From an uncultured virus (IMG/VR IMGVR_UViG_3300033553_000790) (lineage: Duplodnaviria; Heunggongvirae; Uroviricota; Caudoviricetes): a stretch of 64,000 nt of DNA. The position numbers were made by a program, and so were the translations under genes. Below are positions 1 through 64,000 of this stretch, piece after piece; within the stretch, counting starts at the first letter, position 1, and the number at the start of each line of letters is the position of its first letter. The stretch is taken from IMG/VR virus record IMGVR_UViG_3300033553_000790; one strand, written 5' to 3'. The notes below the pieces were generated by a model. The model was given only the letters and a program-made list of their open reading frames with translations. It did no database searches and was not told where the DNA came from.

Positions 1-59
1 ACTCCAGAGGAAGCTAATTTAGAACAATACGCAAATAGGCTGATACAGGAGGAAGGCGA

Positions 60-656
60 GTGAAATCCCCTGGAATAGTCATATTATATGGACCTCCCAC
101 CTCGGGGAAAACATCTTTATCTAAGGAACTCAAAAGTAGGTACCCTATGAGCTACAGTATACTCAGGAAATATAAACTGGGGAAAGGTAACTTTGATGAG
201 TATACTAAGACAAACGCTTTGAGATTCACTATTTTAGAGATGTTGCAATACTTTACGAACGTTACTAAAAGACACGGAAATAAATACGGTGTTGCAAAAA
301 ATCACATCCGGAAAACTAGGAATCTGCTAATAATATCAACAGCTTCGGATGTAGAGGTGGATAAAATTAAAAGAGCATCTTCGAAGGTTGACCTACCTTG
401 TGTTATAATAGCCTTAACTGATTCTAAAGAAGTCATGTTACAGAGATTAGAAGATAGGAAATTAACAAAAGCTGATATGGACGACCGGATTAACCTTTGG
501 TGGTCAACAGGTTACAGTAAAGATATGGGCTTCAGCCCTCACCTTGTAATTGATACAGGGCTGTTATCTTTAGAGCTGACAGTAGACATAGCTGATTTCA
601 CTGTTAACAAATATGTTATGGATTATTACTCAACGTTAGGGGCCGTCAAGAAATGA
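60..656 (+). CDS. P-loop nucleotide kinase-like protein
   Basis: N-terminal IVILYGPPTSGKT Walker A; NMP/shikimate-kinase-like layout. Confidence 0.5.
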   Translation: MKSPGIVILYGPPTSGKTSLSKELKSRYPMSYSILRKYKLGKGNFDEYTKTNALRFTILEMLQYFTNVTKRHGNKYGVAKNHIRKTRNLLIISTASDVEVDKIKRASSKVDLPCVIIALTDSKEVMLQRLEDRKLTKADMDDRINLWWSTGYSKDMGFSPHLVIDTGLLSLELTVDIADFTVNKYVMDYYSTLGAVKK

Positions 657-3600
657 CAGTTAAAAAAGATGATTTTGTACATTTACACGTTCACACAGAA
701 TACTCTATGCTTGATGGGCACTCGTTAATAAGTGATTTGGTTAAAGAAGTACATGAGCTTGGTCAAACTGCTGTTGGAATGTCTGATCACGGTAATATGC
801 ACGGCGTCTATGACCTTTTCAAAAAAGCTAAAGAATTAGATATCACGCCAATTGCCGGTATAGAAGCTTACATGACTCCTGGCTTACAGTCAAGAACCAC
901 CAGGGAACCCATATTTTTTGGTGAGGGCGGTCAGCAAGAAGAAGGCGGTAACGACGTTTCCGGTAAAGGGGCCTACACCCACTTAACACTTCTCGCTGAA
1001 AGCACTGAGGGGTTACACAACTTATTCGATTTAACTTCAGAATCTTACGCAACTGGTTTCTATAGGAAGCCAAGGATAGACACCGAGCTTTTGTCGGCAC
1101 ACTCTAAAGGCGTTATAGCTACAACTGGTTGCCCTTCAGGGGATTTTCAAACTTACCTTAGGTTAGGCCAAAAAGATAAAGCCCTTGAGTATGCCGCCAC
1201 GATGCGGGAAATTATGGGGAAAGAAAACTATTTCCTTGAGCTCATGGACCATGACATGAAGATAGACCTTGAGCGAAGAGTCAAAGAGGATATGTTCGAA
1301 ATAGGCAAAAAGCTGAACCTTCCTTTACTACTCACGAATGACCTTCATTATGTAAAGCAGGCTGACGCCTCTATGCACGAGGCTCTACTTGCCATACAGA
1401 CAGGCTCTAATATGAATGAGCCGTCTTATGAGAACGGCGGTAAAAGGTTCGCCTTCGAAGGTAACCAATATTATGTCAAGAGTGCAGCTGAAATGGCGAA
1501 ACTCTTCCCTGACCATCCGGAAGCAATGAAGAACACTCTTCTTATCGCTGAACGGGCCCAAGGCGTTAAGTTGGAACCTCGTGAAGATTTGAGACCTTCC
1601 GTTGAGATACCCGCTGGGTACACTCCTGACAGCTGGCTGGAGAAAGAAGCTAACGATGGCTTAATTAATCGTTACGGAAAAGAGAACCTCACTGATGAGC
1701 ATTTCTCTAGAATGAAAACAGAAATTGAAGTTATCACAAATAAGAACTATACTATGTATTTTTTGGTTGTGTCTGACTTCGTTAGATGGGCTAAGAAAAA
1801 CGGGGTTGTGGTCGGCCCTGGACGAGGAAGCGCCGGAGGTAGCTTATTATCTTTCTGTTTAGATATCACTGAGCTTGACCCATTGAGATATAATCTTCTT
1901 TTCGAGAGGTTCCTCAACCCGGAGAGGGATAGCCCGCCTGATATTGATATTGACTTTGATGATAAGCATAGGGAATTAGTTATCCAGTATGTCGTAGAAA
2001 AATATGGTTCTGATAAAGTTGCGATGGTTACTACATTCGGTAAGCTTGCTGCTAAAGCGGCACTTAAAGATGTGTTGCGTATATATGAACAGCCATTCGG
2101 CCTTGGGGACGCCTTATCACGCGCTTACCCTGAGCCTGTTATGGGGAAGAACTTGTCTTTGAAAGACGCCTACGATTCTAGCTCTGAACGGTATGAAGAG
2201 GCTCATGAGTTTAGGGAGCTAGTCAAGAAAGAAAACGTTCAACACTTAGTTGATATCGCCAGAGGTATAGAGGGAAGGACCAGGCAGACTGGTGTTCACG
2301 CCGCTGGGGTTATCATATCTGACAAACCAATTCACGAAGCCATACCACTTATGGTACGCCAGGCTGATGGTACTGTTATCACCCAGTTAGACTATCCTAC
2401 ATGTGAGACCCTCGGTCTACTAAAAGTTGACTTCCTGGGTCTTAAAAACTTAACTATCATAGAGAACTGCTTAAACCACATTAAGGACACACGTGGCGAG
2501 ACAGTTAAAGTTGATGACATTATTCACGGACCCATGGATGATCAGAAAACGTTTGATCTATTCAGGAATGGACAAACTCTAGGTATATTCCAAGTTGAGG
2601 GGTCATCTATGCGTGACCTTCTCAGAAGGATGAGACCAACAGAAATTGGTCATATCACAGCTGTTCTTGCTCTTTACCGACCAGGGCCAATGGCCGCGAA
2701 CGCACACAATGACTATGCTGACAGGAAGAACGGAATTAAAGAAACCCACCCTATTCACCCTGAGTTCGCTGAAAGTCTTGACGAGGTTCTGTCACCAACA
2801 TACCAAATTATTTGCTATCAAGAGCAGATAATGAAGATAGCTCAAGTAGTTGCAGGCTACTCCCTAGCAAGGGCTGACAATTTGCGTCGAGCTATGGGTA
2901 AGAAAAAGAAATCAGTCCTTGACGAGGAGTTCGAGCCTTTCTCCGCTGGGGCTAAAGCTAACGGATATTCCCCGGAAGCCATTAAAACACTATGGGATAT
3001 TCTAGTTCCATTCGCTGACTACGGCTTCAACCTGTCTCACGCAGCCGGATATGCTCTAATATCATACGTAACAGCATATCTCAAAGCTAACTACCCTGCT
3101 GAATACATGGCTTCACTGTTAACGTCCGTAAGCAAAGACAAAGATAAAACAGCTATTTATTTAAGAGAGTGCCAAGATATAGGCATTGAAGTTACCGCAC
3201 CTGACATTAACAACTCTAAAATGACTTATTCTCCAATTAAAGGAGCTAACAAGATATCTGCTGGCTTCTCCTCAATAAGAGGGGTTGGTGAACAGGCCGC
3301 TGAAGGTATAATTGAAGCTAGAACTGCGAATGGTGGAAGCTTCAAAGATCTTAACAACTTCCTTATTAGCGCTCCCGATAAAATAATATCTAAAAAGATC
3401 ATTGAAGGGTTAGCATACTCTGGAGGTTTTGATACCTTCAACGTTCCTCGCTCTGCGATAATCAATGAAGTTATTGAAAAGCTACCCGCTATCAAGAAAG
3501 CTAAAAAGAAAATAGACCAAGGCCAGGGCGACTTATTTGACCTTGCTGACGACCTTGAGACTGTGGACATACAGCTGGTGTCTATCCCAGACGATTACAA

Positions 3601-4279
3601 AGAGTGGACTAAGAAAAACAAGCTCGCAAAAGAAAGAGAATACCTAGGGCTCTATTTATCTGATCACCCGTTATCTGATATTGCCGATCAACTTAAGTCC
3701 TTCTCAGACGTTGATATCATAGATATTCTAGAGGAAACAGTTAAGCCTATCGAAGGGTTCGCTAATCAGGACACACCTAGGGTAAAAATAGCAGGCGTGG
3801 CATCTAGTGTAACGAAGCGACGCTCTAAAAAGGGTGACACTTTCGCTATCCTCATAATAGAGGACAGAACCGGCAGTATAGAAGTCCCTATTTTCCCGAA
3901 AACATACACTAAATATAGTGAAATCCTAAAAGTGGATAACATTTATGTTATCACGGGAGTTTCAAGGCGAAAAGGTGAAGACGGGGTTAACTTCGCCGCA
4001 GATTCGGTTAACCTCATTGACCTTTCCAGCACAGGAGAAATACCAGCTTGGATTAAAATATCCGAAAACCAAATTAATTCAGAGACAGTTGGTGAATTCA
4101 AAGCTGTTATGGCTAGATATCCTGGAGAAACACAGGTTTGTATATCTACCATGAAAGAGAGCGGAGAGATAATATCTTACGAGTTAGCTCAGAGAATTAA
4201 CCCCTCAAATGAGTTCTTCCAGGAAACTAAAGAAATATATGGTGTAAAATGCGTAGGGAAATGGACGCAGTACGCATAA
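653..4279 (+). CDS. dnaE: DNA polymerase III alpha subunit
   Basis: PHP motif HLHVHTEYSMLDG, GPGRGSAGGS, PPDIDIDFD, HAAGVII, YGFNLSHA, C-terminal OB fold. Confidence 0.97.
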   Translation: MTVKKDDFVHLHVHTEYSMLDGHSLISDLVKEVHELGQTAVGMSDHGNMHGVYDLFKKAKELDITPIAGIEAYMTPGLQSRTTREPIFFGEGGQQEEGGNDVSGKGAYTHLTLLAESTEGLHNLFDLTSESYATGFYRKPRIDTELLSAHSKGVIATTGCPSGDFQTYLRLGQKDKALEYAATMREIMGKENYFLELMDHDMKIDLERRVKEDMFEIGKKLNLPLLLTNDLHYVKQADASMHEALLAIQTGSNMNEPSYENGGKRFAFEGNQYYVKSAAEMAKLFPDHPEAMKNTLLIAERAQGVKLEPREDLRPSVEIPAGYTPDSWLEKEANDGLINRYGKENLTDEHFSRMKTEIEVITNKNYTMYFLVVSDFVRWAKKNGVVVGPGRGSAGGSLLSFCLDITELDPLRYNLLFERFLNPERDSPPDIDIDFDDKHRELVIQYVVEKYGSDKVAMVTTFGKLAAKAALKDVLRIYEQPFGLGDALSRAYPEPVMGKNLSLKDAYDSSSERYEEAHEFRELVKKENVQHLVDIARGIEGRTRQTGVHAAGVIISDKPIHEAIPLMVRQADGTVITQLDYPTCETLGLLKVDFLGLKNLTIIENCLNHIKDTRGETVKVDDIIHGPMDDQKTFDLFRNGQTLGIFQVEGSSMRDLLRRMRPTEIGHITAVLALYRPGPMAANAHNDYADRKNGIKETHPIHPEFAESLDEVLSPTYQIICYQEQIMKIAQVVAGYSLARADNLRRAMGKKKKSVLDEEFEPFSAGAKANGYSPEAIKTLWDILVPFADYGFNLSHAAGYALISYVTAYLKANYPAEYMASLLTSVSKDKDKTAIYLRECQDIGIEVTAPDINNSKMTYSPIKGANKISAGFSSIRGVGEQAAEGIIEARTANGGSFKDLNNFLISAPDKIISKKIIEGLAYSGGFDTFNVPRSAIINEVIEKLPAIKKAKKKIDQGQGDLFDLADDLETVDIQLVSIPDDYKEWTKKNKLAKEREYLGLYLSDHPLSDIADQLKSFSDVDIIDILEETVKPIEGFANQDTPRVKIAGVASSVTKRRSKKGDTFAILIIEDRTGSIEVPIFPKTYTKYSEILKVDNIYVITGVSRRKGEDGVNFAADSVNLIDLSSTGEIPAWIKISENQINSETVGEFKAVMARYPGETQVCISTMKESGEIISYELAQRINPSNEFFQETKEIYGVKCVGKWTQYA

Positions 4280-4338
4280 GCTAGTAATTGAGATAAGCGA
4301 TATTTATAATCGCCCGTCAATAGTAAGGTTATTGTAAA

Positions 4339-5253
4339 ATGGTTAAAAGCTTAGATGAAAGCTGGAGTAACACAAGGTATGGCCGTGCGCACAAAACCCC
4401 AGGTAAACAGTACAGGCTTAACATAATCAAATTCGCAGATATGAAGAATTTAGATATAGAATCAGTTAACATCTCTGAAATTCTAGATCTCTTTGAGAAA
4501 GATTTAGAAGAAGCTCACGAACACGCTGTGATTGAGACATTCTCAAGGCATATAACTTTTGTCCATGATGCTATGAAAGTTGGCTCGGACTTATATTCTA
4601 AAGAGGTTAGGAAACCTTTATCCCCATGGGACCTTGTTAAAGAAATGTACTATAACCTCAGCGACAGGTATGACTGTTACTCATTCACAAGTAAAATAAC
4701 TTTAACCAGGTTAGATGAGACATCATGCGATTATGACTTCTGGCCAATCTATGCTGATTTTAACCATATGCACATCTCCGAAGCTTTCCTAAAACTGAAA
4801 TACATCGAAAAGTGCCAATGCGAAGACAATAGGAATAATACAATCAAACCTAGAAAAACATGTAAGGTACACTGCGCCAACAAGCATGCTAACATAGAAT
4901 CTAAATATTTAGCAACCAAAACCTTGTTCAAGGATAGAAGTTTCAAAAGGATGTACTCTGAGCTGTACCCCACATCGCCTGCCGTTGTCGAAGCGGTATT
5001 ATCCCATTTGCCTCCTTCGTCAGAAAGGGTAATGCACCTGACTTCCTTATCAAGAGGTATCATACTTGAGAGGTTAAGTGTAGAAGAGTTTGATGAAGAG
5101 GTAAGATCCGCTGAAACTTTACGTGAATACGTTGACATAATCAAGATGATAGGAACACCATCAATTAAAGATCTAAATTCAACTCACGTCGAAAAAATCG
5201 AAAATATAGGCGATATATTTAATAACGTTGAAGAAGGTGAAGGAAATGGCTGA
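4339..5253 (+). CDS. hypothetical protein
   Basis: 304 aa ORF in co-directional array; no motif recognised. Confidence 0.6.
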   Translation: MVKSLDESWSNTRYGRAHKTPGKQYRLNIIKFADMKNLDIESVNISEILDLFEKDLEEAHEHAVIETFSRHITFVHDAMKVGSDLYSKEVRKPLSPWDLVKEMYYNLSDRYDCYSFTSKITLTRLDETSCDYDFWPIYADFNHMHISEAFLKLKYIEKCQCEDNRNNTIKPRKTCKVHCANKHANIESKYLATKTLFKDRSFKRMYSELYPTSPAVVEAVLSHLPPSSERVMHLTSLSRGIILERLSVEEFDEEVRSAETLREYVDIIKMIGTPSIKDLNSTHVEKIENIGDIFNNVEEGEGNG

Positions 5254-5908
5254 AAAGAAACAACCGTTAGCTGATTTCGAAGAGTACCTTAATCTCAAGC
5301 GCGGCTTACATATTAACAAGCCAGTTAATAAAACGTCCGTAATAACTGTATTAACTGATGGTGTCGCAAGAGAAGTCCCCTACGGCTTCTCGTCTTGGGC
5401 CTGGTATGTGAATGATGATTCTTGGGATTACGGAGCTGTCATGGGAGGGAACAACCCATCAGCTGAGGGGTTGGCTATGTTCCAAGCGCTCACTACGCTA
5501 CCTTTAGATGCCCCGCTGATAATGGTTTCTCATTCAAAAACATGGGTTGATATTCTTGGAAGTAGAGGAACTAACGGGTGGATACATGATTGGGCTGAGC
5601 ACGGGTGGATAAAACAGAATGGTAGGCGGCCCGCTAATTTACCTATAGTTAAAGCTTTGTACAAAGCAATAGAGAAACGTGAGGCTCCTCAAGGCTTCAA
5701 ATGGATTAAAGAGAGGCGCGGCACTGTTGCTTCAAGCGAATCTGTTACCCGTTTAGCGGGAAGAGCTTGCGATTTAGTGGCAGAGGGCTTATTTGTCCCA
5801 GAAGGCCCAGGTTGGACAGGTCCGGGGTCTGAACAGGCCGATATTTCCAGGAGACGCCCACCACCGCCACCGTTGAGGTCTCGGTCGAGAACTATGGAAA
5901 GGTTTTAA
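5246..5908 (+). CDS. RNase HI-like protein, apparently degenerate active site
   Basis: TDG...WAWY...NNPSAE...GWIKQNGRRPANL...FKWIK matches the RNase HI layout; ATG at 5246 follows AGGA. Confidence 0.65.
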   Translation: MAEKKQPLADFEEYLNLKRGLHINKPVNKTSVITVLTDGVAREVPYGFSSWAWYVNDDSWDYGAVMGGNNPSAEGLAMFQALTTLPLDAPLIMVSHSKTWVDILGSRGTNGWIHDWAEHGWIKQNGRRPANLPIVKALYKAIEKREAPQGFKWIKERRGTVASSESVTRLAGRACDLVAEGLFVPEGPGWTGPGSEQADISRRRPPPPPLRSRSRTMERF

Positions 5909-5911
5909 GGT

Positions 5912-6733
5912 ATGAAATACAGTTTCAATAATTTACCCTCTTACGAGCAGTGGCATAAAGTTGTGAAAAAATATGACAGCCTTGGTCTTCTCACCGAGAA
6001 CGAGATATCAACAGCATATAATAACTTAACCCTAAATGGTTGTTTCATAATGATTATAAGCGGTAAATTAGCGGCAGGCAAAGACAGTGTAGCGCCTATA
6101 TTAGCAGCAAGGATCAATAAGCAAAACACTCCCATAAAAAGAGAAGCTTTCGCTGATCCTCTAAAAAGAGAAACAAGTAACGTCCTCCAGAATGTCTATA
6201 CTGACCCTGATGATGTTATCAGAATACTCAAAAAGTATGGTATGCCTGACAGCCTAATACCTTTATTCTCCGAAGTGATATTAGAAACAGCAGAAGATTT
6301 CAAAGAGAAGCAAACCCCTGTTGAAGATGTGAACACATTCGTACGTTCATCCGGAAGCAGATCTATATTACAAATATGGGGAACTGATTTCCGCAGGTCT
6401 CAGGATGACATATATTGGGTGCGTTTAGCAGTTGTATCCGCTATAAAGTCTTTAGCTAAAGGCTCCTCTGTTTATGTAACTGACGCACGTTTTCCAAGTG
6501 AAGTCCAGTCTTTTATTGATCTTGGTGGTTTAGCTTTAAGGCTCGACGTGAGTGAGGAAACTCAGAACAAACGGCTTTTCGAACGAGACGGCCTAACTTT
6601 AACTGACGATCTCAGATTCCATAAATCTGAAACAGCTTTAGATGACTTCCCTAACTTCCATTTACGCTTAGACGCTAACGATTCATCCCCAGATGAGCTA
6701 GTTGAAACGACTTTATCTAGTTTAAAGTTATAA
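5912..6733 (+). CDS. deoxynucleoside monophosphate kinase (phage type)
   Basis: ISGKLAAGKDS, AFADPLK, LQIWGTD, VTDARFPSE, HKSE motifs. Confidence 0.8.
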   Translation: MKYSFNNLPSYEQWHKVVKKYDSLGLLTENEISTAYNNLTLNGCFIMIISGKLAAGKDSVAPILAARINKQNTPIKREAFADPLKRETSNVLQNVYTDPDDVIRILKKYGMPDSLIPLFSEVILETAEDFKEKQTPVEDVNTFVRSSGSRSILQIWGTDFRRSQDDIYWVRLAVVSAIKSLAKGSSVYVTDARFPSEVQSFIDLGGLALRLDVSEETQNKRLFERDGLTLTDDLRFHKSETALDDFPNFHLRLDANDSSPDELVETTLSSLKL

Positions 6734-6775
6734 AATACAAAGTAATCGAACTAACCATACCGCTAGAGAAGCAGT

Positions 6776-8098
6776 ATGAGAATACAATGCGATAACGAAT
6801 CCAAGCACGTCTTCCACTATGAAGGTTCTGCTCGTCATTTAGAGTGCGCCAAAAAAGATTCCATACGGGAGGGGAAAATGACTAAATACCAAAAAGGAAT
6901 AGTGTATGTAGATTCATTAAGAACCTCTCCTAAGATAAAAGAACCAGGCTACATAGGGCACGTTATAGATGTTGACCTCTTAGACAGCAATATAAAAGAC
7001 AAATTTGTTTCAGCCACCCCTCATGAAGACCCTAACGTACCTTATGTAATTCTAAATTACACGCCGCGCGCCGCTTATGCTCAAGAATGGAACGACGCCA
7101 CCATACACAGCAGAGGTTTAATATTCGACAAAAACACTGGTGAGATAATAGCTAGAGGTTTCCCTAAATTCTTTAACTACGGTCAATTAGACAGGGATGA
7201 AATTAAAGCGCTTGAAGGTCCAGTAACAGTGACAGACAAAATGGACGGTTCTCTTGGTATACTTTATAAACTGCCCAACGGAGAGTATGCTATATCAACT
7301 CGCGGTAGTATGAACAGCGATCAGGCGGTACGAGCCACCGAAATATACAGAAATAAATATAGCGCCCACCAGCCAGAAGAAGGCAAAACATACTTATTCG
7401 AAATCATTTATCCAGAGAACAGAATAGTATTAGACTATGGCGATAAAGAAGATATCGTTCTTTTGGGGGTTCAGAATAATGTAACGGGATTAACTGAGGA
7501 TCTCTCTGATAGCTCTAACAAATGGCCGGGAGAAACAACAGAGATATTGCCATATTCAAGCTTTGACGAAGCGCTTAAAGCGCCAATCCCCGAAAACAAA
7601 GAAGGCCTTGTGCTCTATTTTCATGATAGCGGCCAGAGAGTAAAACTAAAAGGAGACACTTATTTAGCTCTCCATAAAGCTAAATTCGGACTGAACCGAA
7701 ACAAAATTATTGATGCTATAAACACTCTTAATGATAAGGAATCTTTGGACTCTTGGGTCGCTTCTCTGCCCGATGAGGTCTATACGGATGTAAAGAAATT
7801 CATTAAGGAATACAATCACACTAAAAAAGAAATAGTCCTTAAAGCAACTGAAGATGTGAAATCAATAGAAGCTAAAAACCTAACTGTTGCAGAACAACAT
7901 AAAGCTATAAGTTCGTTAGAGTTCAATACATTAGCGCAGATAATATGGGCATCAAGGATGAACAATAAAGACCATAGTTATACTAAAAATATGATAAACA
8001 GCTTCTTCGTTAAACAGTTCAAATCGGGTAAAGGGCTAACCCATAAGTTACCTCCTTTCGAAACTAAAAACATTGTTGGGAACAAAGAGGACGCATAA
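6776..8098 (+). CDS. T4 Rnl1-like RNA ligase
   Basis: SRGLIF, FPKFFN, KMDGS adenylation motif, LFEII, EGLVL, RVKLK. Confidence 0.85.
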   Translation: MRIQCDNESKHVFHYEGSARHLECAKKDSIREGKMTKYQKGIVYVDSLRTSPKIKEPGYIGHVIDVDLLDSNIKDKFVSATPHEDPNVPYVILNYTPRAAYAQEWNDATIHSRGLIFDKNTGEIIARGFPKFFNYGQLDRDEIKALEGPVTVTDKMDGSLGILYKLPNGEYAISTRGSMNSDQAVRATEIYRNKYSAHQPEEGKTYLFEIIYPENRIVLDYGDKEDIVLLGVQNNVTGLTEDLSDSSNKWPGETTEILPYSSFDEALKAPIPENKEGLVLYFHDSGQRVKLKGDTYLALHKAKFGLNRNKIIDAINTLNDKESLDSWVASLPDEVYTDVKKFIKEYNHTKKEIVLKATEDVKSIEAKNLTVAEQHKAISSLEFNTLAQIIWASRMNNKDHSYTKNMINSFFVKQFKSGKGLTHKLPPFETKNIVGNKEDA

Positions 8099-8214
8099 AT
8101 AGAATATAATAAACTAAATATTACGGCATTTTTTTCAAAAGACAAAGAAAGTGTGCTATATTCCTTTTTATAAGAAAAATATATTACTATTTTTTCACTG
8201 CAAAGGAATATATA

Positions 8215-9249
8215 ATGTTTAAAAGACAAAAAGTTTTAAGAATTGTGGCTTTAGTTTCGATTAGTGTACTAGTCGCTGCTGTATTAGTTTCGCTTATAAG
8301 CGCAAGCGCTTCAGCGTCCGCGCCATCCCTAACCTCTTCAGCTAACAGCATCAGAACCGCATCCGGACTCGCCCCTCTAAAAGTTAACTCTTCGTTAAAC
8401 TCAATTGCGCAGAACTGGGCTAACAGCATGGCCGCAGCAGATAACCTATCTCATAGCACTAACCTAAGTTCTCAAATCCCCGGAAACTGGACCAAGTACG
8501 GAGAGAACGTAGCTTTCTCTATGGATGCTGGCGGTCTAAATAGCGAGCTAGCTAGTGCTGGTAACTCTCAGATTAAAGGTGATTTCACTGATATAGGTGC
8601 CGGTATCGCAACTAGCGCAAGCGGTTGGGTTTATGGGGTTCAGGTGTTCGCAAAATACCCTGTACCAGCTCCTGCTCCTGCGCCTGCTCCTGCGCCTGCT
8701 CCCGCCCCCGCTCCTGCCCCCGCTCCTGCCCCTGCGCCTGCTCCCGCGCCTGCTCCTGCCCCTGCGCCAGCTCCTAAGGCCACAACAGCCCCTGCTCCCG
8801 CTCCGGCTCCTAAGGCCACAACAGCGCCTGAGGCTGATACAACAGCCACAACAGCGCCTGAGGCTGGTACAACAGCCCCCGTTGATAGTTCAGCAGACGA
8901 AAGCGAGTCTGCGACAAATGACACTAATACTGAGGATGAAACTATAGCTTCGGTGGAGTATTCGCCCCTATTGGGTCACGATGAAGGGACTGTTGATTGC
9001 CGACTAGTGTCTCTTTCTAACATTTTTAATGAATGTATCAAATATGATACAAAAGTTTCTGTAGAGACTTCTCCTGAAGGAACTTCTACACCTACTTTGT
9101 CGCCTCAAGAGCTGGTGGGAAATTACCCCGGAAACAGTGGCGAACCAAGTTTATTCTCTAAGGTGCTAACTTCCTTAGCTGTCGGTCTAGCGGCCATGTC
9201 TTTGGCTTGGATCGGTATTAAGGTTGCGGAGAGTAGAGTGAAAAAATAG
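8215..9249 (+). CDS. exported CAP/SCP-domain protein with Pro-Ala linker and C-terminal membrane anchor
   Basis: signal-like N-terminus; AQNWANSMA, LSH, GENVA, GIA...YGVQVF CAP motifs; (PA)n; C-terminal hydrophobic helix. Confidence 0.8.
   Translation: MFKRQKVLRIVALVSISVLVAAVLVSLISASASASAPSLTSSANSIRTASGLAPLKVNSSLNSIAQNWANSMAAADNLSHSTNLSSQIPGNWTKYGENVAFSMDAGGLNSELASAGNSQIKGDFTDIGAGIATSASGWVYGVQVFAKYPVPAPAPAPAPAPAPAPAPAPAPAPAPAPAPAPAPAPAPKATTAPAPAPAPKATTAPEADTTATTAPEAGTTAPVDSSADESESATNDTNTEDETIASVEYSPLLGHDEGTVDCRLVSLSNIFNECIKYDTKVSVETSPEGTSTPTLSPQELVGNYPGNSGEPSLFSKVLTSLAVGLAAMSLAWIGIKVAESRVKK
8659..8880 (+). repeat. coding hexanucleotide (Pro-Ala)n repeat plus ATTAP repeats
   Basis: CCTGCN tandem units. 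Confidence 0.9.
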
Positions 9250-9272
9250 CACCGCCCTTCCTTACAGGGTAG

Positions 9273-9345
9273 TAGCCGCCTGGACTATATGTGACTTGAG
9301 CAGCAGTGACTTGAGTTAATAATAATCCAGGCGGCTATTCTTTTT
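9273..9345. terminator. inverted repeat between convergent genes, probable terminator
   Basis: TAGCCGCCTGGA (9273-9284) / TCCAGGCGGCTA (9326-9337), followed by TTCTTTTT. Confidence 0.55.
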
Positions 9346-11011
9346 AGTCGCTATTGGTAAAGCTGTTCATAATAGGTATTCTTCTTTCCTTCCCGAATGA
9401 GCGCCGGGTTACTTTAATTCCTATTGGATACTGCCTACGCTTCCATTCTGCATTTTTGACTAGTTTAATTACGCGGTCAACAACTTCTTTATCTTTAGTT
9501 AACTCAACGATTTTTTGGTAGGGAAGGTTCTCATCTATGTACATATTAAGGACGCTATCTAATAACGGATAAGCGGGTAGATCTTTCTCATCCTCTTGGC
9601 CGGGAGCTAGCTCAGCCGAAGCGGGCTTATCAATAGATGAGTACGGGATAGCGTTAATGTCGCCTTTAGCTACAGCATTCCTGTTTCTCCATCGCGCGAG
9701 CTCCCATACTAGAGTTTTAGATATGTCCTTAATCGGGGCATATCCCCCAACACTATCGCCATATATTGTTGAGTAGCCGACAGCTAATTCGGTTTTGTTT
9801 CCACAGGCCAAAGTAAGAGCTCCACGCGAGTTAGAAGCCGCCATCAGTATTATACCCCTCAGCCGGGATTGTAAATTCTCTGCGGATATACCTTCAAGGT
9901 CATATGTACTTTCATGGAAAGTTTTCATCATATCAGATATTGGTTTGACCTGGTGCTCCATGCCGTGCCTATCAGCTAGCTCCTTGGCGTCATCTAAAGA
10001 TCCCACCGAAGAGTAAGGGGATGGCATCGAAATAGCTATAATATTTTCACCGCCGATAGCGTCAGCAGCTAAAGCACCTACTACAGCAGAGTCGATCCCC
10101 CCGGAGACACCTAAAACAACTTTCTTGAAGCCACATTTTTTAGTGTAGCTTCTAAGGCCCATAACAAGTGCATTCCAAATTTCCTCATATGCGAGGTCTT
10201 TATTGTCTCCATGGGGAACATAGTTTAACATGCTGTCAGCACTGCCCACAACGATTTGGAAAGCAGGGAACGCTTTTATTTCACTGTTGCCGTATGTCAC
10301 ATAAAAAGATTGACCATCGAAAACAACTTCGTCCTGCCCGCCAACCCGGTTAATGTAAAGAACATCAGCATGAGACTGTTCCGACAGTTTATTAGCAAAT
10401 GAAATCCGTTGTAATTGTTTATCCATCTCATAGGGCGAGCCGTTAATGACAACTATAATGTCTGCGCTATCCGCTGTAAAGGAAACAAAAGGCCATTGAG
10501 TAGCCTCCCACATGTCGTGGCAGACCATTACCCCTATCTTATTTCCGTTAATTTCTATGGTAGGCGAAGAGGTTTTATCATATAACCGCGTTTCGAAAGC
10601 GGCTTTAAAGTTTCGCTCTTCATCGAAAACACCTTCGTTTGGCAAGTTGTTTTTAGGGAATATTTTAGGTCCGACATTGGATTGAAAGACAACTGCAGCA
10701 TTAACCGGTACCTTACAACCGTTAATATCATCGGTTATAAAAAGAGAGCCAACTATTGCAGGTGTTTTTAAAACCCCCTTGTCATATAACCCGGCCATCT
10801 CCTCGATAGCTTCCATAGACTGTTTACGTAAGTCCGGGTTGTCAGCTAAATCTTCTAGAGGATAGCCGGTGATAGTCATTTCCGGGAACACCACTAGCTC
10901 CATGCCACCCTGGTCAGCTTCTTTGATTATCTTTTGTATGTACAAAGAATTTTCTTTAACCGCTCCAGTTAGCATAGGAATCTGTGCTACAAGAATTTTA
11001 TCTTTTCTCAT
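9344..11011 (-). CDS. nadE: glutamine-dependent NAD+ synthetase
   Basis: nitrilase-type domain (FPE, PKNNLPNEGVFDE, VCHD) plus GVSGGIDS, ENLQSRLRG, GNKTE, AEWKRRQ. Confidence 0.96.
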   Translation of the reverse strand: MRKDKILVAQIPMLTGAVKENSLYIQKIIKEADQGGMELVVFPEMTITGYPLEDLADNPDLRKQSMEAIEEMAGLYDKGVLKTPAIVGSLFITDDINGCKVPVNAAVVFQSNVGPKIFPKNNLPNEGVFDEERNFKAAFETRLYDKTSSPTIEINGNKIGVMVCHDMWEATQWPFVSFTADSADIIVVINGSPYEMDKQLQRISFANKLSEQSHADVLYINRVGGQDEVVFDGQSFYVTYGNSEIKAFPAFQIVVGSADSMLNYVPHGDNKDLAYEEIWNALVMGLRSYTKKCGFKKVVLGVSGGIDSAVVGALAADAIGGENIIAISMPSPYSSVGSLDDAKELADRHGMEHQVKPISDMMKTFHESTYDLEGISAENLQSRLRGIILMAASNSRGALTLACGNKTELAVGYSTIYGDSVGGYAPIKDISKTLVWELARWRNRNAVAKGDINAIPYSSIDKPASAELAPGQEDEKDLPAYPLLDSVLNMYIDENLPYQKIVELTKDKEVVDRVIKLVKNAEWKRRQYPIGIKVTRRSFGKERRIPIMNSFTNSD

Positions 11012-11091
11012 TTAGTTTCTCCTACTAGTTAAATTATATTAGCATAGTTTACAAAAAAATCAACTTTTATAAAAAATGCCGATAGACAATG

Positions 11092-11117
11092 TGTTATAAT
11101 AGTCACTATGACCATAT
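11092..11117. promoter_or_regulatory. extended -10 promoter (TGTTATAAT) abutting a candidate NrtR operator
   Basis: TATAAT 11095-11100 followed by imperfect palindrome ATAGTCACTATGACCAT with GT-N7-AC core (11102-11112). Confidence 0.6.
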
Positions 11118-11137
11118 CGGAGGAAAGGAAGAGGAAA

Positions 11138-12403
11138 ATGGAAACTACTGCCCTATTAACTGATAAATATGAATACACCATGCTCGAAGCTGCTCTTGCC
11201 GATGGCACCGCCCACAAAATGAGTGTTTTCGAAGCTTTCACACGTAGATTACCAAAAGGTCGTGAATACGGAGTGGTAGCTGGAATTGAGCGGGTACTAG
11301 AAGCTGTTGAGAACTTCCGATTTGATGAAGATACCTTAACTTACCTATCGAATGAAGGCCTGGCCGCTAAGACAATAGATTATTTAAGGGACTTTAAGTT
11401 CTCCGGTCAAATTAACGCTTACCCGGAAGGTGAGCTTTACTTTCCTAACAGCCCGCTTATTCAAGTTATAGCTCCTTTCGGGGAGGCCGTCCTCCTAGAG
11501 ACAGTTATCCTATCTATCTTAAACTATGACTGCTCTGTTGCTTCAGCGGCAAGCCGCATGGTATGTGTTAACGATAAATTTGTTTTAACAGAAATAGGCG
11601 GACGAAGAGCACACGAAAATGCGGCAACCGCAGCGGCCCGCGCTTCTTACATAGCTGGTTTCTCAGCGACATCTAACCTTGAAGCTGGAAAGAAATATGG
11701 CATCCCAACTATAGGGACAGCGGCACACGCATTTATTTTAGCTTACGCAACAGAGAAAGAAGCATTTGCGGCTCAAATAAAAGCTTTCGGAACGAACACC
11801 ACCCTCCTGGTAGATACTTATGATATCCGCCAAGGAATTCTTAACGCCATTGAAGTAGCGGGCCCCGAATTAAACGCAATCAGAATAGACAGTGGCGATC
11901 TGAAAGAAGAGACAATCAGGGCCAGAGCCCTACTAGACAGCCTCGGTGCGTTCAACACAAAGATAGCTCTTTCAGGAGACATGGACGAAACAGAAATAGC
12001 TAAACTAGGTGACGCGCCCGCTGACATCATAGGTGTCGGTACGCGAGTAGTAACAGGCTCAGGCCATCCAACCGCTTCCATGGTTTACAAGCTAGTAGAA
12101 ATTCAAGATTCCCCTGGGGAGTGGAGAAAAGTTGAGAAGAAGTCATGTAACAAAAATAGCTCCGGTGGGCTTAAAACAGTCACTCGAACCGTTACGTTAG
12201 GTAACAACGAGGTTCTAACCACTAACAGCGACCTGGATAGAAACACAATACTTAACTACACTGCGCCTACCAGCACACAGGACAGCTACAACCCCCTAAA
12301 GACTGTGCTATCGAATGACTCTAGGATAAATGAAACAAGAATAGATGAGATGAGAGAGCTTCATGCTAGGATCATCAAGTTATACAAAAAAGGAGTGAAA
12401 TAA
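11138..12403 (+). CDS. pncB: nicotinate phosphoribosyltransferase
   Basis: LLTDKYEYTM, GTAAHAF, LLVDTYD, IRIDSGDL, GVGT, MVYKLV; ATG 11138 follows GAGG. Confidence 0.95.
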   Translation: METTALLTDKYEYTMLEAALADGTAHKMSVFEAFTRRLPKGREYGVVAGIERVLEAVENFRFDEDTLTYLSNEGLAAKTIDYLRDFKFSGQINAYPEGELYFPNSPLIQVIAPFGEAVLLETVILSILNYDCSVASAASRMVCVNDKFVLTEIGGRRAHENAATAAARASYIAGFSATSNLEAGKKYGIPTIGTAAHAFILAYATEKEAFAAQIKAFGTNTTLLVDTYDIRQGILNAIEVAGPELNAIRIDSGDLKEETIRARALLDSLGAFNTKIALSGDMDETEIAKLGDAPADIIGVGTRVVTGSGHPTASMVYKLVEIQDSPGEWRKVEKKSCNKNSSGGLKTVTRTVTLGNNEVLTTNSDLDRNTILNYTAPTSTQDSYNPLKTVLSNDSRINETRIDEMRELHARIIKLYKKGVK

Positions 12404-12404
12404 A

Positions 12405-13016
12405 ATGAGACAAATCAACGGCACCGCACTAGTAATAGTTGACATACAGAACGACTTCTGCGAAGGGGGATCTCTCGCAATAGAGGGCGGAAACAGGGTA
12501 GCGGAAAGAGTTGCTGATTTCATTCGCAAAAACAGAACCGATTATCACCTAATTGTAAGTACTCAGGATTGGCATATAGATCCGGGTGAGCACTTTGAAA
12601 CATGGCCCGTACACTGTGAAGCAGACACTTCTGGGGCGGCAATTAAAAACGAAGTGATCGCCGCTCTGAAAGATACAGAAAATTCAGATGTACCTTACAT
12701 TCCTTTCTACAAAGGTCAGTACGACGATGGGTACTCCGGATTTGAAGGTAAAACACAACACAAGGGGAAACTAGATGACACGCTCAAGCGCTACGGCATC
12801 AAGAACCTTCACGTGGTTGGATTAGCAACCGACTTCTGCGTTAAAGCAACAGCAGTTGACGCTAACAAAGCCGGATACAACACGCTGGTCATAAGTGATT
12901 TAGTAGCTGGAGTTTCTAAAGATTCTGAAAGCATTGTCAAATCAGCAGGAATAAATTTGATTTCCGCCCAAGAAGCTGCTAGACTTATACCAAGTGAACT
13001 TTTAGTAGCAGAGTAG
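12405..13016 (+). CDS. pncA: nicotinamidase
   Basis: VDIQNDFCEGGSL, TQDWH, WPVHC, YSGFEG, GLATDFCV. Confidence 0.95.
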   Translation: MRQINGTALVIVDIQNDFCEGGSLAIEGGNRVAERVADFIRKNRTDYHLIVSTQDWHIDPGEHFETWPVHCEADTSGAAIKNEVIAALKDTENSDVPYIPFYKGQYDDGYSGFEGKTQHKGKLDDTLKRYGIKNLHVVGLATDFCVKATAVDANKAGYNTLVISDLVAGVSKDSESIVKSAGINLISAQEAARLIPSELLVAE

Positions 13017-13031
13017 AACAGGACAAAAGGT

Positions 13032-13775
13032 ATGGAAAGATTATACGACTCTCATGGTTACCCGGTAAATACGGTAGCTGTTGACGCAGTTCTTTTTGCT
13101 ATTGTTAACAGCAGCCTGTGTGTCTTAGTTGACCAGCGTGAACAAAAAGACGGGGAGGGGCTGTTCTCTATTCCTGGCAGGTTCTTAAAAATTGATTTCA
13201 CCCCAGAAGAGAGCATAGATGCCGAACTCATGGATATAGGAGTTAAAGATCGAATATCTTATTTCGAGCAGCTAGGGGTAGCTGGAAGCCCAAATAGAGA
13301 TCCCAGGAAAAGAATTGTATCTATAAACTATTTCGGCATTGTTCCTTTCAATAAAGACCGCACCTCTCAACCTAAAACGCAAACAGCAAAAGGGGTGTTC
13401 ACATGGGTAGAGGTAGATTCCCTGACAGAAGCCGAAATGTTTGCTGATCATTTTTCTATAATAACTAACGCTCGTGAACGCTTAGCTAACAAAATGGAAT
13501 ACTCCCTCATAGGAATAAACTTCTTAGACAGCGATTGCTTCACAGCTAATGACATCTACCAAGTATATTCTGTTGTTTGGGGAGAGAAGCTAGACCTCCC
13601 TAACTTCAGAAGAAAACTACTTAATAACGAGAATGTTCAGACGCTCGAAGGTAGAAAGTCGCTCAGTAAAATCCATAAGATAGCTAGAACATCTCAAGCT
13701 TATAGTATTAAAGGGGATGTAAGTAGCCTATCTGTAAAACCTGTTCTTCATCCGCCCATTCTAAGGAAAACTTAA
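13032..13775 (+). CDS. nrtR: NrtR-family Nudix-wHTH regulator of NAD metabolism
   Basis: degenerate Nudix box, EQL...RDPR, DH, LDLPNFRRKLL wHTH; follows pncA. Confidence 0.85.
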   Translation: MERLYDSHGYPVNTVAVDAVLFAIVNSSLCVLVDQREQKDGEGLFSIPGRFLKIDFTPEESIDAELMDIGVKDRISYFEQLGVAGSPNRDPRKRIVSINYFGIVPFNKDRTSQPKTQTAKGVFTWVEVDSLTEAEMFADHFSIITNARERLANKMEYSLIGINFLDSDCFTANDIYQVYSVVWGEKLDLPNFRRKLLNNENVQTLEGRKSLSKIHKIARTSQAYSIKGDVSSLSVKPVLHPPILRKT

Positions 13776-13778
13776 AGG

Positions 13779-14477
13779 TTACTTAAATCCCTTAGCTTGT
13801 TTCATAAAATTACTTATACGAGGCTTAATAAGGCGTGAAGCGAACATCATAGCGTGAACACCCTGCCATAAGGGAAGGTCCTCATCTGCGGATATCTGTA
13901 AGTCCTTTTTAGCTCTGCTGAAATAGTAATCAAGGGTTTCAGTTAACCGCTCAGCTGTAACAAGTCTGAACGTAGATCTCTTCCAATTATCGTCATAAGG
14001 TACAAAAACTTCACTTTGAGCTATAGCCACAACACCTGTAACCGAAACACCTTCAGGAACTGCGTCACGCCACATTTTCATTTGAGGTTTAATAGTGACC
14101 TGTTTACCTTCAGGGAAAGAAACTGTGTTTCTGAGAATATTCCCCTTATCGTTAATAGAGTACTTCCTTTTTGACATCCACCTTTTAGAGTCAACAAGAA
14201 CTATTCTTTGCCCCATAACAATAACATGGTCAGTGTCAGCGTCGCCTAAGTTAGGACACCTAGTAGAGTGAAAAACCAGAACGTTAGGGTGTTCAAGAGC
14301 CCATTTGTTGATTATCTTACCAACCATCCGCTCGCCTTCAATACCGATACCAATGTCCACAGTATGGTCGCCTTTGATACCCCAGGTGAGACCCGCTCCG
14401 GGCACGCCAAAAATTTGGCGTCCCGAATCGAGCATATCATCCATGTGTGATATAGCATCTTCCGGATACGAGTTCAT
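13779..14477 (-). CDS. NERD-domain nuclease-like protein
   Basis: GIEGE, DTDHVIV...LVDSK. Confidence 0.7.
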   Translation of the reverse strand: MNSYPEDAISHMDDMLDSGRQIFGVPGAGLTWGIKGDHTVDIGIGIEGERMVGKIINKWALEHPNVLVFHSTRCPNLGDADTDHVIVMGQRIVLVDSKRWMSKRKYSINDKGNILRNTVSFPEGKQVTIKPQMKMWRDAVPEGVSVTGVVAIAQSEVFVPYDDNWKRSTFRLVTAERLTETLDYYFSRAKKDLQISADEDLPLWQGVHAMMFASRLIKPRISNFMKQAKGFK

Positions 14478-14576
14478 TGTATTGCCTTTCTTGTACTCTT
14501 AAGGTTACAATTAAATCTATCGGAAAGATGTGCTTACTCTAGTGAGTAATGGCTTAATCTGTTGAGTAGTAGAAGA

Positions 14577-14786
14577 CTATCTCATGTAAGGAACTTCGAT
14601 AAAGTCCCTTAGATTATGAATAACCGAAACTTCTGACTGACGGTAGTGCTGTAACCAGCTCGCTGAGAGTTTAGGGCTGTCATCATTTACGCAAGCGTAA
14701 AGACTGGCCTCTCCTTTTCCGGCTGTTTGTAAAACGAGCTCTGATCCGCATACTGAACATAGTAATTCTTCTGTTTTAGTTGGCAT
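14577..14786 (-). CDS. small zinc-ribbon-like protein
   Basis: CSVCG...YAC; GGAAGG upstream. Confidence 0.5.
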   Translation of the reverse strand: MPTKTEELLCSVCGSELVLQTAGKGEASLYACVNDDSPKLSASWLQHYRQSEVSVIHNLRDFIEVPYMR

Positions 14787-15055
14787 ACTGCTAACCTTCC
14801 TTTATATTTTATTTGGTAGTTGTTATTTACACAGTGCGCCATTGAGCTGATTATATAAGTATCGGCCAATAGACAATTCTTTCTAGAATCTTCTAAAAAT
14901 ATGAGAAAAACCTCCAACAGTTTCGATACGTTCCGATAGAATATATTGTAAGTGAAACCTCCGGAGTAAGAACGAGGCACCTAAACCAAGGTCGCTCAAG
15001 GCTTATTATAATGGAGGTTTTTTACACCCCCTGATCAAAATGTAAGGAAGATGAT

Positions 15056-15451
15056 ATGACAGCAATTGACGAAAAAACAGAGATAACAGAAACAACAGAA
15101 ACAACAGAACCAGTAGATACAGTAAAAGTAGAAGAAGAAGATAGCCTGGTCGATGAGAGCCAGGAAGAAGACACCTTCCCCTATAACGAAGTTATTGTTT
15201 ACACTAAGCCCGGCTGCCAGCCTTGTAAAATGACTAAGCGCTCAATGGATACACTGGGAATTAGATTCAACGCTATTGACATTGCGGAACACCCAGCAGC
15301 TGCGGAATCGCTAATTGCTGACGGTTTCATGACAATGCCAGTTGTTAAACTACTCGACGGTACTACCTGGTCGGGTTATAAACCAGAACTGATTAAAGCC
15401 TTAGCTGAAAAAGCTACAGCCGCAGAAGAAGACGTTCAGAACAAAGAATGA
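15056..15451 (+). CDS. nrdH: NrdH-like redoxin with acidic N-terminal extension
   Basis: [17 protein letters not shown]. Confidence 0.9.
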
Positions 15452-15846
15452 TAGTATATTTTTCGAACATCTCAAATAACACTCACAGATTTGTCCAAAA
15501 ACTCGGGCTATCTGCTATTCGCATACCCATTGATGTCGAAGAGGCAAGCAGGATGGTAGTTAAGCAGCCTTACGTGCTCATCACGCCAACGTATGGTGAG
15601 ACAATGAATCATGTTCCCCAGCAAGTAAAAAAGTTCCTTAAAAGCGAAACTAACAGTTCTTTGATGAGAGGCATTATAGGTTCAGGTAACACAAACTTTG
15701 GTGATAAATACTGCGCGGCTGCTAAAATAATCTCTGCGAAGTTCCAAGTGCCCATGCTTTATAATTTTGAGCTACTAGGAACCCCTGAAGATGTAGCAGC
15801 TGTTCAAAAAGGTTTGAAAGATTTTTATTCAATCAATAATATTTAA
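15448..15846 (+). CDS. nrdI: class Ib RNR flavodoxin NrdI
   Basis: [30 protein letters not shown]. Confidence 0.95.
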
Positions 15847-16038
15847 TGATAATTATACACTAGAACGGATCTTAAGGCGGAACTGGAATGGCAGAGAAAG
15901 GAAGATGCACGCATGAGTATAGGTTTTTTAGTATAAACTTACAACAAGTCCTTATGTGCGTAAAATGCGGGCGAAAATTATAAATACTTTACCGATTATG
16001 TTATTATAGTAGGATAATAACAAGAAAGGTTTAAGCGC

Positions 16039-16761
16039 ATGCGAAATAAATTTGAGAGAATAGTTCAAAAGACTGAATTACCAGCCTGGTTGAACGAAGC
16101 GCTTGCTGAAGAGATACTCCTAAGCGAAAAAGAAAAAACAATCCCGGATATTGTTATAAAGCAGAAAAAAGGAAGATTCTACACATCTTTATCTACAGAT
16201 AGTTACGACACAATAGAAGAAGCATATAATTCTTTAACGCGTAAACAACAAGAAGAGCAACTGGTCTTCGATCAGAGAAGCCTGAAAAAACACGGAGAGC
16301 TTCTCCTCAGGAACGACAACACGTCAATAGTTGTTAAAAACAATTGTAGATTACTGATGGGGAAAACTAGCCATAATACTGTAACCATAGAATTGTTAAA
16401 ATATGCTTATGCCGAATGGATGAACAAAATAAACCCTAAATACCAGAAGAACCCTAAGGACTGGTTTGTAGCTTACGAATGGCTAAACAACCACCCTGCT
16501 TTCTGGGTACGTGAATACAGTAAGCAGGGGCAATCCAACTGGGAAACAGAGGTGGGAATAGATAAAACATACTCATTCGTATATAAAAAAGGAAGAAAGA
16601 AGTTCATATGTATAGAAACGGGGAGTCATGTCGCGCCGGATTATAAAACACGGTACCTCGACATAGACTTAACAGTACAGGAAAAGACTTTTGAGAAAGC
16701 GTATGTTGAACTGGCCGGAAGAATTAACAAACAATACCAAATTGATGGATCTGATGGATAG
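16039..16761 (+). CDS. hypothetical protein
   Basis: 240 aa ORF with RBS. Confidence 0.6.
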   Translation: MRNKFERIVQKTELPAWLNEALAEEILLSEKEKTIPDIVIKQKKGRFYTSLSTDSYDTIEEAYNSLTRKQQEEQLVFDQRSLKKHGELLLRNDNTSIVVKNNCRLLMGKTSHNTVTIELLKYAYAEWMNKINPKYQKNPKDWFVAYEWLNNHPAFWVREYSKQGQSNWETEVGIDKTYSFVYKKGRKKFICIETGSHVAPDYKTRYLDIDLTVQEKTFEKAYVELAGRINKQYQIDGSDG

Positions 16762-17065
16762 GCCATTAACGGGCAGAGAGCACTCTATCAAATTCTATGC
16801 GCATCGCACAAATATGTATAGCGAAGTTTTCCTATACTGTACGAAGTGCGGAGCTCATCTTGATCCGGAGAACGAACCTGTAGAGAACTGCCACGCACCA
16901 ACTAACAAAACGCACGTGTTTAAAGTATTTCTTAACGGGTCGGGCGCTTTTGGGAAGCCAGTCATAGGATGCGAATGCGGAGATAGTAAAAATGATGATA
17001 TGCATTTACCGAACGGTAACTTGTTCACACTCAAAAAACCCGAAGAAGCGCTCACTAGCCAATAA
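16745..17065 (+). CDS. Cys/His-rich hypothetical protein
   Basis: CTKCG and CECG motifs; start uncertain. Confidence 0.5.
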   Translation: MDLMDRPLTGREHSIKFYAHRTNMYSEVFLYCTKCGAHLDPENEPVENCHAPTNKTHVFKVFLNGSGAFGKPVIGCECGDSKNDDMHLPNGNLFTLKKPEEALTSQ

Positions 17066-17088
17066 ACCTATTTACTCTATTAGTAAGA

Positions 17089-18096
17089 TTATTTATTCTG
17101 GTTTAAAACCTTAGCGAAATCATCCTCAAAGGTGAATTCTTTCCTCCACTGTCTCCAGCCTTTGAAATTCCCTGACCAACCAGCGTTCGAAGCTGACATC
17201 GGCTCAGCTATATGCTCCAACGGCGACATATGGCCACTATTCACAAGTCTCTCAAAAAGAACAATATCTGCTTTATGATCACGTATGCCAGCGTGAGTCT
17301 CATATGAAACCCGCGCGCATCTTCCTGCAGAAACTTTCTTCCATATTTCCGGGTAGTTCTTGGCATGTTTAATTTCGTCTTCCCTTACGAAAGGTAAGTG
17401 CCATTCGCCTTCTTTCAAACTATTAGGAGAAGAATCCAGGTATGCTTTATGAGCTAGATGAGCTATTTTATGTATTTCCGGTTGAGCTTCATCATTATCA
17501 CGCAGAGCCCAGAAGTTACTCCACTCCGTTGATGTGACAACCACAGTGTGCCACGTGAACGGCTCCAGAAGCCTGTTAGCTAGCTGCTTATGGACGTTAA
17601 GGTAAGGGTGCTCTGACCCGGTAGACGAGGCCTCTTTAACTGTATCCTCATATAGCTTCACCGCTTCAAGGACTTTTTTAACAACTTTTGGATCTCGTAA
17701 CCCATCCGCTTCTTTGATAACCTTAGCAGTTTCTGCTCTACCTAGAAGTAGAGGTAAAGCGCTATAAACAGCATTATCCCTTCCTGATAACCATACATCC
17801 CTAGCTTCATCATACTTGGAACCCTTGAGGTTCTCAGAAGCTTGCATCCCAGGTTTGTTAGAACCGAATTCATCAGGGATGAACGGGGATTCTAAAACTT
17901 TTTTCAGCTGTTTAACAACAGGTATTGCCCTGGAGGAAGCGCTGTTTCTGGAGAAAACCCGATGAGTGTTAAATTCAGGTAAAATAAAACGGGGGAAAGT
18001 TAACTCCAACGTAGTTAAACGCTCACCCCGACCAGGGCAGCCGTTAACTGAATCAAGTATGACAGTTGCGGAAAAATCATTTTGGGGCATATTCAT
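17089..18096 (-). CDS. thyX: flavin-dependent thymidylate synthase (phage ThyX-like)
   Basis: EFNTHRVFSRNSASSRAIP, HKQLANRLLEP, AQPEI, CARVSY, HMSPLEH. Confidence 0.85.
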   Translation of the reverse strand: MNMPQNDFSATVILDSVNGCPGRGERLTTLELTFPRFILPEFNTHRVFSRNSASSRAIPVVKQLKKVLESPFIPDEFGSNKPGMQASENLKGSKYDEARDVWLSGRDNAVYSALPLLLGRAETAKVIKEADGLRDPKVVKKVLEAVKLYEDTVKEASSTGSEHPYLNVHKQLANRLLEPFTWHTVVVTSTEWSNFWALRDNDEAQPEIHKIAHLAHKAYLDSSPNSLKEGEWHLPFVREDEIKHAKNYPEIWKKVSAGRCARVSYETHAGIRDHKADIVLFERLVNSGHMSPLEHIAEPMSASNAGWSGNFKGWRQWRKEFTFEDDFAKVLNQNK

Positions 18097-18147
18097 AGTC
18101 CTATCTTATTTTCGGGTATGAAAGGAATATCGCCCAAAATAGGTGCC

Positions 18148-18366
18148 CTAAAAGGGTTTCTCGCACCAAACTTGCTGTACATAATCTTTCTGAATAGAAT
18201 CAGGAGCTGGTATTAAAGTAACTGTTGTCTGATAGTCATCTGGAAACTTCTCTTTTAGTTTCCCTATAACAATCTCTTCAGCAGCATGCTTATCATCGTT
18301 AACTACATACCACCTGTTCGAACTATCCGACCAAACTGTTTCACGGTTTCTTTTCATAATTAGCAC
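18148..18366 (-). CDS. hypothetical protein
   Basis: short ORF with RBS and upstream CGTTAG motif. Confidence 0.45.
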   Translation of the reverse strand: MLIMKRNRETVWSDSSNRWYVVNDDKHAAEEIVIGKLKEKFPDDYQTTVTLIPAPDSIQKDYVQQVWCEKPF

Positions 18367-18465
18367 CTTACCTTATAGCTTCTTTATCCTACATGAGAAT
18401 TATATCATGACTCTTCTGTTCTAACGTTAGGTAATAAAAAGAATTCCAGCATCCAGGAGGATAAA

Positions 18466-18849
18466 ATGTCAGGACCAAGTACTTACGGGCATGGTGAAAT
18501 TTTCATACATGACACACCAGAGTCAAGAAAAGCATTCTTAGACATGGGCTTCAAGGTTAGGGTATCAGATGACGATACTTTAGCTGATTATATCCTATCA
18601 GCAGGTGAGATAGAAGTTGGTAGGGCCCACGAAGGAGTTAACCTTTGTGGCTATAACGGAGACCATTACGGATATAAGAACGGTGTTAACTTAGAGGGGC
18701 TTTTGTTAGCTTTGAAAGAATGGGCTGACGACGGGTACATTGAGTTGTTAGATCAGAATATGAAACTTTGGAAGCTAGAGATAAAGAGCCATAAGTTCTA
18801 TATTTATGAAGGTAAAGCTACTTACACCAACAAAAAGGAAATAATCTAG
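18466..18849 (+). CDS. hypothetical protein
   Basis: strong RBS AGGAGG. Confidence 0.6.
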   Translation: MSGPSTYGHGEIFIHDTPESRKAFLDMGFKVRVSDDDTLADYILSAGEIEVGRAHEGVNLCGYNGDHYGYKNGVNLEGLLLALKEWADDGYIELLDQNMKLWKLEIKSHKFYIYEGKATYTNKKEII

Positions 18850-18919
18850 CTGCTTTTCTTTTCTACGGGAATTAAGTCATCTCTGTTTCTAACCTAACTA
18901 CTGATGCGCTCTAACCTTT

Positions 18920-19924
18920 TTACCATTCTACTTTGGTTAAGAAATCATAACCATCTTCAATTGGTATGAAAGCGTGAACGGCTTTAAGGTCATCATCTTT
19001 GAATGATTCTATACCGGCTAGCATACCGGCTAGACTACCCGCTAAAGAAGCGGTTTTGGCTGCTGTACCGCCGTGTTTTATAGCTTCGAAGTAAACTTTA
19101 TCCAAAAATGTATCCTCAGATATTTCCTCAGAGGCTAGCTGAGGTAGGCAACTAAATACAGCTGCCGCTGCCATCTGAAAAGTAGATACAGTCCATCCGA
19201 AAGGAGATAAGAACTCTTCGACGCCGCCACTCTTCTTAACGGGCTCTATTATATCTAAAGCTTGTTGCTTGAGATTTTCAGGCACGAATCTTAGCGCATC
19301 ATCCAGCGTTACATTAGCTTGGACGCTATAGGCCGAATGCATAAGACCAATCCACATCACACACGTTAAGGTAGTATCATCCCCACTATGGGTGAGTTTC
19401 ACATACTTATCCACAACATCCCAAACCTCTTCAGGGTCGCTGAAATCTATGTAAGGGAAAATTGCTGCCGAGCGGAGCAGAGCATCGTCGTCAGAGTCGC
19501 GCGGGTAAGCCTCTGAGTAGGCGTCAGAGGCCCTGAAAGCAGATTCTGATGGCGATATACCTTTATCTAGTTTAATCTCCAGAGCATCGAAAAGAACTTG
19601 CTTAGTGTTACGGCCAGCTTCTATATGATCCCATGTGCGCCATTGCATAAACCATGAAGCAACAGTATCAATATCGCCTTCACCAAAAAGAGTCATCAGT
19701 GACATTTCACTTGCAGTGGCGCACTCCCCGGAAGGCCTAACCTCTGTTCCGTCATCAGAGAAGGAGCCTTTCATCTCAGGAGCATCGCCATCAGGTAACT
19801 TATCATGATGCTCATAAGCTAAACCTAAAGCCTCACCAACTATTATGCCAGCGATACTGCCTCTGACTTTACGATCAAAACCTAACTCAACAAGGAATTC
19901 GCCAGCATACATTTTATATATCAC
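18920..19924 (-). CDS. ADP-ribosylglycohydrolase-fold protein, degenerate metal-binding motifs
   Basis: GSIAGIIVGEALG, ALLRSAAI, LTH, AGSLAG align to ARH/DraG; TDD and DTDT motifs are replaced. Confidence 0.75.
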   Translation of the reverse strand: MIYKMYAGEFLVELGFDRKVRGSIAGIIVGEALGLAYEHHDKLPDGDAPEMKGSFSDDGTEVRPSGECATASEMSLMTLFGEGDIDTVASWFMQWRTWDHIEAGRNTKQVLFDALEIKLDKGISPSESAFRASDAYSEAYPRDSDDDALLRSAAIFPYIDFSDPEEVWDVVDKYVKLTHSGDDTTLTCVMWIGLMHSAYSVQANVTLDDALRFVPENLKQQALDIIEPVKKSGGVEEFLSPFGWTVSTFQMAAAAVFSCLPQLASEEISEDTFLDKVYFEAIKHGGTAAKTASLAGSLAGMLAGIESFKDDDLKAVHAFIPIEDGYDFLTKVEW

Positions 19925-19979
19925 TTATCTCTCTTATAGTAGTCTAAGTAATATCGGGTATATTAGAGGCTGGGCCAGC

Positions 19980-20546
19980 TTAGAAAGAGAATCCGTCTTT
20001 ACTTAAGCTTTCTTTGATAATTTCGAACATTTTAACAGATTCTGCGCTGTTTTTAGATAGCTTAGATAAATTATCTAAACCGTCAAACCATTTTCCCGAA
20101 TATTCGTCACGCCATTTCATTTTAGCTCCGTTAGGTTTAACAAAAATGTCATATACTTTCGAAACGTATGTCATGTGAAGGTCGCCTGCTGAGAAGCTTC
20201 GTTCACCGAAACTCCAACCAGTGTCAAACCAGAATATCAATTTAGTGTTCTCTGGGCTGCCTGCAGCATCTTCTTTGTATTGAGCTAAAATATCTACAGA
20301 GTTTATCCTGGAGCCATGGTGTAGCTCTTCCCACACAAAGTCTTTACCGTTGTTGTGGTATACCCTGACAATAGCTTTAAGGCCCTGATCTGGGACGTTA
20401 CCAGTATAGAGAGATCTTGGGTCTGTCTCTACGCGAACCTTATCAGCTTCTTTTCCTAGGAAAGCATAATTCAGTTCATTCAAAACTTTTTTAGGGTCCG
20501 CATAATAGTCTGTTGCGACGAGAGTTGTTAATGTCATTTTATTCAT
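19980..20546 (-). CDS. hypothetical protein
   Basis: 188 aa ORF. Confidence 0.55.
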   Translation of the reverse strand: MNKMTLTTLVATDYYADPKKVLNELNYAFLGKEADKVRVETDPRSLYTGNVPDQGLKAIVRVYHNNGKDFVWEELHHGSRINSVDILAQYKEDAAGSPENTKLIFWFDTGWSFGERSFSAGDLHMTYVSKVYDIFVKPNGAKMKWRDEYSGKWFDGLDNLSKLSKNSAESVKMFEIIKESLSKDGFSF

Positions 20547-20614
20547 CCTCTAATATTTTATAGTAAGCTCCGTTAGCTAATGCTCTAACGGAAACCACAT
20601 TAGGGGTTGAGAAA

Positions 20615-20815
20615 ATGGCATATCATTCATGCGTTGAGAACGCAGGCGACCCAAGTAACTGTGCTGCCTGCGAAGAGGAATATTATCTTGAGCTTTATAA
20701 AAGAACATATGAAGAAGAAGAGCTCAATAGATCAGGTTTAGAAGAACCCTATACGGAAAGCCATTCCATAGAGCTTGAGAAAAAGAATGACGAAGAAGAG
20801 GATATCCCTTTCTAA
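20615..20815 (+). CDS. small acidic hypothetical protein
   Basis: Cys cluster; acidic tail ending EDIPF. Confidence 0.5.
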   Translation: MAYHSCVENAGDPSNCAACEEEYYLELYKRTYEEEELNRSGLEEPYTESHSIELEKKNDEEEDIPF

Positions 20816-20834
20816 AGAAAAATAGGAGAACAAA

Positions 20835-21026
20835 ATGGTACCAGAGAAAACATATGATGATTTGTTCGGAGCGGCTACAACAGTTGAACAACTAATGAAA
20901 CTCTATGGGAATTGCACAACCCCTAGTAACTTAGAGGAAGAGGGGGAACTTTCAACTAATCAGGTTCAACGTAAATACGAGATGATAACTAGAGCAAAAG
21001 ACCGAGCTCTAGCTAACTTAAAATAA
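20835..21026 (+). CDS. small hypothetical protein, paralog of 21064-21258
   Basis: shared YD.IF...NL.E.GE.S..Q...KY..IT.AK.RALA pattern; RBS AGGAG. Confidence 0.65.
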   Translation: MVPEKTYDDLFGAATTVEQLMKLYGNCTTPSNLEEEGELSTNQVQRKYEMITRAKDRALANLK

Positions 21027-21063
21027 ACCCTCTCGAAACATAAAATAAATAACAGGAGATAAA

Positions 21064-21258
21064 ATGAAATCAATAGAAAACGCTTATGACCGCATATTCA
21101 AAAATTGTAAAACGCAACAAGAAGTAGAAGATATGTACGAAATGTGGACAAGTCCAGAAAACCTCTACGAGGATGGGGAGATAAGCAATGCGCAAGCTAA
21201 CATTAAATACAAGCAAATCACTCAAGCTAAGAATCGTGCGCTAGCTAAAACAAAATAA
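21064..21258 (+). CDS. small hypothetical protein, paralog of 20835-21026
   Basis: same shared pattern; RBS AGGAG. Confidence 0.65.
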   Translation: MKSIENAYDRIFKNCKTQQEVEDMYEMWTSPENLYEDGEISNAQANIKYKQITQAKNRALAKTK

Positions 21259-21281
21259 CATTAGTATTACGTTAGATAAAA

Positions 21282-21533
21282 ATGAAATACAGTAAAGATA
21301 ACTTTGGAGAAGCAATGGAATACAACTACGTTCAGCTGGACAAACCTGTCGATGGAACCTGCAAAGCATACTACTTCTTAGATGACGAAACCACAATGCC
21401 AGGTGGCCATGTAGTGAAGACTGTTATTCTCAAAGATGTAACTGAAGCTAAGCTTAGTTTGGGAAAATGGGATAGTGAAGTAGAAAGCTACATTTACGAG
21501 GCTCCTTTCCCAGAATGGATAACAAAACCCTAA
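21282..21533 (+). CDS. hypothetical protein, possibly leaderless
   Basis: ATG 6 nt after CGTTAG motif, no SD. Confidence 0.55.
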   Translation: MKYSKDNFGEAMEYNYVQLDKPVDGTCKAYYFLDDETTMPGGHVVKTVILKDVTEAKLSLGKWDSEVESYIYEAPFPEWITKP

Positions 21534-21714
21534 CAGAACGGCATATAAGATACTTTATATTGTTGAAGGGGAAGCGGATTATGTCTGAATTCTGATAACA
21601 AAAACTCAGAACAACGGGTTAACTGTCCGATAGAATTACTTACATTGAAAGAAAACCAAAAAAATAAATGTTTAATTTTAGACACCCTAAAATAAGAAGA
21701 AGGCGGAGTAAAGC

Positions 21715-23943
21715 ATGGTAGAGAAAACAGTAAATAATAGTAAAACACCTGGTAAAGACGAGACATCGCTGAAGACAACTGCTATGTTGCTTCAGAAGCA
21801 CCCTAATGATGGCGAAGGCGTAAACCCTGGTAATAAGCTAGATTACACTGAACTCAACTCGCTTCTTAACTTCTATGGACCTGATAAAACTATTCAGTTC
21901 GACAAAGACAAAGAAGCTGCGCGTAGATACTTCTTAGATCATGTTAACCCCAACACTGTTTACTTCTCAAACCTTGAAGAGAAACTTGCTCACCTCATCG
22001 AAAATGATTATTATGAGACTGAGTTCTTAGATAAGTATGATTTCAAATTCATTAAAAGCCTCTACCACCGCGCCTATAATAAGAAATTCCGTTTCAAAAC
22101 TTTCGTTGGTGCTCTCAAATTCTACAACCAGTATGCCCTTAAAAGCTTTGATGGTAAATCATACTTAGAGCGTTATGAAGACAGGTGTGTAACTGTAGCG
22201 CTTTTCCTAGGTGACGGTTCCGAGGAGCAAGCAACCCAACTGTTAGATGAAATAGTCGCTGGGCGTTTCCAACCGGCAACCCCAACTTACTTGAATGCCG
22301 GAAGAAAACAACGCGGCGAGCTAGTCTCATGCTTCCTGGTGCGAACAGAAGATTCAATGGAAAGTATCTCACGCACAATTAACGCTTCCTTACAGCTCAG
22401 CAAAAGAGGCGGAGGAGTTGGTATACTCCTAACTAACTTAAGAGAAGAAGGCGCACCTATCAAAAAGATAGAAGGCCAGTCCTCCGGGGTTATCCCAGTT
22501 ATGAAACTCCTCGAAGACAGCTTCTCATACGCTAACCAGATGGGCGCAAGAAACGGCTCCGGCGTAGCGTACCTCTCCGTTCACCACCCCGATATTCTAA
22601 AATTCTTAGACACCAAAAGGGAGAACGCTGACGAGAAAATAAGGATCAAAACACTATCATTAGGTATAGTCGTTACTGATGCCATGTTCCAAGCAGCTAA
22701 AGAGAACAAAAACATGTACCTCTTCTCCCCTTATGACGTTGAGAGAAAATATGGTAAAGCCATGTCTGACATCTCTATAACTGAAAAATATGAAGAGCTA
22801 TGTAACTCTTCGGATGTCAAGAAAACCCCAATCAACGCGAGGGAGCTATTCCAAAGGATAGCAGAAGTTCAGATACAGTCAGGGTACCCTTACATGGTTT
22901 TCGAAGATACTGTTAACCGAGCTAACCCTATTCAAGGTAGAATTAACATGTCTAACTTGTGTTCTGAAATTCTACAAGTCAACTCCCCAAGTGAATACAA
23001 AGAGGACCTCAGTTACAAAACAATTGGTAACGACATATCCTGTAACCTGGGTTCCCTGAACATTGCTCAAACAATGAGAGGCGGGGACTTAGAGAAAACA
23101 GTGGATGCTTCCATAAGGGCTTTAACTGTTGTTTCTGACTTCTCAAACATCAACTCAGTACCATCTATCCGAAAAGGTAACGACGATACGCACGCCGTTG
23201 GCCTAGGTGCCATGAACCTACACGGATGGCTTGCGGACCAGAAAATACATTATGGGTCAGAAGAATCTATAGACTTCGTTAGCTCGTATTTCGCGGCGGT
23301 TGCCTACTACACTATCAAAGCTTCAAACCAGATAGCTAAAGAGAAAGACAAAACGTTCCGTGGCTTCAAGAACAGTAAATATGCTACTGGAGAGTTCTTC
23401 GATAAATACACCTCCAGGTCATGGAAACCTCAGACTGATGAGGTGAAAGAAATGTTCAAGAACTATAAAATTAAGCTACCTACAATTAAAGACTGGGAAG
23501 AGCTCAAGAACAGTGTTATGGAATTCGGTATGTATCACGCATACTTAAGAGCAGTAGCACCCACAGGAAGCATCTCATATGCTAACAACTCAACCAGCTC
23601 CATACACCCAATCACTTCAAGAGTTGAAATAAGAAAAGAAGGCCGCATGGGTCGCGTCTACTTCCCAGCTCCGGAAATGACTAACGAGAATGTGGAATAC
23701 TTCGACAGTGCCTACAACATCGGGTACGAAAAACTCATAGATGTTTACGCAGCAGCTACAGAGCACACAGACCAAGGTTTGTCTTGTACTTTGTTCTTCA
23801 AAGAAGGTGTAACTACACGTGACCTTAACAAAGCTCAAAACTACGCTTTCAAAAAGGGTATAAAAACGCTGTACTACATCCGCCAGGAAGCTAACTCAAT
23901 AGCAGGTACCGACACAACCGAATGTGTTTCCTGCTCGATCTAA
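21715..23943 (+). CDS. nrdE: class Ib ribonucleotide reductase alpha subunit
   Basis: [43 protein letters not shown]-terminal CVSC. Confidence 0.97.
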
Positions 23944-24004
23944 AAACATCTTATAACATCTGTTAGGACAAGCAATATGAAATCTACCATTTGGAGATAA
24001 AAGT

Positions 24005-24568
24005 ATGCTTACGACTCAAGAGGAACGGCGCTTACTTGCTTTGAAAGCTGAAGAGGATATTTTTTCTTTCCTGAAATATAATCTTAATGGTAAATACGAT
24101 GTTCAGCTTAAACCGAAACTCGCGCATCAGGATGCAGATGGCGGAAGTTCTAAACAAGTAGATGAGTTTTGTGATATACTGGTGCTTGATAACAACAAAG
24201 CTTACGCTATTGAAGTTAAACGTTGTTTCAGTGAAAAAGAAAACATCTCCGACTGGACGAAGAAACACATAAGGGAAGCTAAAAGGCAGACCTACATCTC
24301 GATAAAAAAGATACACCCTAATTCCAAAGCAGCTGAAGACTTCGGAGGAGAAGGTAGTAAATACGATTGGTATTTGGTAGTTGTTCTTGTTCTAGACGAA
24401 TCGAGAGTGTCTGAGCGCGACAACTCCGTGAAAGAAGTTGCACATAAAAGAGTATTAGAAGAAGAGAATTTTTTTGTTGACACTAAGGTTCTTTTAATGT
24501 CCGAAGTGTTATCCCGTGGTTTTTCAGATATGAGCACAGTTATGAATATGGACGCTCTTCTGTCTTAA
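24005..24568 (+). CDS. PD-(D/E)xK nuclease-like protein
   Basis: AEE...CDILV...AIEVKR. Confidence 0.5.
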   Translation: MLTTQEERRLLALKAEEDIFSFLKYNLNGKYDVQLKPKLAHQDADGGSSKQVDEFCDILVLDNNKAYAIEVKRCFSEKENISDWTKKHIREAKRQTYISIKKIHPNSKAAEDFGGEGSKYDWYLVVVLVLDESRVSERDNSVKEVAHKRVLEEENFFVDTKVLLMSEVLSRGFSDMSTVMNMDALLS

Positions 24569-24661
24569 TAGCCACACCGCATTATAAAGTATTGAATTAC
24601 GACCAAGCCTGACTAGGGTATTTACCAGCTCAGGTACAAAACAGCGTTATAAGGAGATAAA

Positions 24662-25120
24662 ATGAAACTATCAAAAATGTGGGGAGACCCTGAAGGGTAC
24701 CCTCTTGTTGAAGAATTCAGTTGTGATGGAGATAAAACCATAAAAGTTTATTCAACAAGAGATTATTTGATGAAAAGAGCTGGGCATATAAAACATGTTT
24801 GGATGTTTATAGGGGAAGAGCCGGTTGGGTATATGAAATTTTTCGACTCATCTAACATGACATACCCAGGTAAGAACGTAATATGCGATGTGGAAGTATC
24901 TGATAGACGCAGGGGCTCTAAACTATCTAGGGAGTTATACCGGAATGTTATGAAAAGCTATGGTCCGTTATGGAGAACAGGTATGAGGACAATAGCTATT
25001 GATAAAGCAACACAGGGGCTGGATATACAAACCATATACCCGGACCAGGAAAGACTAAAAGATGGGGATTACAGCTTCGTGATATGGGGCGAAGAGGTTA
25101 ACGTAAAGACACACGACTAA
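24662..25120 (+). CDS. putative GNAT-fold protein
   Basis: VGYMK...ICDVEVSDRRRGSKLSRELY resembles acetyl-CoA motif A. Confidence 0.45.
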   Translation: MKLSKMWGDPEGYPLVEEFSCDGDKTIKVYSTRDYLMKRAGHIKHVWMFIGEEPVGYMKFFDSSNMTYPGKNVICDVEVSDRRRGSKLSRELYRNVMKSYGPLWRTGMRTIAIDKATQGLDIQTIYPDQERLKDGDYSFVIWGEEVNVKTHD

Positions 25121-25122
25121 GG

Positions 25123-25527
25123 TTACAGATTACGGGAGAAGAAGCCTCCGCCAAAAGCGTCGAAAACTTTGATAAGGCGAGCAGTCTTGTTTCGAAGAAC
25201 CTCATTTTCAGCGCCACCAGATATTACATAAACGACATCTGAGATTTCTTTTAACGCAAAGTCGTTACGTCCAGGAGCTTCATCGAACAGTTCAACAATT
25301 GCTTCCCTGAGTATCCCATGAACCATATGAAACTGTTCGTTATAATCTATACCTAAAGGTATCTCACCATGTTCAATGAGGCGGTTGACCACTACTTTAT
25401 TAACGTTCACTAAGTTAGCTTTAACTAAAGCATGTGTTCTTAAAGCCCTGTCCCACTTTAGTTCCAAACCGTTGTTATTCAATATGTGAGGAGCCGGGGT
25501 GTATAGAATAACCATTTTATCTGCCAT
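25123..25527 (-). CDS. hypothetical protein
   Basis: 134 aa ORF with AGGAG. Confidence 0.55.
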   Translation of the reverse strand: MADKMVILYTPAPHILNNNGLELKWDRALRTHALVKANLVNVNKVVVNRLIEHGEIPLGIDYNEQFHMVHGILREAIVELFDEAPGRNDFALKEISDVVYVISGGAENEVLRNKTARLIKVFDAFGGGFFSRNL

Positions 25528-25591
25528 GTTCTATTTTACTCTCCTAGCGTGACTATACGTTAGTGAATACCCTATCACATAACCCAAACTA

Positions 25592-26233
25592 ATGTCAAGA
25601 AGGATACTAATAACAATGATTACAATCATATCAGGTAAAGCTAAAGGTCAAAAAGTTGATTTCTTCACTAGCGACCAGCACATAGGCCACGCTAACATTG
25701 CGCGTTTAGCTAACAGACCATTCAACAATGATTACTCAACCGATAAGATGGATAACACAATTATTGATTTATGGAATAGTGTAGCCTCTCAGGGTGACAC
25801 CGTACTAGTACTTGGGGATGTAGCTCTCGGCTCTATAGAAGTTTCTCTAAACAAATGGAAGCGGATGCTAGGAAGGAAGCTCCTTATTCCAGGTAACCAC
25901 GATAGGGTTTCCAGTCTCGAATCTCAATCACGTCAGTCAAGGTTCCGCCCCATGTATGAGGATGCTGGCTTCACAATACTTGACGAGATTGTAGAGTTAG
26001 AATCCAACGGAACTAAGTTCTTAGCTTCCCATTACCCTTACTTTGGCGACAGTCAAGGTTCCGATAGGTTCAAAAATATGAGACCACAAGATAATGGGCT
26101 TCCGCTAGTTCATGGACACACGCACTCATCGGAGGCGTTCAGGTCTAATGATCGGAAACATTTCCATGTTGGCGTGGACGCACATAATTTTAGACCTGTT
26201 TCAGCTCAAACAATTGAGCAGTGGTTAAGATAG
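25592..26233 (+). CDS. calcineurin-like metallophosphoesterase
   Basis: SDQHIGH, LGDV, GNHD, SHYP, HGHTH, VGVD. Confidence 0.88.
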   Translation: MSRRILITMITIISGKAKGQKVDFFTSDQHIGHANIARLANRPFNNDYSTDKMDNTIIDLWNSVASQGDTVLVLGDVALGSIEVSLNKWKRMLGRKLLIPGNHDRVSSLESQSRQSRFRPMYEDAGFTILDEIVELESNGTKFLASHYPYFGDSQGSDRFKNMRPQDNGLPLVHGHTHSSEAFRSNDRKHFHVGVDAHNFRPVSAQTIEQWLR

Positions 26234-26234
26234 G

Positions 26235-26438
26235 TTAGCTAAGGTTGTAGCTGCTGAACATTCCATTGTTTTTCTCAACAGACCGTAGGACAGCTGCAAC
26301 AATCTCATCATGGTTATCCCGCCCGAACTTGCTTACTAAATCATCATGATCGGATGGAGAAACGTTATATTTTTTGTAAGCAGCTCGCTGTTTGTAAGTT
26401 AACTCGCCGTACCATTCATCATAAACCATTTTAGCCAT
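26235..26438 (-). CDS. hypothetical protein
   Basis: short ORF with GAGGAG RBS. Confidence 0.55.
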   Translation of the reverse strand: MAKMVYDEWYGELTYKQRAAYKKYNVSPSDHDDLVSKFGRDNHDEIVAAVLRSVEKNNGMFSSYNLS

Positions 26439-26452
26439 TATTTTCTCCTCAT

Positions 26453-26989
26453 CTAATTTTTACTTGATGCGTTATTGCTTATGTACTGCTCTATCGAAGA
26501 CATGTGGTTTTTGTTCAAACCCCATTGGGAGTCAGGCGTTATAATAAGATTATCATAGTTAAAATCTTCAGGGCGGTAAAGAACCGTAGCTTCATCCTCT
26601 AACCAAACAAGAGGCCTATCTTTAGCTAGTTTTTTCACCATAGAGTACTTACTTGAAAAATTTTGCTTATAGTACTCTTCATCTGTTTTAGCTTGGGAAA
26701 CATCCCACGATATGTAACCATCTGATTGTGCTTGTAGAACATCTGACAGCTGATCTGTACAGGATTCCCACGTTGACAACCATAACCATTCAAAATCAAA
26801 TTTTGTTTTTAAGTTATTCAACCTGTAGATAGCTTCAGCTGACCAGTCTATTTTATATCCGATACCCCTACAATAAGAAACTCCTTTACAGATACGGCTC
26901 AAAGCATCCGGGTTCTTAGAATATTGCGAACGGGACGCATCAAAATTAAAGACACCATCGAAGTCTGTTGCTAATAGTAGTTTACTCAT
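26453..26989 (-). CDS. HAD-family phosphatase (RNA-repair-associated type)
   Basis: DFDGV, WLSTW, VWLEDE, GL. Confidence 0.75.
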   Translation of the reverse strand: MSKLLLATDFDGVFNFDASRSQYSKNPDALSRICKGVSYCRGIGYKIDWSAEAIYRLNNLKTKFDFEWLWLSTWESCTDQLSDVLQAQSDGYISWDVSQAKTDEEYYKQNFSSKYSMVKKLAKDRPLVWLEDEATVLYRPEDFNYDNLIITPDSQWGLNKNHMSSIEQYISNNASSKN

Positions 26990-27011
26990 TATATTTTAAG
27001 TTCCGTTCCTT

Positions 27012-27236
27012 TTAAGATTCTTCTTGGTTAACAATGTGACCTACAGCTTCACCTAAAGAACTAGCAGAGTAGAGGCTACGACTGAGGTCTGTGGGCATGC
27101 GGACACTCCATACACCTGCGCTCTCCCTGAAGATATGGTATTCAATAACGTAGGTTCCTTTTCTCATAACTGTGACAGTCCATATGTTTTTGGACTCAGA
27201 ATGTGACTGGCTTACTGTATATTGTTGATCTGCCAT
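27012..27236 (-). CDS. hypothetical protein
   Basis: AGGAG RBS. Confidence 0.55.
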   Translation of the reverse strand: MADQQYTVSQSHSESKNIWTVTVMRKGTYVIEYHIFRESAGVWSVRMPTDLSRSLYSASSLGEAVGHIVNQEES

Positions 27237-27360
27237 AGTGGTCTCCTAACTAGTTATTTTCGTTATGTTGTTTATCCTAACGAATGTTTAATGCTACTAT
27301 CCCCCGTTAGAGTAAAAACATTATTATAGCACAGTTCACCGAAGCGGAGGTCTAATCAGT

Positions 27361-27690
27361 ATGTCTGAAGAAACAATGATTTTTACGGAAAATAAATATA
27401 AAGCTTTCATGGAGTTTATGAAATATTTAGATAACATGGACTTTTCAACACCCACAACTGAAGAAGAGGATCGGGCTTTACATGATAAAATAATCGCTAC
27501 ACTCTACACTCTAGTAAGCACCCTTAAAGATGTAGCTGATAAAAAAGACGGACATGTACCAGTTAAACCCTATGAAGATGCTGTTAAGCTTATAAGGATA
27601 GTTGCCCAGAACTTAGACATGGACACCCCTGAGGATAACGAAGCTTTAGAGGAAAACTACAAAAGAACTTTAGCTACTTTAGAAGGCTAA
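27361..27690 (+). CDS. hypothetical protein
   Basis: GGAGG RBS. Confidence 0.55.
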   Translation: MSEETMIFTENKYKAFMEFMKYLDNMDFSTPTTEEEDRALHDKIIATLYTLVSTLKDVADKKDGHVPVKPYEDAVKLIRIVAQNLDMDTPEDNEALEENYKRTLATLEG

Positions 27691-28105
27691 GAGCTGCTGC
27701 TGCTTCTTTAGCTTTCGTTTCCCAACCGGTGTCGAACGCCTCTCTGCGTAAAGAGTTCTTTGGCTTATTTGAATCACCGATTTCAGGTTGGAAGGTAAAA
27801 CTTCTCCAGAAAGCTTTCTCCGATGTGTACGGCCCGGTTAGGGCTACTTTACTGGCGTTGAACTCATTACCCCATGGTTCTAATATACTCGATAGGCTAG
27901 CATCTTCTCGACGCCCATAAGCGTCAATCGCTATGTTCTCTTTCTTATCTTTAATGAAATAATGGTCAACGTATTTCCGGTTTCTATCCTGCTTCAGGCC
28001 GTATATAATAAACCGTTTAGGGTCTAACTTATGTACATATAACGCCAGCTCAAAACAGTAACCATGAGTGTACTCTTCAATTAACTCTGATTTATCATTA
28101 TGCAT
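27674..28105 (-). CDS. hypothetical protein (C...H...D pattern)
   Basis: YTHGYCFELA, DHYF, IDAYG. Confidence 0.55.
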   Translation of the reverse strand: MHNDKSELIEEYTHGYCFELALYVHKLDPKRFIIYGLKQDRNRKYVDHYFIKDKKENIAIDAYGRREDASLSSILEPWGNEFNASKVALTGPYTSEKAFWRSFTFQPEIGDSNKPKNSLRREAFDTGWETKAKEAAAALSLLK

Positions 28106-28176
28106 GATGGTATCATATCAGATAAGTTATATGTTAGAATATTTATAACACGAATTTGGTGTAAGGAGCCGGAATT

Positions 28177-28542
28177 ATGAGTTACTTTTACCATTTAGCA
28201 AAGGACATTAACACAGAAGGGGCTGTCATCGCGACAACTCTTAATGCCGCAATCATAGGTCGCTTACACGAATATTTCGTACATAGCCTACATATTTGTG
28301 ATGATTTACCCATTAACGTAAAAGTTAAATTATCTTACCTTAAAGATGCTGTACCGGTGATTGATAAAGCCATAGCAGCTGATGACTTTAGCGGCTTACA
28401 TTGGCACCTCTCAGCTCTTTTCCCATTAGAGAAAGCACGATCTGAAGCTACAAAAGTTAAAGAATACATTAAATATCTGATGGAAACTTACTCTGAAGAT
28501 ACCATCTTCATCTATACCATAGATCGAAGAAGAATACGTTAA
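28177..28542 (+). CDS. hypothetical protein, paralog of 28753-29118
   Basis: LHEYFVH..HICDDLPI...DDFSGLHWH shared. Confidence 0.7.
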   Translation: MSYFYHLAKDINTEGAVIATTLNAAIIGRLHEYFVHSLHICDDLPINVKVKLSYLKDAVPVIDKAIAADDFSGLHWHLSALFPLEKARSEATKVKEYIKYLMETYSEDTIFIYTIDRRRIR

Positions 28543-28566
28543 CGACGAACTTCGAGAGCCGCTTCG

Positions 28567-28677
28567 AGCCATATATGATAGTAATTATTTAGGGTCTAAC
28601 TTGTGTACATATAAGACCATCTCGAAACAGTAGCCATGCGTGTACTCTTCAATTAGCTCTGATTCATCACTATGTAT
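28567..28677 (-). pseudogene. truncated duplicate of the 5' end of 27674-28105
   Basis: translates IHSDESELIEEYTHGYCFEMVLYVHKLDPK; start ATG changed to ATA. Confidence 0.75.
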
Positions 28678-28752
28678 GATAGTATTATAGTAGAACGTTA
28701 CGTTAGAATATCTTTTACACAAGAAACATTTTATTCAAGGAGCAGTAAACCA

Positions 28753-29118
28753 ATGTATTTTTATCACTCTTCAAAAGACCCCACAACCGAAGCTGTTACC
28801 ATGACCCAAATGGATGTTGACTTACTGGTTCATTTACATGAATATTTTGTGCATGCTATACATATTTGTGACGACTTGCCAATTGACATAGAAGTGAAAA
28901 TGTCTTACCTTAAAGATGTTTTACCGGTCATTGATGAAGCTATAGCTACTGATGACTTCAGCGGTTTACATTGGCACATCTCAAAGGTGTTCCCCATAGA
29001 GGAGGCACGGAGCGAAGCTAAAAATCTAAAAGCTTACATAACGATGATAATTAAAAGCTACCCTGCTGATACAACTTTTATTTATACAGTGGATTTAGAT
29101 GATGAGGAGGAATTATAA
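28753..29118 (+). CDS. hypothetical protein, paralog of 28177-28542
   Basis: AAGGAG RBS then ATG 28753; high similarity to upstream copy. Confidence 0.7.
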   Translation: MYFYHSSKDPTTEAVTMTQMDVDLLVHLHEYFVHAIHICDDLPIDIEVKMSYLKDVLPVIDEAIATDDFSGLHWHISKVFPIEEARSEAKNLKAYITMIIKSYPADTTFIYTVDLDDEEEL

Positions 29119-29120
29119 GG

Positions 29121-29861
29121 ATGAGTAACTTCGAAAGCCGGTTCAAAGCAAAAGAATCCCAATACCGTAACGTCCTTGAAAGAAGAAGCTTATATGCCAT
29201 TCGTGTAGATGGTAGGGCTTTCAAGAATTACACATCTAAGTTTGATAAGCCTTTTGACACTAAATTCATGGAAGGGATGAACCAAACATGTGTTGCTTTA
29301 TGTAACGAAGTTGCTGGAGCTATATTAGGTTACGTTCAGTCCGATGAGATAAGTGTGATCTTCTCCGACCTCAGTGGTGAGAAAACAGAAATGTGGTTTG
29401 GCGGCAAACAAGATAAAATTATTTCCATAGCCGCTTCAACAGCTACAGGGGCTTTAATAAACGCCTTAGGGTCAAACCCCACTCCAATGTTCGACGCTAG
29501 AATACTCAAATTAGATAACGTTAACGAAGCGGAAGACTATTTAGCTTGGCGCTCCGGAGATGCTTTCAAGAACGCCATTTCAATGGCAGCTAACAGTCGA
29601 TATTCCAGCAAACAACTAGATGGGATGAACACACCCCAAAGAATAAGCCTCCTCGAAAAGGAACAACCGAAACTATATGCCAGCCTACCTGAAGGCTTCA
29701 AACACGGAAGGCTAGCTATGAAAGAAGACTACAAAGGTATTGTTGAGTTCTTCCATAAAGGAGATCAGGAAAAGAAAGTAATTGAAGTCACTAAAACCAG
29801 ATGGAAAGTAGATAGTTTCAAAGTAAACAACGCATCTTCAGTGTTACAAATGTTCAAATAA
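29121..29861 (+). CDS. Thg1-like protein (tRNA-His guanylyltransferase / 3'-5' polymerase)
   Basis: IRVDGRAF, KPFD, YVQSDEIS, FDAR, WR..DA..N. Confidence 0.92.
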   Translation: MSNFESRFKAKESQYRNVLERRSLYAIRVDGRAFKNYTSKFDKPFDTKFMEGMNQTCVALCNEVAGAILGYVQSDEISVIFSDLSGEKTEMWFGGKQDKIISIAASTATGALINALGSNPTPMFDARILKLDNVNEAEDYLAWRSGDAFKNAISMAANSRYSSKQLDGMNTPQRISLLEKEQPKLYASLPEGFKHGRLAMKEDYKGIVEFFHKGDQEKKVIEVTKTRWKVDSFKVNNASSVLQMFK

Positions 29862-29864
29862 AAT

Positions 29865-29900
29865 TTGCCACCCAAAAAAATGTATGCTATGATACCGATA
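29865..29900 (+). promoter_or_regulatory. sigma70-like promoter plus CCGATA element upstream of tRNA
   Basis: TTGCCA (29865-70), 17 nt spacer, TGn-TATGAT (29888-93); CCGATA 29895-900. Confidence 0.65.
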
Positions 29901-29910
29901 TAAACATTAA

Positions 29911-29982
29911 GCCCTTATAGCTCAACGGCAGAGCAGAACATTCTAAACGTTATGGTTGTGGGTTCAAATCCCACTGAGGGCA
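29911..29982 (+). tRNA. tRNA with CUA anticodon (amber suppressor type)
   Basis: acceptor GCCCTTA/TGAGGGC, D arm GCTC/GAGC, loop TT-CTA-AA (anticodon 29943-45), T arm GTGGG-TTCAAAT-CCCAC, discriminator A, no encoded CCA; anticodon stem has two mismatches. Confidence 0.85.
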
Positions 29983-30006
29983 CGCAGAAGAAAAGAAGGT
30001 AACAAC

Positions 30007-30138
30007 ATGGAAAGAGCAAACACTTTCACCTAGGTTCTAATTAACGAACCACTATTTTCTGCACCATTTTTAGGACATACTGACTTATTGTTAGTGTGTC
30101 CTTTTTTAGTACCCAAAAACAAACGAAAGGAAAAATAA
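30007..30138 (+). CDS. putative leader peptide with internal amber codon (MERANTFT*VLINEP...KEK)
   Basis: AAGG RBS, ATG 30007, TAG 30031-33, open to TAA 30136-38 which overlaps the next ATG. Confidence 0.6.
30072..30107 (+). terminator. intrinsic terminator / attenuator inside the leader readthrough frame
   Basis: 13-bp stem AGGACATACTGAC / GTTAGTGTGTCCT (with G-U pairs), loop TTATT, T-run 30102-30107. Confidence 0.8.
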
Positions 30139-30509
30139 TGGAATCTAAAGAAGCACAGGAATTAGTTAAAAAGTATGAGGAATTCGCAGAGTTCATAGAG
30201 AACAGAGCATACGTGGTGTTCGATGCGGTATACCCTGATCGGCATTCAGATTACTTATCCTTCTTAGCTGTTGAAGGTAAAACAATCGTAATGGAAGAAA
30301 GTTACAGGGGAGAAACCGAGGGGCAGCGCTATTTCCCCATCGACACGTTCTTCATGAGCGATGAGCAGCTAAGTAAAAAGAAGGAGAGTAATTTAGCTGA
30401 TGTAGCAAAGAGGAAACTGGAAACTAAAGCTGCAGCAGAAAAGCAAAAAGAAACCAGGGAGCGGCAGTTACTAGAAGAGTTACAAAAGAAATACAACCCA
30501 ACCAACTAA
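30138..30509 (+). CDS. hypothetical protein, paralog of 30524-30913
   Basis: ATG 30138 after AAGGA; identical C-terminus RQLLEELQKKYNPTN. Confidence 0.7.
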   Translation: MESKEAQELVKKYEEFAEFIENRAYVVFDAVYPDRHSDYLSFLAVEGKTIVMEESYRGETEGQRYFPIDTFFMSDEQLSKKKESNLADVAKRKLETKAAAEKQKETRERQLLEELQKKYNPTN

Positions 30510-30523
30510 ACGAAGGAAAGAAA

Positions 30524-30913
30524 ATGAAACTATCGGAAGCACAAAAAGCCGTTGCACGGTATGAGGAGTTAACTGAGTTGATCGAAAGTAAAGCTCATAT
30601 GGTTTTCGATTCGCTTTACCCTAACCAACATCACAATTACTTCGAATTCGAATCCGTAGAGAATAACCAAGTCACACTAACGGAGAGATACAGGGATGAT
30701 CTCGAATATCATCACTTCCCTTTAGAGCTATTCTTCAGAAGTGATGAGCAACTCAAACAAGACAAGGAGGGCACCTTGGAAGCAATGAAACAAGCTAAGC
30801 TTAAAGCTAAAAAACTTGCTGAAGAAGCTAAAGCAAAAGCCGCGCAGCAAAAAGAAATCGAAGAGCGTCAGCTTTTAGAAGAGTTACAAAAGAAATACAA
30901 CCCAACCAACTAA
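30524..30913 (+). CDS. hypothetical protein, paralog of 30138-30509
   Basis: EAQ..V..YEE...VFD..YP...FP...FF.SDEQL shared. Confidence 0.7.
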   Translation: MKLSEAQKAVARYEELTELIESKAHMVFDSLYPNQHHNYFEFESVENNQVTLTERYRDDLEYHHFPLELFFRSDEQLKQDKEGTLEAMKQAKLKAKKLAEEAKAKAAQQKEIEERQLLEELQKKYNPTN

Positions 30914-30929
30914 ACAAAGGAAAAAGAAA

Positions 30930-31922
30930 ATGACCTAGGTACAAACAAACAACAAATTATATGTAATCACCCACAACCAACTATCAGCAGGGGCTCAGAC
31001 CCTCCAAACGGCGCACGCTGTTGCTGATTGGATTGTGGCTAACCCAACAGAGTGTAAAAAATGGAAAGAAGATTCCAACTCCATTATTGCTTTAGCTACA
31101 AAAACAGAAGAAGAACTGTACGGCCTGTTAAAGAAAATAGATGAACAAGGCCACAGTTACACTATTTTTCGTGAACCTGACTTCGGGAATGCCATAACAG
31201 CTATCGCTGTGACCCCGGCTGGTAATAACAAGAAGCTATTCGCTAATCTCCCTTTAGCTGGTAAGATAACCGACTTAGAATATGAAAGTAGGAAACTAGC
31301 TGGCGAGCGAAAGAAACGAAAAGCTAGTTTCGATATGTTCAACACCGACCAAGCTGAAAGTCAGAACATAATGGAGCACGGAGAATCTGTCTACCGGCAT
31401 TACACTCAAATCAAAAAGCATATGGAAGGTAAAATAGATTTAAGTGACAACCCTTTCTGGATAATACCCGAATGGTTAAACGAAAATTTTTACAACATAT
31501 TGGAGAACTTACCGTCAGATTATGTCATGGAAAGATACTTGACACTCCATGATTGTGGTAAACCAGCCGTACAAATAACCGTGGATGGGAAGAAAAGATT
31601 CCCAGGTCACGCAGAAGCGTCAGCTGATATGTTCAGAACAGTTTTCTCTCATGATATGACATCTGAAAGCGACCAACTGATAGCACACTTTATTGAGTAT
31701 GACATGGATGTTCATATGCTAAAAGCAGATGATGTGGAGGAATTTGCTTTATCTGAGTATGCTATGACACAATTTATTGTTGCCTTATCGGAAATAATGG
31801 CTAATGCTGAAATGTTCGGAGGAACAGAATCTGTCAACTTCAAAATAAAATATAAAACCTTGAACCAGCGAGCTAAGAAAATGTTCAGAATTTTAGAAGA
31901 GAAGGTGCTGATAAAAGTTTAA
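30930..31922 (+). CDS. PTH2-like peptidyl-tRNA hydrolase fused to HD domain; amber codon at position 3
   Basis: ATG ACC TAG GTA... is in frame with the 31035 ORF and restores KLYVIT...GAQTLQTAHAVA; FREPDFGNAITAIA; HD part EHG...LHDCGK...GHAEASA. Confidence 0.8.
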
Positions 31923-31928
31923 TTAAAT

Positions 31929-32261
31929 TCAGTATGCCCTAACTACATCTAAATCAGCAGGGAAACCCTGGGAAGTGGCGAGTATTTTTCTACCAACCGT
32001 CATTTTCCAGGGAAGATCCTGCTCAATGAGGAAGCGTTTGGTGTCTAAATAGTTGACAACTTTAGAATTCAGCATCCTCAAAGTATCATACGTCCCAGGA
32101 CATATGTCGGTATCAACCACTTCATTTAGAGTAAGTAGAGTGCCGTCTGAGCCTTGAGAAGAACCAAAATTAGCCTGTTTGAATAGCTCTTCAACTTTTC
32201 CCTTGTTCTCTACAAACAAGGTAACACTATCGAAAGAAGATACTAGCTGTATTGCGTACAT
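31929..32261 (-). CDS. hypothetical protein
   Basis: AGGAG RBS. Confidence 0.55.
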   Translation of the reverse strand: MYAIQLVSSFDSVTLFVENKGKVEELFKQANFGSSQGSDGTLLTLNEVVDTDICPGTYDTLRMLNSKVVNYLDTKRFLIEQDLPWKMTVGRKILATSQGFPADLDVVRAY

Positions 32262-32402
32262 GGGGGCTCCTATTTATTGTTGTAATGTTCAGATATTCTC
32301 TAACGTATCTTAAATAGCCCATGCCCATAATCTTGCTTTTACATAAAAAGTATGATACTATTTACAATAATTAAAATATACACAAAGGACCAGGAAACAT
32401 AT

Positions 32403-33242
32403 ATGACCAGCTTAAGTAACAAAAATAATTTACCAGATAACTTCATGCTTGTTAGGCATGGGCTGTCTGAAGCTAACATATTTCAGAAAGGCCAGTTCCC
32501 TAACGGAGCGAAACTTGAGGTAGTTCCTGAGGAATTCGGTACGCGCCATGACAGCCTGATGCGTTTATCTCAACACGGAACTGAGCAAGCCGAAGCTGCC
32601 GGAGTTTGGCTGAAAAACTGGCTCGAAGCTAACAGTATGGCTAACTTCGAAAGGTTCTATGTTTCCCCGCACCTTAGAACAAAAGAAACAGCGGCCCACT
32701 TAGGGTTAGGTGGGGAATGGCGAGTGGATGACCGCCTCCGTGAACGCGACTGGGGTTTGCTAGCTCCGCTCAGTAAAGAAGTCCAAGATACTGACCACAA
32801 AGCTGTAATGGCTTTGAAGAAACAAAACGAATGGTACTGGCAGCCGCCGTCAGGAGAATCTTTAGCCACAGGCGTAAGAACACGGTTCACACAGCTCATG
32901 GATTCTTTATACAGGAAGCCCGCCGCTGGCAGTATCATTGCCGTGACCCACGGTGAGCTAATCCGCACAGCACAATTCGTTCTAGAGCGTATGACCCCTC
33001 AACAGTGGCTTAAAATGGACAGTAGCGGCGATTACAGAATAAAGAACTGTATGATACTCCATTACACGCGAGTTAACCCGGTAACAGGTGAAAAATCAGA
33101 CCGATACACCCACAGGCGCGCTATCTGCCCGTGGAATTCAGACTTCTCATGGAATGGTGAACAATGGAGTGAAATTGAATATAAGCTCTACAGTGACAAG
33201 GAGTTACTTAACAGTTTAGAGAAATATCCTAGATTACTTTAA
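32403..33242 (+). CDS. histidine phosphatase (phosphoglycerate mutase family)
   Basis: LVRHGLSEAN, SPHLRT, LRERDWG, GES, VTHGE. Confidence 0.88.
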   Translation: MTSLSNKNNLPDNFMLVRHGLSEANIFQKGQFPNGAKLEVVPEEFGTRHDSLMRLSQHGTEQAEAAGVWLKNWLEANSMANFERFYVSPHLRTKETAAHLGLGGEWRVDDRLRERDWGLLAPLSKEVQDTDHKAVMALKKQNEWYWQPPSGESLATGVRTRFTQLMDSLYRKPAAGSIIAVTHGELIRTAQFVLERMTPQQWLKMDSSGDYRIKNCMILHYTRVNPVTGEKSDRYTHRRAICPWNSDFSWNGEQWSEIEYKLYSDKELLNSLEKYPRLL

Positions 33243-35381
33243 GCCGGTTTCTTTAAGCCAGCGTACTTTCCCAGCATCCCAGATGCGAGGAATTCCGTTA
33301 AGCGCAGCTAACTCCTTCTCTGTCATCCCTTCTTCATAATTCAAATTAGGGTCATTCCTAAACCTTTTAATTCTGTAACCAAACTTATGGTTACGCTTAC
33401 CTTCACTTATGTACATGTAATCAGGCGCTAAATTCTCATCTAAAGTGAAACCATTATTTTCGTATAGTCCACCATCACTCACAGTGTTGTCAGAGAAAGT
33501 AACCCATTTCTTTATTCCGGGGATGTCTCTTTCAGCTTGTTTCATAAGTTTAGTGAAACCACCCGGAATACCAACACTAGTCGCATAACGCTCTATAAGC
33601 CATTTACCTTCATCACCCGTGCTACTGGCGGCTTTGATAACTAGGACAGCGACAAGCCCCTTCTCTGGGCTGGTAAGACCATAATATTTACTACCAGCAG
33701 CGGAGCCCTGAACGTGGTTAAGGTTCAAGAAATCTGAAGCTGTAGCATAATCCACTTTAACAGCATTAAGTTTCCTCGCCCCTATCCTTTCCGAACCGGA
33801 GGCCTTAAGTTTATGTAGCAACGAGCTCTTAATGAACTCTCCATTAGCTGACCAGTCATCCTCCCATATCTGGATTAACTGTATACCGAGATCCTTACAG
33901 ACTTTATATTTATTGTAATGATACCACTTGTCTTTACCCATAGCTTCGCTATGCCAATACAAACCGTTGAACTCTACAGCTAAATTCTTCTCAGGCAAAT
34001 GAATATCCAACTCACCTTTAATGACATCCCGAACTGACTGTAAAATCTCAGTGTCAGGCAAAGCCTCTTTCAGATAAAGGAAAAGGTCCTGCTCCGCTTT
34101 GGAAATGCGATTAGAGCATTTAGGGCATCCGTGTTCAGCAAAAACGCGACTGTCTACATCAGTCCTCCATGTATGGTTCTTATTTTTACTACAAACCCAA
34201 TAGAACCTATCTTTAGAGCTAACACCTATGCTATGTGGATCTACATCATTTTTAACATAATCCCATTCTTTTAGAAGCCCTGGGAACCTTGTGGCGAAAT
34301 CGTTCACCCCGTTATCAACATAATACCCAGCACAGGTCGGGCATTTACCTAAAGTGCTGACCGGAGATTCCCATTTATGACCTTTCTCGCATAACCAGAA
34401 AACGTCTTTCCTCATACCTCTCGTATAGTTCTCCGGACCTTGCTCATTCTTGGTGTAATCCCAGCGGTCTTTTATTTCAGGGTTAGTTGTCAGGATGTCA
34501 TTAAACCCTTCCAAAACAACCCTGTTCCGGCAGACAGGGCATCTTTCCTGTGAGCCTGTTTTCCTCTCACGCGTAACATCACTAACCATAGCTGACCAAG
34601 AATGACCTGAAGCGCAGTGCCAATTGAGGGTAACACCGCTTTTAACTGTAATTTTATCTAAGTCAACATCCGGGTTGTCTGTAGTTTTTAGCATCTCGAA
34701 GAGATGTGGGAGCCCCGAAGATAACAACTTACCTGTATTGTAAACTCTTGCTGAGCCGGGTTTCCGACCAGCGCAAATTGGGCATCCTTGATTATGGGCA
34801 CTGCGGTTATTGACTGAAGCAACCCACCCATGCCCGCAAGCTCCAACCCAAATAACTTTTTTCACCGAACCATAAGTAACCTCTTTAGGGGTTAACTCAT
34901 TTTTGTCAGACCATTCAGCAGCAAGCTCAGGATGAGTTGTTGCCAAATCATTAAAACCACGCAGAATAACACGGTTCGCGCAGACATCACACTTACGCCC
35001 CTTCACACGCGCTTTAACAGCGGCTTCCCATTCATGACCTAACTTGCAAACCCACAGCACTTCTTTCCCACTTATAGGAGTAACATCTGAAGCAGCCAGT
35101 TCATTATTCTTGGACCACTCAGCTGCTAATTCAGGGTGAGTAGTAGCTAAATCATTAAACCCAACAATTAACCTCCTACCCGAACACACAGGGCAAAGAT
35201 ATGTTTTACGAACCCTATCCCTCGCTGCTGAACTCCAAGTATGACCAACAGGACATAACCAATATATTTTCTTAGCTGAATTCAACGATATCTGACCAGG
35301 AGTTAAAGAGCCATTCAAAGCTGGGTGCCACTCTGAAAGCACCCCACCAGGGGCATCCTCATAAGTTAAGTCAGTAGACAT
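33234..35381 (-). CDS. free-standing homing-endonuclease-like protein with tandem zinc-ribbon repeats
   Basis: repeated W.C..GH.W.....R....CP.C units; ELDIHLPEKNLAVEFNGLYWHS nuclease core; WEDDW. Confidence 0.75.
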   Translation of the reverse strand: MSTDLTYEDAPGGVLSEWHPALNGSLTPGQISLNSAKKIYWLCPVGHTWSSAARDRVRKTYLCPVCSGRRLIVGFNDLATTHPELAAEWSKNNELAASDVTPISGKEVLWVCKLGHEWEAAVKARVKGRKCDVCANRVILRGFNDLATTHPELAAEWSDKNELTPKEVTYGSVKKVIWVGACGHGWVASVNNRSAHNQGCPICAGRKPGSARVYNTGKLLSSGLPHLFEMLKTTDNPDVDLDKITVKSGVTLNWHCASGHSWSAMVSDVTRERKTGSQERCPVCRNRVVLEGFNDILTTNPEIKDRWDYTKNEQGPENYTRGMRKDVFWLCEKGHKWESPVSTLGKCPTCAGYYVDNGVNDFATRFPGLLKEWDYVKNDVDPHSIGVSSKDRFYWVCSKNKNHTWRTDVDSRVFAEHGCPKCSNRISKAEQDLFLYLKEALPDTEILQSVRDVIKGELDIHLPEKNLAVEFNGLYWHSEAMGKDKWYHYNKYKVCKDLGIQLIQIWEDDWSANGEFIKSSLLHKLKASGSERIGARKLNAVKVDYATASDFLNLNHVQGSAAGSKYYGLTSPEKGLVAVLVIKAASSTGDEGKWLIERYATSVGIPGGFTKLMKQAERDIPGIKKWVTFSDNTVSDGGLYENNGFTLDENLAPDYMYISEGKRNHKFGYRIKRFRNDPNLNYEEGMTEKELAALNGIPRIWDAGKVRWLKETGLK

Positions 35382-35550
35382 ACTGAACGTCCTATCTGGA
35401 ATATGGTAAAAGTATCAACAACAATTCTGGTTGATATATCGGAATCTTAACAACCCTAAATCAAATAAAAGATGAATGCTCTCCGATATAGAATAGTATC
35501 CTACAAAAAATCTGATACAATAGAGACCAATACGTAAAAATAAGGAATAA

Positions 35551-36513
<963 letters not shown>

Positions 36514-36515
36514 TT

Positions 36516-36968
36516 ATGGCTTTGGAAAAGAAGTTACCTATTTTAGTTATTTATGGCGATGAGGGTTGTCGTGAGGAGGCTGCTGCGGTAGCTAAGCGTT
36601 TCATTTATCGTAAACAGATACATGATAACGCTCCACCTTCTGCTGCTATGTTACCTTTTGTTTATGTTGATGTTGATTCTTCTGATGGGACTCATGTGAC
36701 TGAATTAGAGAATGAGTTCGGATTTAAGTTCAAGACTCGTGGCGATCTTACTGCGTATCATAATTTTAAGTTACCTGTTGCTGAAATTTTAGGCACTGAC
36801 GAATTGAACCTTTGGAGTGGCAGCAGGGACGATAAAGTTGAGAGCTTCGTTAAGTATTTGGATGATAATTTCAGCTCAGAAGGCACTTCAGGTTCAGATG
36901 AGTACGCTGGTTTCTGGTGGTGGGTTCAGGATGATACTGACTTCGGACATACCTTGTTTGTAAAGTAA
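36516..36968 (+). CDS. hypothetical protein, possibly degenerate redoxin fold
   Basis: VIYG..GC, LPV, WSG without CxxC. Confidence 0.45.
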   Translation: MALEKKLPILVIYGDEGCREEAAAVAKRFIYRKQIHDNAPPSAAMLPFVYVDVDSSDGTHVTELENEFGFKFKTRGDLTAYHNFKLPVAEILGTDELNLWSGSRDDKVESFVKYLDDNFSSEGTSGSDEYAGFWWWVQDDTDFGHTLFVK

Positions 36969-36971
36969 ACT

Positions 36972-37130
36972 TTATTCGTTATCTTTTTTCCACTGTTTTT
37001 CTTCTTTCCTTTTAGCGGATTTCTTAGCTGTCCTTCTTAGATTCTTACTGTTATGGCATGAACAACCGTCATAACACATACCTTTACCGTCATACGTACT
37101 GTTCTTATCGCTTTTGATCATTGATGACAT
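36972..37130 (-). CDS. small basic Cys-containing protein (52 aa, absent from ORF track)
   Basis: AGGA RBS; MSSMIKSDK...MCYDGCSCHNSKNLRRTAKKSAKRKEEKQWKKDNE. Confidence 0.5.
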   Translation of the reverse strand: MSSMIKSDKNSTYDGKGMCYDGCSCHNSKNLRRTAKKSAKRKEEKQWKKDNE

Positions 37131-37139
37131 TATCTTTCC

Positions 37140-37616
37140 TTACCATTTTACATCGTCGTCTCGTAACACTTTCCAGTTAGATTCTACTATTGGGACAGCC
37201 CAGTAATTAACAGTAGTTTGGCTACCACCTGAGTGGACTGTGGCTTCAGCTTCAACGATCACCATCTTGAAACCTTTTTTAGCGTCGTTGATGACCCTTG
37301 TATCAATGTTACTTGCGGATGAGGGGTTGAGGAAAACACCTTCCTCTGTCACCCAAGCATTTCCGTATTTACCTTGCACCCATTTACCTTTGATGACTTC
37401 ACCTTTTTCAAGGTCAAAAGGCACCCTGAACTCTGCTTTGCCATCATTTTCAGCTAATTCTGCACATAGCGCATATTTTTGTGCCATTGTGTCAGCCGCC
37501 CACTGAGACATGAAGCCATCAGTGTCGCTTCTTTCATAAGAGTCCGCTGAGCGTTGCCTTGAAGCGGCTGAGCTGTTACGCCATTCAGCTGCTGTTTTAC
37601 CTTGAAATTTTCCCAT
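37140..37616 (-). CDS. hypothetical phage protein
   Basis: SYERSDTDGFMSQWA motif; AGGAG RBS. Confidence 0.6.
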   Translation of the reverse strand: MGKFQGKTAAEWRNSSAASRQRSADSYERSDTDGFMSQWAADTMAQKYALCAELAENDGKAEFRVPFDLEKGEVIKGKWVQGKYGNAWVTEEGVFLNPSSASNIDTRVINDAKKGFKMVIVEAEATVHSGGSQTTVNYWAVPIVESNWKVLRDDDVKW

Positions 37617-37617
37617 T

Positions 37618-38412
37618 TTATTCTCCTTCTCCTACTATACCGTCACTACAAATCCACTCTTCGCGTTTCGTCTTAGGGTAATAAGTATATCGCGCATACT
37701 CCCCGCTGTCAAGCTCTTTGAATTTAACCCCGAAGTTATCTGACATTACGGGTCTCATGAGCGAAGATATATCTTTACCGGAAACGGAGGAGGCATTTCT
37801 GATTATAATTTTATTACAAGCCCACGCTCCGATAAGTGCGTGCTGGTTGTAATCACTACCTCCGTACTGGTCAGTTATCACTAACAGTCCAGCTAAAGCT
37901 GATAAAATACCTCCGGTGGGGGAAACCGCGAAATCTTCCCATGATAAGAAATCGCCTAAGTTTTTAGGATCTAATAAGTCCCCGTTAGTTTGGTTGAATA
38001 TTACATGGTTGACGGAACGCTCACCGAGTTTTTTAGTGTTAACGGAGGCGAAACCAGATTCGACGTTACCTGTTTTATATGAAAGGTGTCTAGCCCGTTT
38101 TGATACGTTAACCCATGAAGGGGATTTCGTGACAGCCCTGTATAGATCTGGTTGCCCACCTAGATCTTCGGCTACACTAAATTTTTCACGCCATGTCATT
38201 CCACCTGGGGCTTTAGCTTCAGCATCAGTGTAGTCGCCTAAAATAGCTAGTGTATCCCCACCCCAATCTCCACTTCCGATGAGGGCAACTATACCCGTCA
38301 TCATTCCGCAGGGGTTACTTCCGAATTCTTTAGCTTTAGCTAAGTCATTCATTTCGTGAGGGCTGATGAACTGTTTCTTATCTAAGTTAACTGCCGCGTA
38401 GTATTGCCCCAT
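37618..38412 (-). CDS. hypothetical protein with internal duplication
   Basis: MGQYYAAVNLDKKQFISP...W is echoed by NHVIFNQTNGDLLDP...GAW. Confidence 0.6.
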   Translation of the reverse strand: MGQYYAAVNLDKKQFISPHEMNDLAKAKEFGSNPCGMMTGIVALIGSGDWGGDTLAILGDYTDAEAKAPGGMTWREKFSVAEDLGGQPDLYRAVTKSPSWVNVSKRARHLSYKTGNVESGFASVNTKKLGERSVNHVIFNQTNGDLLDPKNLGDFLSWEDFAVSPTGGILSALAGLLVITDQYGGSDYNQHALIGAWACNKIIIRNASSVSGKDISSLMRPVMSDNFGVKFKELDSGEYARYTYYPKTKREEWICSDGIVGEGE

Positions 38413-38473
38413 CAGACATGCTCCTTATTATATGAGTATAAAATGCTCTAACGGACTGTCTGAATAAGGTAAA

Positions 38474-39286
38474 CTATTTTTTGGTTGGCAAAGTCGCATA
38501 CTGCGCAGATTTTTTCACGTCATCCGGAGTCACAATGAGAGTATGTTTAGACATTTCAGCAGACCCTTCGTCAAGGCTTATAACCATACCGTAAGGCGCT
38601 GCTTTGTAAAAGTTGGTGTGATAATGACCGTGAACTATGAGAGATGGCTTAGCGGCGCTATAAACAGTGTCAAGTACTTTTCTATGGTCGTTAGATGAAA
38701 CGATGTTGCTCTCACCGAAGAAGCGGATACCGTTCATCTGGGAGATAGGGTCGTCCGTTATTGTGTTAGGTACACTGATAGGCGAATCATGCGTTATCAT
38801 AAGGTCTATTTTCCCTGCGCTTTTGGCATTGGCAACAGCTGTTTTCACATCCTGGTCGTTTATCAGCTCTTCAATCCACCAACTTTTCCCTGGAACTCTA
38901 CCATCTTTATCGACAGAGTAAGCTCCACCTAAAGCTAAAACGTTAAGACCTTGCCATTTGAAAACAAAACCTCTGGGCATGTGAAGAATATGTGGGGCTA
39001 TTTCCCGTAGACCATCTTTGTTGATTGGAAAACCATATAGTTTATTGAAATTCTCATGGTTACCATCAATAAAATAGCATGTTATACCAGCTGCTTTCAA
39101 ATCCCTTTCAAGCTTATGGATGAACTTATCCCCCTCATTGCCTTGCCATATACCGAAATCGCCAACCTGGATTATTGTTTTAATATTATTCTTAACGGCA
39201 TGACGAACTACAGCTAAAGCCTGGCCGGTGAAACCGTGCCAATCTCCAGCGAAGAGAATTTTATTGTCATTCAAGCTGATCGCCAT
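38474..39286 (-). CDS. metallophosphoesterase
   Basis: GDWHG, VGDFG, DGNHE, GGAYSVD, THDSP, HGHYH. Confidence 0.88.
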   Translation of the reverse strand: MAISLNDNKILFAGDWHGFTGQALAVVRHAVKNNIKTIIQVGDFGIWQGNEGDKFIHKLERDLKAAGITCYFIDGNHENFNKLYGFPINKDGLREIAPHILHMPRGFVFKWQGLNVLALGGAYSVDKDGRVPGKSWWIEELINDQDVKTAVANAKSAGKIDLMITHDSPISVPNTITDDPISQMNGIRFFGESNIVSSNDHRKVLDTVYSAAKPSLIVHGHYHTNFYKAAPYGMVISLDEGSAEMSKHTLIVTPDDVKKSAQYATLPTKK

Positions 39287-39441
39287 GATACCTCTTCCTA
39301 ATTGGATTATGTTTTATCAACTATACCATATTCCACATCAAATAGCAAAACAAAATATTAGTTTAAGGTAATTATCTAACGATAGGAACACCCGCAGTAA
39401 AACTTTTCAACCAGTTCGTATAAATAAGGGAGTACAATAAC

Positions 39442-39672
39442 ATGTCAGTGTTTTTAACTATTGTAGGGCACGGGTACTCAACCGGCGATCCTGAAAGACT
39501 TCCCGACTTGCCAGCAGCGGTCGAAGAGTATGCTGTTAGGTTGAAAGACAACTACTACCCTTCATGGGAGAACGTTGTTTGGCAAGTCTGGGAGGACGCT
39601 GAACAAGAATACGGTTTAGGGCGTATCGTATATGACGAAGCTACAGATAAACCAGTTTTCTTACGTAATTAG
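39442..39672 (+). CDS. hypothetical protein
   Basis: GGGAG RBS. Confidence 0.5.
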   Translation: MSVFLTIVGHGYSTGDPERLPDLPAAVEEYAVRLKDNYYPSWENVVWQVWEDAEQEYGLGRIVYDEATDKPVFLRN

Positions 39673-39773
39673 AGTAGATAATTCTCAATAGATTCTCAGG
39701 GTAACCTCCATATGGCCACAATATGAGCGTGCCGATATCTTATACCACATAAAGGCGAGAGGTTTATCTTAAA

Positions 39774-40589
39774 ATGAGAGTAAAATTATATGCGGATTTA
39801 TCCCAAATTGTTAATAAGGGGAAAAGCAAAGGTGAAGCTTTCATAGAGGTACCGGTACCTGATAACATGAGGGTCAAACCATCAAAAGGTAGCGCCGTTA
39901 CTGTCTGGGATGATGATTACGATGTGAGTTACCTAGGTGAAGTTCTTGATGTAAAAATATCCGCAGAAGGTCAACCCGTTGCTGTTATTATGTTGGATTT
40001 AGCTACTTCAGGCACTGTTGATAGTTCCCAACCAGTTAAACGCAAAAAAAATAACATTGCTGGAATATTCGGCGTGTTCGTTGGGCTTTTAGCTAATGGC
40101 CTCTTCTGGTTCAATCCGTTAGGTTATATTTCTACAATATTCTCATCTGTCGCAAATAATGTTACAGGCGAAAGTATTTTTTTTGTAAATTTCTTATTAG
40201 ACAACGCCGCAGAGCCCACTATCCCTTACGTTGCTGACATCACTAACCTGCTTATTTTATTGGTGTTTCCTCTATTAGGTGCGGCTTTGATGCGTAGACA
40301 TTGGAGTAACAACGGCAGCACTTCTTTAGGGTATCATTTTGGCGGAGTGCTCAACACGCTTGCTGCGGGTATAGCAGGCTTCGGATTCTATGTAGCTTCA
40401 ATAACTTACCTTGTTATAAAAGGTATGAACGTAGTAAATTCGCTTGGTAGCTCACCGGCGACCGGCGACGCATCAAGCACATCCGATTCTTCCCACCTGC
40501 TACCTGTCCTCACTGTTGGGTTGGGCCTGTTCATCATAATTCCCGCTTTCTTAAATTTTGTTATCATGTATAAAGTAAATAAAAAATAA
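39774..40589 (+). CDS. multi-pass membrane protein
   Basis: about four hydrophobic segments. Confidence 0.6.
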   Translation: MRVKLYADLSQIVNKGKSKGEAFIEVPVPDNMRVKPSKGSAVTVWDDDYDVSYLGEVLDVKISAEGQPVAVIMLDLATSGTVDSSQPVKRKKNNIAGIFGVFVGLLANGLFWFNPLGYISTIFSSVANNVTGESIFFVNFLLDNAAEPTIPYVADITNLLILLVFPLLGAALMRRHWSNNGSTSLGYHFGGVLNTLAAGIAGFGFYVASITYLVIKGMNVVNSLGSSPATGDASSTSDSSHLLPVLTVGLGLFIIIPAFLNFVIMYKVNKK

Positions 40590-40668
40590 AACTTGCTAAA
40601 AACCAAATTATATGATACGTTAGGAAGAGTATTGGAAATCCAATAACATTTATTTTAAGAGGTAAAAA

Positions 40669-40950
40669 ATGGCAGCTACAGCAGAACCAGATATTGATAT
40701 AGCAACTGAAATTTTTGCGAACATAGATCTGAGTGACAAAGTTGATTGCTCCTACACGGACTGTGAGCAAGAGGCCACACATATGCTTCAATGCCCAGAA
40801 GACAGTTCGTGTGAAACTATGTGCCGTGAACACACGGAAGAGGCAGTTATGACTAAATTACTTATGCCTGATTTTCAGATAATTTTTGATAACACTTGCG
40901 GGCATACTCCAAAAATGGGTGACTGCGAGATTCTTCCTTTGGCTAAGTAA
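40669..40950 (+). CDS. small Cys-rich protein
   Basis: multiple Cys/His pairs; GAGG RBS. Confidence 0.55.
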   Translation: MAATAEPDIDIATEIFANIDLSDKVDCSYTDCEQEATHMLQCPEDSSCETMCREHTEEAVMTKLLMPDFQIIFDNTCGHTPKMGDCEILPLAK

Positions 40951-41021
40951 GTTAGCTCACTTCTAATGAATTTTAGATGCCGATATTGTGGTTCATAATG
41001 GGACCGACAAGGTAAGTCAAA

Positions 41022-41810
41022 ATGAAATATAAAAATATTCTCACAAGCGCGTTCGGTGCGATACTAATTGTTACTTTAACTGCCGGATGTAGCTCACAAG
41101 GGGACGCCTCCAACTCCTTACCAGCAGATGAGAGTACTATTTCTTCTGGAATACCTAGCCCTACTGCTTTCGTGGAAGAGACTAAAATCAAGTACCCCAC
41201 TTTCACTGAACAGCAAATACGCGATACGATAACACGACTGAATACCATGACTAACGAAGAGTTCTACCGGGAATCAGCTGAGAACAGGCTCCAATGGTGC
41301 TCCCAATATACGAACCAGATACCCCAACATATATCTGATTGGACTTCCGTTACGAATAGTCCTCTTGATGAGCTTCCCGCTGCTTCAGAGAATAACTCAG
41401 CACAAGAGATACTTATGATCAGTGGCTGGTATGACAAAGCTTCCCTCTCAGGCCTGAACCCCTTAGTGTTTAATGAAGACCCAGAAGTGATGGCATATGA
41501 GGAAGTCGCTACTGGTGATTACATACTGGGCGACCGTCAAAAAGTTTTGAACTGTAAATATTTCAAAGGTAATGACGAAAGAGCAACAATAGATGCGTCC
41601 TGGTTGAGCACAGTTGATCTGGGTTTCATTATGAATGATTATGCTGACAACTCCCCCGTTTCCACCTCTTCAGCAGCTGTGAAATTCAGCGAATCCCAAG
41701 GTTATGTTACCGCTAACGTAATAACAGACGCTGGCGATGACTTAGCGTTCATTCTCGTGCCATATGTTGATTACCTTGGTAACAACATGTTAACTTGGGA
41801 ACTGATTTAA
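41022..41810 (+). CDS. putative lipoprotein
   Basis: signal peptide with LTAGC lipobox. Confidence 0.65.
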   Translation: MKYKNILTSAFGAILIVTLTAGCSSQGDASNSLPADESTISSGIPSPTAFVEETKIKYPTFTEQQIRDTITRLNTMTNEEFYRESAENRLQWCSQYTNQIPQHISDWTSVTNSPLDELPAASENNSAQEILMISGWYDKASLSGLNPLVFNEDPEVMAYEEVATGDYILGDRQKVLNCKYFKGNDERATIDASWLSTVDLGFIMNDYADNSPVSTSSAAVKFSESQGYVTANVITDAGDDLAFILVPYVDYLGNNMLTWELI

Positions 41811-41866
41811 TTTTTTAATATTAAACTCTAATAAAAGTTCCAGATAATGGACGATATTACTATATT

Positions 41867-42433
41867 ATGAAAATAAATTTGAAGCATGTTATAGCGTTCT
41901 TTATAGTCGTTGCTGTTCTTGCGTTACCCTTCCTTGTTGAATGGGGAGTGAAAGAACCAGGCAGGCTGAAAGCCGAAAATGTCGCACAGGAAGCTTCAAA
42001 CAACCCTGACATAAGCGTTAGTTGTACATATTTTCTAAAAGAGTTAACCAACACAAGTAATCATGGCGGTTTCGTGTATGAGGCCACGCCTAACATTATT
42101 AACATTAGTTTCGACAACTGTAACAAGCTGATTAGCGTGAGAGGTAAAACCAGTAACTTAAGCGAACAGGATTGGCTTATAATACATATAATAGCTCATG
42201 AGTTAGAGCACACTAAAGGGTTTTTTAGGGAATCTGAAGCCGAATGTTACGCTATACAAAACAGTAGACTAGTAGCGGACGCATGGGGAATATCACAGGA
42301 AGAATCTGACCAGCATATAGATTATTATTACAAAAATTATTACCCGCGTCTACCATCCTCCTACAGGGACGCGCGTTCGTGCTCTGATGGCGGGGAATAC
42401 GATTTAGATCCTAACTCTAATATATTCCCATAA
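41867..42433 (+). CDS. membrane-anchored zincin-like metallopeptidase
   Basis: N-terminal TM; IAHELEH...E..AE. Confidence 0.6.
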   Translation: MKINLKHVIAFFIVVAVLALPFLVEWGVKEPGRLKAENVAQEASNNPDISVSCTYFLKELTNTSNHGGFVYEATPNIINISFDNCNKLISVRGKTSNLSEQDWLIIHIIAHELEHTKGFFRESEAECYAIQNSRLVADAWGISQEESDQHIDYYYKNYYPRLPSSYRDARSCSDGGEYDLDPNSNIFP

Positions 42434-42478
42434 TTCTGACCCGATATAGTAACCTATAGTAGTTTTAAGGAAAACCAA

Positions 42479-44179
42479 ATGGACAAGATACAGAAGAACA
42501 GATTCAAAAAAGTAACCATAATTGTTTTTATTGTGGGAGTAATCGGGGCCATAGTGAGCCTTTCAGCTCTTCTGGCATACCAAAACAACATTTTCGTAAC
42601 AGCGGCTAAGATAGCTTCTGAAACCGAAATATACAATAGTTTAGACTTACAAGAGCAACCTAACATGTATGCGGAATTTTCGGTAAAAGCAATTTCTGTA
42701 GCGCCAGAAGAAGAATTAGCTAACTTCAACCAAGTAGCTAAAATGATGCTCTTCAGCCAAAACGCCGATGAGATACTCCTTCAAGGGGATGAACTCAACA
42801 TAACCTTAGATGGGAAAAAACTGGAACAAAACTCAGATGCCTTATCAAGTTTCTTATCAGGAAATAATGTAGACAACAAAGACCTGTACAACACCTTTGG
42901 TGACCGTTTCGCTATAACAAAGCTAACCCAGGACGGTAGCACATACCTTCTGGCGAAAATAAGTAACAGCCAGAATTGGGCTTCTATCGAAGACAAAATA
43001 ACAGTTGACTATAAAGTATACGACGATGTTAATATAGTTGCTTTCAGCTCAGATAATAACGGCGATTTCTCTGAGCTGAAATTCTCCTCTAACGTAAATG
43101 AGCAAGCCACTACTGATAATACAACCAGGATAAAATATATAGAAGACAAAGGTCGCTACGGAGAGACATACAGTGGAGATGGTCGAACTGGTTACCTCAC
43201 CGGGACCGTTGTTGGGGTTGTATATTACAACTTAGATACAATCAAATATGGAGAGGGCTCATTCGGACCTCTAGCTGAAGAGGACCTCGGCGGCACGCTA
43301 GCTGGCATCATTACCGTAACGCCAACTAAGGGAACGGCGATGACCTTGACTTTCAAAGACGTTTCCATAGGCGGAGAAAGCTACCCACCTGCGAACTACA
43401 TGAACAACTCCCTTACAGAAGATTCTAATCAGATTTCAGAACAATCGTCTGAAACCACCGTAGCGGATGTATTCGAAAGTATAACCTCTCAAGGTTACTC
43501 TTACTCTTTCGTTATCAAAGATGGCGCTAATCTGTTATCCCAGTACGCGACCACATCATTATTCAACAGGGCTTTCGGAACCGAAAATCTTATAAATAGC
43601 TTAGGTATGAATATAGAAGACCCCGATGTTCAAACTGCCCTAGGGCCAGACACAATAGGTTTCTCTTCCGGCGAAGCCTGGAACCCCAGCTCCTACAGCT
43701 TCTATGCTCGAAATCCAGACCCAGCTATGCTAGATGGATACAGTAAACTCCTAGAAGAACAAAGAGGGCTTGTGAAAATAACTGGAACCGCTCCGGGTGT
43801 TCACAAGTACTCAGTGCCCGCATCCACAAATTCCCCGCCACCAGATGACGCCGCAACTGAACAACCAGTTACCGACGAAGTAGAAGCCACTGCTGCTACT
43901 CCTAGCCCAAGCGCCACACCAGAAGTAACTAACACAGGTGCTGCCCAGTCAATGTCTACAGAGGCGACAGAGCTAGATAAAGCTGCCACTAATGAGCTTC
44001 TAAATGCAATCAACCAGAACTGTGACATACTTGGAGTGGTAGACACTAACTACTTCTTGTTCCGCTACTTCTATACGGGCTCCCCAGCTGCGATTGCTAC
44101 AACCCAAAATAATATATTAGGCCATGTAGGTATCTGTCAGCGAGACGACATGCTCTCATTAACCTTGATAAACAAATAA
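42479..44179 (+). CDS. membrane-anchored/exported hypothetical protein
   Basis: N-terminal TM, 566 aa. Confidence 0.6.
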   Translation: MDKIQKNRFKKVTIIVFIVGVIGAIVSLSALLAYQNNIFVTAAKIASETEIYNSLDLQEQPNMYAEFSVKAISVAPEEELANFNQVAKMMLFSQNADEILLQGDELNITLDGKKLEQNSDALSSFLSGNNVDNKDLYNTFGDRFAITKLTQDGSTYLLAKISNSQNWASIEDKITVDYKVYDDVNIVAFSSDNNGDFSELKFSSNVNEQATTDNTTRIKYIEDKGRYGETYSGDGRTGYLTGTVVGVVYYNLDTIKYGEGSFGPLAEEDLGGTLAGIITVTPTKGTAMTLTFKDVSIGGESYPPANYMNNSLTEDSNQISEQSSETTVADVFESITSQGYSYSFVIKDGANLLSQYATTSLFNRAFGTENLINSLGMNIEDPDVQTALGPDTIGFSSGEAWNPSSYSFYARNPDPAMLDGYSKLLEEQRGLVKITGTAPGVHKYSVPASTNSPPPDDAATEQPVTDEVEATAATPSPSATPEVTNTGAAQSMSTEATELDKAATNELLNAINQNCDILGVVDTNYFLFRYFYTGSPAAIATTQNNILGHVGICQRDDMLSLTLINK

Positions 44180-44204
44180 CACTCAACAGGAAGATAACAA
44201 AACA

Positions 44205-44735
44205 ATGAACCATGAAGAACTAAAAGATACTAAAGCAATAGAGGAATTCATGTTAGCTTTCGGGCAGGAATGTAGAACCCGCCCGGTCGCTGATGTGAAA
44301 GCCAGCTCAGACAACAGTGATATGAATGTTCCCGAACATGAAGTGAAACTCCGAGCGGAACTTATCACTGAAGAACTATTCGAACTATTAACTGCCATGG
44401 GTTTTCATCTTACAGTTGATGACAGCCCTATCGCGGTGGGCGAGCAGCAAAAATATTCCCTGACCCGCCATCCTGATGTCCCTGAAGGCCAAGTTTATGA
44501 CAGTCTAGAGACCTTAGATGCTTTAGGCGACCTGATATATGTGATTAAAGGATCTGGTATTGCTTTAGGGATGAATATAGATGCGGCTGTTCTCGATTCA
44601 ATTCAGCCTTCTAATATGTCTAAGTTAGGTAGTGATGGTAAGCCAATAAAAAGAGCTGATGGTAAGCTATTGAAGGCAGAAAACTACTTCGCTCCTACCG
44701 AGACTCTTAAAAATGTTCTACAAAATGGACGTTAA
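44205..44735 (+). CDS. MazG-like NTP pyrophosphohydrolase
   Basis: ITEELFEL, DALGDLIYV, SNMSKLG.DGKP..R.DGK. Confidence 0.85.
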   Translation: MNHEELKDTKAIEEFMLAFGQECRTRPVADVKASSDNSDMNVPEHEVKLRAELITEELFELLTAMGFHLTVDDSPIAVGEQQKYSLTRHPDVPEGQVYDSLETLDALGDLIYVIKGSGIALGMNIDAAVLDSIQPSNMSKLGSDGKPIKRADGKLLKAENYFAPTETLKNVLQNGR

Positions 44736-44844
44736 AGACACAAAAAAGGTTCTTTTTCGTATAAAAAATGATAAAAAGACAAAAAAACTGTTATAGGCCC
44801 GATAGTATATTAAAATAGATACGTAGTCTAAAAAAGGAAATACC

Positions 44845-45474
44845 ATGTGTAGAGGCAAAGAAGATGGCGGTAGGCGATGTCCTATGCCTGCGATCAAGCG
44901 AAAAGAAGCTCGCTTAGATCAGTACGCCCAGAAACGCGCTGAGATTTCTGACCACCTACAAGATCTCCTTAATGACAGAAACGACATAGATAACCTTCTT
45001 GCTTCCGCACCTAAAGCAGAATCCGTTCAGCTTCGTGCCGCACGTAGAGATGTTGCTGTACAAATAAAATCTACAATGCGTTCTTTAGACGGTGTTGATG
45101 AGCAAGTCAAGAAAGTTCATGATGATCTCGCTGAATACCGCCAAGAAAGAATGGAAGAGACCCAGCGCTTCTTAATCACATCTGTTGAGAGATACCAGAA
45201 GCTACTCAAAGACGGTGCCCCCAAAGTTAAGGTTGAGAAAGCCCGTAAGATGGTAAATGACGACAACACAAAATACGGTGAAGCCCAAACGGACTATGAC
45301 ACTACGGATTTGGGCTTCAAAGAGCTCGAAAAGGAACTTGCTAAAACTACTCTCACAGTAGATGAGCGCAGTTGGTTAGAGAACCGACACGTTGAGGCGA
45401 AGACACTCCGTAACCTCGCGCGTCTTCAAATTTCTACAGCACCAAAACAGGGTGAACCTCAAATAATTCTCTAA
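44845..45474 (+). CDS. coiled-coil protein with N-terminal MCxxKxxGGxRC motif
   Basis: begins MCRGKEDGGRRC. Confidence 0.6.
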   Translation: MCRGKEDGGRRCPMPAIKRKEARLDQYAQKRAEISDHLQDLLNDRNDIDNLLASAPKAESVQLRAARRDVAVQIKSTMRSLDGVDEQVKKVHDDLAEYRQERMEETQRFLITSVERYQKLLKDGAPKVKVEKARKMVNDDNTKYGEAQTDYDTTDLGFKELEKELAKTTLTVDERSWLENRHVEAKTLRNLARLQISTAPKQGEPQIIL

Positions 45475-45519
45475 ATCGTCCTATATAGCCAATGGACAAG
45501 TTATAATAGATATGAGATT

Positions 45520-46416
45520 ATGAATAATAACAACACTACCCCTTGGTGGGCACAAAATCTGCCTGAAAGCGAAACCCTAAAAGAGCACCAGAAGGGGTCT
45601 GTTTTCAAACCCATACCAAGCCTGGCAACTTTAACTTGGATAACAATTCTTATAATAGGTACCGTAAGCGTAGGATGGTGGCTATCTGTTATACATCCCC
45701 CTGTTGGTCGCAACATAGAGTTCGGCGGGTTCGAATATTACACGGATGTTTCAACTATCAACAGTCAATGTACTAACATATTCGTTTTTGGTGATGCCGA
45801 CCCGTACGGTATCATTTCATTAGACAATGCAAAGAACCCTATTACCGTTGCGCGCTACGACGAATATATAATCAATGCCAGGGAAAAAGCCGCTAGAGGT
45901 AACAGTACAATTAATCCTGAACAAGAGGCCATAGCTTTCTACACTAAATACCCTATACCAAGAAGTGTTGTCTCTATACCAATATCAGGGTACATGTTTG
46001 CTGAAGGATTAGATCCTGATAACAAATTCATAAGCCCAGGTACATTCATTCCAGCGGAGACTGTTCTACGAAGTATGTTTGATGGCGCAATTATTTTCTG
46101 GTATGACCCCACTAACCCCACACTATTAGACAACGCTAAGGCCTATGCTGAAGACAACTCAATAGATAATTTATATGTCATCCCATGGTATTATCCTTTC
46201 AGCATGCCCGATGGTAAGAGCATGGCCATTTCATCTTGGAACACTTCAATTAACTGTGGAGGCTGGTCAGAGACGGCGATGAATGAGTTCGTTTCTTTCG
46301 TTAATCAACACCCGGAAATAAAGCCTAAAACAGCTCTACCGCCCACAGCTCCCATAAACGAGGTTAAAGGAACTTTGTTTTCGGTGGACTTACTTCCAGT
46401 TGAACTAAAAAAGTAA
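45520..46416 (+). CDS. membrane protein, DUF3105-like
   Basis: TM segment; P.SG, GAIIFWYDP, AISSW resemble DUF3105. Confidence 0.45.
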   Translation: MNNNNTTPWWAQNLPESETLKEHQKGSVFKPIPSLATLTWITILIIGTVSVGWWLSVIHPPVGRNIEFGGFEYYTDVSTINSQCTNIFVFGDADPYGIISLDNAKNPITVARYDEYIINAREKAARGNSTINPEQEAIAFYTKYPIPRSVVSIPISGYMFAEGLDPDNKFISPGTFIPAETVLRSMFDGAIIFWYDPTNPTLLDNAKAYAEDNSIDNLYVIPWYYPFSMPDGKSMAISSWNTSINCGGWSETAMNEFVSFVNQHPEIKPKTALPPTAPINEVKGTLFSVDLLPVELKK

Positions 46417-46509
46417 AATGCGAGACACAAAAAATGTTCCAAGCGACAGATGATGCCGATATCTTATATTGTAATTGGAACTCTGTAAAAGGAAGAAAGG
46501 GCGCGGCTC

Positions 46510-46812
46510 ATGAGTGGAAACAACCCGTCACCTAAAGTTCATAAGCTTCAAATAGACTTAGCTGAAAACCAGTATGAGTTCCTGAGGCTACTGCTAGCTA
46601 ATAATGACATACAGCCTAGCCATGTTGTCCGAGCATTGATTTTTTTGATGCAAACGGACATGCAGCTTGCTAAAAAAGTTGTTGGTGAAATATATAAAGA
46701 ATACAATGCTTATAATGCTAAGATGCGGCTGAAGTCACTCAACGCAACCCAAGATACTATAGAAAATAGTGTCGAAAATGAGGACGAAGATGCCGGAGAT
46801 ATCAAAGAATAA
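46510..46812 (+). CDS. possible ribbon-helix-helix DNA-binding protein
   Basis: KLQIDL...S.VVRALI pattern. Confidence 0.4.
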   Translation: MSGNNPSPKVHKLQIDLAENQYEFLRLLLANNDIQPSHVVRALIFLMQTDMQLAKKVVGEIYKEYNAYNAKMRLKSLNATQDTIENSVENEDEDAGDIKE

Positions 46813-46878
46813 AGATTTTATCCGCTAGATAAGATAAAAGACGAACTTTTTTGAACTCTTAACAAATGAGGTGCTACA

Positions 46879-48114
46879 ATGTGTCAATCGAAAGCTAATG
46901 GCGGAAAGCGATGCGATCATGGGTTAAATGGTACACGTGCCGTCAAGCAACTTATAACAATAGGTCTTGATAAGACATCGAAAGAAGCCGATACTTTATG
47001 GAAAGCAGAATATTTAGAAGCTAAAAAGAGTGAAACAAATGAACCGGCAGATCCTAAAGAAGTAAAAGAATTTGTATCGGAACAAAAGTACAAAGTCAAT
47101 GGAGCACCTGACATCTCAGATCATAATAAGAAAATTGTTATCACGAACCTTAATAAAGCTGAGAAAGAAAAACCAACGCGTAGAGCGCTAAGAGCATGGA
47201 AGAGTATAATGAAAAGAGTTTGGAATAAAAGAGTAATGAGCGCAGCTGCTCTCATCGGAGCGGTATCCCTCACAACGTCCTGTGCGACTGACAATAACAG
47301 TCCACAGCCCCCACAGACGCCTACAACCACTATAGAGCAGCCCACGACATCAGCTACGGCTAACCCTGTAGATAGTGTCCCCACGGATATAGAAGCTGTT
47401 CCAGGTATGAAACCTCTTAATGAAACAGGTTTTGAATTGAGTGAGGAAGTTTACACTAACTCTACTGGCACTTACAGGAAATGGACAGCCAGCCCAGATT
47501 CTCCAGTCCGAGATTTATTCGCAAATGAAAACATAGTTAAAATTGACTTTGATGAAAGCAAAACCGCTGTGGCACAAGAGGCCTGGCAAGATGCGCTGGA
47601 CTTCATAACTGAGGAAACAATAGACTCTCAAATTGCCGGAGAAATATCTTATAACGATTGGATTTCCAGCAAAGGAACCGACCAGCGTGAAGCATACAAG
47701 AAAGAGCTAAGCAATAAGTGGTTCTCAAGTGACGAATCCTTACAGGGCGTAGAAGACAGTATGATAAATGTTGAGAAGAGTAACAACATAATTCCAGGAT
47801 ACCTGGACCCATCGTCTGACCTGGGCGACTATTCTTATAGTGACGGATACCCTAGAATTCTAGCGATAGATGTTAAGCCAATTCAGGTAAGCACGCCACC
47901 AACTTCAGATCCTAGCATTAACGCGGTACGTTTTTGGGTAGACATCCAGGCAACCAGGAAATCTGTTATAAACGGGGTAACTCGATACGTCACAGCCCCT
48001 ATGCAATTAGAGCTAGGTTTAGTGGATTCAGACAAAGACCCTGTAGACCGTAAATGGAAGATAACTGAGTACCAAGTCATAAGCATGGACGACCCTATAT
48101 ATTCCGAAGGTTAA
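46879..48114 (+). CDS. protein with N-terminal MCxxKxxGGxRC motif and internal lipoprotein-like signal
   Basis: MCQSKANGGKRC; internal KRVMSAAALIGAVSLTTSC. Confidence 0.6.
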   Translation: MCQSKANGGKRCDHGLNGTRAVKQLITIGLDKTSKEADTLWKAEYLEAKKSETNEPADPKEVKEFVSEQKYKVNGAPDISDHNKKIVITNLNKAEKEKPTRRALRAWKSIMKRVWNKRVMSAAALIGAVSLTTSCATDNNSPQPPQTPTTTIEQPTTSATANPVDSVPTDIEAVPGMKPLNETGFELSEEVYTNSTGTYRKWTASPDSPVRDLFANENIVKIDFDESKTAVAQEAWQDALDFITEETIDSQIAGEISYNDWISSKGTDQREAYKKELSNKWFSSDESLQGVEDSMINVEKSNNIIPGYLDPSSDLGDYSYSDGYPRILAIDVKPIQVSTPPTSDPSINAVRFWVDIQATRKSVINGVTRYVTAPMQLELGLVDSDKDPVDRKWKITEYQVISMDDPIYSEG

Positions 48115-48188
48115 ATAAAACATAATTACATTGTTTTTAAGAAGTGCTATAATTGGGTTAACTTTATTTTAGAATGCGAGATTAAAAC

Positions 48189-49079
48189 GTGAATTTGACA
48201 GTCCCCGAGTGGGTAGCTAAAGGTAGGAACAAAAGTGTTCGAGCAGAACGTGAACTTCTTGCCGCAGATTTAACGTCCTTAACAGGCGATAAATATATAC
48301 CCGAGGATGGCGAAAACAAAGAGATAGTTTCTTTAATGGCTGACGTGCCCGCTATAAATTCCGACGACCTAGAGCATGCCGTTAATTGCCAATATGTTTT
48401 GAACACTAAGAGCTCCCCATCTTACATTGACCAGGATGAAGAAACGCGTAGAAAAAAGTTGCGCGCTTTCGTTCTTAAAGACAAAGCCGTTCATCTTTGT
48501 GAAGAAACAGTGTACAGTAAAACTAAAAAGTGGATGGACAGAACAGTAATAAGCAGCATTAAGAAAGAAAAGTTTATAAGAATGGTCGCTATCTTCGCTA
48601 TAAAGAAAAGCGCTGATGAGGAAGTCTGGGATAAGATACATTACATGTTTGATAAGAGAACCATGCTTGCTGGCAATAAACAATTCGATGAACGCCACCT
48701 TGAGCACTACTTCGACAAAATCGAAGAGGACAAAGCTGCTGGACATGAAGCATACGAAATATACGATATGTGGCACAGAAAATACGCTAGACACTATGCT
48801 CAGAACTCAGGCCAAATAATGACACTAATCAAAACGAGCATCCTAAAAGGTATCAAACCTTCAAATTGCTCTCAAGCCCTTGAAGTTTTAGGTAAGAAAA
48901 CCGCTCCTGTTACATCTAACAGTTTACAGTACGCCCTAATGGAAGTTGAACAACTCAACCGCCAGAAAGAAAAAGCGGGCGCGAACAGCGATATGGACTT
49001 TGACCGTGACCGTTTTGCCAATATAGATGATAACGTAAGGTACACGGGAACAACACAATGGGGCGATGAGGAAGAATGA
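48189..49079 (+). CDS. hypothetical protein, possible replication partner of the next gene
   Basis: ATGA-coupled to DnaC-like ATPase. Confidence 0.5.
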   Translation: MNLTVPEWVAKGRNKSVRAERELLAADLTSLTGDKYIPEDGENKEIVSLMADVPAINSDDLEHAVNCQYVLNTKSSPSYIDQDEETRRKKLRAFVLKDKAVHLCEETVYSKTKKWMDRTVISSIKKEKFIRMVAIFAIKKSADEEVWDKIHYMFDKRTMLAGNKQFDERHLEHYFDKIEEDKAAGHEAYEIYDMWHRKYARHYAQNSGQIMTLIKTSILKGIKPSNCSQALEVLGKKTAPVTSNSLQYALMEVEQLNRQKEKAGANSDMDFDRDRFANIDDNVRYTGTTQWGDEEE

Positions 49080-50023
49080 CATCTAACGAAGCTAATGAAT
49101 ACTCTGAAATCTTTGACATCATTCAGAAAAGAAGAGAAGCCGTTCCTGCTCGTAAAGCCCCGGTCGTTGACAGCAAAGAAGAGTTGAGCCTGGCCGGTAA
49201 ATTAAAAATTTATGACTACCATGAACAAATCATGGAAGGGGCCAGAAAAGATCTCGAAGTAGCAGAAGCTGTTCACAAGCAAAGGGTCATAGGGTATTTG
49301 AAAGAATGGGAAAATAGTTTAGAGCCCAGGTGGAGGAATGCTGATATTCGGGAAGAGGATTTCTCACCAGAAGCAAAAGTTGCTATTGAGAACGCTTTGA
49401 ATGAATATAAGGAATCCCTAACAGTTCCAGGGCCCCACCAAACCTCTTTGATGTTCGTTGGCCGGTTAGGGCGAGGTAAAACATGGTCGGCTTATGCTTA
49501 TCTGAAAGAGCTGATAAGGCATGGCTATGTGGCACCTAGCCAAATATGGCACACCACAGAATCTAAACTTGGTGCTATCACGTACTCCGGTTATGATAAG
49601 AACAAATTACAGTCTGAGCTTCTTGACGACAAATATAAAGCTTATTTTATTGATGATGTCGGCAGAGGAAGCTTCCGTGAGATAGGTCAAAAAGGTGAGA
49701 TATGGTTCGAAATTGTAAACAAAGCTTACGCTAGAAATATACCGTTAATTATCACCAGCAACCTTCCTGTTACTAACCCGGACGATCCGGGGAAAGACCT
49801 TGTGGGTTATTTAGGCCACGGCCCTATAGACCGTATCAAGTCTATGGTAGCGGACGAAGGGTACGTTATTTTCGCTCAGGGGGAGAATAAACGACAAACG
49901 TTAGCTGACAATAAGCGTAGCGAAAAAGCTAAAACTCCGTTATCTAAAATGGCCACAGGTGAAGATACCTCAAACTTCCACTCTAGAAAGCCAGCATCTA
50001 AGAAAAAAGGCCCATTGTTCTAA
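49076..50023 (+). CDS. DnaC/IstB-like AAA+ ATPase
   Basis: GRLGRGKT, FIDDVG, IITSNL, DRI. Confidence 0.75.
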   Translation: MTSNEANEYSEIFDIIQKRREAVPARKAPVVDSKEELSLAGKLKIYDYHEQIMEGARKDLEVAEAVHKQRVIGYLKEWENSLEPRWRNADIREEDFSPEAKVAIENALNEYKESLTVPGPHQTSLMFVGRLGRGKTWSAYAYLKELIRHGYVAPSQIWHTTESKLGAITYSGYDKNKLQSELLDDKYKAYFIDDVGRGSFREIGQKGEIWFEIVNKAYARNIPLIITSNLPVTNPDDPGKDLVGYLGHGPIDRIKSMVADEGYVIFAQGENKRQTLADNKRSEKAKTPLSKMATGEDTSNFHSRKPASKKKGPLF

Positions 50024-50097
50024 AATAAGTTCGTCTTTTTCAAAAAGTTCGTCTTTTTGCGTTAGGAACGTTATTAGATAGTACATATTGGAGAGCA

Positions 50098-50451
50098 GTG
50101 ATTATGGAGCGTTTATTCTTTCAAGAAGTAGCAGCAGACACCGGCACTGTTCCGCTCCGGAATAGCAGAATTTCCAATACGAAATCAACTAACCCGGCTA
50201 AACAAATTTTTACGACTTTACTAGGGGCTTTAGTTGTTATAGCTTTAATTGGGATAATAACTACCCCTTTCATACTAATAGGTAAAATAACATATAACAC
50301 GCCAGCGGTAGAAGGCGCTATAACTAGCCTACACAGCACGCTCAGCGGACAAGAGAAGCCAGCGGATAACATTAGCGCTAGCGGCGTTTACCGAGAAGAT
50401 GGGATTAACGTACTATCCGCTGGAGTTTCATACGCAGGCAGTAGTAATTAA
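50098..50451 (+). CDS. small membrane protein
   Basis: one hydrophobic segment. Confidence 0.5.
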   Translation: MIMERLFFQEVAADTGTVPLRNSRISNTKSTNPAKQIFTTLLGALVVIALIGIITTPFILIGKITYNTPAVEGAITSLHSTLSGQEKPADNISASGVYREDGINVLSAGVSYAGSSN

Positions 50452-50514
50452 TTAACCTATTTTCTAGATGTGATATAATTTACTTTATATCAGGACGGGA
50501 AGATACAGGTTTAT

Positions 50515-53124
50515 ATGAGCGAAGATGAGAAGATAGTTGAACTACGAAAAATAGACCAAAACTATCTAGCATATAAAATCAAAACATCAGCCCCTGCTGA
50601 ATTTCGTATAAAATCCGGGCAGTTCTTAAGGAATAACGTTCCAGGGGCAAAATGGAATGCCGAAAAGTTCTCATGGATAGTACCCCTTCAGAGAGTATCA
50701 GTTGTTAACCTAAGAAAGATGTTCGACATTCACCCAGTTCCTGGGGGTAACCATCTTATAAGCCCCTACCCATCCGACTTCCTCTCTCAACTTACAGTGA
50801 TAGCAGACAACGGAGCTCCTGATGTTTTTTTATCAAAAGATGGTAAAGCCGCTGAAACGAATATTATTGGTTGGGACAAGCTCGATAAAATAATTGAAGC
50901 TAACGGCGGGAAAGGTAGTGCCGTTCCCATAAGCAAACTTAACGATTATTTGATGATGTTAAGCTCGCAGCTTCCTGAGGTCATAGTGGACGAAGAGATT
51001 AAAAAAATATCTCGTAACAGTGAAGAGAACAGTGCTTTATGTAACAAAAAACAACTATATTTATATGACTTAGACGATCTTAGTATAGAGATACTAAAAA
51101 GCGTCACCCCGTCAGTTAAGAAAAAACTCAACTCAATAGGTGTAACCACCATAAAAGACTTAATAACTTTCTACCCACTCAAATATATTGATCGCAGCAA
51201 ACCTGTAGACTTCAACAATATTCAGGTAGGGGATGAAGTGGCTGTAAACGGAACCATAAAAAGTGTCAAAGTTAACTACACTGGACGCCGGTATGTGAAA
51301 TACATTATTGAGGATGCCTCCAAACAGCGAGTAGCGGCCACTTTCTTCAACCAACAGTGGATAGCGAAACGTTTCAAAGAGGGGATGAAAGTTGTTGTTT
51401 ACGGAAAATATAGCGAATGGGTCAGCAAAGGCAAAGGAACAAAAACTAAACAAATCGAGAACCCTAAAATTGATTTCCTAGACACCGCCAAAGGGAACCT
51501 CGCGATAGTCCCAATATATAACCAATTCCCATCTTTGAAGCTAACTTCAACAGCTCTCACAAAAATTATTCTTGAGCTGGCGAACCGTTTAAAGACGAAC
51601 CATATCTTAATGGAGGAAATAGGGGTTGAGCTCAACAACTCTTTAATAGATATACATACACCATCCAGTAATAAGCAACTTATAAGCGCTATTGATAATC
51701 TAGTTGAACACGAGCTGCTATACCTCCAACTGTTCATACAAACCACAAAAGAAACGCTCAAAGCTAAGCAGGGCATCTCTATGACCCCTGGCGATAAAGG
51801 CGAGTTGAATAAATATATCAAAAAACTGCCATATAAGTTAACAGCTGGACAACAAGCAGCTAAAGAAGAGATTCTTGAAGATATGTCTTCAAACAAACCT
51901 ATGCACAGACTACTCCAAGGTGACGTTGGTTCCGGAAAAACAACCATTGCTGCTTTAGCTAGTTTGAACGCTATTGACAATGGGGGTCAGGTGGCGCTAG
52001 TTGCCCCCACGGAGATACTTGCCAGACAACTATACTATGAGTTAGATAAAATTTTAACCAACTCATCCACCGAAGTAGAGTTCCTAGGTGGAAAACAAAC
52101 AGTTAAAGAGCGACAAAAGATAAATAATGAAATAAGTTCTGGAGAAATAAACATTGTTGTGGGAACACACGCGATACTTCAAGACACAGTTAACTTCAAT
52201 AACCTAGCTCTTGTAATAATTGACGAGCAGCACAGGTTCGGAGTTGAACAAAGAACATCTCTCATATATTCAAGAGAGGACAACAGGATACCTGACGTTT
52301 TATTCATGACCGCCACGCCAATACCAAGGACGAGCGCAATGGTAATTTACGGGGACATGGACATAACTTTCATAAAAGACCTCCCACCTGGTAGGAAGCA
52401 AATAATAACACAAATTGAAAATATCAACCCCGAAAAGCTAATGTCTAAGGTTAAAAGTAAAATATGGCAAGAAATAAATGATGAACTAAGCCAGGGCCGA
52501 CAAGTTTACGTTGTTGCTTCACTCATAGAAGACGGAGATAACGAAAACCTGGTGTCAGTTGAGAGAGCAGCTGAAATGGTGAAAGAAATATTTCCCAACT
52601 ATGTTGTTAGCTCCGTTCATGGAAAAGTTCCCCCGAAAGAAAGAAACGCCGTAATAGAGGAATTCAATAAAGGTAACATCAATATACTCATAGCAACAAC
52701 GGTTATAGAAGTTGGAATAAACGTACCTAACGCAACATCTATGGTGATACTTAATGCCGAAAGGTTCGGGATATCCCAACTACATCAGCTGAGAGGCCGG
52801 GTTGGTCGAGCCGATTTACAATCACGCTGTTATTTGGTTAGTGAAGTGATTAACCCAGTTAGCGCTAAAAGGCTTTCAGCGTTAGCGGAGAGCAATGATG
52901 GTTTCTATTTAGCCGATAGAGATTTAGAAATACGAGGAGAAGGAAAAGTCTTCGGTAACGAACAATCAGGCGTTAGCGATTTGAAAATAGCGTCAATAAA
53001 AGATATAGAAAAGATAAAATCAGCTCAACACAAAATTCATGCTATACTGGGTGAAGAAAAATTAACTGATAGTATGATTAGAAATATGGATAATATTTTC
53101 AACCATAATAAAATAAAATCCTGA
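50515..53124 (+). CDS. recG: RecG helicase with N-terminal extension
   Basis: wedge domain, RLLQGDVGSGKT, DEQHRFG, TATPIPR, QLHQLRGRVGR, DLEIRGEG. Confidence 0.95.
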   Translation: MSEDEKIVELRKIDQNYLAYKIKTSAPAEFRIKSGQFLRNNVPGAKWNAEKFSWIVPLQRVSVVNLRKMFDIHPVPGGNHLISPYPSDFLSQLTVIADNGAPDVFLSKDGKAAETNIIGWDKLDKIIEANGGKGSAVPISKLNDYLMMLSSQLPEVIVDEEIKKISRNSEENSALCNKKQLYLYDLDDLSIEILKSVTPSVKKKLNSIGVTTIKDLITFYPLKYIDRSKPVDFNNIQVGDEVAVNGTIKSVKVNYTGRRYVKYIIEDASKQRVAATFFNQQWIAKRFKEGMKVVVYGKYSEWVSKGKGTKTKQIENPKIDFLDTAKGNLAIVPIYNQFPSLKLTSTALTKIILELANRLKTNHILMEEIGVELNNSLIDIHTPSSNKQLISAIDNLVEHELLYLQLFIQTTKETLKAKQGISMTPGDKGELNKYIKKLPYKLTAGQQAAKEEILEDMSSNKPMHRLLQGDVGSGKTTIAALASLNAIDNGGQVALVAPTEILARQLYYELDKILTNSSTEVEFLGGKQTVKERQKINNEISSGEINIVVGTHAILQDTVNFNNLALVIIDEQHRFGVEQRTSLIYSREDNRIPDVLFMTATPIPRTSAMVIYGDMDITFIKDLPPGRKQIITQIENINPEKLMSKVKSKIWQEINDELSQGRQVYVVASLIEDGDNENLVSVERAAEMVKEIFPNYVVSSVHGKVPPKERNAVIEEFNKGNINILIATTVIEVGINVPNATSMVILNAERFGISQLHQLRGRVGRADLQSRCYLVSEVINPVSAKRLSALAESNDGFYLADRDLEIRGEGKVFGNEQSGVSDLKIASIKDIEKIKSAQHKIHAILGEEKLTDSMIRNMDNIFNHNKIKS

Positions 53125-53169
53125 TTTACAACCGTATTGCTAGTATATAAAGAACTATTGAGGACAACC

Positions 53170-53742
53170 ATGAATGAAACCGCAGAAACAAATAATAAGA
53201 ACGAACTTGTAGAGCCACCGTTATTTGCTTTCCTGAAGCAATACAGCGATACTGTGGCTGGTTCCAGGGCCCAAAAGTTCGCTTACCCCATGATTATCAT
53301 TTCAGTTGTGCTCGTTGCTGCCAGCGTATTTTTAACTATAATACCCGGTCTAGTTATGAACATACTTGTATCTGCTTCAGGGTTAGCAACTGTGGCAGCG
53401 CTACATATCCTCTTATCCCGTAAAGATATTGGCCCTGGCAACATAAAGCAAAGCCACATTAGATATCTTATGATAATTACCGCCACAATTGTCTTAGGCC
53501 TGTTTATAGCATCTCAATTCCTTCCATATGCGTTAGGTGGCTACCTATCTATAATTTTCATTCTCAATGCCGCTTTTTACTGGTTAGTGAATGATAGAAA
53601 CAAAAACGTTGCGATTATGGCTTCACGAAGAGAAGCTGAACTAGAACTAGAGCGTGAGCTTGAACTTGATGACCAGGAAGACATGGATGACGAATCGCCG
53701 GATGATGAGGCCTGGAACGACTATTTAGATGATAGGGACTAA
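53170..53742 (+). CDS. four-TM membrane protein with acidic tail
   Basis: hydrophobic segments; GAGG RBS before ATG 53170. Confidence 0.6.
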   Translation: MNETAETNNKNELVEPPLFAFLKQYSDTVAGSRAQKFAYPMIIISVVLVAASVFLTIIPGLVMNILVSASGLATVAALHILLSRKDIGPGNIKQSHIRYLMIITATIVLGLFIASQFLPYALGGYLSIIFILNAAFYWLVNDRNKNVAIMASRREAELELERELELDDQEDMDDESPDDEAWNDYLDDRD

Positions 53743-53802
53743 TTACTCACATAAACACTCCGATATATAGTAAACAAGAACGTAAAAACAAATGGAGCTG
53801 AC

Positions 53803-55098
53803 GTGTTAATTGCTTTCTCCTCTTATGAAGCCTGGGTGTTTGGCCTTCTAGCTTTCATGCTTATGATATTAATCGTAGCTGCTATGTTTTTGATTGTTCT
53901 TTTTAAAAAACCAAAAGGAAATAAATCTAAAAACAAAGAGCCAAAAGCTAAAAAAACTTTTGGCAAAAAAGACCCTAAAGGGAAAAAGAAGAAGAATGAG
54001 TCGTCCCCTTATCTCAAGGATCAGAAAAATTTTGATGGAAAACCATTCGTAGCTCAGAGAGCCGCCCCCAAGAGCCGCCCAGCTACTATTAACACTTCTG
54101 ATTTCGAAGAGCCTGACGAAAACAATTCCGCCCCTAAGCCTGTCATTTATGAAGGAAACGATGTGGCGATATATGACGACAGGCTGTCTGATAATGAAGA
54201 AGACACTAAGTTCCTCGAATCCCTTAGGAACATACAGGAAACAGATGAAGAAGAGGAAGAGGAAGACTACTCCTCCTTTCCTGACGAAACCCCCTCTAAC
54301 GAAGCTTGGAGCATATTCGCAAATCCTAACACCAAAGAAAAAGATACTCCCCCAAGAGATAGCGAATATCTTATCAGTCAAGAATCAAGAAGACCGATAA
54401 ATACAAACATATCTACAGAAGGCTACGAATCAGATGATGACGATTTAGGATTCGATGAGAATATTGAAGAGGAGGTTCCTTCAAACCCCACTCCCATAGA
54501 AAGCGCACCTGAGCCTCCCCTTATCCCTACCCACCCCACTAAGGTAGAAAACTCCCCTAGATCTTATTCAACTCCCGTTGAGCCGCCAGTAGCAGAAAGC
54601 GCGCCTGAACCTCCGGTATCTTTCCCCCAGTATGAGGCAGGGGAAAAGCCTGTACAGCCGCCTGAGGGGGCTCCTAAGGCTTCACAGGAGCAGCCTACAC
54701 CAAACAGTATCAATAACTCGGAAGACGAAGAGCCAACTCCTGAATTACCTTTTATAAAAACCCCTCCGAAAGTTAATTTACATAACACCTTCCACCCTGT
54801 TGTTGGTTCGGCAAAGTTCACTGAAGCTAAGGAAGTACCAACGGGTAGAACAATAGATGACGCATTAGCTGAATATGATAAACTCTTCAGATCTAAATCT
54901 CCGCAACAGAAATCAGGGGATGAGAAAGCCGTATTCGGCTCTGAAGGCGATTTGGGTGAAATGGATAAGCTATTATCAGCTACTGATGAGAGCGCCGAAG
55001 GTGAGCATGACTACTCAGCTAAATATAAAGACACCACGGAGGAGCAGGCCACTATCTTCATGTTCTCCTCAGATGATTTCTCCAACGAACTCGACTAA
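53803..55098 (+). CDS. membrane-anchored acidic/Pro-rich disordered protein
   Basis: N-terminal TM, Lys patch, E/P-rich remainder. Confidence 0.6.
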   Translation: MLIAFSSYEAWVFGLLAFMLMILIVAAMFLIVLFKKPKGNKSKNKEPKAKKTFGKKDPKGKKKKNESSPYLKDQKNFDGKPFVAQRAAPKSRPATINTSDFEEPDENNSAPKPVIYEGNDVAIYDDRLSDNEEDTKFLESLRNIQETDEEEEEEDYSSFPDETPSNEAWSIFANPNTKEKDTPPRDSEYLISQESRRPINTNISTEGYESDDDDLGFDENIEEEVPSNPTPIESAPEPPLIPTHPTKVENSPRSYSTPVEPPVAESAPEPPVSFPQYEAGEKPVQPPEGAPKASQEQPTPNSINNSEDEEPTPELPFIKTPPKVNLHNTFHPVVGSAKFTEAKEVPTGRTIDDALAEYDKLFRSKSPQQKSGDEKAVFGSEGDLGEMDKLLSATDESAEGEHDYSAKYKDTTEEQATIFMFSSDDFSNELD

Positions 55099-55111
55099 AG
55101 AATTTAATAAG

Positions 55112-55513
55112 ATGAAACCAAATAAAAGAGTAACCATCTCAGAAACTGCTGACGCCAGCCTCAGATCCCTGGGAGCTACAGAAGAAGAAGCAAGTAACAT
55201 ACAAGCTAAATACAGGGACGCTAGCTACTTGGTTAACACAATAAACGAAGCGCAGTTTTCGGGCATACCTCCACGCGCCATAGTTTCTGTTTTAATTATA
55301 GTTAACCCCAAAGAAGCAAAATTTCTTCTACCTAAGAACTCTTTTTGGCTTAAAATAAAATATATTTTAGAAAATCACCCAGGGCTATCAGCGGATAACA
55401 TGGTTTTTTTAGCTTGCTCATCCATAAACATCAAAGAGTTCATCACCATGATAGAAACCTACGGGGTGGAGAGAGTCATATCGTTCTTAGATATGGAGAA
55501 AATTTTCTCTTAA
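55112..55513 (+). CDS. hypothetical protein
   Basis: ATG 55112 just after the previous stop; the longer 54875 start overlaps another gene. Confidence 0.45.
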   Translation: MKPNKRVTISETADASLRSLGATEEEASNIQAKYRDASYLVNTINEAQFSGIPPRAIVSVLIIVNPKEAKFLLPKNSFWLKIKYILENHPGLSADNMVFLACSSINIKEFITMIETYGVERVISFLDMEKIFS

Positions 55514-56385
55514 ATATCGAAATCTTCGCGAGACAGATTATCGCCTAGTTTGCGAAGAGCTTCGTCCCTTGTTTTAGCAACCCAGCTTATATTATGGTTA
55601 AGGGCCTTAGCTGTTTGTTTCAAAGTGTATTTTTTCCAGAAAATGAGGAGAAGTACTTTCTTCTGCGTGGGGGTACACACTAATGTCATTTTAGTTAGAA
55701 GTTCCCTTATTTCATCCTCATTTAAAATTTTATCTATTTCTATAGTACCTTGGTTGCTACCATCACCTAGTGTTATGAAATCAACTATTCTACTAATGTC
55801 CCTATCTGATTTACTTGTCTTCTTTGAGATGCTCTCCCTCTCGCTGAATGAGTCGCTCTGCATCGGGGAAATAAAAGTTTTTGATGAGTTGACCAAAGCT
55901 TTCTTTATTTTATCCTCAGATAAGGATGTCTTCTCTTGAAGGAAACTAATGTAGTCCTTATCATTATAATTAACAGACAGGCCACCATTCTCAACTATGT
56001 TAACCCAATCTTCTGTTGCTTTCAAAACTGCGCGGATGTCTTCCCTAGTTGATCTAGGGGTCCAGTCCATTGCGTTAACGCTGTCAAGTATAGCCCCTTT
56101 TATGCGAAGAGGAGCATACGAGTGGAATTCGTTCTCTCGTTCTAATTCAAATTTCTCTATTGCATCAATAAGCCCTACAACTCCAGCTTGATAAAGATCC
56201 TCATATTGGAGCATAGCTGGCTTTTTAGCTAGTATCTGGCGCGCATAGCGGTCAACCATAGGTAGGTACGACGTTATCAAGAACTCACGCGCTGATAAGT
56301 CATTATGATTTTTGAATTTAATCCAAGAATCTTCTACTTTTTTCCTATGCGCGTCATCCCAATTATGTTTTTTCCGTGGAACCAT
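55510..56385 (-). CDS. FliA/WhiG-family (sigma28-like) RNA polymerase sigma factor
   Basis: EDLYQAGVVGLIDAIEKF, F.SYA..RIKGAILD, DWTPRS, region-4 HTH. Confidence 0.88.
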   Translation of the reverse strand: MVPRKKHNWDDAHRKKVEDSWIKFKNHNDLSAREFLITSYLPMVDRYARQILAKKPAMLQYEDLYQAGVVGLIDAIEKFELERENEFHSYAPLRIKGAILDSVNAMDWTPRSTREDIRAVLKATEDWVNIVENGGLSVNYNDKDYISFLQEKTSLSEDKIKKALVNSSKTFISPMQSDSFSERESISKKTSKSDRDISRIVDFITLGDGSNQGTIEIDKILNEDEIRELLTKMTLVCTPTQKKVLLLIFWKKYTLKQTAKALNHNISWVAKTRDEALRKLGDNLSREDFDI

Positions 56386-56585
56386 TCAACACAACCCGTT
56401 TCGCTAACTTTATTATCAAATATCATATCGGACAATTCTTAGAGACGAGTAATTCGTCACAATAAACAAAGTTTTATATTTAAGACTAATTGATAGGTGG
56501 TATAATAAAACTTAGATGCATTAAACGTGAGAACTATATAATGTGGAATGAATTTTTACAACTACAACTAAATTAAAGAGGAATA

Positions 56586-56870
56586 TTGAAAATTATGATA
56601 TCCATTGAAACTCAAGTACCAAATTTTTCTGAAACCGATATATCTAACAGCGTGGATGACAACGCGAATGGCGAATCGGAGATAATTGAAGAAGAGCACT
56701 ACTATTGTCTGGGTGGCGAACACATCTGCGTTAAAGAAAGAAAAGCTTATGAAACTAGGGAATTATTAACAGATTGCGAAGATCACGGAACTATCATGAT
56801 CAATCTTGTTCTCTCTGACGAATATATTGCTAGGCATTTGATTATGGACAGGGTAGGTATACATGGCTAA
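56586..56870 (+). CDS. small hypothetical protein
   Basis: GAGGA RBS, TTG start. Confidence 0.45.
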   Translation: MKIMISIETQVPNFSETDISNSVDDNANGESEIIEEEHYYCLGGEHICVKERKAYETRELLTDCEDHGTIMINLVLSDEYIARHLIMDRVGIHG

Positions 56871-58260
56871 AAAGTTATATAGATGTAGTAGCTGTAAATA
56901 TGAAACTCCAACCTATTTTGGTGTCTGTAAACAATGTGAAGATGTAGGAACCTGCGAAGAGATATCAGAGTCTAATAGCTCTTCCGGTAAAAAAGTAGGG
57001 ATGAAAACTAACGTTAGCAGTAGAGTTCCCACTACTAACGCTGAAAGTATCACATCTATCAAACCGCAGAAGCACTTAAGGTTAGATACTGGGATCGGTG
57101 AATTTAACCGTGTTTTAGGTGGCGGGCTGGTGCCTGGTGGCGTTGTTTTACTAGCTGGTGAACCTGGCGCGGGTAAGAGCACCCTACTTGGGCATCTAGC
57201 TAAAAGCCTCTCCGATAAAAGCAACACTGTTCTTTATATATCCGGAGAGGAATCCGTTGAGCAAATTAGGTTACGCTCTGAGCGGATAAACTCTTTAAAT
57301 GATAGAATACTTGTTGCCGCTGAGAAGGATGTTACTTTAGCTATTGGTCACATAGAAATGCACAAACCTGACCTAGTTATAATAGATTCCATCCAAACTT
57401 TAGCTTCTCCTGACGAGCCGGGTAGAGCCGGAGGCGTAGCACAGGTGAATGAAGTATCAAGCTTGTTAGTGACCGTCGCTAAACAATTACATATACCGAT
57501 GGTGCTAGTTGGTCACGTAACTAAAGACGGTAACATAGCAGGGCCAAGAACTATTGAGCATCTTGTCGATGTTGTTCTACAATTAGAATCCGCCGATAAC
57601 TCACCTTTGCGAATTCTACGAGCAAGTAAGAACCGCTACGGTAACGTTGATGAAGTCGGATGTTTTGAGCATGCCGACGAGGGGTTACTAGAAGTTAAAG
57701 ACCCGTCTAAGTTATTATTGGGAGATAGAACTGAACGCACGAGCATGAGCGGGGTGGTAACTTGTATCATAATGGAAGGTATCCGTGCTATGCCTATAGA
57801 AATCCAGGCCCTCGCAGTGACAAGCTCTTTGAGCAACCCACGCCGCGTAGCTAACGGGTTAGAACATCAGCGTTCATTGATGGTTGAAGCAATCACCGAG
57901 AAACACGCTGGTGTAATGATTATGGATAGGGACGTTTTCGTTTCTACTGTAGGCGGTATCAAGGTTAAAGAGCCTGGAACGGACTTAGCTTTGGCATTAG
58001 CTATCGCATCGAGCTCTCAAGATATACAAATTAGTACGCAGGCAATCGCTATTGGTGAGCTTGAACTAAGCGGCGAAGTTAGAGCTGTGGCGTACATGAG
58101 TCAAAGAATTAAAGAAGCCGTAAGAATGGGCTTCCAAGAGCTTTATATACCCAAGGGCGCATCTAAGTACGTTCCTAAGGGAGCGGACATTAAAGTTTAT
58201 GAGGTCAAAACAATAAGAGAAGCTGTTATCCTCATGAAAGAAAAAAGTATGAAAAAATAA
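56863..58260 (+). CDS. radA: DNA repair protein RadA/Sms
   Basis: C4 zinc finger, GEPGAGKST, IDSIQT, KNRYG, Lon-like C-terminus. Confidence 0.95.
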   Translation: MAKKLYRCSSCKYETPTYFGVCKQCEDVGTCEEISESNSSSGKKVGMKTNVSSRVPTTNAESITSIKPQKHLRLDTGIGEFNRVLGGGLVPGGVVLLAGEPGAGKSTLLGHLAKSLSDKSNTVLYISGEESVEQIRLRSERINSLNDRILVAAEKDVTLAIGHIEMHKPDLVIIDSIQTLASPDEPGRAGGVAQVNEVSSLLVTVAKQLHIPMVLVGHVTKDGNIAGPRTIEHLVDVVLQLESADNSPLRILRASKNRYGNVDEVGCFEHADEGLLEVKDPSKLLLGDRTERTSMSGVVTCIIMEGIRAMPIEIQALAVTSSLSNPRRVANGLEHQRSLMVEAITEKHAGVMIMDRDVFVSTVGGIKVKEPGTDLALALAIASSSQDIQISTQAIAIGELELSGEVRAVAYMSQRIKEAVRMGFQELYIPKGASKYVPKGADIKVYEVKTIREAVILMKEKSMKK

Positions 58261-58327
58261 AAACAAACGCACTAGATATATGCTATACTGAATTAACATT
58301 ACAGAAAACTACTACCAAGGAGTTATT

Positions 58328-58831
58328 ATTAAAGATTTAAGAGTTAACCGACAGATCCGCACTAACCGGGACATCCTGTTAGTGGTACCGAGCCAGTCTG
58401 CTCCTGTTCCCGTAGCAGTAGAATCAGCTATCAGGTTAGCTGAAGAGCAAGGCCTCGACTTAGTAGAAATGAGCAACCAGAATGGTGTTTCTACTTGTAA
58501 AATTATGGACTACGGCAAATATTCTTATAAAAAGAAACAAGCCGAAAAAGCTAACCGCCAAGTCAACAAACATATTACCAAAGAGTATAAATTCGGCGTT
58601 AACATTACAGACCACGATCTGGGCATAAAGATATCCCATATGTCTGAATACATAGACAAAAATGCTGTCGTTAAAGTAACTATCCGACTAAGAGGTAGAG
58701 AAATGTCTCACCCCGCGTTAGCCGTTAGCCTCGCTGAAAAAATTTCTGCCGGACTGGGCGATAAGGCTAAGATACTACAGGCTATGAGCACCGAAGGTAA
58801 CACGATGCATTTTTCTCTTGTGAAAAAATAG
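58328..58831 (+). CDS. infC: translation initiation factor IF3 with ATT start
   Basis: AAGGAG then ATT 58328 gives (M)KDLRVNRQIR; GLDLVE, CKIMDYGKYSY, HDL..K, VKVTIRLRGRE. Confidence 0.88.
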   Translation: MKDLRVNRQIRTNRDILLVVPSQSAPVPVAVESAIRLAEEQGLDLVEMSNQNGVSTCKIMDYGKYSYKKKQAEKANRQVNKHITKEYKFGVNITDHDLGIKISHMSEYIDKNAVVKVTIRLRGREMSHPALAVSLAEKISAGLGDKAKILQAMSTEGNTMHFSLVKK

Positions 58832-58883
58832 CGGGCCGATATTAGTAATTACATTTTTAATATTAGGTTAGGTATAATAAATT

Positions 58884-59924
58884 ATGGTCAATAGTATCAA
58901 TTTACAGGATTTTGACAACCAAGAGTTCGATGGCACTACCGTTGATGGAACACGAGTTTATTCAGCTGACCAAGTTGATGCGTTTTTAGAGAATCGGGTA
59001 AGGCCTACGCTTGAGGAATCTTTCAAGGCGGTCGCGGAACTGAAAAACAGCTCTAGCCGGGGTCGAGCAAGCCAAGAAAGCGTAGAAATCTTAGACATGG
59101 CTTCGAAGCTGGCTAACGAACACGTAGAAGCAGCTAAAGAGCGTGCCCTTAGTCTTATGGCTACCGCTGAAGAGCAGAAAGCCCAAGCGGAAAATGAGCT
59201 TGAGATAATTAGAACTCGTACTCAAAACCTAAAAGAGTACGGCGAAACTGTAAAATCGACACTTTTAGCTTACATCACTGATATAACCACTGATGTAGAT
59301 AGTTATAATATATCAGATATTTCAGCGCCCGAAGGTACAGTTCTAGAGGCTCAAGACGAAAATTCTGAAGTTGAAGATGAGGTAGAAGTTGTTGCTGAGC
59401 CTGAAGTTGAAGATGAGGTAGAAGTTGTTGCTGAGCCTGAAGTTGAAGATGAGGTAGAAGTTGTTGCTGAGCCTGAAGTTGAAGAAGAAGATGTCGCTGA
59501 AGTTGAAGAAGAGGTTGGTGTTGAACCTGAACTTGAAGTAGAAGTCGCTGCTGAACCTGAACTTGAAGCTGAGGTAGTTGAAAGCACCACCCCGTATGCG
59601 GCTCCTACTGCTGATGACGGCGATGACACCCCGAACGATGAAACTGAGTTTGCTTCTGACACTAAGGACGACCAAGTGTCGTTCGCTGACGATGAGGAGA
59701 GTGCCACTGCGCCAAGCGTGGATTATGGCGACGCACCAGAGTTAGCTTTAGACGACGAAGAGGATTCTTATAACGAAATTGAATTAGAAATGGATGAGCC
59801 CGGTTCGCATGATGAAGCTAAGGTTGAGTTAACGTTAGAAGACGATGACGAGGCCCCTGCTCCTGGTAGCGGTATTCCGGCATGGGATAAAGCTGAAGAA
59901 GAAATAGAGCTTGACCAAAACTAA
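58884..59924 (+). CDS. DivIVA/Wag31-like protein with long acidic tail
   Basis: YSADQVDAFLE, coiled coil, E/D-rich C-terminus. Confidence 0.65.
   Translation: MVNSINLQDFDNQEFDGTTVDGTRVYSADQVDAFLENRVRPTLEESFKAVAELKNSSSRGRASQESVEILDMASKLANEHVEAAKERALSLMATAEEQKAQAENELEIIRTRTQNLKEYGETVKSTLLAYITDITTDVDSYNISDISAPEGTVLEAQDENSEVEDEVEVVAEPEVEDEVEVVAEPEVEDEVEVVAEPEVEEEDVAEVEEEVGVEPELEVEVAAEPELEAEVVESTTPYAAPTADDGDDTPNDETEFASDTKDDQVSFADDEESATAPSVDYGDAPELALDDEEDSYNEIELEMDEPGSHDEAKVELTLEDDDEAPAPGSGIPAWDKAEEEIELDQN
59365..59485 (+). repeat. 36-bp coding tandem repeat, three copies plus partial
   Basis: CTGAAGTTGAAGATGAGGTAGAAGTTGTTGCTGAGC at 59365, 59401, 59437. Confidence 0.9.
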
Positions 59925-59954
59925 TTTAGCATACTTATTTGAGAGGTCTGTAAT

Positions 59955-60332
59955 TTGTCACTAGAATTTTTTATCATTGTTGCGGCCAGCCTTTTTTCGA
60001 CTATTCTGACTTCCTTTATGGGAGCTTCCGTAGATAGAAAAATGACTGGCGGAAGTATTACTTCACCACCAAGGTCATATTGCGTTTGCGGGGAGCCATT
60101 AAAAGGCTACCAACTAATCCCCATAATATATCCTCTCATTGTTAAGTTCCGCGCACCATGTGGAAATAAAATCCCCTATAGGTACCCTATGACGGAGTTG
60201 TTCACGGCGCTAGGCACGGCACTTGGGGTATGGATGATATTAAACAGCGGATTGTATTTTGGTATCGCAATTATCGCCTTAAGCTTCTTTATATCCGCTA
60301 TGATGATCGTATCGCCGCACCAGAAAAAGTAG
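59955..60332 (+). CDS. stand-alone prepilin peptidase (A24) N-terminal domain
   Basis: PPRSYC.CG..L....IP......RAPC..KI..RYP.TEL. Confidence 0.7.
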   Translation: MSLEFFIIVAASLFSTILTSFMGASVDRKMTGGSITSPPRSYCVCGEPLKGYQLIPIIYPLIVKFRAPCGNKIPYRYPMTELFTALGTALGVWMILNSGLYFGIAIIALSFFISAMMIVSPHQKK

Positions 60333-60350
60333 AAGGAGAGTAACCATTAA

Positions 60351-61034
60351 ATGGATACTAACCACGGCCATAAACCAGAATATATCGAAGGAACATCTAC
60401 CCCTATAGAATACACAAAATCTGGGTGGCCTATTTTTGCTATAGGGTCTGATATGGCATATATATCAATAGATGATTTTGGAAATACTTCGCTACTCATG
60501 ATTATGAGGGGTATTGAGCCATACAAAGGGCATTATGCCCTACCGGGTGGCCACACCGATCCCACCGAGACCACTTTAGAGGGAGCCATCAGGGAAACCG
60601 AAGAGGAAGTGAACATTTCACTCAATAAGGATGTTACATCTTTGAGCCATGTTAACTCTACTCCTGGCAGGGACCCAAATAAGCCAACTATGGCATCTAT
60701 CCACTACCATTTAACGGATAAACCCCAGAAGCCACAACCGGGGGACGATGCAGCGGAAGCTTCTCATGTTCGACTGAATGAAACTTTTAATCGCCCTTTA
60801 GCTTTTGGCGTCCGGGATGATTTAGCTAATCTATATAATAACTTAGCTGAAAGAGCCTACTATAATTTAGGTTTTTTCATCAAAGTATTAGATGGAAGCT
60901 CAAACGAAGCTATAGCCAGAAGCGTTAAAGAAATTTTCGATATAACCAACGACCCTAAGTATGATATAATAACTTTAGAAAAAATTGTTGATAATGTCAA
61001 AGCTTACAGGTCGGGGTTTAATATATGGGAATAA
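60351..61034 (+). CDS. Nudix hydrolase (ADP-ribose pyrophosphatase-like)
   Basis: ALPGGH....ETTLEGAIRETEEEV, GRDP, GDDA, LAF. Confidence 0.85.
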   Translation: MDTNHGHKPEYIEGTSTPIEYTKSGWPIFAIGSDMAYISIDDFGNTSLLMIMRGIEPYKGHYALPGGHTDPTETTLEGAIRETEEEVNISLNKDVTSLSHVNSTPGRDPNKPTMASIHYHLTDKPQKPQPGDDAAEASHVRLNETFNRPLAFGVRDDLANLYNNLAERAYYNLGFFIKVLDGSSNEAIARSVKEIFDITNDPKYDIITLEKIVDNVKAYRSGFNIWE

Positions 61035-62260
61035 TTTCAGAAGGCACAAAGAACTTCTCTGCTTTAGAAGAACAAATAGGTAACAACTTAGAGCAGCTTG
61101 AATTACTATCAAACGATGTGCGCACACGCTTATTGGAAACGGAAAATATTGTCACGTTCTCAAGAGAATATGACAATCTACCTCCCCTACTGACGGTCGA
61201 TGGTGGAGTGGTAAATGAAAAATTATCCCACACTGACCTGATCATAACGGGAGCTTCTTTAGGTGAGAGTTCTTATGAGCAACCTGGCGGGCCAATCTAT
61301 ACAGATGAGGACGATATACCAGCAACAGCTTATGTGGTCATGTTACAGCACGATAGTAAAAACTCCAACGTTGCTAACTCTTTAATGGCCATCCAAGAAA
61401 TTGCGTTAATAGGGAGATGTTTAACTGACCACGAAGAAGCGCTCATAATCATTGACGGTGGTTGGCTCTCTTCTCTCACTACTATCATCATTGAACTAAC
61501 AAGTTCTAAAGCTTCAGCACTTGCTCTATACGATTTCATAGCTGAAAACCGTGCCCTCATGCCCTATATCAAGAAAACAATAAAGACTATCACCAACCCT
61601 GATGAAGCTAGCCGAAAACTCGTAGCGCTAAGCAAATCAGATTCTAAAGGCATATGGATTGACAGGTTAGAAGAAATAGATAAAGAGCTTGGAGATAGAA
61701 TGCGTACACGGAAAATCCGTGACCGTGCTCTCGCTTCAACCATACTAAAATCAGGCGAAGCTTTATCCCCCACTTATATAGACGCTGGGCACTCTTTAAT
61801 AAAAGGGCTAGACAAATGGGTTGACCAAGGATCTAAGTTATATTTTGATAAAGATAGAAATGACCCTGAGATAAAGGCTCTTCTAACCTGGATACTTAAG
61901 TACTCTCATACTAACGTACCGAACTTACACGTAAGGAACGGCGCTAAACTTTGGAGTACATATTTTAAACCAAATAACTTCGCCAATTCATCTAAAGCTT
62001 TACGAATAGAGTTCATTAGGGAAACCGCACTAGTTAATCCCGAACACCCGCACACAAGCGCATTGGTTTTAGTTGAAGATGTTATCAAATACCTTAACTG
62101 TATAGATGAAGATGTTGTTGCGGATAATATACTTGAGCCCTGGTGCCAATACATAGCTGATAGAAGAGCAAAAGAAGTTTCTCAATTAGCTAATATAGTC
62201 CGCATGAGCCTTGCTTCCGGTAAGCATGCTGGATTCTTTCTAAACAATTACAGAACATAA
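61025..62260 (+). CDS. nurA: NurA-family nuclease
   Basis: TVDGG, QE, IIDGG, ALSK, EP..QYIAD..AK; directly upstream of HerA-like ATPase. Confidence 0.7.
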   Translation: MGIISEGTKNFSALEEQIGNNLEQLELLSNDVRTRLLETENIVTFSREYDNLPPLLTVDGGVVNEKLSHTDLIITGASLGESSYEQPGGPIYTDEDDIPATAYVVMLQHDSKNSNVANSLMAIQEIALIGRCLTDHEEALIIIDGGWLSSLTTIIIELTSSKASALALYDFIAENRALMPYIKKTIKTITNPDEASRKLVALSKSDSKGIWIDRLEEIDKELGDRMRTRKIRDRALASTILKSGEALSPTYIDAGHSLIKGLDKWVDQGSKLYFDKDRNDPEIKALLTWILKYSHTNVPNLHVRNGAKLWSTYFKPNNFANSSKALRIEFIRETALVNPEHPHTSALVLVEDVIKYLNCIDEDVVADNILEPWCQYIADRRAKEVSQLANIVRMSLASGKHAGFFLNNYRT

Positions 62261-62283
62261 AATATGATATAATAGGATACACT

Positions 62284-64000
62284 ATGGAAAATAACTCAAA
62301 CGATTTCGGCTACGTAAGCACCGGTTCATCATCATCCCTGATAAGAATAGTGGCAAAAGAAACTGCCTCTAAAACCCCTGTTGTCGGCAGGGCAATACTT
62401 ATTGACATGGAAACCGAGAATGGCACATATCGAGCTTTAGGCACTGTATCTGACATTACGACTTTCAATGAAATGTACAAAGATAACCGCATGAAACAAG
62501 TCTCGGCTAGTAAGAACGGCATCTCAGTAAGTGGAACAGATATAAGGGAAATAACTGTTAAAATTCAGGCTACCTACAGGAAAAACCAAGAATCGGGAGA
62601 TTGGGAGAAAGCGTCCTCCGCTTTACCAACAAGCCCTCCAACCCGAACGCCCGTTCGACTTCTAGATGAAGAAAGTATGTTCGAACTTATTAAAGAAGAA
62701 GACCACATAACGCACTTAGGTACAATGCGTGGTTTATCTGGCGTGGCCGCTCCGTTGACCGTTCCGGATTTCTCTTCCGCACGAGGGGCAGTACATTCGG
62801 CTGTAATTGGTCGCTCCGGTTCTGGTAAAACCGCTTTCGCTACATACATGATTGCCAACCAGATGTCCTATCCGGCGCACGGAATCATCGTTGTTGATCC
62901 ACAGGGACAATGGTCCAATGAGAACGGCTTTGTTTTCTCCCTGAAAACCTTCGCGTCGTCTTTAGGTAGGGAAGTAACTACTCTGCGTATCACTGAAGAT
63001 ATTAAGCTGCCCATGGATGAGGAAATACTTTCACAGCTATTCGAGCATTCTAATGTCTGGGCTAAGATGAAAAGAATGGCCCCAGAGAACAGGCGCATCT
63101 TCTCGGAAGAAGTAGTTTCCAAGATAGCATATAAAGATGGCGCAGCTGACCGGGACCCTCGGGAGCTTCTTACTGAAGTTTTCAAGCAGATATCGAAGTC
63201 CGACAGCACTTTAAATAGAATTTATGCTAGAGGTGAAGCTTTAGAAAATTTGAAGAGGGAGCTTAAGATCCTCGCTAATGAAGAAATCATTAATGAAGAG
63301 GGTGAAGTTGAAATAGTAACTGAAGATGATATGGAATCAGCTGAGCATAAATGGGATGCCATACTTTCTAAATTCACTCCTATAATTAACCTGTTCTCAA
63401 AGACTAACCTCCAGGGCGGCAGAAGGCATGCTCTTGGAGGAACTTCAGGTTTCCTATCTAACATCATGAAAGTTCGCGACGAAACGGAAACAGCTCCTTA
63501 CGTAATATTAGACATGTCAAATGACGTAACTACATCCGCTAAAGACATGTACGCTAAGAAAACTGGTCAACGCGATGTTTTGCTTTCTATGAAGAAAATG
63601 CTTGATAACGTTGACATTAAAGCTATCATAGTTTCAACTATCCTAGAGCAAATTAAAACCTCCTCAGAGGAAGCTTTCTCTGCGGGCGGCGGAAATCTCA
63701 ATACGCAGATTGTTTTCGATGAAGCTTGGAGATACGCACCTAATGTAAGTCGCGACGGCTCTACCAAGCCAATTGATTTGCTAAGCCAGCAGCTAGAGGG
63801 CTTCGCGTTAGATACTAGAAAATATGGTATAGGTTGGACATATATTTTACAGTCCCCAAGCGACCTCAATAAAGGAATTTGGAAGCAGCTATCGTTCGTT
63901 TATACCGGTTACGGAATTATCGGTTCTGACAAGAGAATTCTTGGTGAGCTCATGGATGAGAGTGACAGGCAGGCCCACATAGGTCTTTATGATCAGTTCT
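62284..64000 (+). CDS. herA: HerA-like ATPase (runs off window end; absent from ORF track)
   Basis: N-terminal HAS-barrel-like region, HSAVIGRSGSGKT, VVDPQGQW, IVFDEAW, RKYGIG...LQSPSD. Confidence 0.8.
   Translation, partial: MENNSNDFGYVSTGSSSSLIRIVAKETASKTPVVGRAILIDMETENGTYRALGTVSDITTFNEMYKDNRMKQVSASKNGISVSGTDIREITVKIQATYRKNQESGDWEKASSALPTSPPTRTPVRLLDEESMFELIKEEDHITHLGTMRGLSGVAAPLTVPDFSSARGAVHSAVIGRSGSGKTAFATYMIANQMSYPAHGIIVVDPQGQWSNENGFVFSLKTFASSLGREVTTLRITEDIKLPMDEEILSQLFEHSNVWAKMKRMAPENRRIFSEEVVSKIAYKDGAADRDPRELLTEVFKQISKSDSTLNRIYARGEALENLKRELKILANEEIINEEGEVEIVTEDDMESAEHKWDAILSKFTPIINLFSKTNLQGGRRHALGGTSGFLSNIMKVRDETETAPYVILDMSNDVTTSAKDMYAKKTGQRDVLLSMKKMLDNVDIKAIIVSTILEQIKTSSEEAFSAGGGNLNTQIVFDEAWRYAPNVSRDGSTKPIDLLSQQLEGFALDTRKYGIGWTYILQSPSDLNKGIWKQLSFVYTGYGIIGSDKRILGELMDESDRQAHIGLYDQF

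Follow-up and report, generated by a model that had tools for sequence, protein, structure and literature searches.

Our analysis of a phage genome points to what is probably a lock-and-key unit, in which a single promoter serves two genes on the same transcript, one for a tRNA that decodes UAG and the other for a two-domain tRNA 3′-end enzyme with UAG as its third codon. The locus lies in the window, the whole 64-kb stretch of DNA that we analysed (Table 1). An earlier note on this DNA had listed a promoter, a CUA tRNA, a leader TAG, a terminator, two paralogs and an amber-start PTH2-HD gene; all of these elements are present on the plus strand, with two coordinates slightly corrected. The PTH2-HD protein has its closest relatives in P0004 and P0003 (79% and 72% identity), and a megablast search of positions 29100-32300 against cultured phages gave no match. 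PADLOC held no family for the enzyme, either paralog or the adjoining minus-strand ORF.

Table 1. Features of the locus, in positions of the 64-kb window
Feature	Position	Strand	Remarks
Thg1-like tRNA-His guanylyltransferase gene (context)	29121..29861	+	Pfam Thg1 1.5e-24; PHROG 4717 3.5e-58
Promoter-like site TTGCCA-17-TATGAT with TG (extended -10, sigma-70-like)	29865..29893	+	10/12 consensus matches only
tRNA, anticodon CUA	29911..29982 (Rfam), 29911-29983 (ARAGORN)	+	RF00005 61.9 bits, gathering score 29
Mini-ORF MERANTFT, ending ACC-TAG, then GTT	30007..30033 (TAG 30031-30033)	+	ATG and seven codons before ACC-TAG
Terminator-like hairpin, 13 pairs, loop of 5, followed by T6	30072..30108 (hairpin 30072-30102)	+	-19.7 kcal/mol
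Paralog 1, 123 aa	30138..30509	+	no family assigned
Paralog 2, 129 aa	30524..30913	+	no PADLOC family; final 16 residues identical to those of paralog 1
Shine-Dalgarno-like AAGGA	30917..30921	+	8 nt 5′ of ATG 30930
PTH2-HD gene, 330 codons	30930..31922 (stop 31920-31922)	+	codon 3 is an in-frame TAG, 30936-30938

The PTH2-HD gene begins ATG-ACC-TAG-GTA, and both paralog genes are preceded by the same kind of Shine-Dalgarno (SD)-like site. The first canonical start 3′ of the TAG is a GTG at 31035, which falls at residue 36, within the PTH2 domain. TAG 30936 is the only TAG in the window with a start two codons 5′ of it and a long ORF behind it (327 codons), the first 32 codons of which are free of canonical starts. 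A second candidate for such a gated gene, on the minus strand at 14983 (TTG-GTT-TAG-GTG), was rejected; it has no SD and its true start is the ATG at 14785.

The main evidence comes from related loci. We compared 102 loci, 87 of them distinct, from IMG/VR, JGI metagenomes, seven cultured phages and this window. The earlier note had proposed a check of homologs for an RBS-ATG-x-TAG start and for CUA tRNAs close by, and the start proved to be strongly conserved: at least 80 of the 87 distinct loci have a PTH2 or HD ORF that opens M-x(0-11)-TAG in frame. An HMM scan placed at least one gated PTH2 or HD ORF in 75 of these 87 loci, and five further loci are gated on PTH2-like ORFs that the HMMs missed. 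Gated ORFs make up 101 of 129, and the TAG is codon 3 in 47 of the 101. In 44 of 62 IMG/VR clusters the first in-frame stop 5′ of the domain is a TAG with an ATG one to eight codons before it, compared with 32 of 1078 control ORFs (3%) of the same loci (Fisher p = 6e-44). The start-proximal TAG is kept across loci at 30-48% protein identity, and SD-like sites lie 5′ of the pre-TAG ATG in many relatives. In a set of 44 the TAG is followed by A (27 cases), G (11) or C (6), and never by T.

The gate is found on fusions of either order, PTH2-HD and HD-PTH2, and also on each of the two ORFs where the domains are separate. Judged from this distribution, the gate follows the domains and not the locus; a scan of the related loci for other gated ORFs gave no further recurrent family. 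Among cultured phages it occurs in pT24, XacN1, RsoM2USA, GAP32, ME3, Arash and mycobacteriophage IkeLoa. In GAP32 the TAG lies within the HD ORF, at codon 47. In IkeLoa, a Bixzunavirus phage, a tRNA(cta) is located 250 nt 3′ of the gated PTH gene. Seven of the 87 distinct loci are ungated, some of them fragments or cut by a contig end; ordinary starts are seen in L010, L026 and L064. In ME3, L018 and L030 the HD ORF has no TAG despite a CUA tRNA nearby, and the adjacent PTH2 ORF is gated.

The CUA tRNA is the sole tRNA that ARAGORN finds in the 64-kb window. It has discriminator A, a short variable arm and a weak anticodon stem, CCA is not encoded, and in a comparison with 302 tRNAs of related loci it is closest to other CUA tRNAs. 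The discriminator and the short variable arm are compatible with a Lys- or Gln-type identity; in a check of the inserted amino acid, internal TAGs sit in variable alignment columns. Sites of the form TTGNNN-17/18-TGnTAnnnT are found 10-27 nt 5′ of the CUA tRNA in four relatives (L089, L091, L093 and L095).

A CUA tRNA lies within 4 kb in 41 of 80 IMG/VR loci, in several of which it is the sole tRNA, and it is directly upstream of the gene in the closest relatives. In the remaining 39 IMG/VR loci, most of which are incomplete records, ARAGORN reports no CUA tRNA within 4 kb. In 6 of 14 JGI loci the CUA tRNA is 40-230 nt 5′ of the gene, and in 2 more it is elsewhere within 3 kb. Seven more loci contain odd CUA tRNA-like elements that the default settings of ARAGORN miss. 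The single complete ungated record, L064, gave no match to a CUA-tRNA pattern, and ARAGORN did not confirm a pattern match in the record of the ungated L026. L088 and L092 retain the TAG, but ARAGORN assigns no CUA anticodon to the tRNA in its normal position. Thg1-like, IF3, tmRNA and aaRS genes are recurrent neighbours of the module, and the family of the Thg1-like gene recurs beside it in 9 loci.

The gate and its tRNA link thus emerge from comparison of many loci. Because homologs keep both the gate and the CUA tRNA, the amber-gated PTH2-HD gene and its suppressor appear to be a real, conserved design, and amber suppression most likely gates synthesis of this tRNA 3′-end enzyme pair. Read-through itself, the amino acid that would be inserted, the substrates of the enzyme and the purpose of the coupling are what we infer.

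By profile and predicted fold, the N-terminal domain of the enzyme is PTH2-like but not an equivalog. The Pfam PTH2 (PF01981) score is 28.1 bits, above the cut-off of 23, with residues 17-99 aligned to profile positions 12-102 of 115, and the scores with two NCBIfam Pth2 equivalogs fall far short of their cut-offs (20.9 bits vs 126, 18.2 vs 82). The AlphaFold2 model of PTH2-HD (pLDDT 96.2, pTM 0.92) matches 3erj_A in Foldseek (E 5e-5, TMt 0.75) and 1wn2_A in VIA (Z 12.6, rmsd 2.2, 106 residues). The phage domain thus shares its fold with archaeal and eukaryotic Pth2 (1wn2, 3erj, 2zv3) and exceeds the Pfam cut-off, but it belongs to a divergent subfamily and occurs either as a fusion with an HD domain or as the partner of one. 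The catalytic residues of archaeal Pth2 are a Lys, an Asp and a Thr. In the phage alignment, the lysine column of the GKGK motif is lost and reads s-a-g-y-q, the Asp column is the E of rEpD, and the Thr of TA.A is kept. PTH activity of the phage domain is not assured, because the canonical Lys column is not conserved.

The second domain scores 16.7 bits with Pfam HD (PF01966), under the cut-off of 22. Its predicted ligands H150, H207, D208, H227, D258 and H262 are at least 90% conserved across 58 sequences (H...HD...H...D pattern), and in VIA the fold matches PPX/GppA, PhnZ, PgpH, Cas3-HD and HD-GYP proteins at Z 7-9 over 125-160 residues. The best match in both structure and profile is the Aquifex aeolicus CC-adding enzyme (3WFO-3WFS). 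In 3wfo (Z 12.4 over 186 residues), residues 219-448 align to model residues 55-324 and nothing else of the chain aligns; the profile matches to 3wfo, 3wfp, 3wfq and 3wfr (E 4.3-4.6e-5) share the motif HDxGKP...G..F..H. On these sequence and model comparisons, the closest counterpart of the HD domain is the body domain of the CC-adding enzyme. No part of the 3wfo alignment corresponds to the nucleotidyltransferase head and neck; in the phage protein the N-terminal half is PTH2, and the protein therefore should not be able to add CCA. The HD domain of the Escherichia coli CCA enzyme has phosphohydrolase activity.

Based on these observations, we propose a model of how the unit may work. Ribosomes would begin at ATG 30930, and protein would be made only if tRNA(CUA) outcompetes release factor 1 at codon 3; failed read-through would free a dipeptide and be nearly costless. 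As tRNA(CUA) would be needed at codon 3, the enzyme would be made only when the suppressor has been expressed, processed and charged, and output would be proportional to all three, which amounts to a coherent feed-forward AND gate. The enzyme may recycle tRNAs that carry a peptide, an N-acyl group or a phosphate as a block at the 3′ end. Such tRNAs would most likely derive from the peptidyl-tRNA and stalled-ribosome by-products of amber read-through. This model retains the part of the earlier interpretation in which an amber-gated PTH2-HD gene is paired with a suppressor tRNA. The proposal that the enzyme is switched on under stress, such as anti-phage attack on tRNA or ribosomes, found no support and its logic is reversed, because the enzyme would be made only while the suppressor tRNA works. 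A bacterial parallel is prfB, the gene for release factor 2, which escapes an early in-frame UGA by +1 frameshifting and senses its own product. The two are alike in that expression hangs on a contest at an early in-frame stop; they differ in that escape here would rely on a suppressor tRNA dedicated to it, with a tRNA-end enzyme as the product.

The unit may have a further stage, as the earlier note proposed. If read-through of the leader UAG at 30031 carried ribosomes over the terminator hairpin, allowing RNA polymerase to proceed into the paralogs and the enzyme gene, the tRNA would gate transcription in addition to translation. We regard this two-stage switch as possible but doubtful. The leader UAG is 39 nt 5′ of the hairpin, and the read-through frame crosses it to stop at TAA 30136-30138, which overlaps the ATG of paralog 1. 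The hairpin is unusually stable for its composition (z -5.8; none of 200 shuffles equals it). By geometry alone, this has the layout of an attenuator, a leader ORF with an intrinsic terminator that a translating ribosome could mask. A related locus with 48% protein identity (L093) has its own version ahead of the gated gene: an ATG-TTA-TAG leader 15 nt after the tRNA, followed by a terminator (-23.6 kcal/mol, U6) that the read-through frame enters. A count, without an SD filter, of mini-ORFs that end in TAG no more than 80 nt past a tRNA gave 23 of 55 for CUA tRNAs and 59 of 255 for other tRNAs, and was uninformative. However, L093 is the only one of about 10 close relatives with a leader, a TAG and a terminator; in L088, L089, L091, L092, L094, L095 and L098 the gene is directly 3′ of the tRNA and a small hairpin. 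Both leaders also resemble the gene's own 5′ end. In the window, the leader ends ACT TTC ACC TAG, which is similar to the gene start ACA TTC ACC TAG of L094; in L093, the leader TAGAACATCAAC is similar to the start of its own gene, TAGAACAACAAC. The window leader thus probably arose by duplication of the enzyme gene's 5′ end. As an HNH endonuclease gene is inserted at the corresponding spot in L090, the leader may be a by-product of insertion, and the leaders of the window and L093 have the appearance of a second copy of the gene start, at a place prone to insertions. The sharing of the 8-mer ACCTAGGT by the two amber sites is not significant by itself; the window has 3 copies where 1.05 are expected, and at least as many turn up in 9 of 100 shuffles. 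The third copy, at 39931, was set aside as it is out of frame.

Of the two paralogs between the leader and the enzyme gene, paralog 1 matched no Pfam, PHROG, NCBIfam or PADLOC family. The nearest Atlas clusters of paralog 2 are viral hypothetical proteins, and paralog 2 is not a recurrent neighbour among the related loci. In trp and pyrBI attenuation, a leader ORF precedes an intrinsic terminator and the position of the ribosome decides whether the hairpin forms. The window and L093 likewise have a leader ORF before a terminator, whereas the signal here would be amber suppression and not amino-acid or nucleotide supply, and conservation is weak.

A different purpose for the gated enzyme can be considered in the light of the genetic code of the window. 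As the earlier note had stated, TAG serves elsewhere in the window as an ordinary stop, and it ends 16 of 80 greedy ORFs. The median distance from these TAG stops to the next stop is 14.5 codons, compared with 9.5 for TAA, and back-up stops are not enriched. With no near back-up stops behind the 16 TAG stops, strong suppression would be costly and, if unchecked, would harm the phage. The enzyme could be a negative-feedback governor whose target is the suppressor tRNA itself or the charged or peptidyl version of it. Stronger suppression would then yield more enzyme, which would bring suppression back down and keep read-through bearable for the phage's own TAG-terminated genes. We consider this unlikely. 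The gate would be a direct read-out of suppressor activity, the matches of both domains lead to the tRNA 3′ end, and we found no second suppressor target in the window. However, Pth2 enzymes act on N-blocked aminoacyl-tRNA and are not known to act on the free form, nothing indicates specificity for the CUA tRNA, and a loop that controls only itself leaves the retention of the suppressor unexplained.

Considerably less probable is that ATG-x-TAG is a tiny upstream ORF, with a restart downstream or a non-canonical start, and that the CUA tRNA serves some other end. Two-codon minigenes are known from the bar minigenes of lambda, and IkeLoa has a GTG directly after ATG-TAG. HD-only genes have a conserved Met 5-12 codons past the TAG, so some of their product could come from re-initiation. 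Genes that begin with PTH2 are different. The first canonical start is 32 codons past the TAG in the window, 62 in L012 and 121 in L005, and re-initiation therefore cannot yield a whole domain. The codon after the TAG varies (ATH, GTN, AAY, CTN, ACN, GGC, AAA), and thus no alternative start is conserved. Moreover, a regulatory upstream ORF needs neither the frame, nor TAG over TAA or TGA, nor open codons after it, and the internal TAG of GAP32 and the linkage to the CUA tRNA would stay unexplained.

Although phages that combine CUA tRNAs with in-frame TAGs are familiar, as the accessible text of 10.1101/2021.08.26.457843 describes, a reading in which code 15 is used throughout is already contradicted by the TAG stops above, by a coding cover that rises only from 0.887 (code 11) to 0.900 with TAG as sense (0.880 for the TGA control) and by the single such TAG in 64 kb, as is a sequencing error or pseudogene lesion by the recurrence of the TAG in the related loci and by contigs from two DNA runs of one study (possibly the source sample) that show zero differences from the stretch. 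No RNA run was listed with the stretch, and the single RNA run of the same study gave no match to it. The window uses the standard code, with no general recoding; these tests cover 64 kb of a 229.6-kb genome. Many in-frame TAG genes and a low code-11 density, which mark code 15, were found neither in the window nor in the related loci.

Recoded phages (crAss-like, Lak and others) read TAG as Gln, and the authors propose that recoding regulates translation in time (accessible text of 10.1101/2021.08.26.457843). In these phages a phage CUA tRNA opens in-frame TAGs, as it would in this module. According to the same text, however, code-15 phages carry many TAGs in many late, structural and lysis genes and have lost TAG as a stop, whereas this module combines the standard code with a single start-proximal TAG, confined to one enzyme-family pair beside the tRNA. 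A synthetic counterpart, as far as the accessible text of PMC7969014 goes, is a suppressor-tRNA leak dampener, an engineered feed-forward circuit that removes leaky expression. It shares with the phage unit a suppressor and an amber target under common control, that is, a coherent feed-forward AND gate; unlike it, the phage unit is natural and widespread and has both parts on one transcript.

The earlier note knew of no described system with this architecture, and our literature search, supplementary files aside, found no description of a start-proximal amber codon in PTH2 or HD genes. The lock-and-key pair seems to be common to many large phages and previously undescribed. In the accessible text of papers on cultured jumbo phages, targets of amber suppressor tRNAs were not found: for XacN1, extending 18 genes in silico past their annotated TAG stops yielded nothing, and the paper on phage Summit likewise gives no suppressor target. 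The target was apparently missed because the TAG is 5′ of the annotated start. Gated genes come out of gene calling shortened or in pieces; for instance, PHROG 14850 begins at residue 38 of the PTH2-HD protein, many database proteins begin inside the PTH2 domain, and the annotation of GAP32 divides its HD gene into two or three ORFs.

Taking these points together, we tentatively suggest a broader reading. The suppressor tRNAs of standard-code phages might exist largely to work a natural genetic lock, in which a start-proximal UAG makes PTH2/HD synthesis a read-out of the contest between tRNA(CUA) and host RF1. Such a lock might be the viral counterpart of the prfB stop-codon sensor, joined in some phages by a suppression-dependent attenuator. 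It might also be a small, ancient module, distributed from mycobacteriophages to 500-kb phages, that could seed whole-genome recoding of TAG.

If the gate is real, it would be a natural one-gene amber-suppression circuit that is directly testable in laboratory hosts, and the annotation of hundreds of phage genes would be corrected. It would also open a way to study how phages put up with read-through of stop codons or exploit it, and it might be an initial step to genome-wide recoding.

The ATG-x-TAG start that the earlier note had singled out in the PTH2-HD gene is kept in homologues. We call such a start a gate, meaning an in-frame TAG just after the start ATG of a PTH2 or HD ORF (M-x(0-11)-TAG). 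A word-indexed search gave 12 related proteins, several with an N-terminus within the PTH2 domain, and phmmer against 1.84 billion cluster representatives gave 1425 matches at E <= 1e-3, of which 455 reached E <= 1e-10; many of these matches also begin inside this domain. At the DNA level we compared 80 IMG/VR loci, 14 JGI metagenome loci and seven cultured-phage loci. When TAG was translated as X, an HMM scan of 102 loci, 87 of them distinct, turned up one or more gated PTH2 or HD ORFs in 75, and 101 of the 129 ORFs were gated. Five of the 12 HMM-negative loci carry the gate on PTH2-like ORFs missed by the HMMs (L011, L018/19, L027, L030 and L080), which gives 75 plus 5 of the 87 distinct loci. 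The HMM and ORF scans found no gate in L010, L026, L064, L066/67, L078, L079 and L097; of these, L097 is truncated by its contig, and both L078 and L079 are fragments.

A stop census of 62 clusters of IMG/VR loci asked which in-frame stop lies nearest upstream of the conserved domain. It was TAG with an ATG one to eight codons ahead in 44 clusters, TAG without a near ATG in five (two of which have leaders of 11-12 residues), TGA in nine and TAA in four. Among other ORFs of the same loci, TAG with a near ATG occurred in 32 of 1078 (Fisher p = 6e-44), a baseline that is overestimated because separate PTH2 ORFs with real gates are still in the control set. SD-like sites precede the ATG, one residue follows M before the TAG in 47 of the 101 gated ORFs, and the base 3' of TAG (n = 44) is A 27 times, G 11 times, C six times and never T. 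Gates are found on fusions of either domain order, PTH2-HD as well as HD-PTH2 (the latter in XacN1, L051, L055), and, where the domains are split, on both ORFs (for example, L022 and L025). A gated-ORF scan of related loci found no other recurrent gated family. As judged from sequence, the gate tracks the two domains, PTH2 and HD. A TAG within the PTH2 or HD ORF replaces or accompanies the start-proximal one in GAP32, L011, L014, L072, L028 and L095.

Each of the seven cultured phages carries one gate or more: Tenacibaculum pT24 and Xanthomonas XacN1 (both MK-TAG), Ralstonia RsoM2USA (ML-TAG on PTH2, MKS-TAG on HD), Cronobacter GAP32 (MAQ-TAG on PTH2, and an internal TAG at codon 47 of the HD gene), Acinetobacter ME3 (MT-TAG on PTH2), Salmonella Arash (ML-TAG on PTH2) and Mycobacteriophage IkeLoa (ATG-TAG-GTG). 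According to the XacN1 paper and the abstract of the phage Summit paper, the targets of the two CUA suppressors of the former, and likewise that of the latter's suppressor, could not be identified. We found no description in the literature of a design that joins a suppressor tRNA to an amber-gated PTH2/HD gene.

The linkage to a CUA tRNA was also borne out. Counted at locus scale, with most records being fragments, ARAGORN placed a CUA tRNA <=4 kb away in 41 of the 80 IMG/VR loci, in several as the sole tRNA. A pattern search found odd CUA tRNA-like elements, which ARAGORN defaults miss, beside the gene in seven more (L004, L005, L006, L008, L009, L058, L076). In L004, L005, L006, L009, L058 and L076, which are AT-rich relatives, the elements have a normal acceptor and T-arm and a reduced or expanded D-arm region; the Rfam alignment of one of them covers just the tmRNA model's ends. 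The same kind of search in L064, the sole complete record without a gate, gave zero matches. The closest relatives (40-48% identity) share the order promoter-like site, tRNA(CUA), small hairpin, SD and ATG-ACN-TAG-GTN, and in six of them (L089, L091, L093, L094, L095, L098) the tRNA ends 40-230 nt upstream of the gene. In L088 and L092 the TAG is kept and the tRNA at the usual place is not read as CUA. The window tRNA is closer to other CUA tRNAs than to any other isoacceptor of the related loci. A small hairpin without a U-run lies 2-30 nt past the tRNA in L088, L089, L091, L092 and L095 and is absent in the window; it might help to process or stabilise the shared transcript.

Features of the window and of related loci
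Feature	Locus	Position	Strand	Remarks
sigma-70-like promoter, extended -10	window	29865-29893	+	10/12 positions match
tRNA, anticodon CUA	window	29911-29982	+	sole tRNA of window
mini-ORF (leader)	window	ATG 30007; end ...ACC-TAG at 30031-30033	+	
hairpin	window	30072-30108	+	13 pairs, then T6; -19.7 kcal/mol, z -5.8
paralogous gene 1	window	30138-30509	+	hypothetical
paralogous gene 2	window	30524-30913	+	hypothetical
PTH2-HD gene	window	ATG 30930, frame to 31922	+	AAGGA site, then ATG-ACC-TAG-GTA; 330 codons
715-aa protein gene	window	33234-35381	-	six DUF4379 treble-clef zinc-finger repeats
PHROG 19305 gene	window	12405-13016		ends TAG, then A; in frame with next gene, 13032-13775
three small genes in a row	window	63209-62310	-	each stops at TAG; genes 1 and 2 mutually in frame
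HNH insert	L090	2140-2841	-	233-aa ORF, HNH motif DHINENPLDNRRENLRFLCPNCH, between CUA tRNA and gated gene
odd CUA element	L004	2905-2975		
odd CUA element	L005/L006/L058	3687-3755		
odd CUA element	L009/L076	3846-3935		L009: perfect 7-bp acceptor + ACCA; 9-nt insert ahead of D-arm
gene with internal TAG	GAP32 (L082)	2961-3525		divided in GenBank into GAP32_398, 398A and 399
IF3 / tmRNA	L032	7411-8049		and seven other loci; L025, L045, L046, L062, L065, L068, L069

Elsewhere in the window, part of a ~229.6 kb contig with phage-like genes (ribonucleotide reductase, a Thg1-like enzyme, homing-endonuclease-like proteins), TAG is an ordinary stop, as the earlier note had it. It ends 16 of 80 greedy ORFs, and coding cover is 0.887 under code 11; treating TAG as a sense codon gives 0.900, and treating TGA as one gives 0.880. 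Among all window TAGs with at least 80 open codons behind, the one at 30936 is the sole TAG with a start two codons upstream and 32 codons without a canonical start; the first such start past it, GTG 31035, lies within the PTH2 domain. A look-alike at 14983 (-) was examined and rejected. Two DNA runs of a single study, possibly made from the source sample, yield contigs that match with zero differences, which speaks against the TAGs being read errors. Readthrough of the PHROG 19305 stop would join 203 and 247 residues; two frames agree one time in three, and the match may be coincidental. The two paralogues, of a viral family of hypothetical proteins, have identical C-terminal 16 residues (ERQLLEELQKKYNPTN), and in both runs the Logan assembly graph is interrupted at these repeats. 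The 715-aa protein has a homing/HNH-endonuclease-like C-terminal part (PHROG 559, 3339), and its gene lies between those for a histidine phosphatase and the ribonucleotide reductase small subunit.

With the TAG read as a residue, the product has a PTH2 and an HD-type domain (AlphaFold2 pLDDT 96.2, pTM 0.92). The N-terminal domain (residues 17-99; Pfam 28.1 bits, cut-off 23) has the Pth2 fold (3erj, TMt 0.75; 1wn2, Z 12.6). The archaeal Pth2 lysine column is not conserved in the phage enzyme, and its PTH2 domain falls below the NCBIfam equivalog cut-offs. The C-terminal domain retains the His/Asp ligands of HD proteins. Its nearest match is the CC-adding enzyme of Aquifex, in the body domain (3wfo, an entry named in PMC4810234), with Z 12.4 over 186 residues compared with about 9 for the next HD proteins, a profile E-value of 4.5e-5 and the common motif HDxGKP...G..F..H. 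Both domains therefore point to the tRNA 3' end, and we infer that the enzyme acts there. Recurrent neighbours are Thg1-like proteins (nine loci), IF3 (eight loci), lone PTH2, an HD_4 protein, aaRS and tmRNA genes. The IF3 (Pfam IF3_N + IF3_C) and tmRNA genes recur <=4 kb from the module and adjoin runs of tRNA-Thr genes and a tRNA-Arg(CCT).

The earlier note also proposed that readthrough is needed twice, the first time in the leader to pass the terminator. The geometry in the window would fit an attenuator: the leader UAG lies 39 nt ahead of the hairpin, and the readthrough frame traverses the hairpin and stops at a TAA overlapping the next start. An independent analogue exists in L093, where ATG-TTA-TAG lies 15 nt past the tRNA and its readthrough frame runs into a -23.6 kcal/mol hairpin with U6, ahead of the gated gene. 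However, most relatives lack a leader-terminator, the leaders of the window and L093 resemble copies of the gene's 5' end, and in L090 an HNH endonuclease gene is inserted at this place, with similar TAGGTT sequences on its two sides (ACACCTAGGTT and ATGACTTAGGTT). The site directly past the amber codon looks like a hot spot for insertions in L090, the window and L093. We consider a working attenuator rather doubtful.

The comparison of loci supports suppressor-dependent translation of the PTH2-HD gene, in which the enzyme would be made only while the suppressor tRNA works. Because of this direction of the logic, the suggestion that tRNA damage switches the enzyme on does not fit. A suppressor-dependent enzyme would fit a role in cleaning up the consequences of readthrough, in governing the suppressor, or as a timing or leak-proofing device.

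Follow-up and report, generated by a model that had tools for sequence, protein, structure and literature searches.

In the pyrBI leader and at pyrE behind rph of E. coli, a ribosome that follows close behind the polymerase blocks the terminator hairpin without any alternative fold of the RNA, and the position of the stop codon of the upstream ORF relative to the hairpin decides on read-through. The phage locus described here is comparable insofar as its leader frame would run a ribosome into a terminator hairpin, which the frame enters only if a UAG is decoded. The signal, however, would be a different one: for pyrBI and pyrE it is the nucleotide supply slowing the polymerase, while here it would be the decoding of UAG by a phage tRNA. 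A likeness also exists to the attenuators of the trp and his type: there, a short ORF equipped with an RBS forms the leader upstream of an intrinsic terminator, and its codons sense the availability of a tRNA; judged by its sequence, such an ORF with an RBS is located upstream of an intrinsic terminator at our locus as well. Whereas the trp and his attenuators read sense codons and make use of competing hairpins, the codon in question here is a stop codon, and mutually exclusive antiterminator and terminator hairpins were not found.

An engineered transcriptional switch for an unnatural amino acid, in which a TAG put into a leader peptide controls the transcription of downstream genes, has been described (PMC6412442). 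There, suppressor-tRNA read-through of the leader UAG decides on downstream transcription, as it would do here. In contrast to the locus of the phage, which is natural and carries an intrinsic terminator, the engineered switch is synthetic and, according to the same publication, acts via an unmasked rut site (Rho) (PMC6412442). None of the literature found by our search, mostly abstracts, describes an attenuator in nature with a stop codon as its sensing codon. Genome-wide recoding of stop codons is the usual explanation for phage suppressor tRNAs. Phages with recoded stop codons (code 15; crAss-like, Lak and jumbo phages) encode their own suppressor tRNAs (PMC9523058, 10.1101/2021.08.26.457843, PMC11210395, PMC13037316), and there, too, a phage tRNA(CUA) reads UAG and the timing of gene expression is a proposed role.

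The window, i.e. the whole stretch of DNA that was analysed, represents 64 kb from the genome of a large phage; the contig bearing the Thg1-like gene has a length of 229,613 bp. With a G+C content of 41.5%, the window carries tightly packed genes in the standard code, among them those for a DnaE-type polymerase, a class I ribonucleotide reductase with NrdI, NAD salvage enzymes, RecG-like and RadA-like proteins, a sigma factor and an IF3 homologue. Furthermore, a set of enzymes of the tRNA-repair type is encoded, consisting of a T4 Rnl1-type RNA ligase, the Thg1-like enzyme and phosphatases. Contrary to the recoded phages, TAG serves as an ordinary stop codon: the 66 curated genes of the window end with TAA (49), TAG (11) or TGA (6), and only one of them contains an in-frame TAG, counted over 64 kb of the 229.6-kb contig. 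The combination that characterizes code 15, many in-frame TAGs and avoidance of TAG as a stop, is absent within the 64-kb window. The base following the ordinary TAG stops is a purine in 5 of the 11 cases. Back-up stops behind the TAG-ended genes of the window were not evident, and the next in-frame stop is reached after a median of 15 codons past TAG compared to 9 past TAA. Two other pairs of genes (12405/13032 and 59955/60351) were considered as fusions across an in-frame TAG; their frame is common across the TAG, yet they comprise separate complete domains and were rejected. The tRNA(CUA) gene of the window stands in front of an operon that carries two UAG gates; the features of this region are listed in Table 1.

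Table 1. Positions of the features around the suppressor tRNA gene, numbered from the first base of the window
Feature	Position	Strand	Basis or remark
Thg1-like tRNA 5'-end guanylyltransferase/repair gene	29121..29861	+	PF04446 E 1.5e-24, phrog_4717 E 3.5e-58
Sigma-70-like promoter site TTGCCA-17-TATGAT with TG (extended -10)	29865..29893	+	10/12 matches, consensus match only
Amber-suppressor tRNA, anticodon CUA	29911..29982	+	ARAGORN; Rfam RF00005 61.9 bits, E 4.9e-13
Structured 3' trailer; two small hairpins enclosed by helix 29984-29991/30055-30062	29983..30066	+	Fold energy
SD-like AAGG of the leader ORF	29996..29999	+	7 nt 5' of ATG 30007; same spacing at the gene at 30138
Leader ORF MERANTFT, 8 codons, TAG stop 30031-33	30007..30033	+	Read from the sequence
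Gate context ACCTAGGT	30028..30035	+	Identical to 30933-30940 at the second gate
5-bp hairpin followed by a U-rich tract, beginning at the G of UAG	30033..30050	+	Weak terminator-like site; in MFE fold
Read-through frame, 34 sense codons, then TAA 30136-38	30034..30138	+	TAA overlaps ATG 30138-40 (TAATG)
Intrinsic terminator, 13-bp stem, 5-nt loop, T-run	30072..30107	+	-19.7 kcal/mol, z -7.0
gpA, 123 aa, own SD	30138..30509	+	Word search finds itself alone; 4 representatives at E up to 1e-3
gpB, 129 aa, tandem paralogue of gpA	30524..30913	+	48% identity, E 5e-33; repeated junctions
PTH2-like + HD-like gene with amber gate	30930..31922	+	ATG 30930, ACC, TAG 30936-38 = codon 3

The promoter-like site between the Thg1-like gene and the tRNA gene lies about 10 nt upstream of the latter. 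It is the best-scoring site between positions 27000 and 33000 and one of seven sites on the plus strand of the window that show at least 10 of 12 matches to sigma-70. The tRNA(CUA) gene is the sole tRNA gene in the window; CCA is not encoded, and the anticodon stem comprises two non-standard pairs. The leader ATG (30007-09) follows 25 nt behind the end of the tRNA gene and is continued by the codons GAA AGA GCA AAC ACT TTC ACC, with the TAG (30031-33) as the ninth codon. By the criterion applied in this analysis, SD-like sites are present at 35 of 55 gene starts in the window compared to 227 of all 2217 ATGs. For the SD of the leader, the calculated probability of being unpaired was 0.12-0.27 in the full trailer, where it pairs with ACCU at 30028-31, and 0.57-0.71 in the nascent RNA.

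The initial annotation had described MERANTFT as ending at TAG 30031-33, about 40 nt before a 13-bp stem with a T-run (30072-30107). These coordinates proved exact, and the distance from the leader UAG to the hairpin was determined to be 38 nt. Translation likewise bore out the claim that with UAG decoded the frame stays open through the hairpin up to the TAA at 30136-38, which overlaps the ATG at 30138. Reading TAG as a sense codon results in a product of 43 residues, hydrophobic in its middle part and basic towards the tail, the frame being open from 30034 to 30135 across the hairpin (30072-30102); no other frame is open across it. The TAATG overlap itself adds little, since stops just upstream of starts are common in the A/T-rich upstream regions of this genome.

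The terminator hairpin contains 13 pairs, of which 5 are G-C and 2 are G-U, and its T-run reaches position 30107. None of 200 shuffles gave an equally stable hairpin. Every other terminator-like hairpin on the two strands of the 64 kb comprises 10 pairs at most and is located inside a gene, the runner-up showing 10 pairs and -11.9 kcal/mol. The trailer between tRNA and terminator is structured as well, with a fold energy of -18.9 kcal/mol (z -3.3; 1 of 200 shuffles equally stable), and trailer and terminator together reach -38.8 kcal/mol (z -5.1). The processing of the tRNA may cut this trailer off. An antiterminator alternative was sought by blocking the 3' arm of the terminator in silico. 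This changed the MFE from -38.6 to -20.6 kcal/mol and left the remaining fold unaltered, while the 5' arm was without a notable partner. Since there is no alternative partner for the 5' arm, any control exerted here must be steric. The small hairpin that begins within the UAG could, as a conjecture, represent a pause site of the polymerase.

The second gate is located 0.9 kb downstream of the leader at the start of the PTH2-like/HD gene. Gene callers and the database let this gene begin at GTG 31035, corresponding to a protein of 295 aa. Upstream of this position, the ATG at 30930 is preceded by an SD (AAGG, 30917-20), and 327 open codons follow behind the TAG at 30936-38. Between this TAG and GTG 31035 neither ATG nor GTG nor TTG occurs. 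The addition of the 35-residue N-terminal extension raised the score for the PTH2 (peptidyl-tRNA hydrolase 2) family PF01981 from 20.6 to 28.1 bits (cut-off 23), for phrog_1866 from 24.7 to 50.8 bits with an alignment from residue 1 on, and for phrog_3668 from 27.8 to 44.9 bits. The N-terminus of the extension (KLYVITH..QTAHA) aligns with homologues, four of which (P0021-P0024) keep the pattern K-I/L-Y-x-V-T-H...Q-T-x-Q-T-A-H, and the family profile matches Pth2 chains in the PDB with E 4.9e-4 to 9.8e-4. With PF01981 above its curated cut-off, the gene is assigned as PTH2-like on the basis of the profiles. Because of the profile gains, the homologous N-terminus and the lack of another start, it can be concluded that ATG 30930 is the start of the gene and that the UAG at its codon 3 has to be decoded.

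The context of this gate, ACCTAGGT at 30933-40, is the same as that of the leader. Only three copies of this 8-mer exist in the 64 kb, and the third, at 39931, is out of frame. The exact identity of the two gates over 8 nt fits a joint left by duplication or rearrangement as well as it fits function.

The recurrence of the gates was examined in two samples of IMG/VR loci. In the first sample, a degenerate pattern of the D-arm and anticodon loop of the tRNA matched at least 120 loci, and at least 69 of these, among the matches listed, carry a tRNA(CUA) at the expected place. Since the highest identity was 58/72, no close homologue of the tRNA of the window is present among these 69 listed loci. 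In 14 of the 120 loci listed, a TAG lies 2-5 codons past the ATG of a PTH2-like gene (e.g. MT*, ML*, MKH*). In the second sample, an alignment of the PTH2-like family (A2) gave 80 loci, and a gate was defined as an ATG, up to 9 codons and a TAG, followed by the homologous region. This applied to 63 of the 80 loci, representing 50 distinct sequences; 32 of the 63 have a tRNA(CUA) within 4 kb. A purine on the 3' side of a stop codon favours suppression. Among the 50 distinct sequences, the base after the gate TAG was A in 29, G in 15, C in 6 and T in none, amounting to a purine in 44 of 50, compared to no more than 5 of 11 for the ordinary TAG stops of the window. The codon before the TAG was ACN in 14 of 50 and the codon after it GTN in 13 of 50, with both in 5 of 50. 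In loci in which the tRNA comes first, the gated ORF begins 11-67 nt behind the tRNA(CUA) with no terminator between. Several unrelated gene families are gated beside a tRNA(CUA) as well (e.g. L081, L116/L127, L155). Altogether, the amber-gated PTH2-like/HD gene is a solid and recurrent device.

The same does not hold true for the terminator. That the layout should also be present past other tRNA(CUA) genes was not confirmed: the layout occurred in none of the 69 other tRNA(CUA) loci among the matches listed, and a terminator-like hairpin was present in only 4 of these 69. Past the gates of the PTH2-like family such hairpins were not enriched either, with 1 in 50 compared to 48 in 1000 control windows. 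Two loci (L082/L087) show an SD-ATG, 8 codons and TAG-G starting 24 nt past their tRNA(CUA). A fold that possibly hides the next SD was observed there; 159 of 300 shuffles were equally stable, so that it is no better than shuffles.

The leader shares with the family gates an SD and ATG, a TAG within the first nine or so codons, a purine behind the TAG and a nearby tRNA(CUA) on the same strand. A long conserved coding frame follows the TAG of the second gate (30936-38), while the leader has 34 codons with no homologue. Its position corresponds to that of the gated gene starts in relatives, and its context, threonine-amber-valine, is typical of the family. Based on the ACCTAGGT context common to both gates, on the recurrence in the family and on the spacing of gated ORFs behind their tRNAs, the leader UAG is very probably a real amber gate. 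The earlier proposal of UAG as the sensing codon is thereby supported by the context at 30930 and by the 63 gated loci among the 80 of the family.

Downstream of the terminator, the two small genes gpA and gpB precede the PTH2-like/HD gene. For gpA and gpB no family was found and no fold in the PDB matched at E up to 0.001, the representatives being weak; the structure model of gpA (pLDDT 89.9) was likewise without a PDB match at E up to 0.001. The three junctions between terminator and gpA, gpA and gpB, and gpB and the PTH2-like gene (J0, J1 and J2) are homologous and follow the scheme CCCAA..AAC.AAAC.AA.GGAAA...ATG. Due to this common junction sequence, the SD-ATG that precedes ACC TAG at 30930 can be assigned to the tandem unit of gpA and gpB. 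An independent promoter downstream of the hairpin would speak against the attenuator; no sigma-70-like site was found before the ATG at 30138, where only 30 nt are available between T-run and start codon, and none was found in front of gpB or the PTH2-like/HD gene. Since there is no sigma-70-like site and only 30 nt of space, transcription of gpA, gpB and the PTH2-like/HD gene requires that the terminator is read through or that a promoter of an unseen type exists. The phage encodes its own sigma factor, which is of relevance for unseen promoter types. The coupling of translation to the next gene that had been proposed is dispensable, since gpA has a good SD of its own and does not require coupling at TAATG.

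Taken together, promoter-like site, tRNA(CUA), an 88-nt structured spacer with an amber gate and a strong intrinsic terminator may form a self-contained unit. If the suppressor tRNA were absent or inactive, ribosomes would end at the UAG, 38 nt upstream of the hairpin. Since a ribosome terminating at this distance leaves the hairpin free, the terminator would form, and most transcripts would finish after the tRNA. Once the tRNA were made, processed and charged, ribosomes would decode the UAG and follow the polymerase over both arms of the hairpin, hindering its formation sterically, as in pyrBI and pyrE, and not via an alternative fold. As the distance between the AUG and the T-run is just about 100 nt, a pause would be needed for the ribosome to catch up with the polymerase, and the 5-pair hairpin at 30033-50 could hold the polymerase until the ribosome arrives. 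The read-through ribosome would be released at the TAA on the start codon of gpA. In consequence, the operon of gpA, gpB and the PTH2-like gene would be transcribed only under working suppression, and the second gate would check the suppression again at the level of translation.

The reading of the locus as a transcription attenuator sensing the suppressor is tentative, and we consider its probability to be somewhat below even. The wider reading, in which a natural attenuator with a stop codon as sensor and the UAG gate at codon 3 together constitute a feed-forward check on a decoding capacity private to an otherwise standard-code phage, is to be taken with still more reserve. The initial annotation had already called the leader an attenuator with a stop codon as its sensor. 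The sensor part of this proposal gained from the gate codon, while the attenuator part found neither antiterminator pairing nor comparative support for the terminator.

Another explanation would be that the leader is the remnant of a gate. According to this, an ancestral tRNA(CUA) lay directly upstream of the gated PTH2-like gene, and the terminator together with gpA and gpB was inserted after ACC-TAG-GT with duplication of the 8-mer. The rearrangement would have left the old start of the PTH2-like gene behind as a functionless ORF of 8 codons, and the repeated junction would have supplied the gene itself with a new SD-ATG. The terminator would then end the tRNA transcript and leak enough for the downstream genes. 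Such an origin is in agreement with the relatives, in which the gated family gene follows the tRNA at the short distances given above without a terminator between them, and with the ACCTAGGT repeats, which flank exactly both ends of the 897-nt intervening block. The homologous junctions, which place the SD-ATG at 30930 in the tandem unit, and the terminator layout, which is conserved nowhere else in the loci compared, point in the same direction. On the other hand, a remnant would have to stay open for 34 codons through foreign sequence, for which a chance of approximately 0.12 was estimated from the base composition. The SD, AUG and TAG of the leader are all intact, and 155 nt of dead sequence are seldom kept in dense phage genomes. 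A comparison of the leader with the 5' end of the PTH2-like gene beyond the 8-mer showed matches at 13 of 30 positions, which was equalled by 1136 of 20000 random positions. This similarity is non-significant and neither supports nor excludes a joint; the leader as a duplicated copy of the 5' end of the PTH2-like gene was accordingly dropped as a candidate. Altogether, we regard a functionless remnant as a serious rival, though somewhat less probable than the attenuator.

The attenuator reading also has to be compared with a plain unit of promoter, tRNA and terminator, in which the mini-ORF and its frame arose by chance and are meaningless. The layout was picked post hoc from 64 kb, SD-like sites precede 10% of all ATGs, 58 of the 126 SD+ATG mini-ORFs in the window stop at TAG, and stops just before starts are frequent in the A/T-rich upstream regions. 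As a null model, the 88-nt spacer between tRNA and terminator was shuffled 20000 times with preservation of the dinucleotides, again post hoc. An SD+ATG mini-ORF closing before the hairpin was obtained in 885 of these shuffles and one with TAG as its stop in 239, whereas the complete layout appeared in only 54 (0.27%, a post hoc estimate). In the 128 kb of strand, the succession of SD+ATG, TAG and at least 34 open codons was found in 11 cases, one of them being ATG 30930, which corresponds to approximately 0.006 expected cases per 65 nt. Furthermore, the flanks ACC and GT would be expected for about 0.4% of random TAGs, as estimated from the base composition, compared to 5 of 50 gates of the family, and the position behind the tRNA agrees with the gated ORFs of relatives. 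The leader layout is not what chance readily gives, even though these figures are post hoc, and a meaningless ORF is improbable.

A further possibility is that the trailer is itself the functional part, as an element for the 3' processing of the tRNA, a stable small RNA of the 3'-ETS type that ends at the terminator, or a theta-like self-cleaving ribozyme. The stability of the spacer fold, alone and in combination with the terminator, would be in line with this, as would the helix that begins one base past the tRNA. Minimal HDV-like ribozymes have a compact nested P1/P3 topology, a double pseudoknot with P1 closing over P2/P3 in a few tens of nt, and the cleavage site of those 3' of phage tRNAs is located within 5 nt of the tRNA 3' end. 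Here, the sole helix starting from the tRNA end spans 63-65 nt, unlike this topology, and no Rfam family was matched at E up to 10 except for noise, nor was there an HDV-like match. In a weak test for a theta ribozyme, the 6-7-bp helices starting from 29976-29997 spanned 51-67 nt and no compact P1 was found at the tRNA end, so that this candidate was not supported; one 6-bp helix (GAAGGT/ACTTTC) at 21 nt does not start at the tRNA end. Theta ribozymes are reported to adjoin phage suppressor tRNAs (PMC10879173). Further copies of the trailer are absent from the window and from the other loci retrieved, and a structured RNA leaves the gate context unexplained. A function of the trailer RNA as the explanation of the layout is therefore very improbable. 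Least probable of all is an amber-gated gene for a micro-protein that overlaps the terminator by chance; unrelated families are indeed gated beside tRNA(CUA) and the product has its hydrophobic middle and basic tail, but much of its sequence is dictated by hairpin and T-run, its homologues are unsearchable as gene callers do not predict such an ORF, and its 43 residues carry charges within the hydrophobic stretch and form no clear membrane helix.

If the leader works as proposed for the attenuator, it would be the first natural attenuator reading a stop codon and the natural counterpart of the engineered UAG leader switches. It would give the suppressor tRNAs of standard-code phages a purpose and could serve as a compact building block for synthetic regulation with orthogonal tRNAs. 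Should the leader be a relic instead, the amber-gated PTH2-like/HD gene is still a solid device that gene callers systematically truncate.

A close relative of the phage is absent among 50,697 phage records, the highest identity being 44.7% for DnaE and below 60% for Thg1. A blastn search with positions 29100-31000 against phages gave no match, the Thg1 protein matched nothing in viral_contigs, and a 29-mer and a 22-mer of the tRNA were not present in viral_contigs or genome_contigs, where the trailer was likewise without a match. Of 80 Thg1 loci from metagenome_contigs (highest identity 43%), none carries a tRNA(CUA), and no neighbouring genes are common to these loci and the window except for an HNH-type and a phosphoesterase match. 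A scan of genome_contigs with the PTH2-like family revealed one distant locus. The nearest relatives are known as proteins alone, with identities of 89% (P0002), 83% (P0003), 72% (P0019) and 79% (P0020), on contigs of 1.5-3.2 kb. The DNA of the window itself occurs in two runs of one cold-spring metagenome study.

Standard gene calling returned a truncated form of the PTH2-like and HD-like gene (30930-31922), a protein of 295 aa beginning at GTG 31035; the gene really starts at ATG 30930, with UAG as its third codon. In 63 of the 80 homologues examined in IMG/VR (L201-L280), the gene is preceded by such an amber gate, comprising an ATG, 1-8 codons and an in-frame TAG. Unrelated small genes adjoining the amber-suppressor tRNA gene, tRNA(CUA), were likewise found to be gated among the IMG/VR loci listed (L081-L200), for example the 'CR[DE]VVFHFNK' family of L116 and L127 as well as L081. 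Where split or swapped-domain forms occur, every gene carries a separate gate. The C-terminal part of about 270 aa of the PTH2-like and HD-like protein corresponds to phrog_14850 with invariant H, HD, H and D positions, and its match to the HD domain is weak (E 0.009).

A second short amber leader was observed in L082 and L087, where 24-72 nt past tRNA(CUA) an SD-ATG is followed by 8 codons, TAG-GTT, 6 further codons and TGA. The gene downstream of this leader has its own SD, and the fold around this SD was no more stable than those of shuffled sequences.

In the interval 12405-13775 of the window, the nicotinamidase-like gene terminates with GAG TAG AAC. Since an NrtR-like gene starts 5 codons past this end in the same frame, amber read-through would fuse the two. 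The TAG AAC context was found in 6 of the 50 distinct gates of the PTH2-like/HD family.

Directly 3' of the strong terminator (30072-30107) lies a degenerate copy of the 3' end of the tandem unit to which gpA and gpB belong, the two genes preceding the PTH2-like/HD gene (region 30112-30932). These are tandem paralogues with 48% identity and repeated junctions, and their family is a near-orphan. The predicted fold of the family comprises a helix, a 3-stranded sheet and a long helix (pLDDT 89.9), for which no PDB counterpart was obtained at E up to 0.001.

The anticodon stem of tRNA(CUA) (29936-29952) contains just three Watson-Crick pairs with G.A and A.C pairs at the flanks, and CCA is not encoded in the gene. 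Dispersed around it are genes of tRNA-repair type, namely a T4 Rnl1-type RNA ligase, a Thg1-like enzyme, two metallophosphoesterases and a histidine phosphatase.

Coordinates of the tRNA-repair-type genes in the window
Position	Product
6776-8098	T4 Rnl1-type RNA ligase
25592-26233	Metallophosphoesterase
29121-29861	Thg1-like
32352-33242	Metallophosphoesterase
38474-39286	Histidine phosphatase

The phage also encodes a homologue of the translation initiation factor IF3 (58382-58831) with both IF3_N and IF3_C, which was called from a GTG and whose upstream frame is open for 30 codons. In several genes without an SD (11108; 28105, - strand; 62284; 45520), a -10-like box (TATAAT or TATGAT) ends 5-7 nt ahead of the ATG, and this combination suggests leaderless mRNAs. 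Between the RNR subunit genes, a 715-aa protein (33234-35381, - strand) showed six DUF4379 treble-clef zinc-finger repeats and matches to HNH/homing-endonuclease PHROGs.

Follow-up and report, generated by a model that had tools for sequence, protein, structure and literature searches.

Translation of a PTH2-HD gene in an uncultured virus probably depends on an amber suppressor tRNA encoded by the phage itself, and comparison of homologous genes suggests that this design is common to many giant phages. The gene occupies positions 30930–31922 of the window, the 64,000-nucleotide stretch of IMG/VR record IMGVR_UViG_3300033553_000790 that was analysed here. We propose that the ribosome starts at ATG 30930, behind an AAGGA motif, and would reach a UAG at codon 3 of a 330-codon frame. 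The phage tRNA(CUA) would put an amino acid in at this UAG, and synthesis would run on to the full two-domain protein; if charged tRNA is missing, release factor 1 (RF1) would stop translation after Met-Thr, and no enzyme would be made. Because of this termination at Met-Thr, the output of enzyme would be gated by the activity of the suppressor tRNA and would scale with it. An earlier note on this DNA had argued that the conserved N terminus of the product is reached only by reading through codon 3. The gene for tRNA(CUA), which lies 947 nt upstream of the PTH2-HD gene on the same strand, was absent from that note and supplies a mechanism for such read-through.

The reading frame of the window gene is intact (Table 1). 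Beyond the leader TAG, 327 codons are open up to the TAA, and the first in-frame ATG, GTG or TTG is GTG 31035, 32 codons on. The codons directly 3' of the TAG are GTA, CAA and ACA, and the first ATN codon, an ATC, falls within strand b1 of the PTH2 domain. No SD-like motif is present in the sequence ahead of GTG 31035. These readings bear out the earlier note on three points: the UAG at codon 3 of an otherwise open frame, the AAGGA ahead of ATG 30930, and the lack of any canonical start before GTG 31035 that would give access to the conserved PTH2 N terminus without read-through. Across the window, the PTH2-HD gene is the sole case in which ATG, one to four codons and TAG are followed by at least 100 open codons without a nearby canonical start. 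One other window gene, which is IF3-like, has the same shape with TGA as its stop. The segment 30886–31346 was compared with contigs assembled independently from two DNA runs, which come from one study that is possibly the window's own source, and no letter differed at a depth of ~9x; both samples thus agree on the TAG, and an assembly slip can be discounted. One RNA run from the same study gave no cover of the window. The CCTAGG palindrome at the TAG was considered as a signal and rejected, its count (10 sites against 13 expected) being attributable to chance. A megablast search with 4.2 kb of the window against phages gave no match, and a single-protein pattern search of IMG/VR returned no relative of the window protein.

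Table 1. Features of the PTH2-HD gene and its upstream neighbourhood in the window.
Feature	Position	Strand	Details	Evidence
Thg1-like tRNA-His guanylyltransferase gene	29121..29861	+	directly upstream of the tRNA	phrog_4717, E 3.5e-58; Pfam Thg1, 86.8 bits (cut-off 29.2)
tRNA, anticodon CUA, amber suppressor type	29911..29983	+	class I; no encoded CCA; anticodon loop UU-CUA-AA	ARAGORN, Rfam
Shine-Dalgarno-like AAGGA	30917..30921	+	8 nt 5' of ATG 30930	sequence
Leader ATG ACC TAG	30930..30938	+	ATG 30930-32, ACC 30933-35, TAG 30936-38 (codon 3); next base G	sequence, homologous leaders
Pth2-fold domain (putative)	30939..31268	+	post-TAG residues 1-110	Pfam, alignment A1, AF2, Foldseek, PDB profile
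GTG, start in mechanical ORF call	31035..31037	+	use would cut off 32 conserved residues
HD-type phosphohydrolase-like domain	31320..31919	+	QHG ... HDxGKP ... FPxH ... DM..H	alignment A2, weak HMM/fold matches
TAA terminator of PTH2-HD gene	31920..31922	+		sequence

The fold of the N-terminal domain supports its identification as a putative peptidyl-tRNA hydrolase 2, and Pfam, fold and profile searches agree on the PTH2 assignment made in the earlier note. Pfam PTH2 (PF01981) scores 28.1 bits on the post-TAG protein of 327 residues, above the cut-off of 23, which is missed by the 295-residue ORF started at GTG (20.6 bits). The AF2 model of the window protein has a pLDDT of 86.9, with strand b1 and helix a1 at 86–94. 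Foldseek pairs the predicted domain with 3erj, 2zv3, 1wn2, 1q7s and 1xty at a probability of 1.00, with TM scores of 0.69–0.75 (normalised to the target; 0.73–0.75 for 3erj, 2zv3, 1q7s and 1xty) over 109–118 aligned columns. In a profile search against the PDB (E 4.5e-10), the alignment begins at chain residue 2, and solved Pth2 chains align from residue 2–4. A start at GTG 31035 would indeed cost the domain its first strand and helix, as the earlier note had held, since strand b1 (residues 7–12), most of helix a1 (residues 17–34), Q23 and H26 all lie ahead of it. Five residues, Q23, H26, E79, P80 and T87, are invariant within the phage clade, and D81 is almost always kept (alignment A1). The phage domain has the same fold, over the whole domain, as the archaeal and eukaryotic Pth2 proteins (3erj, 2zv3, 1wn2, 1q7s [Bit1] and 1xty), but it occurs fused to, or coupled with, an HD domain, and its version of their GKGK loop is two residues shorter and free of lysine (S16-A-G-A19 in the window protein). 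Work on Pth2 of S. solfataricus reportedly assigns catalytic roles to the lysine of this loop and to an aspartate.

The HD assignment of the earlier note stands by motif, with weak backing from HMM and fold comparisons. The metal-ligand motif is invariant in alignment A2, where it comprises H77-D78 (HDxGKP), H97, D128 and H132 in addition to the upstream QHG; in the numbering of alignment A3, the invariant residues are H204, D205, H224, D255 and H259. Pfam HD (PF01966) scores 16.7–17.8 bits (16.7–16.9 in the search that gave the PTH2 scores), below the cut-off of 22, and reaches E<0.1 in six of ten family members, with a best value of 4.7e-4. The AF2 model of this domain is all-helical with high pLDDT. 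Its Foldseek matches are weak and include 3wfo (E 3.8e-3), HD-GYP 4mcw (3e-2), PPX/GppA and PhnZ, while a profile search against the PDB selects 3wfo–3wfs (E 6e-4). These comparisons point, weakly, to the HD region of enzymes in the class-II tRNA nucleotidyltransferase family as the closest relative of solved structure. The HDxGKP motif and surrounding helices of that tRNA nucleotidyltransferase/poly(A) polymerase family are common to the phage domain (Foldseek E 4e-3 to 1e-2), but the likeness is weak and covers ~95 residues, and the phage protein has no nucleotidyltransferase head. Such a relationship would fit the role in healing tRNA ends at which the earlier note had guessed.

The tRNA(CUA) of the window fits the standard tRNA model from end to end (Rfam, 61.9 bits, E 3.3e-12), and the Rfam alignment places two non-standard pairs in its anticodon stem. 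All 46 CUA tRNAs that were compared are class I and 71–78 nt long, and comparison with other phage tRNAs brings them closest to a mixture of isotypes, Arg, Val, Trp and Lys among them. The Thg1-like gene next to the tRNA marks the context as a tRNA-maintenance cluster. The window phage also has an IF3 homolog, whose start is apparently ATT.

The leader recurs in distant homologs, far beyond chance. Homologous loci were found with a pattern derived from HD alignment A2, PTH2 alignment A1 being too divergent for a pattern search, and the survey comprised 80 IMG/VR viral loci with 111 unique 5' ends of PTH2/HD genes. ATG, zero to four codons and TAG stand ahead of the conserved core at 77 of these 111 ends, against 39 of 2375 background ORFs (Fisher p 4.6e-89). 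The earlier note had said that a TAG private to the window's genome would overturn its reading, and these counts show that it is not private. At 94 of the 111 ends, TAG is the first in-frame stop met on going upstream. Other stops in the leader position are confined to three TGA codons; TAA is the commonest stop in the surveyed loci, yet it ends no leader. An SD-like 4-mer stands ahead of the ATG in 39 of the 77 leaders, compared with 534 of 5000 random positions. The base after the leader TAG is A in 64 cases, G in 10, C in 6 and T in none, and a purine at this position favours amber suppression in E. coli. Thirty of the 43 leader-bearing genes in which PTH2 comes first have no canonical start before the core. 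Among the 34 in which HD comes first, 22 have a canonical start shortly past the TAG, so the leader is not strictly required there. In-frame stops inside the 126 domain matches are TAG in six cases, TAA in one and TGA in none. GAP32 and XbC2 have one internal TAG in common.

A clear leader of ATG, one or two codons and TAG was also found in 12 of 14 GenBank records of named phages: pT24, LR745206, RAS14, XacN1, RsoM2USA, ME3, GAP32, XbC2, Arash, LR756500, LR756504 and LR756511. The leader of Sebata is ambiguous (ATG TAG GTG), and the 5' end of the RaK2 PTH2/HD gene has none. The leader follows the gene through rearrangement: it is still 5'-most in RAS14 and XacN1, where the order of the domains is swapped, and it heads both genes of LR745206, where the domains are split. 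Among cellular sequences, four bacterial or megaplasmid HD homologs have neither the TAG nor a tRNA(CUA). In MAG contigs, an in-frame TAG is present in six of six, preceded by ATG in five and by TTG in the sixth (L152), with a tRNA(CUA) in four of the six. Annotation often misses these genes, as 14 of 32 GenBank records contain a PTH2 match with no annotated gene beneath it, and the records of pT24, RAS14 and Arash are annotated from a truncated start.

The leader co-occurs with tRNA(CUA). Of the 80 IMG/VR loci, 55 have at least one tRNA, and in 41 of them a tRNA(CUA) is no more than 10 kb away; the remaining 39 of the 80 have none in their 10-kb flanks, to which the search was mostly limited. 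Ten of the 12 leader-bearing named phages have one, LR756504 has an atypical candidate, and none was found by pattern search in the leaderless RaK2. LR745206 (635 kb, with two TAG leaders) yielded no tRNA(CUA) by Rfam (61 hits), ARAGORN including its intron-allowing mode, two patterns, or BLAST with the tRNA-like element of a relative. A 97%-complete relative of 508 kb that bears the leader likewise gave none, either by pattern search or when ARAGORN was run on the locus that the pattern hit. In the opposite direction the association is incomplete: among 68 viral loci with a confirmed tRNA(CUA), only 20 have a PTH2 homolog within 10 kb, and the upstream stop is TAG in 11 of these 20. In a single locus (L074), the HD gene has the leader ATG-TCA-TGA with a tRNA(UCA) nearby and a Met codon nine codons later; another TGA leader (L101) has no suppressor in its flank. 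Atu_ph07, a standard-code jumbo phage that carries a UCA suppressor (PMC6102473), was sought as a test of TGA/UCA covariation and is absent among the HD-domain and PTH2-domain tblastn matches.

From these patterns we infer that read-through occurs, and the alternatives can be weighed against the same data. Points that count against read-through are the two non-standard pairs in the anticodon stem of the window tRNA, the leader-bearing genomes and loci in which no tRNA(CUA) was found, and the incomplete association seen from the side of the tRNA. It is unlikely, in our judgement, that ATG-NNN-TAG is a tiny upstream ORF and that the enzyme begins by re-initiation or at a non-canonical start, such as ATT or ATA, directly behind the stop, with no suppressor involved. 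The codon after the TAG is ATT in 41 of the 77 leaders, and a further 7 have ATA, ATC or ATG there; this agrees with such a start, as do the leaders of LR745206 and the 508-kb relative with no detectable tRNA(CUA) and the apparent ATT start of the IF3 homolog. Since translation can start, weakly, at ATT, one can conceive of re-initiation in the ATT genes but not in the window, where GTA follows the TAG and none of the three codons there is a start. The earlier note had also named non-canonical initiation downstream of the TAG as an outcome that would overturn its reading, and the window offers no plausible codon for it; a non-ATN codon also follows the TAG in 29 of the 77 leaders. Moreover, any stop would serve for re-initiation, yet the leaders end in TAG in 77 cases against no TAA and three TGA, and neither the tight linkage to tRNA(CUA) nor the internal TAGs of the HD genes would be explained.

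Sensing of RF1 itself is a considerably weaker candidate. In this scheme, the leader would respond to how active RF1 is, and the tRNA(CUA) close by would have other functions. The exclusive use of TAG, an RF1-only stop, suits RF1 sensing as well as it suits suppression, and some leader-bearing genomes have no detectable tRNA(CUA). Against this stand the cognate tRNA 947 nt upstream in the window and its counterparts in most of the named phages and in half of the surveyed loci, and no RF1 inhibitor was identified.

That the gene is decaying or mis-assembled, with any product being the 295-residue protein from GTG 31035, is highly improbable. The mechanical ORF call does begin at this GTG, and the match to phrog_14850 begins only at residue 35; the latter boundary is traceable to records annotated from a truncated start, such as the pT24 CDS. 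The GTG has no SD-like motif, the 32 residues lost would include invariant ones together with strand b1 and most of helix a1, the TAG is the same in both assembled samples, and dozens of distant phages keep the leader ahead of an otherwise intact frame.

Genome-wide use of TAG as a sense codon (code 15), or insertion of pyrrolysine, is the least credible reading: in its favour are the tRNA(CUA) and the Pyl label that ARAGORN attaches to it, but this label derives from the anticodon only, tRNA-Pyl has a special architecture whereas this tRNA fits the ordinary model, no gene for Pyl synthesis (pylS/pylBCD) is found among the 62 annotated window ORFs, TAG is the stop of 16 of the 81 ORFs in the window and of 9 of the 55 long ones, and same-frame ORF pairs split by TAG are not in excess. 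Two candidate TAG-joined pairs in the window are not read-through genes. In the pair 12405–13016/13032–13775, a nicotinamidase gene comes first and a Nudix/NMN-type gene with a start of its own comes second, and the pair 63209–62868/62858–62574 has no homolog and looks spurious; both were rejected as suppressor targets. Within the 64-kb window, the PTH2-HD gene is the only one that needs read-through. Since TAG is still an ordinary terminator in these phages, the gating would be specific to this gene and not a matter of genome-wide recoding.

For the purpose of suppressor-dependent read-through, we favour a sensor or feed-forward link in which the UAG would gauge the ratio of suppression to termination, in a manner resembling prfB, and would set the dose of enzymes that clean tRNA 3' ends. 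The gate would also prevent a tRNA hydrolase that might do harm from being made before the phage's set of tRNAs is mature. Because the UAG comes so early, failed read-through would be cheap. The early position also puts the stop where the nascent chain is very short and termination by RF1 is poor. An efficient suppressor would carry a cost, since TAG ends so many other ORFs of the window. A bolder and rather doubtful extension is that tRNA(CUA) and the UAG-gated PTH2 and HD genes form a closed circuit, and that giant phages with the standard code retain an amber suppressor mainly because of this circuit. In it, the UAG would report suppressor activity, the Pth2-like domain would deacylate tRNAs and the HD domain would trim or heal their 3' ends; the suppressor itself, or peptidyl-tRNAs arising from read-through, might be among the substrates. 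If so, the system would be a tRNA-based homeostat with a logic like that of prfB, and a class of phage genes would be systematically unannotated on account of a leader of two to five codons ending in TAG.

We found no published description of a UAG-gated PTH2/HD design in the literature. The suppressor tRNAs of standard-code phages are not known to have targets. The proposal would give them a definite and conserved one that can be tested, namely a Pth2-like hydrolase and an HD phosphohydrolase encoded by genes that begin with ATG, zero to four codons and TAG. It would also link the tRNA-maintenance genes of giant phages, namely tRNAs, Thg1-like enzymes, RNA ligase, PTH2 and HD, and the regulation of these genes could be approached in the cultured phages GAP32, XacN1, RAS14, ME3 and pT24.

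Several known systems resemble parts of this design. In prfB, which encodes RF2, an in-frame UGA measures RF2, the escape is a +1 frameshift, and the product is the factor that reads the stop. The PTH2-HD gene is similar in its early in-frame stop and in an output that would be set by termination versus alternative decoding, but its proposed escape is by a dedicated tRNA instead of a frameshift. The bar minigenes of phage lambda are stand-alone, cause peptidyl-tRNA drop-off and are toxic in pth-defective hosts. They share with the leader the form of a mini-ORF (ATG-NNN-stop, two or three codons) and a setting that involves peptidyl-tRNA hydrolase, whereas the mini-ORF described here is in frame with the hydrolase gene, fused to it, and always ended by TAG. 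The earlier note had likened the Met-Thr mini-ORF to minigenes that cause such drop-off, a role it might have. A phage tRNA(CUA) that reads in-frame TAG is a feature shared with the code 15 phages (Lak, crAss-like and some jumbo phages), but here TAG still terminates, only one gene in the 64 kb would need read-through, and the TAG sits at codons 2–5 of one gene family. Suppressor tRNAs have been linked to recoded jumbo phages, and a 2026 survey treats them, in its passages on the subject, solely within whole-genome recoding (PMC13037316). The standard-code jumbo phage XacN1 carries the same design, with two tRNA(CUA) genes and ATG AAG TAG heading ORF364. Its authors extended 18 annotated genes past their amber stops, came up with nothing and stated that they were unable to identify targets (PMC5852040); because a two-codon leader is never annotated, this approach could not have seen the target. 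Synthetic biology has independently built a comparable device: an engineered feed-forward loop with a suppressor tRNA removes leaky expression, as its amber-containing target needs the co-expressed suppressor (PMC7969014). The PTH2-HD gene would be a natural, widely conserved counterpart of that loop, in which a natural suppressor tRNA acts as a gene-specific translational switch.

The TAG leader of the PTH2-HD gene, an ATG and zero to four sense codons followed by an in-frame TAG before a conserved PTH2 or HD core, is real and conserved. In the window, the gene opens with ATG ACC TAG GTA CAA ACA AAC AAC AAA TTA TAT GTA ATC ACC, and the frame after the TAG stays open for 327 codons. The AAGGA noted earlier as a ribosome-binding site is present 8 nt upstream of the ATG. 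The earlier note's statements that the ORF track starts at a GTG and that no canonical start separates the TAG from the first PTH2-type motif are borne out by the sequence: the GTG, 32 codons on, is the earliest canonical start past the TAG and the one reported by a mechanical ORF list.

The Pfam PTH2 profile scores 28.1 bits with the post-TAG residues and 20.6 bits without them, and only the longer form clears the cut-off of 23. The 32 residues behind the TAG contain Q23 and H26, invariant in a 12-phage domain alignment, and the same part holds strand b1 (residues 7-12) and helix a1 (17-34) in an AlphaFold2 model (mean pLDDT 86.9) built with 11 fused homologs taken from viral contigs. Foldseek aligns the N-terminal domain with solved Pth2 proteins (3erj, 2zv3, 1wn2, Bit1 1q7s, 1xty) at target-normalised TM scores of 0.69-0.75, and a profile of the phage domain matches solved Pth2 proteins from their residue 2-4 on (best E 4.5e-10). 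The residues behind the TAG are therefore core protein, as the earlier note had claimed for the conserved PTH2 N-terminus. Unlike cellular Pth2, which has a GKGK loop, the phage clade has a loop two residues shorter and devoid of lysine. The profile search proposed for the extended protein passed the threshold for PTH2 and stayed under it for HD, the C-terminal domain scoring 16.7-17.8 bits against the Pfam cut-off of 22. This domain keeps the HD-type ligand set QHG, HDxGKP, FPxH and DM..H. Among solved structures it comes closest to 3wfo-3wfs, HD regions of enzymes of the class-II tRNA nucleotidyltransferase family (E 6e-4 by profile, 4e-3 to 1e-2 by Foldseek).

The window is large-phage DNA (GC 41.5%) encoding a Pol III alpha-like polymerase, RNR, NAD-synthesis genes, an RNA ligase, a Thg1-like enzyme, an IF3 homolog and a sigma factor; megablast against 50,697 phage records returned no close relative. 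Across the 64 kb, ARAGORN detects exactly one tRNA, which had gone unnoticed in the earlier note. It has the anticodon CUA, lies on the same strand as PTH2-HD, and scores 61.9 bits (E 3.3e-12) against the Rfam tRNA model, with an anticodon loop UU-CUA-AA and two non-standard pairs in the anticodon stem; ARAGORN labels it 'Pyl' because of the anticodon alone. The Thg1-like gene, this tRNA(CUA), two small paralogous ORFs and PTH2-HD follow one another head to tail. The paralogs, of unknown function, have near-identical C-terminal ends (...RQLLEELQKKYNPTN), and their repeat interrupts independent assemblies at two places.

Coordinates of features in the window and in the loci used for comparison
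Sequence	Feature	Position	Strand
Window	NAD salvage cluster: NAD synthetase (-), nicotinamide phosphoribosyltransferase-like gene, nicotinamidase, Nudix/NMN-adenylyltransferase-like gene	9344-13775	
Window	Thg1-like gene	29121-29861	+
Window	tRNA(CUA)	29911-29983	+
Window	Tandem paralogous ORFs	30096-30509, 30524-30913	+
Window	Assembly interruptions at paralog repeat	30482-30501, 30876-30915	
Window	AAGGA	30917-30921	
Window	PTH2-HD gene	30930-31922	+
Window	First canonical start past TAG (GTG)	31035	
Window	TAA ending PTH2-HD	31920-31922	
Window	715-aa zinc-ribbon ORF	33234-35381	-
Window	IF3 homolog	58280-58831	+
Window	ATG CTA TAC TGA mini-ORF	58280-58291	
Window	AAGGAG	58317-58322	
Window	ATT ATT	58325-58330	
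Window	First canonical start of IF3 homolog (GTG)	58382	
RAS14 (L035)	tRNA, anticodon UUA	18429-18503	
XacN1 (L037)	Tandem tRNA(CUA) pair and tmRNA gene	7048-7206, 8202-8622	
LR745206 (L040)	tRNA-like gene	1525-1648	
RsoM2USA (L055)	HD gene, internal TAG	1657	
GAP32 (L057)	HD gene, internal TAG	1600	
Arash (L058)	tRNA(CUA)	2464-2535	
XbC2 (L059)	HD gene, internal TAG	1450	
Viral contig L074	tRNA(UCA)	2476-2553	
Viral contig L074	HD gene with TGA leader	9902-10531	
LR756504 (L293)	Suppressor-like tRNA	346-421	

Further features of the window lie outside this cluster. The 715-aa ORF combines many repeated Cys-x2-Cys zinc-ribbon motifs with a homing/HNH-endonuclease-like C-terminal part; a histidine-phosphatase gene borders it on one side and the RNR small-subunit gene on the other. 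In the IF3 homolog (Pfam IF3_N 60.6 bits, IF3_C 71.2 bits), the conserved N-terminal domain lies ahead of the first canonical start; an AAGGAG is followed there by ATT ATT, so its start is probably ATT. Bacterial infC likewise has an AUU start. The four-codon mini-ORF sits in frame directly upstream.

An IMG/VR search with an HD-domain alignment confirmed 116 loci, and the best 80 of these, taken with 10-kb flanks, include a PTH2 match in 71 cases and hold 111 unique 5' ends. The nearest upstream in-frame stop is TAG in 94 of the 111, and 77 carry ATG-(0-4 codons)-TAG near the conserved core; TAA takes this place in none and an ATG-led TGA in three. Among all other stop-to-stop ORFs of at least 100 codons in the same loci (n = 2375), TAG lies upstream in 489 and the ATG-led form occurs in 39 (Fisher p 4.6e-89 for 77/111 versus 39/2375). 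The homolog 5' DNA, a check the earlier note had proposed, thus places the TAG well beyond this genome, at these 77 5' ends and in 12 named phages. One spacer codon separates ATG from TAG in 37 cases, two in 22, three in 12, none in 7 and four in 2; the base following the leader TAG is A in 64, G in 10, C in 6 and T in 0. SD-like 4-mers precede the leader ATG in 39/77, versus 534/5000 random positions and 255/979 first ATGs of long ORFs. No canonical start lies ahead of the core in 30 of 43 PTH2-first leader genes and in 12 of 34 HD-first ones, the other 22 having one, in many cases a conserved Met some 9 codons on. Internal stops within domain matches (126 unique) are TAG in six, TAA in one and TGA in none.

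Among named phages, tblastn found 259 records with a relative, and 5' ends were examined in 14. The leader reads ATG AAA TAG in pT24; ATG AAG TAG in RAS14, XacN1 and LR756500; ATG TTG TAG in RsoM2USA; ATG ACT TAG in ME3; ATG GCA CAA TAG in GAP32; ATG GCT CAC TAG in XbC2; ATG CTG TAG in Arash; ATG ACA TAG in LR756504; and ATG ACT CAC TAG in LR756511. LR745206 carries one on its PTH2 gene (ATG AAC AAT TAG) and another on a separate HD gene (ATG AAT ACT TAG). Sebata is ambiguous (ATG TAG GTG, that GTG being the annotated start), and RaK2 begins with a plain ATG. RAS14 and XacN1 have the domains in the opposite order (HD, then PTH2), with the leader again heading the gene at its 5' end. An extra internal in-frame TAG occurs in the HD genes of GAP32, XbC2 and RsoM2USA, at a position common to GAP32 and XbC2 (...LISELDTG-TAG-GDP...), and in all three the neighbouring PTH2 gene bears the leader TAG. 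GenBank records break these HD genes into fragments; in 14 of 32 GenBank phage records nothing is annotated at the PTH2 match, and the gene is annotated from a truncated start in pT24 and RAS14 and as a 50-aa fragment in Arash.

The leader is linked to tRNA(CUA). Of the best 80 of the 116 IMG/VR loci, 41 have a tRNA(CUA) no more than 10 kb away, often directly beside the PTH2/HD genes; these are 41 of the 55 with any tRNA in that range. Ten of the 12 leader-bearing named phages have one: pT24, RAS14, XacN1 (two genes in tandem), ME3, GAP32, XbC2, Arash, LR756511, RsoM2USA and LR756500; that of Arash is tRNA-Phe in GenBank and has the anticodon CUA by ARAGORN. The sole suppressor-like tRNA found in LR756504 (636 kb) has, by ARAGORN, an eight-membered anticodon loop with 'tcta', which includes CUA. 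No tRNA(CUA) was detectable in LR745206 or, by pattern search, in a 97%-complete 508-kb relative. A third relative carries a sub-threshold tRNA-like element (CUCUAAA loop, 25.4 bits) that ARAGORN missed, so divergent suppressors can escape detection. In the leaderless RaK2, pattern search gave no CUA tRNA. Among prokaryotes, searched with one genome per species, the HD homolog occurs in only 10 loci. The four on true bacterial replicons, of which two are chromosomes and two Pseudomonas megaplasmids, show no TAG leader, PTH2 partner or tRNA(CUA); in all six on MAG contigs an in-frame TAG stands shortly before a PTH2 or HD gene, preceded by ATG in five and by TTG in one (L152), and four have tRNA(CUA). 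The reverse association is only partial: a CUA-tRNA pattern gave, among the matches listed and with one source dominant, 80 viral loci, 68 of them ARAGORN-confirmed, and in 20 of these 68 a PTH2 homolog occurs no more than 10 kb away, its upstream stop being TAG 11 times, TAA 7 times and TGA twice.

Other RNA genes occur in these phages. RAS14 also has an ochre-type tRNA, and LR745206 a tRNA-like gene (Rfam tRNA 40.9 bits) with normal acceptor, D and T arms and a 62-nt insert in place of the anticodon arm. In XacN1, the tRNA(CUA) pair is followed at a distance of 1 kb by a tmRNA gene (tag ANANTFDYALAA); a ribosome-rescue RNA therefore adjoins the suppressors. On one viral contig (L074), the HD gene has the leader ATG TCA TGA, the PTH2 gene a normal ATG start, and 7.4 kb upstream of the HD gene there is a tRNA(UCA); this single case is suggestive of a possible opal version of the leader design.

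TAG still acts as a terminator, ending 16 of 81 selected ORFs in the window and, among long ORFs, 9/55 in the window, 10/139 in LR745206-like loci and 13/151 in loci where a CUA tRNA lies close by. With TAG-split same-frame ORF pairs showing no excess, genome-wide recoding was rejected. Two candidate TAG-joined ORF pairs in the window proved on examination not to be read-through genes, and PTH2-HD is the only candidate suppressor target within the 64 kb.

We propose that tRNA(CUA) would decode UAG at codon 3 to yield the 330-residue PTH2-HD protein, and that RF1 would release Met-Thr in its absence; at so early a position, failed read-through would be cheap. RF-dependent termination is inefficient when the nascent chain is very short, and amber suppression in E. 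coli works best with A, and next G, after UAG, an order with which that of the leaders (A > G > C > T) agrees. For genomes without detectable tRNA(CUA), RF1 sensing with near-cognate read-through could operate. Re-initiation past the mini-ORF, at the codon that comes next, might draw on the ATT that directly follows the TAG in 41 of the 77 leaders, but it does not fit: this codon is GTA in the window, and exclusive TAG use and the tRNA(CUA) linkage are at odds with it. Decay or mis-assembly is excluded by the conserved leader and by contigs that are identical between two samples.

As to the purpose of read-through by tRNA(CUA), we favour a dose-setting or licensing link from suppressor activity to two enzymes that would act on tRNA 3' ends; alternatively, it could keep a harmful hydrolase free of leaky or untimely expression, or feed back negatively onto the suppressor itself.

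A full-text literature search, covering main texts, returned no account of a PTH2/HD gene gated by TAG. In the text of the XacN1 study, read-through of 18 amber stops gave no target of its suppressors (PMC5852040), that of the Atu_ph07 study does no more than speculate on UGA targets (PMC6102473), and that of a survey published in 2026 on 10,754 jumbo phages considers suppressor tRNAs only alongside whole-genome recoding (PMC13037316). The present case is best filed as probable gene-specific amber gating, in which a suppressor tRNA encoded by the phage itself would control a Pth2-like/HD enzyme pair within an otherwise standard code, which extends known phage stop-codon suppression in a gene-specific form.
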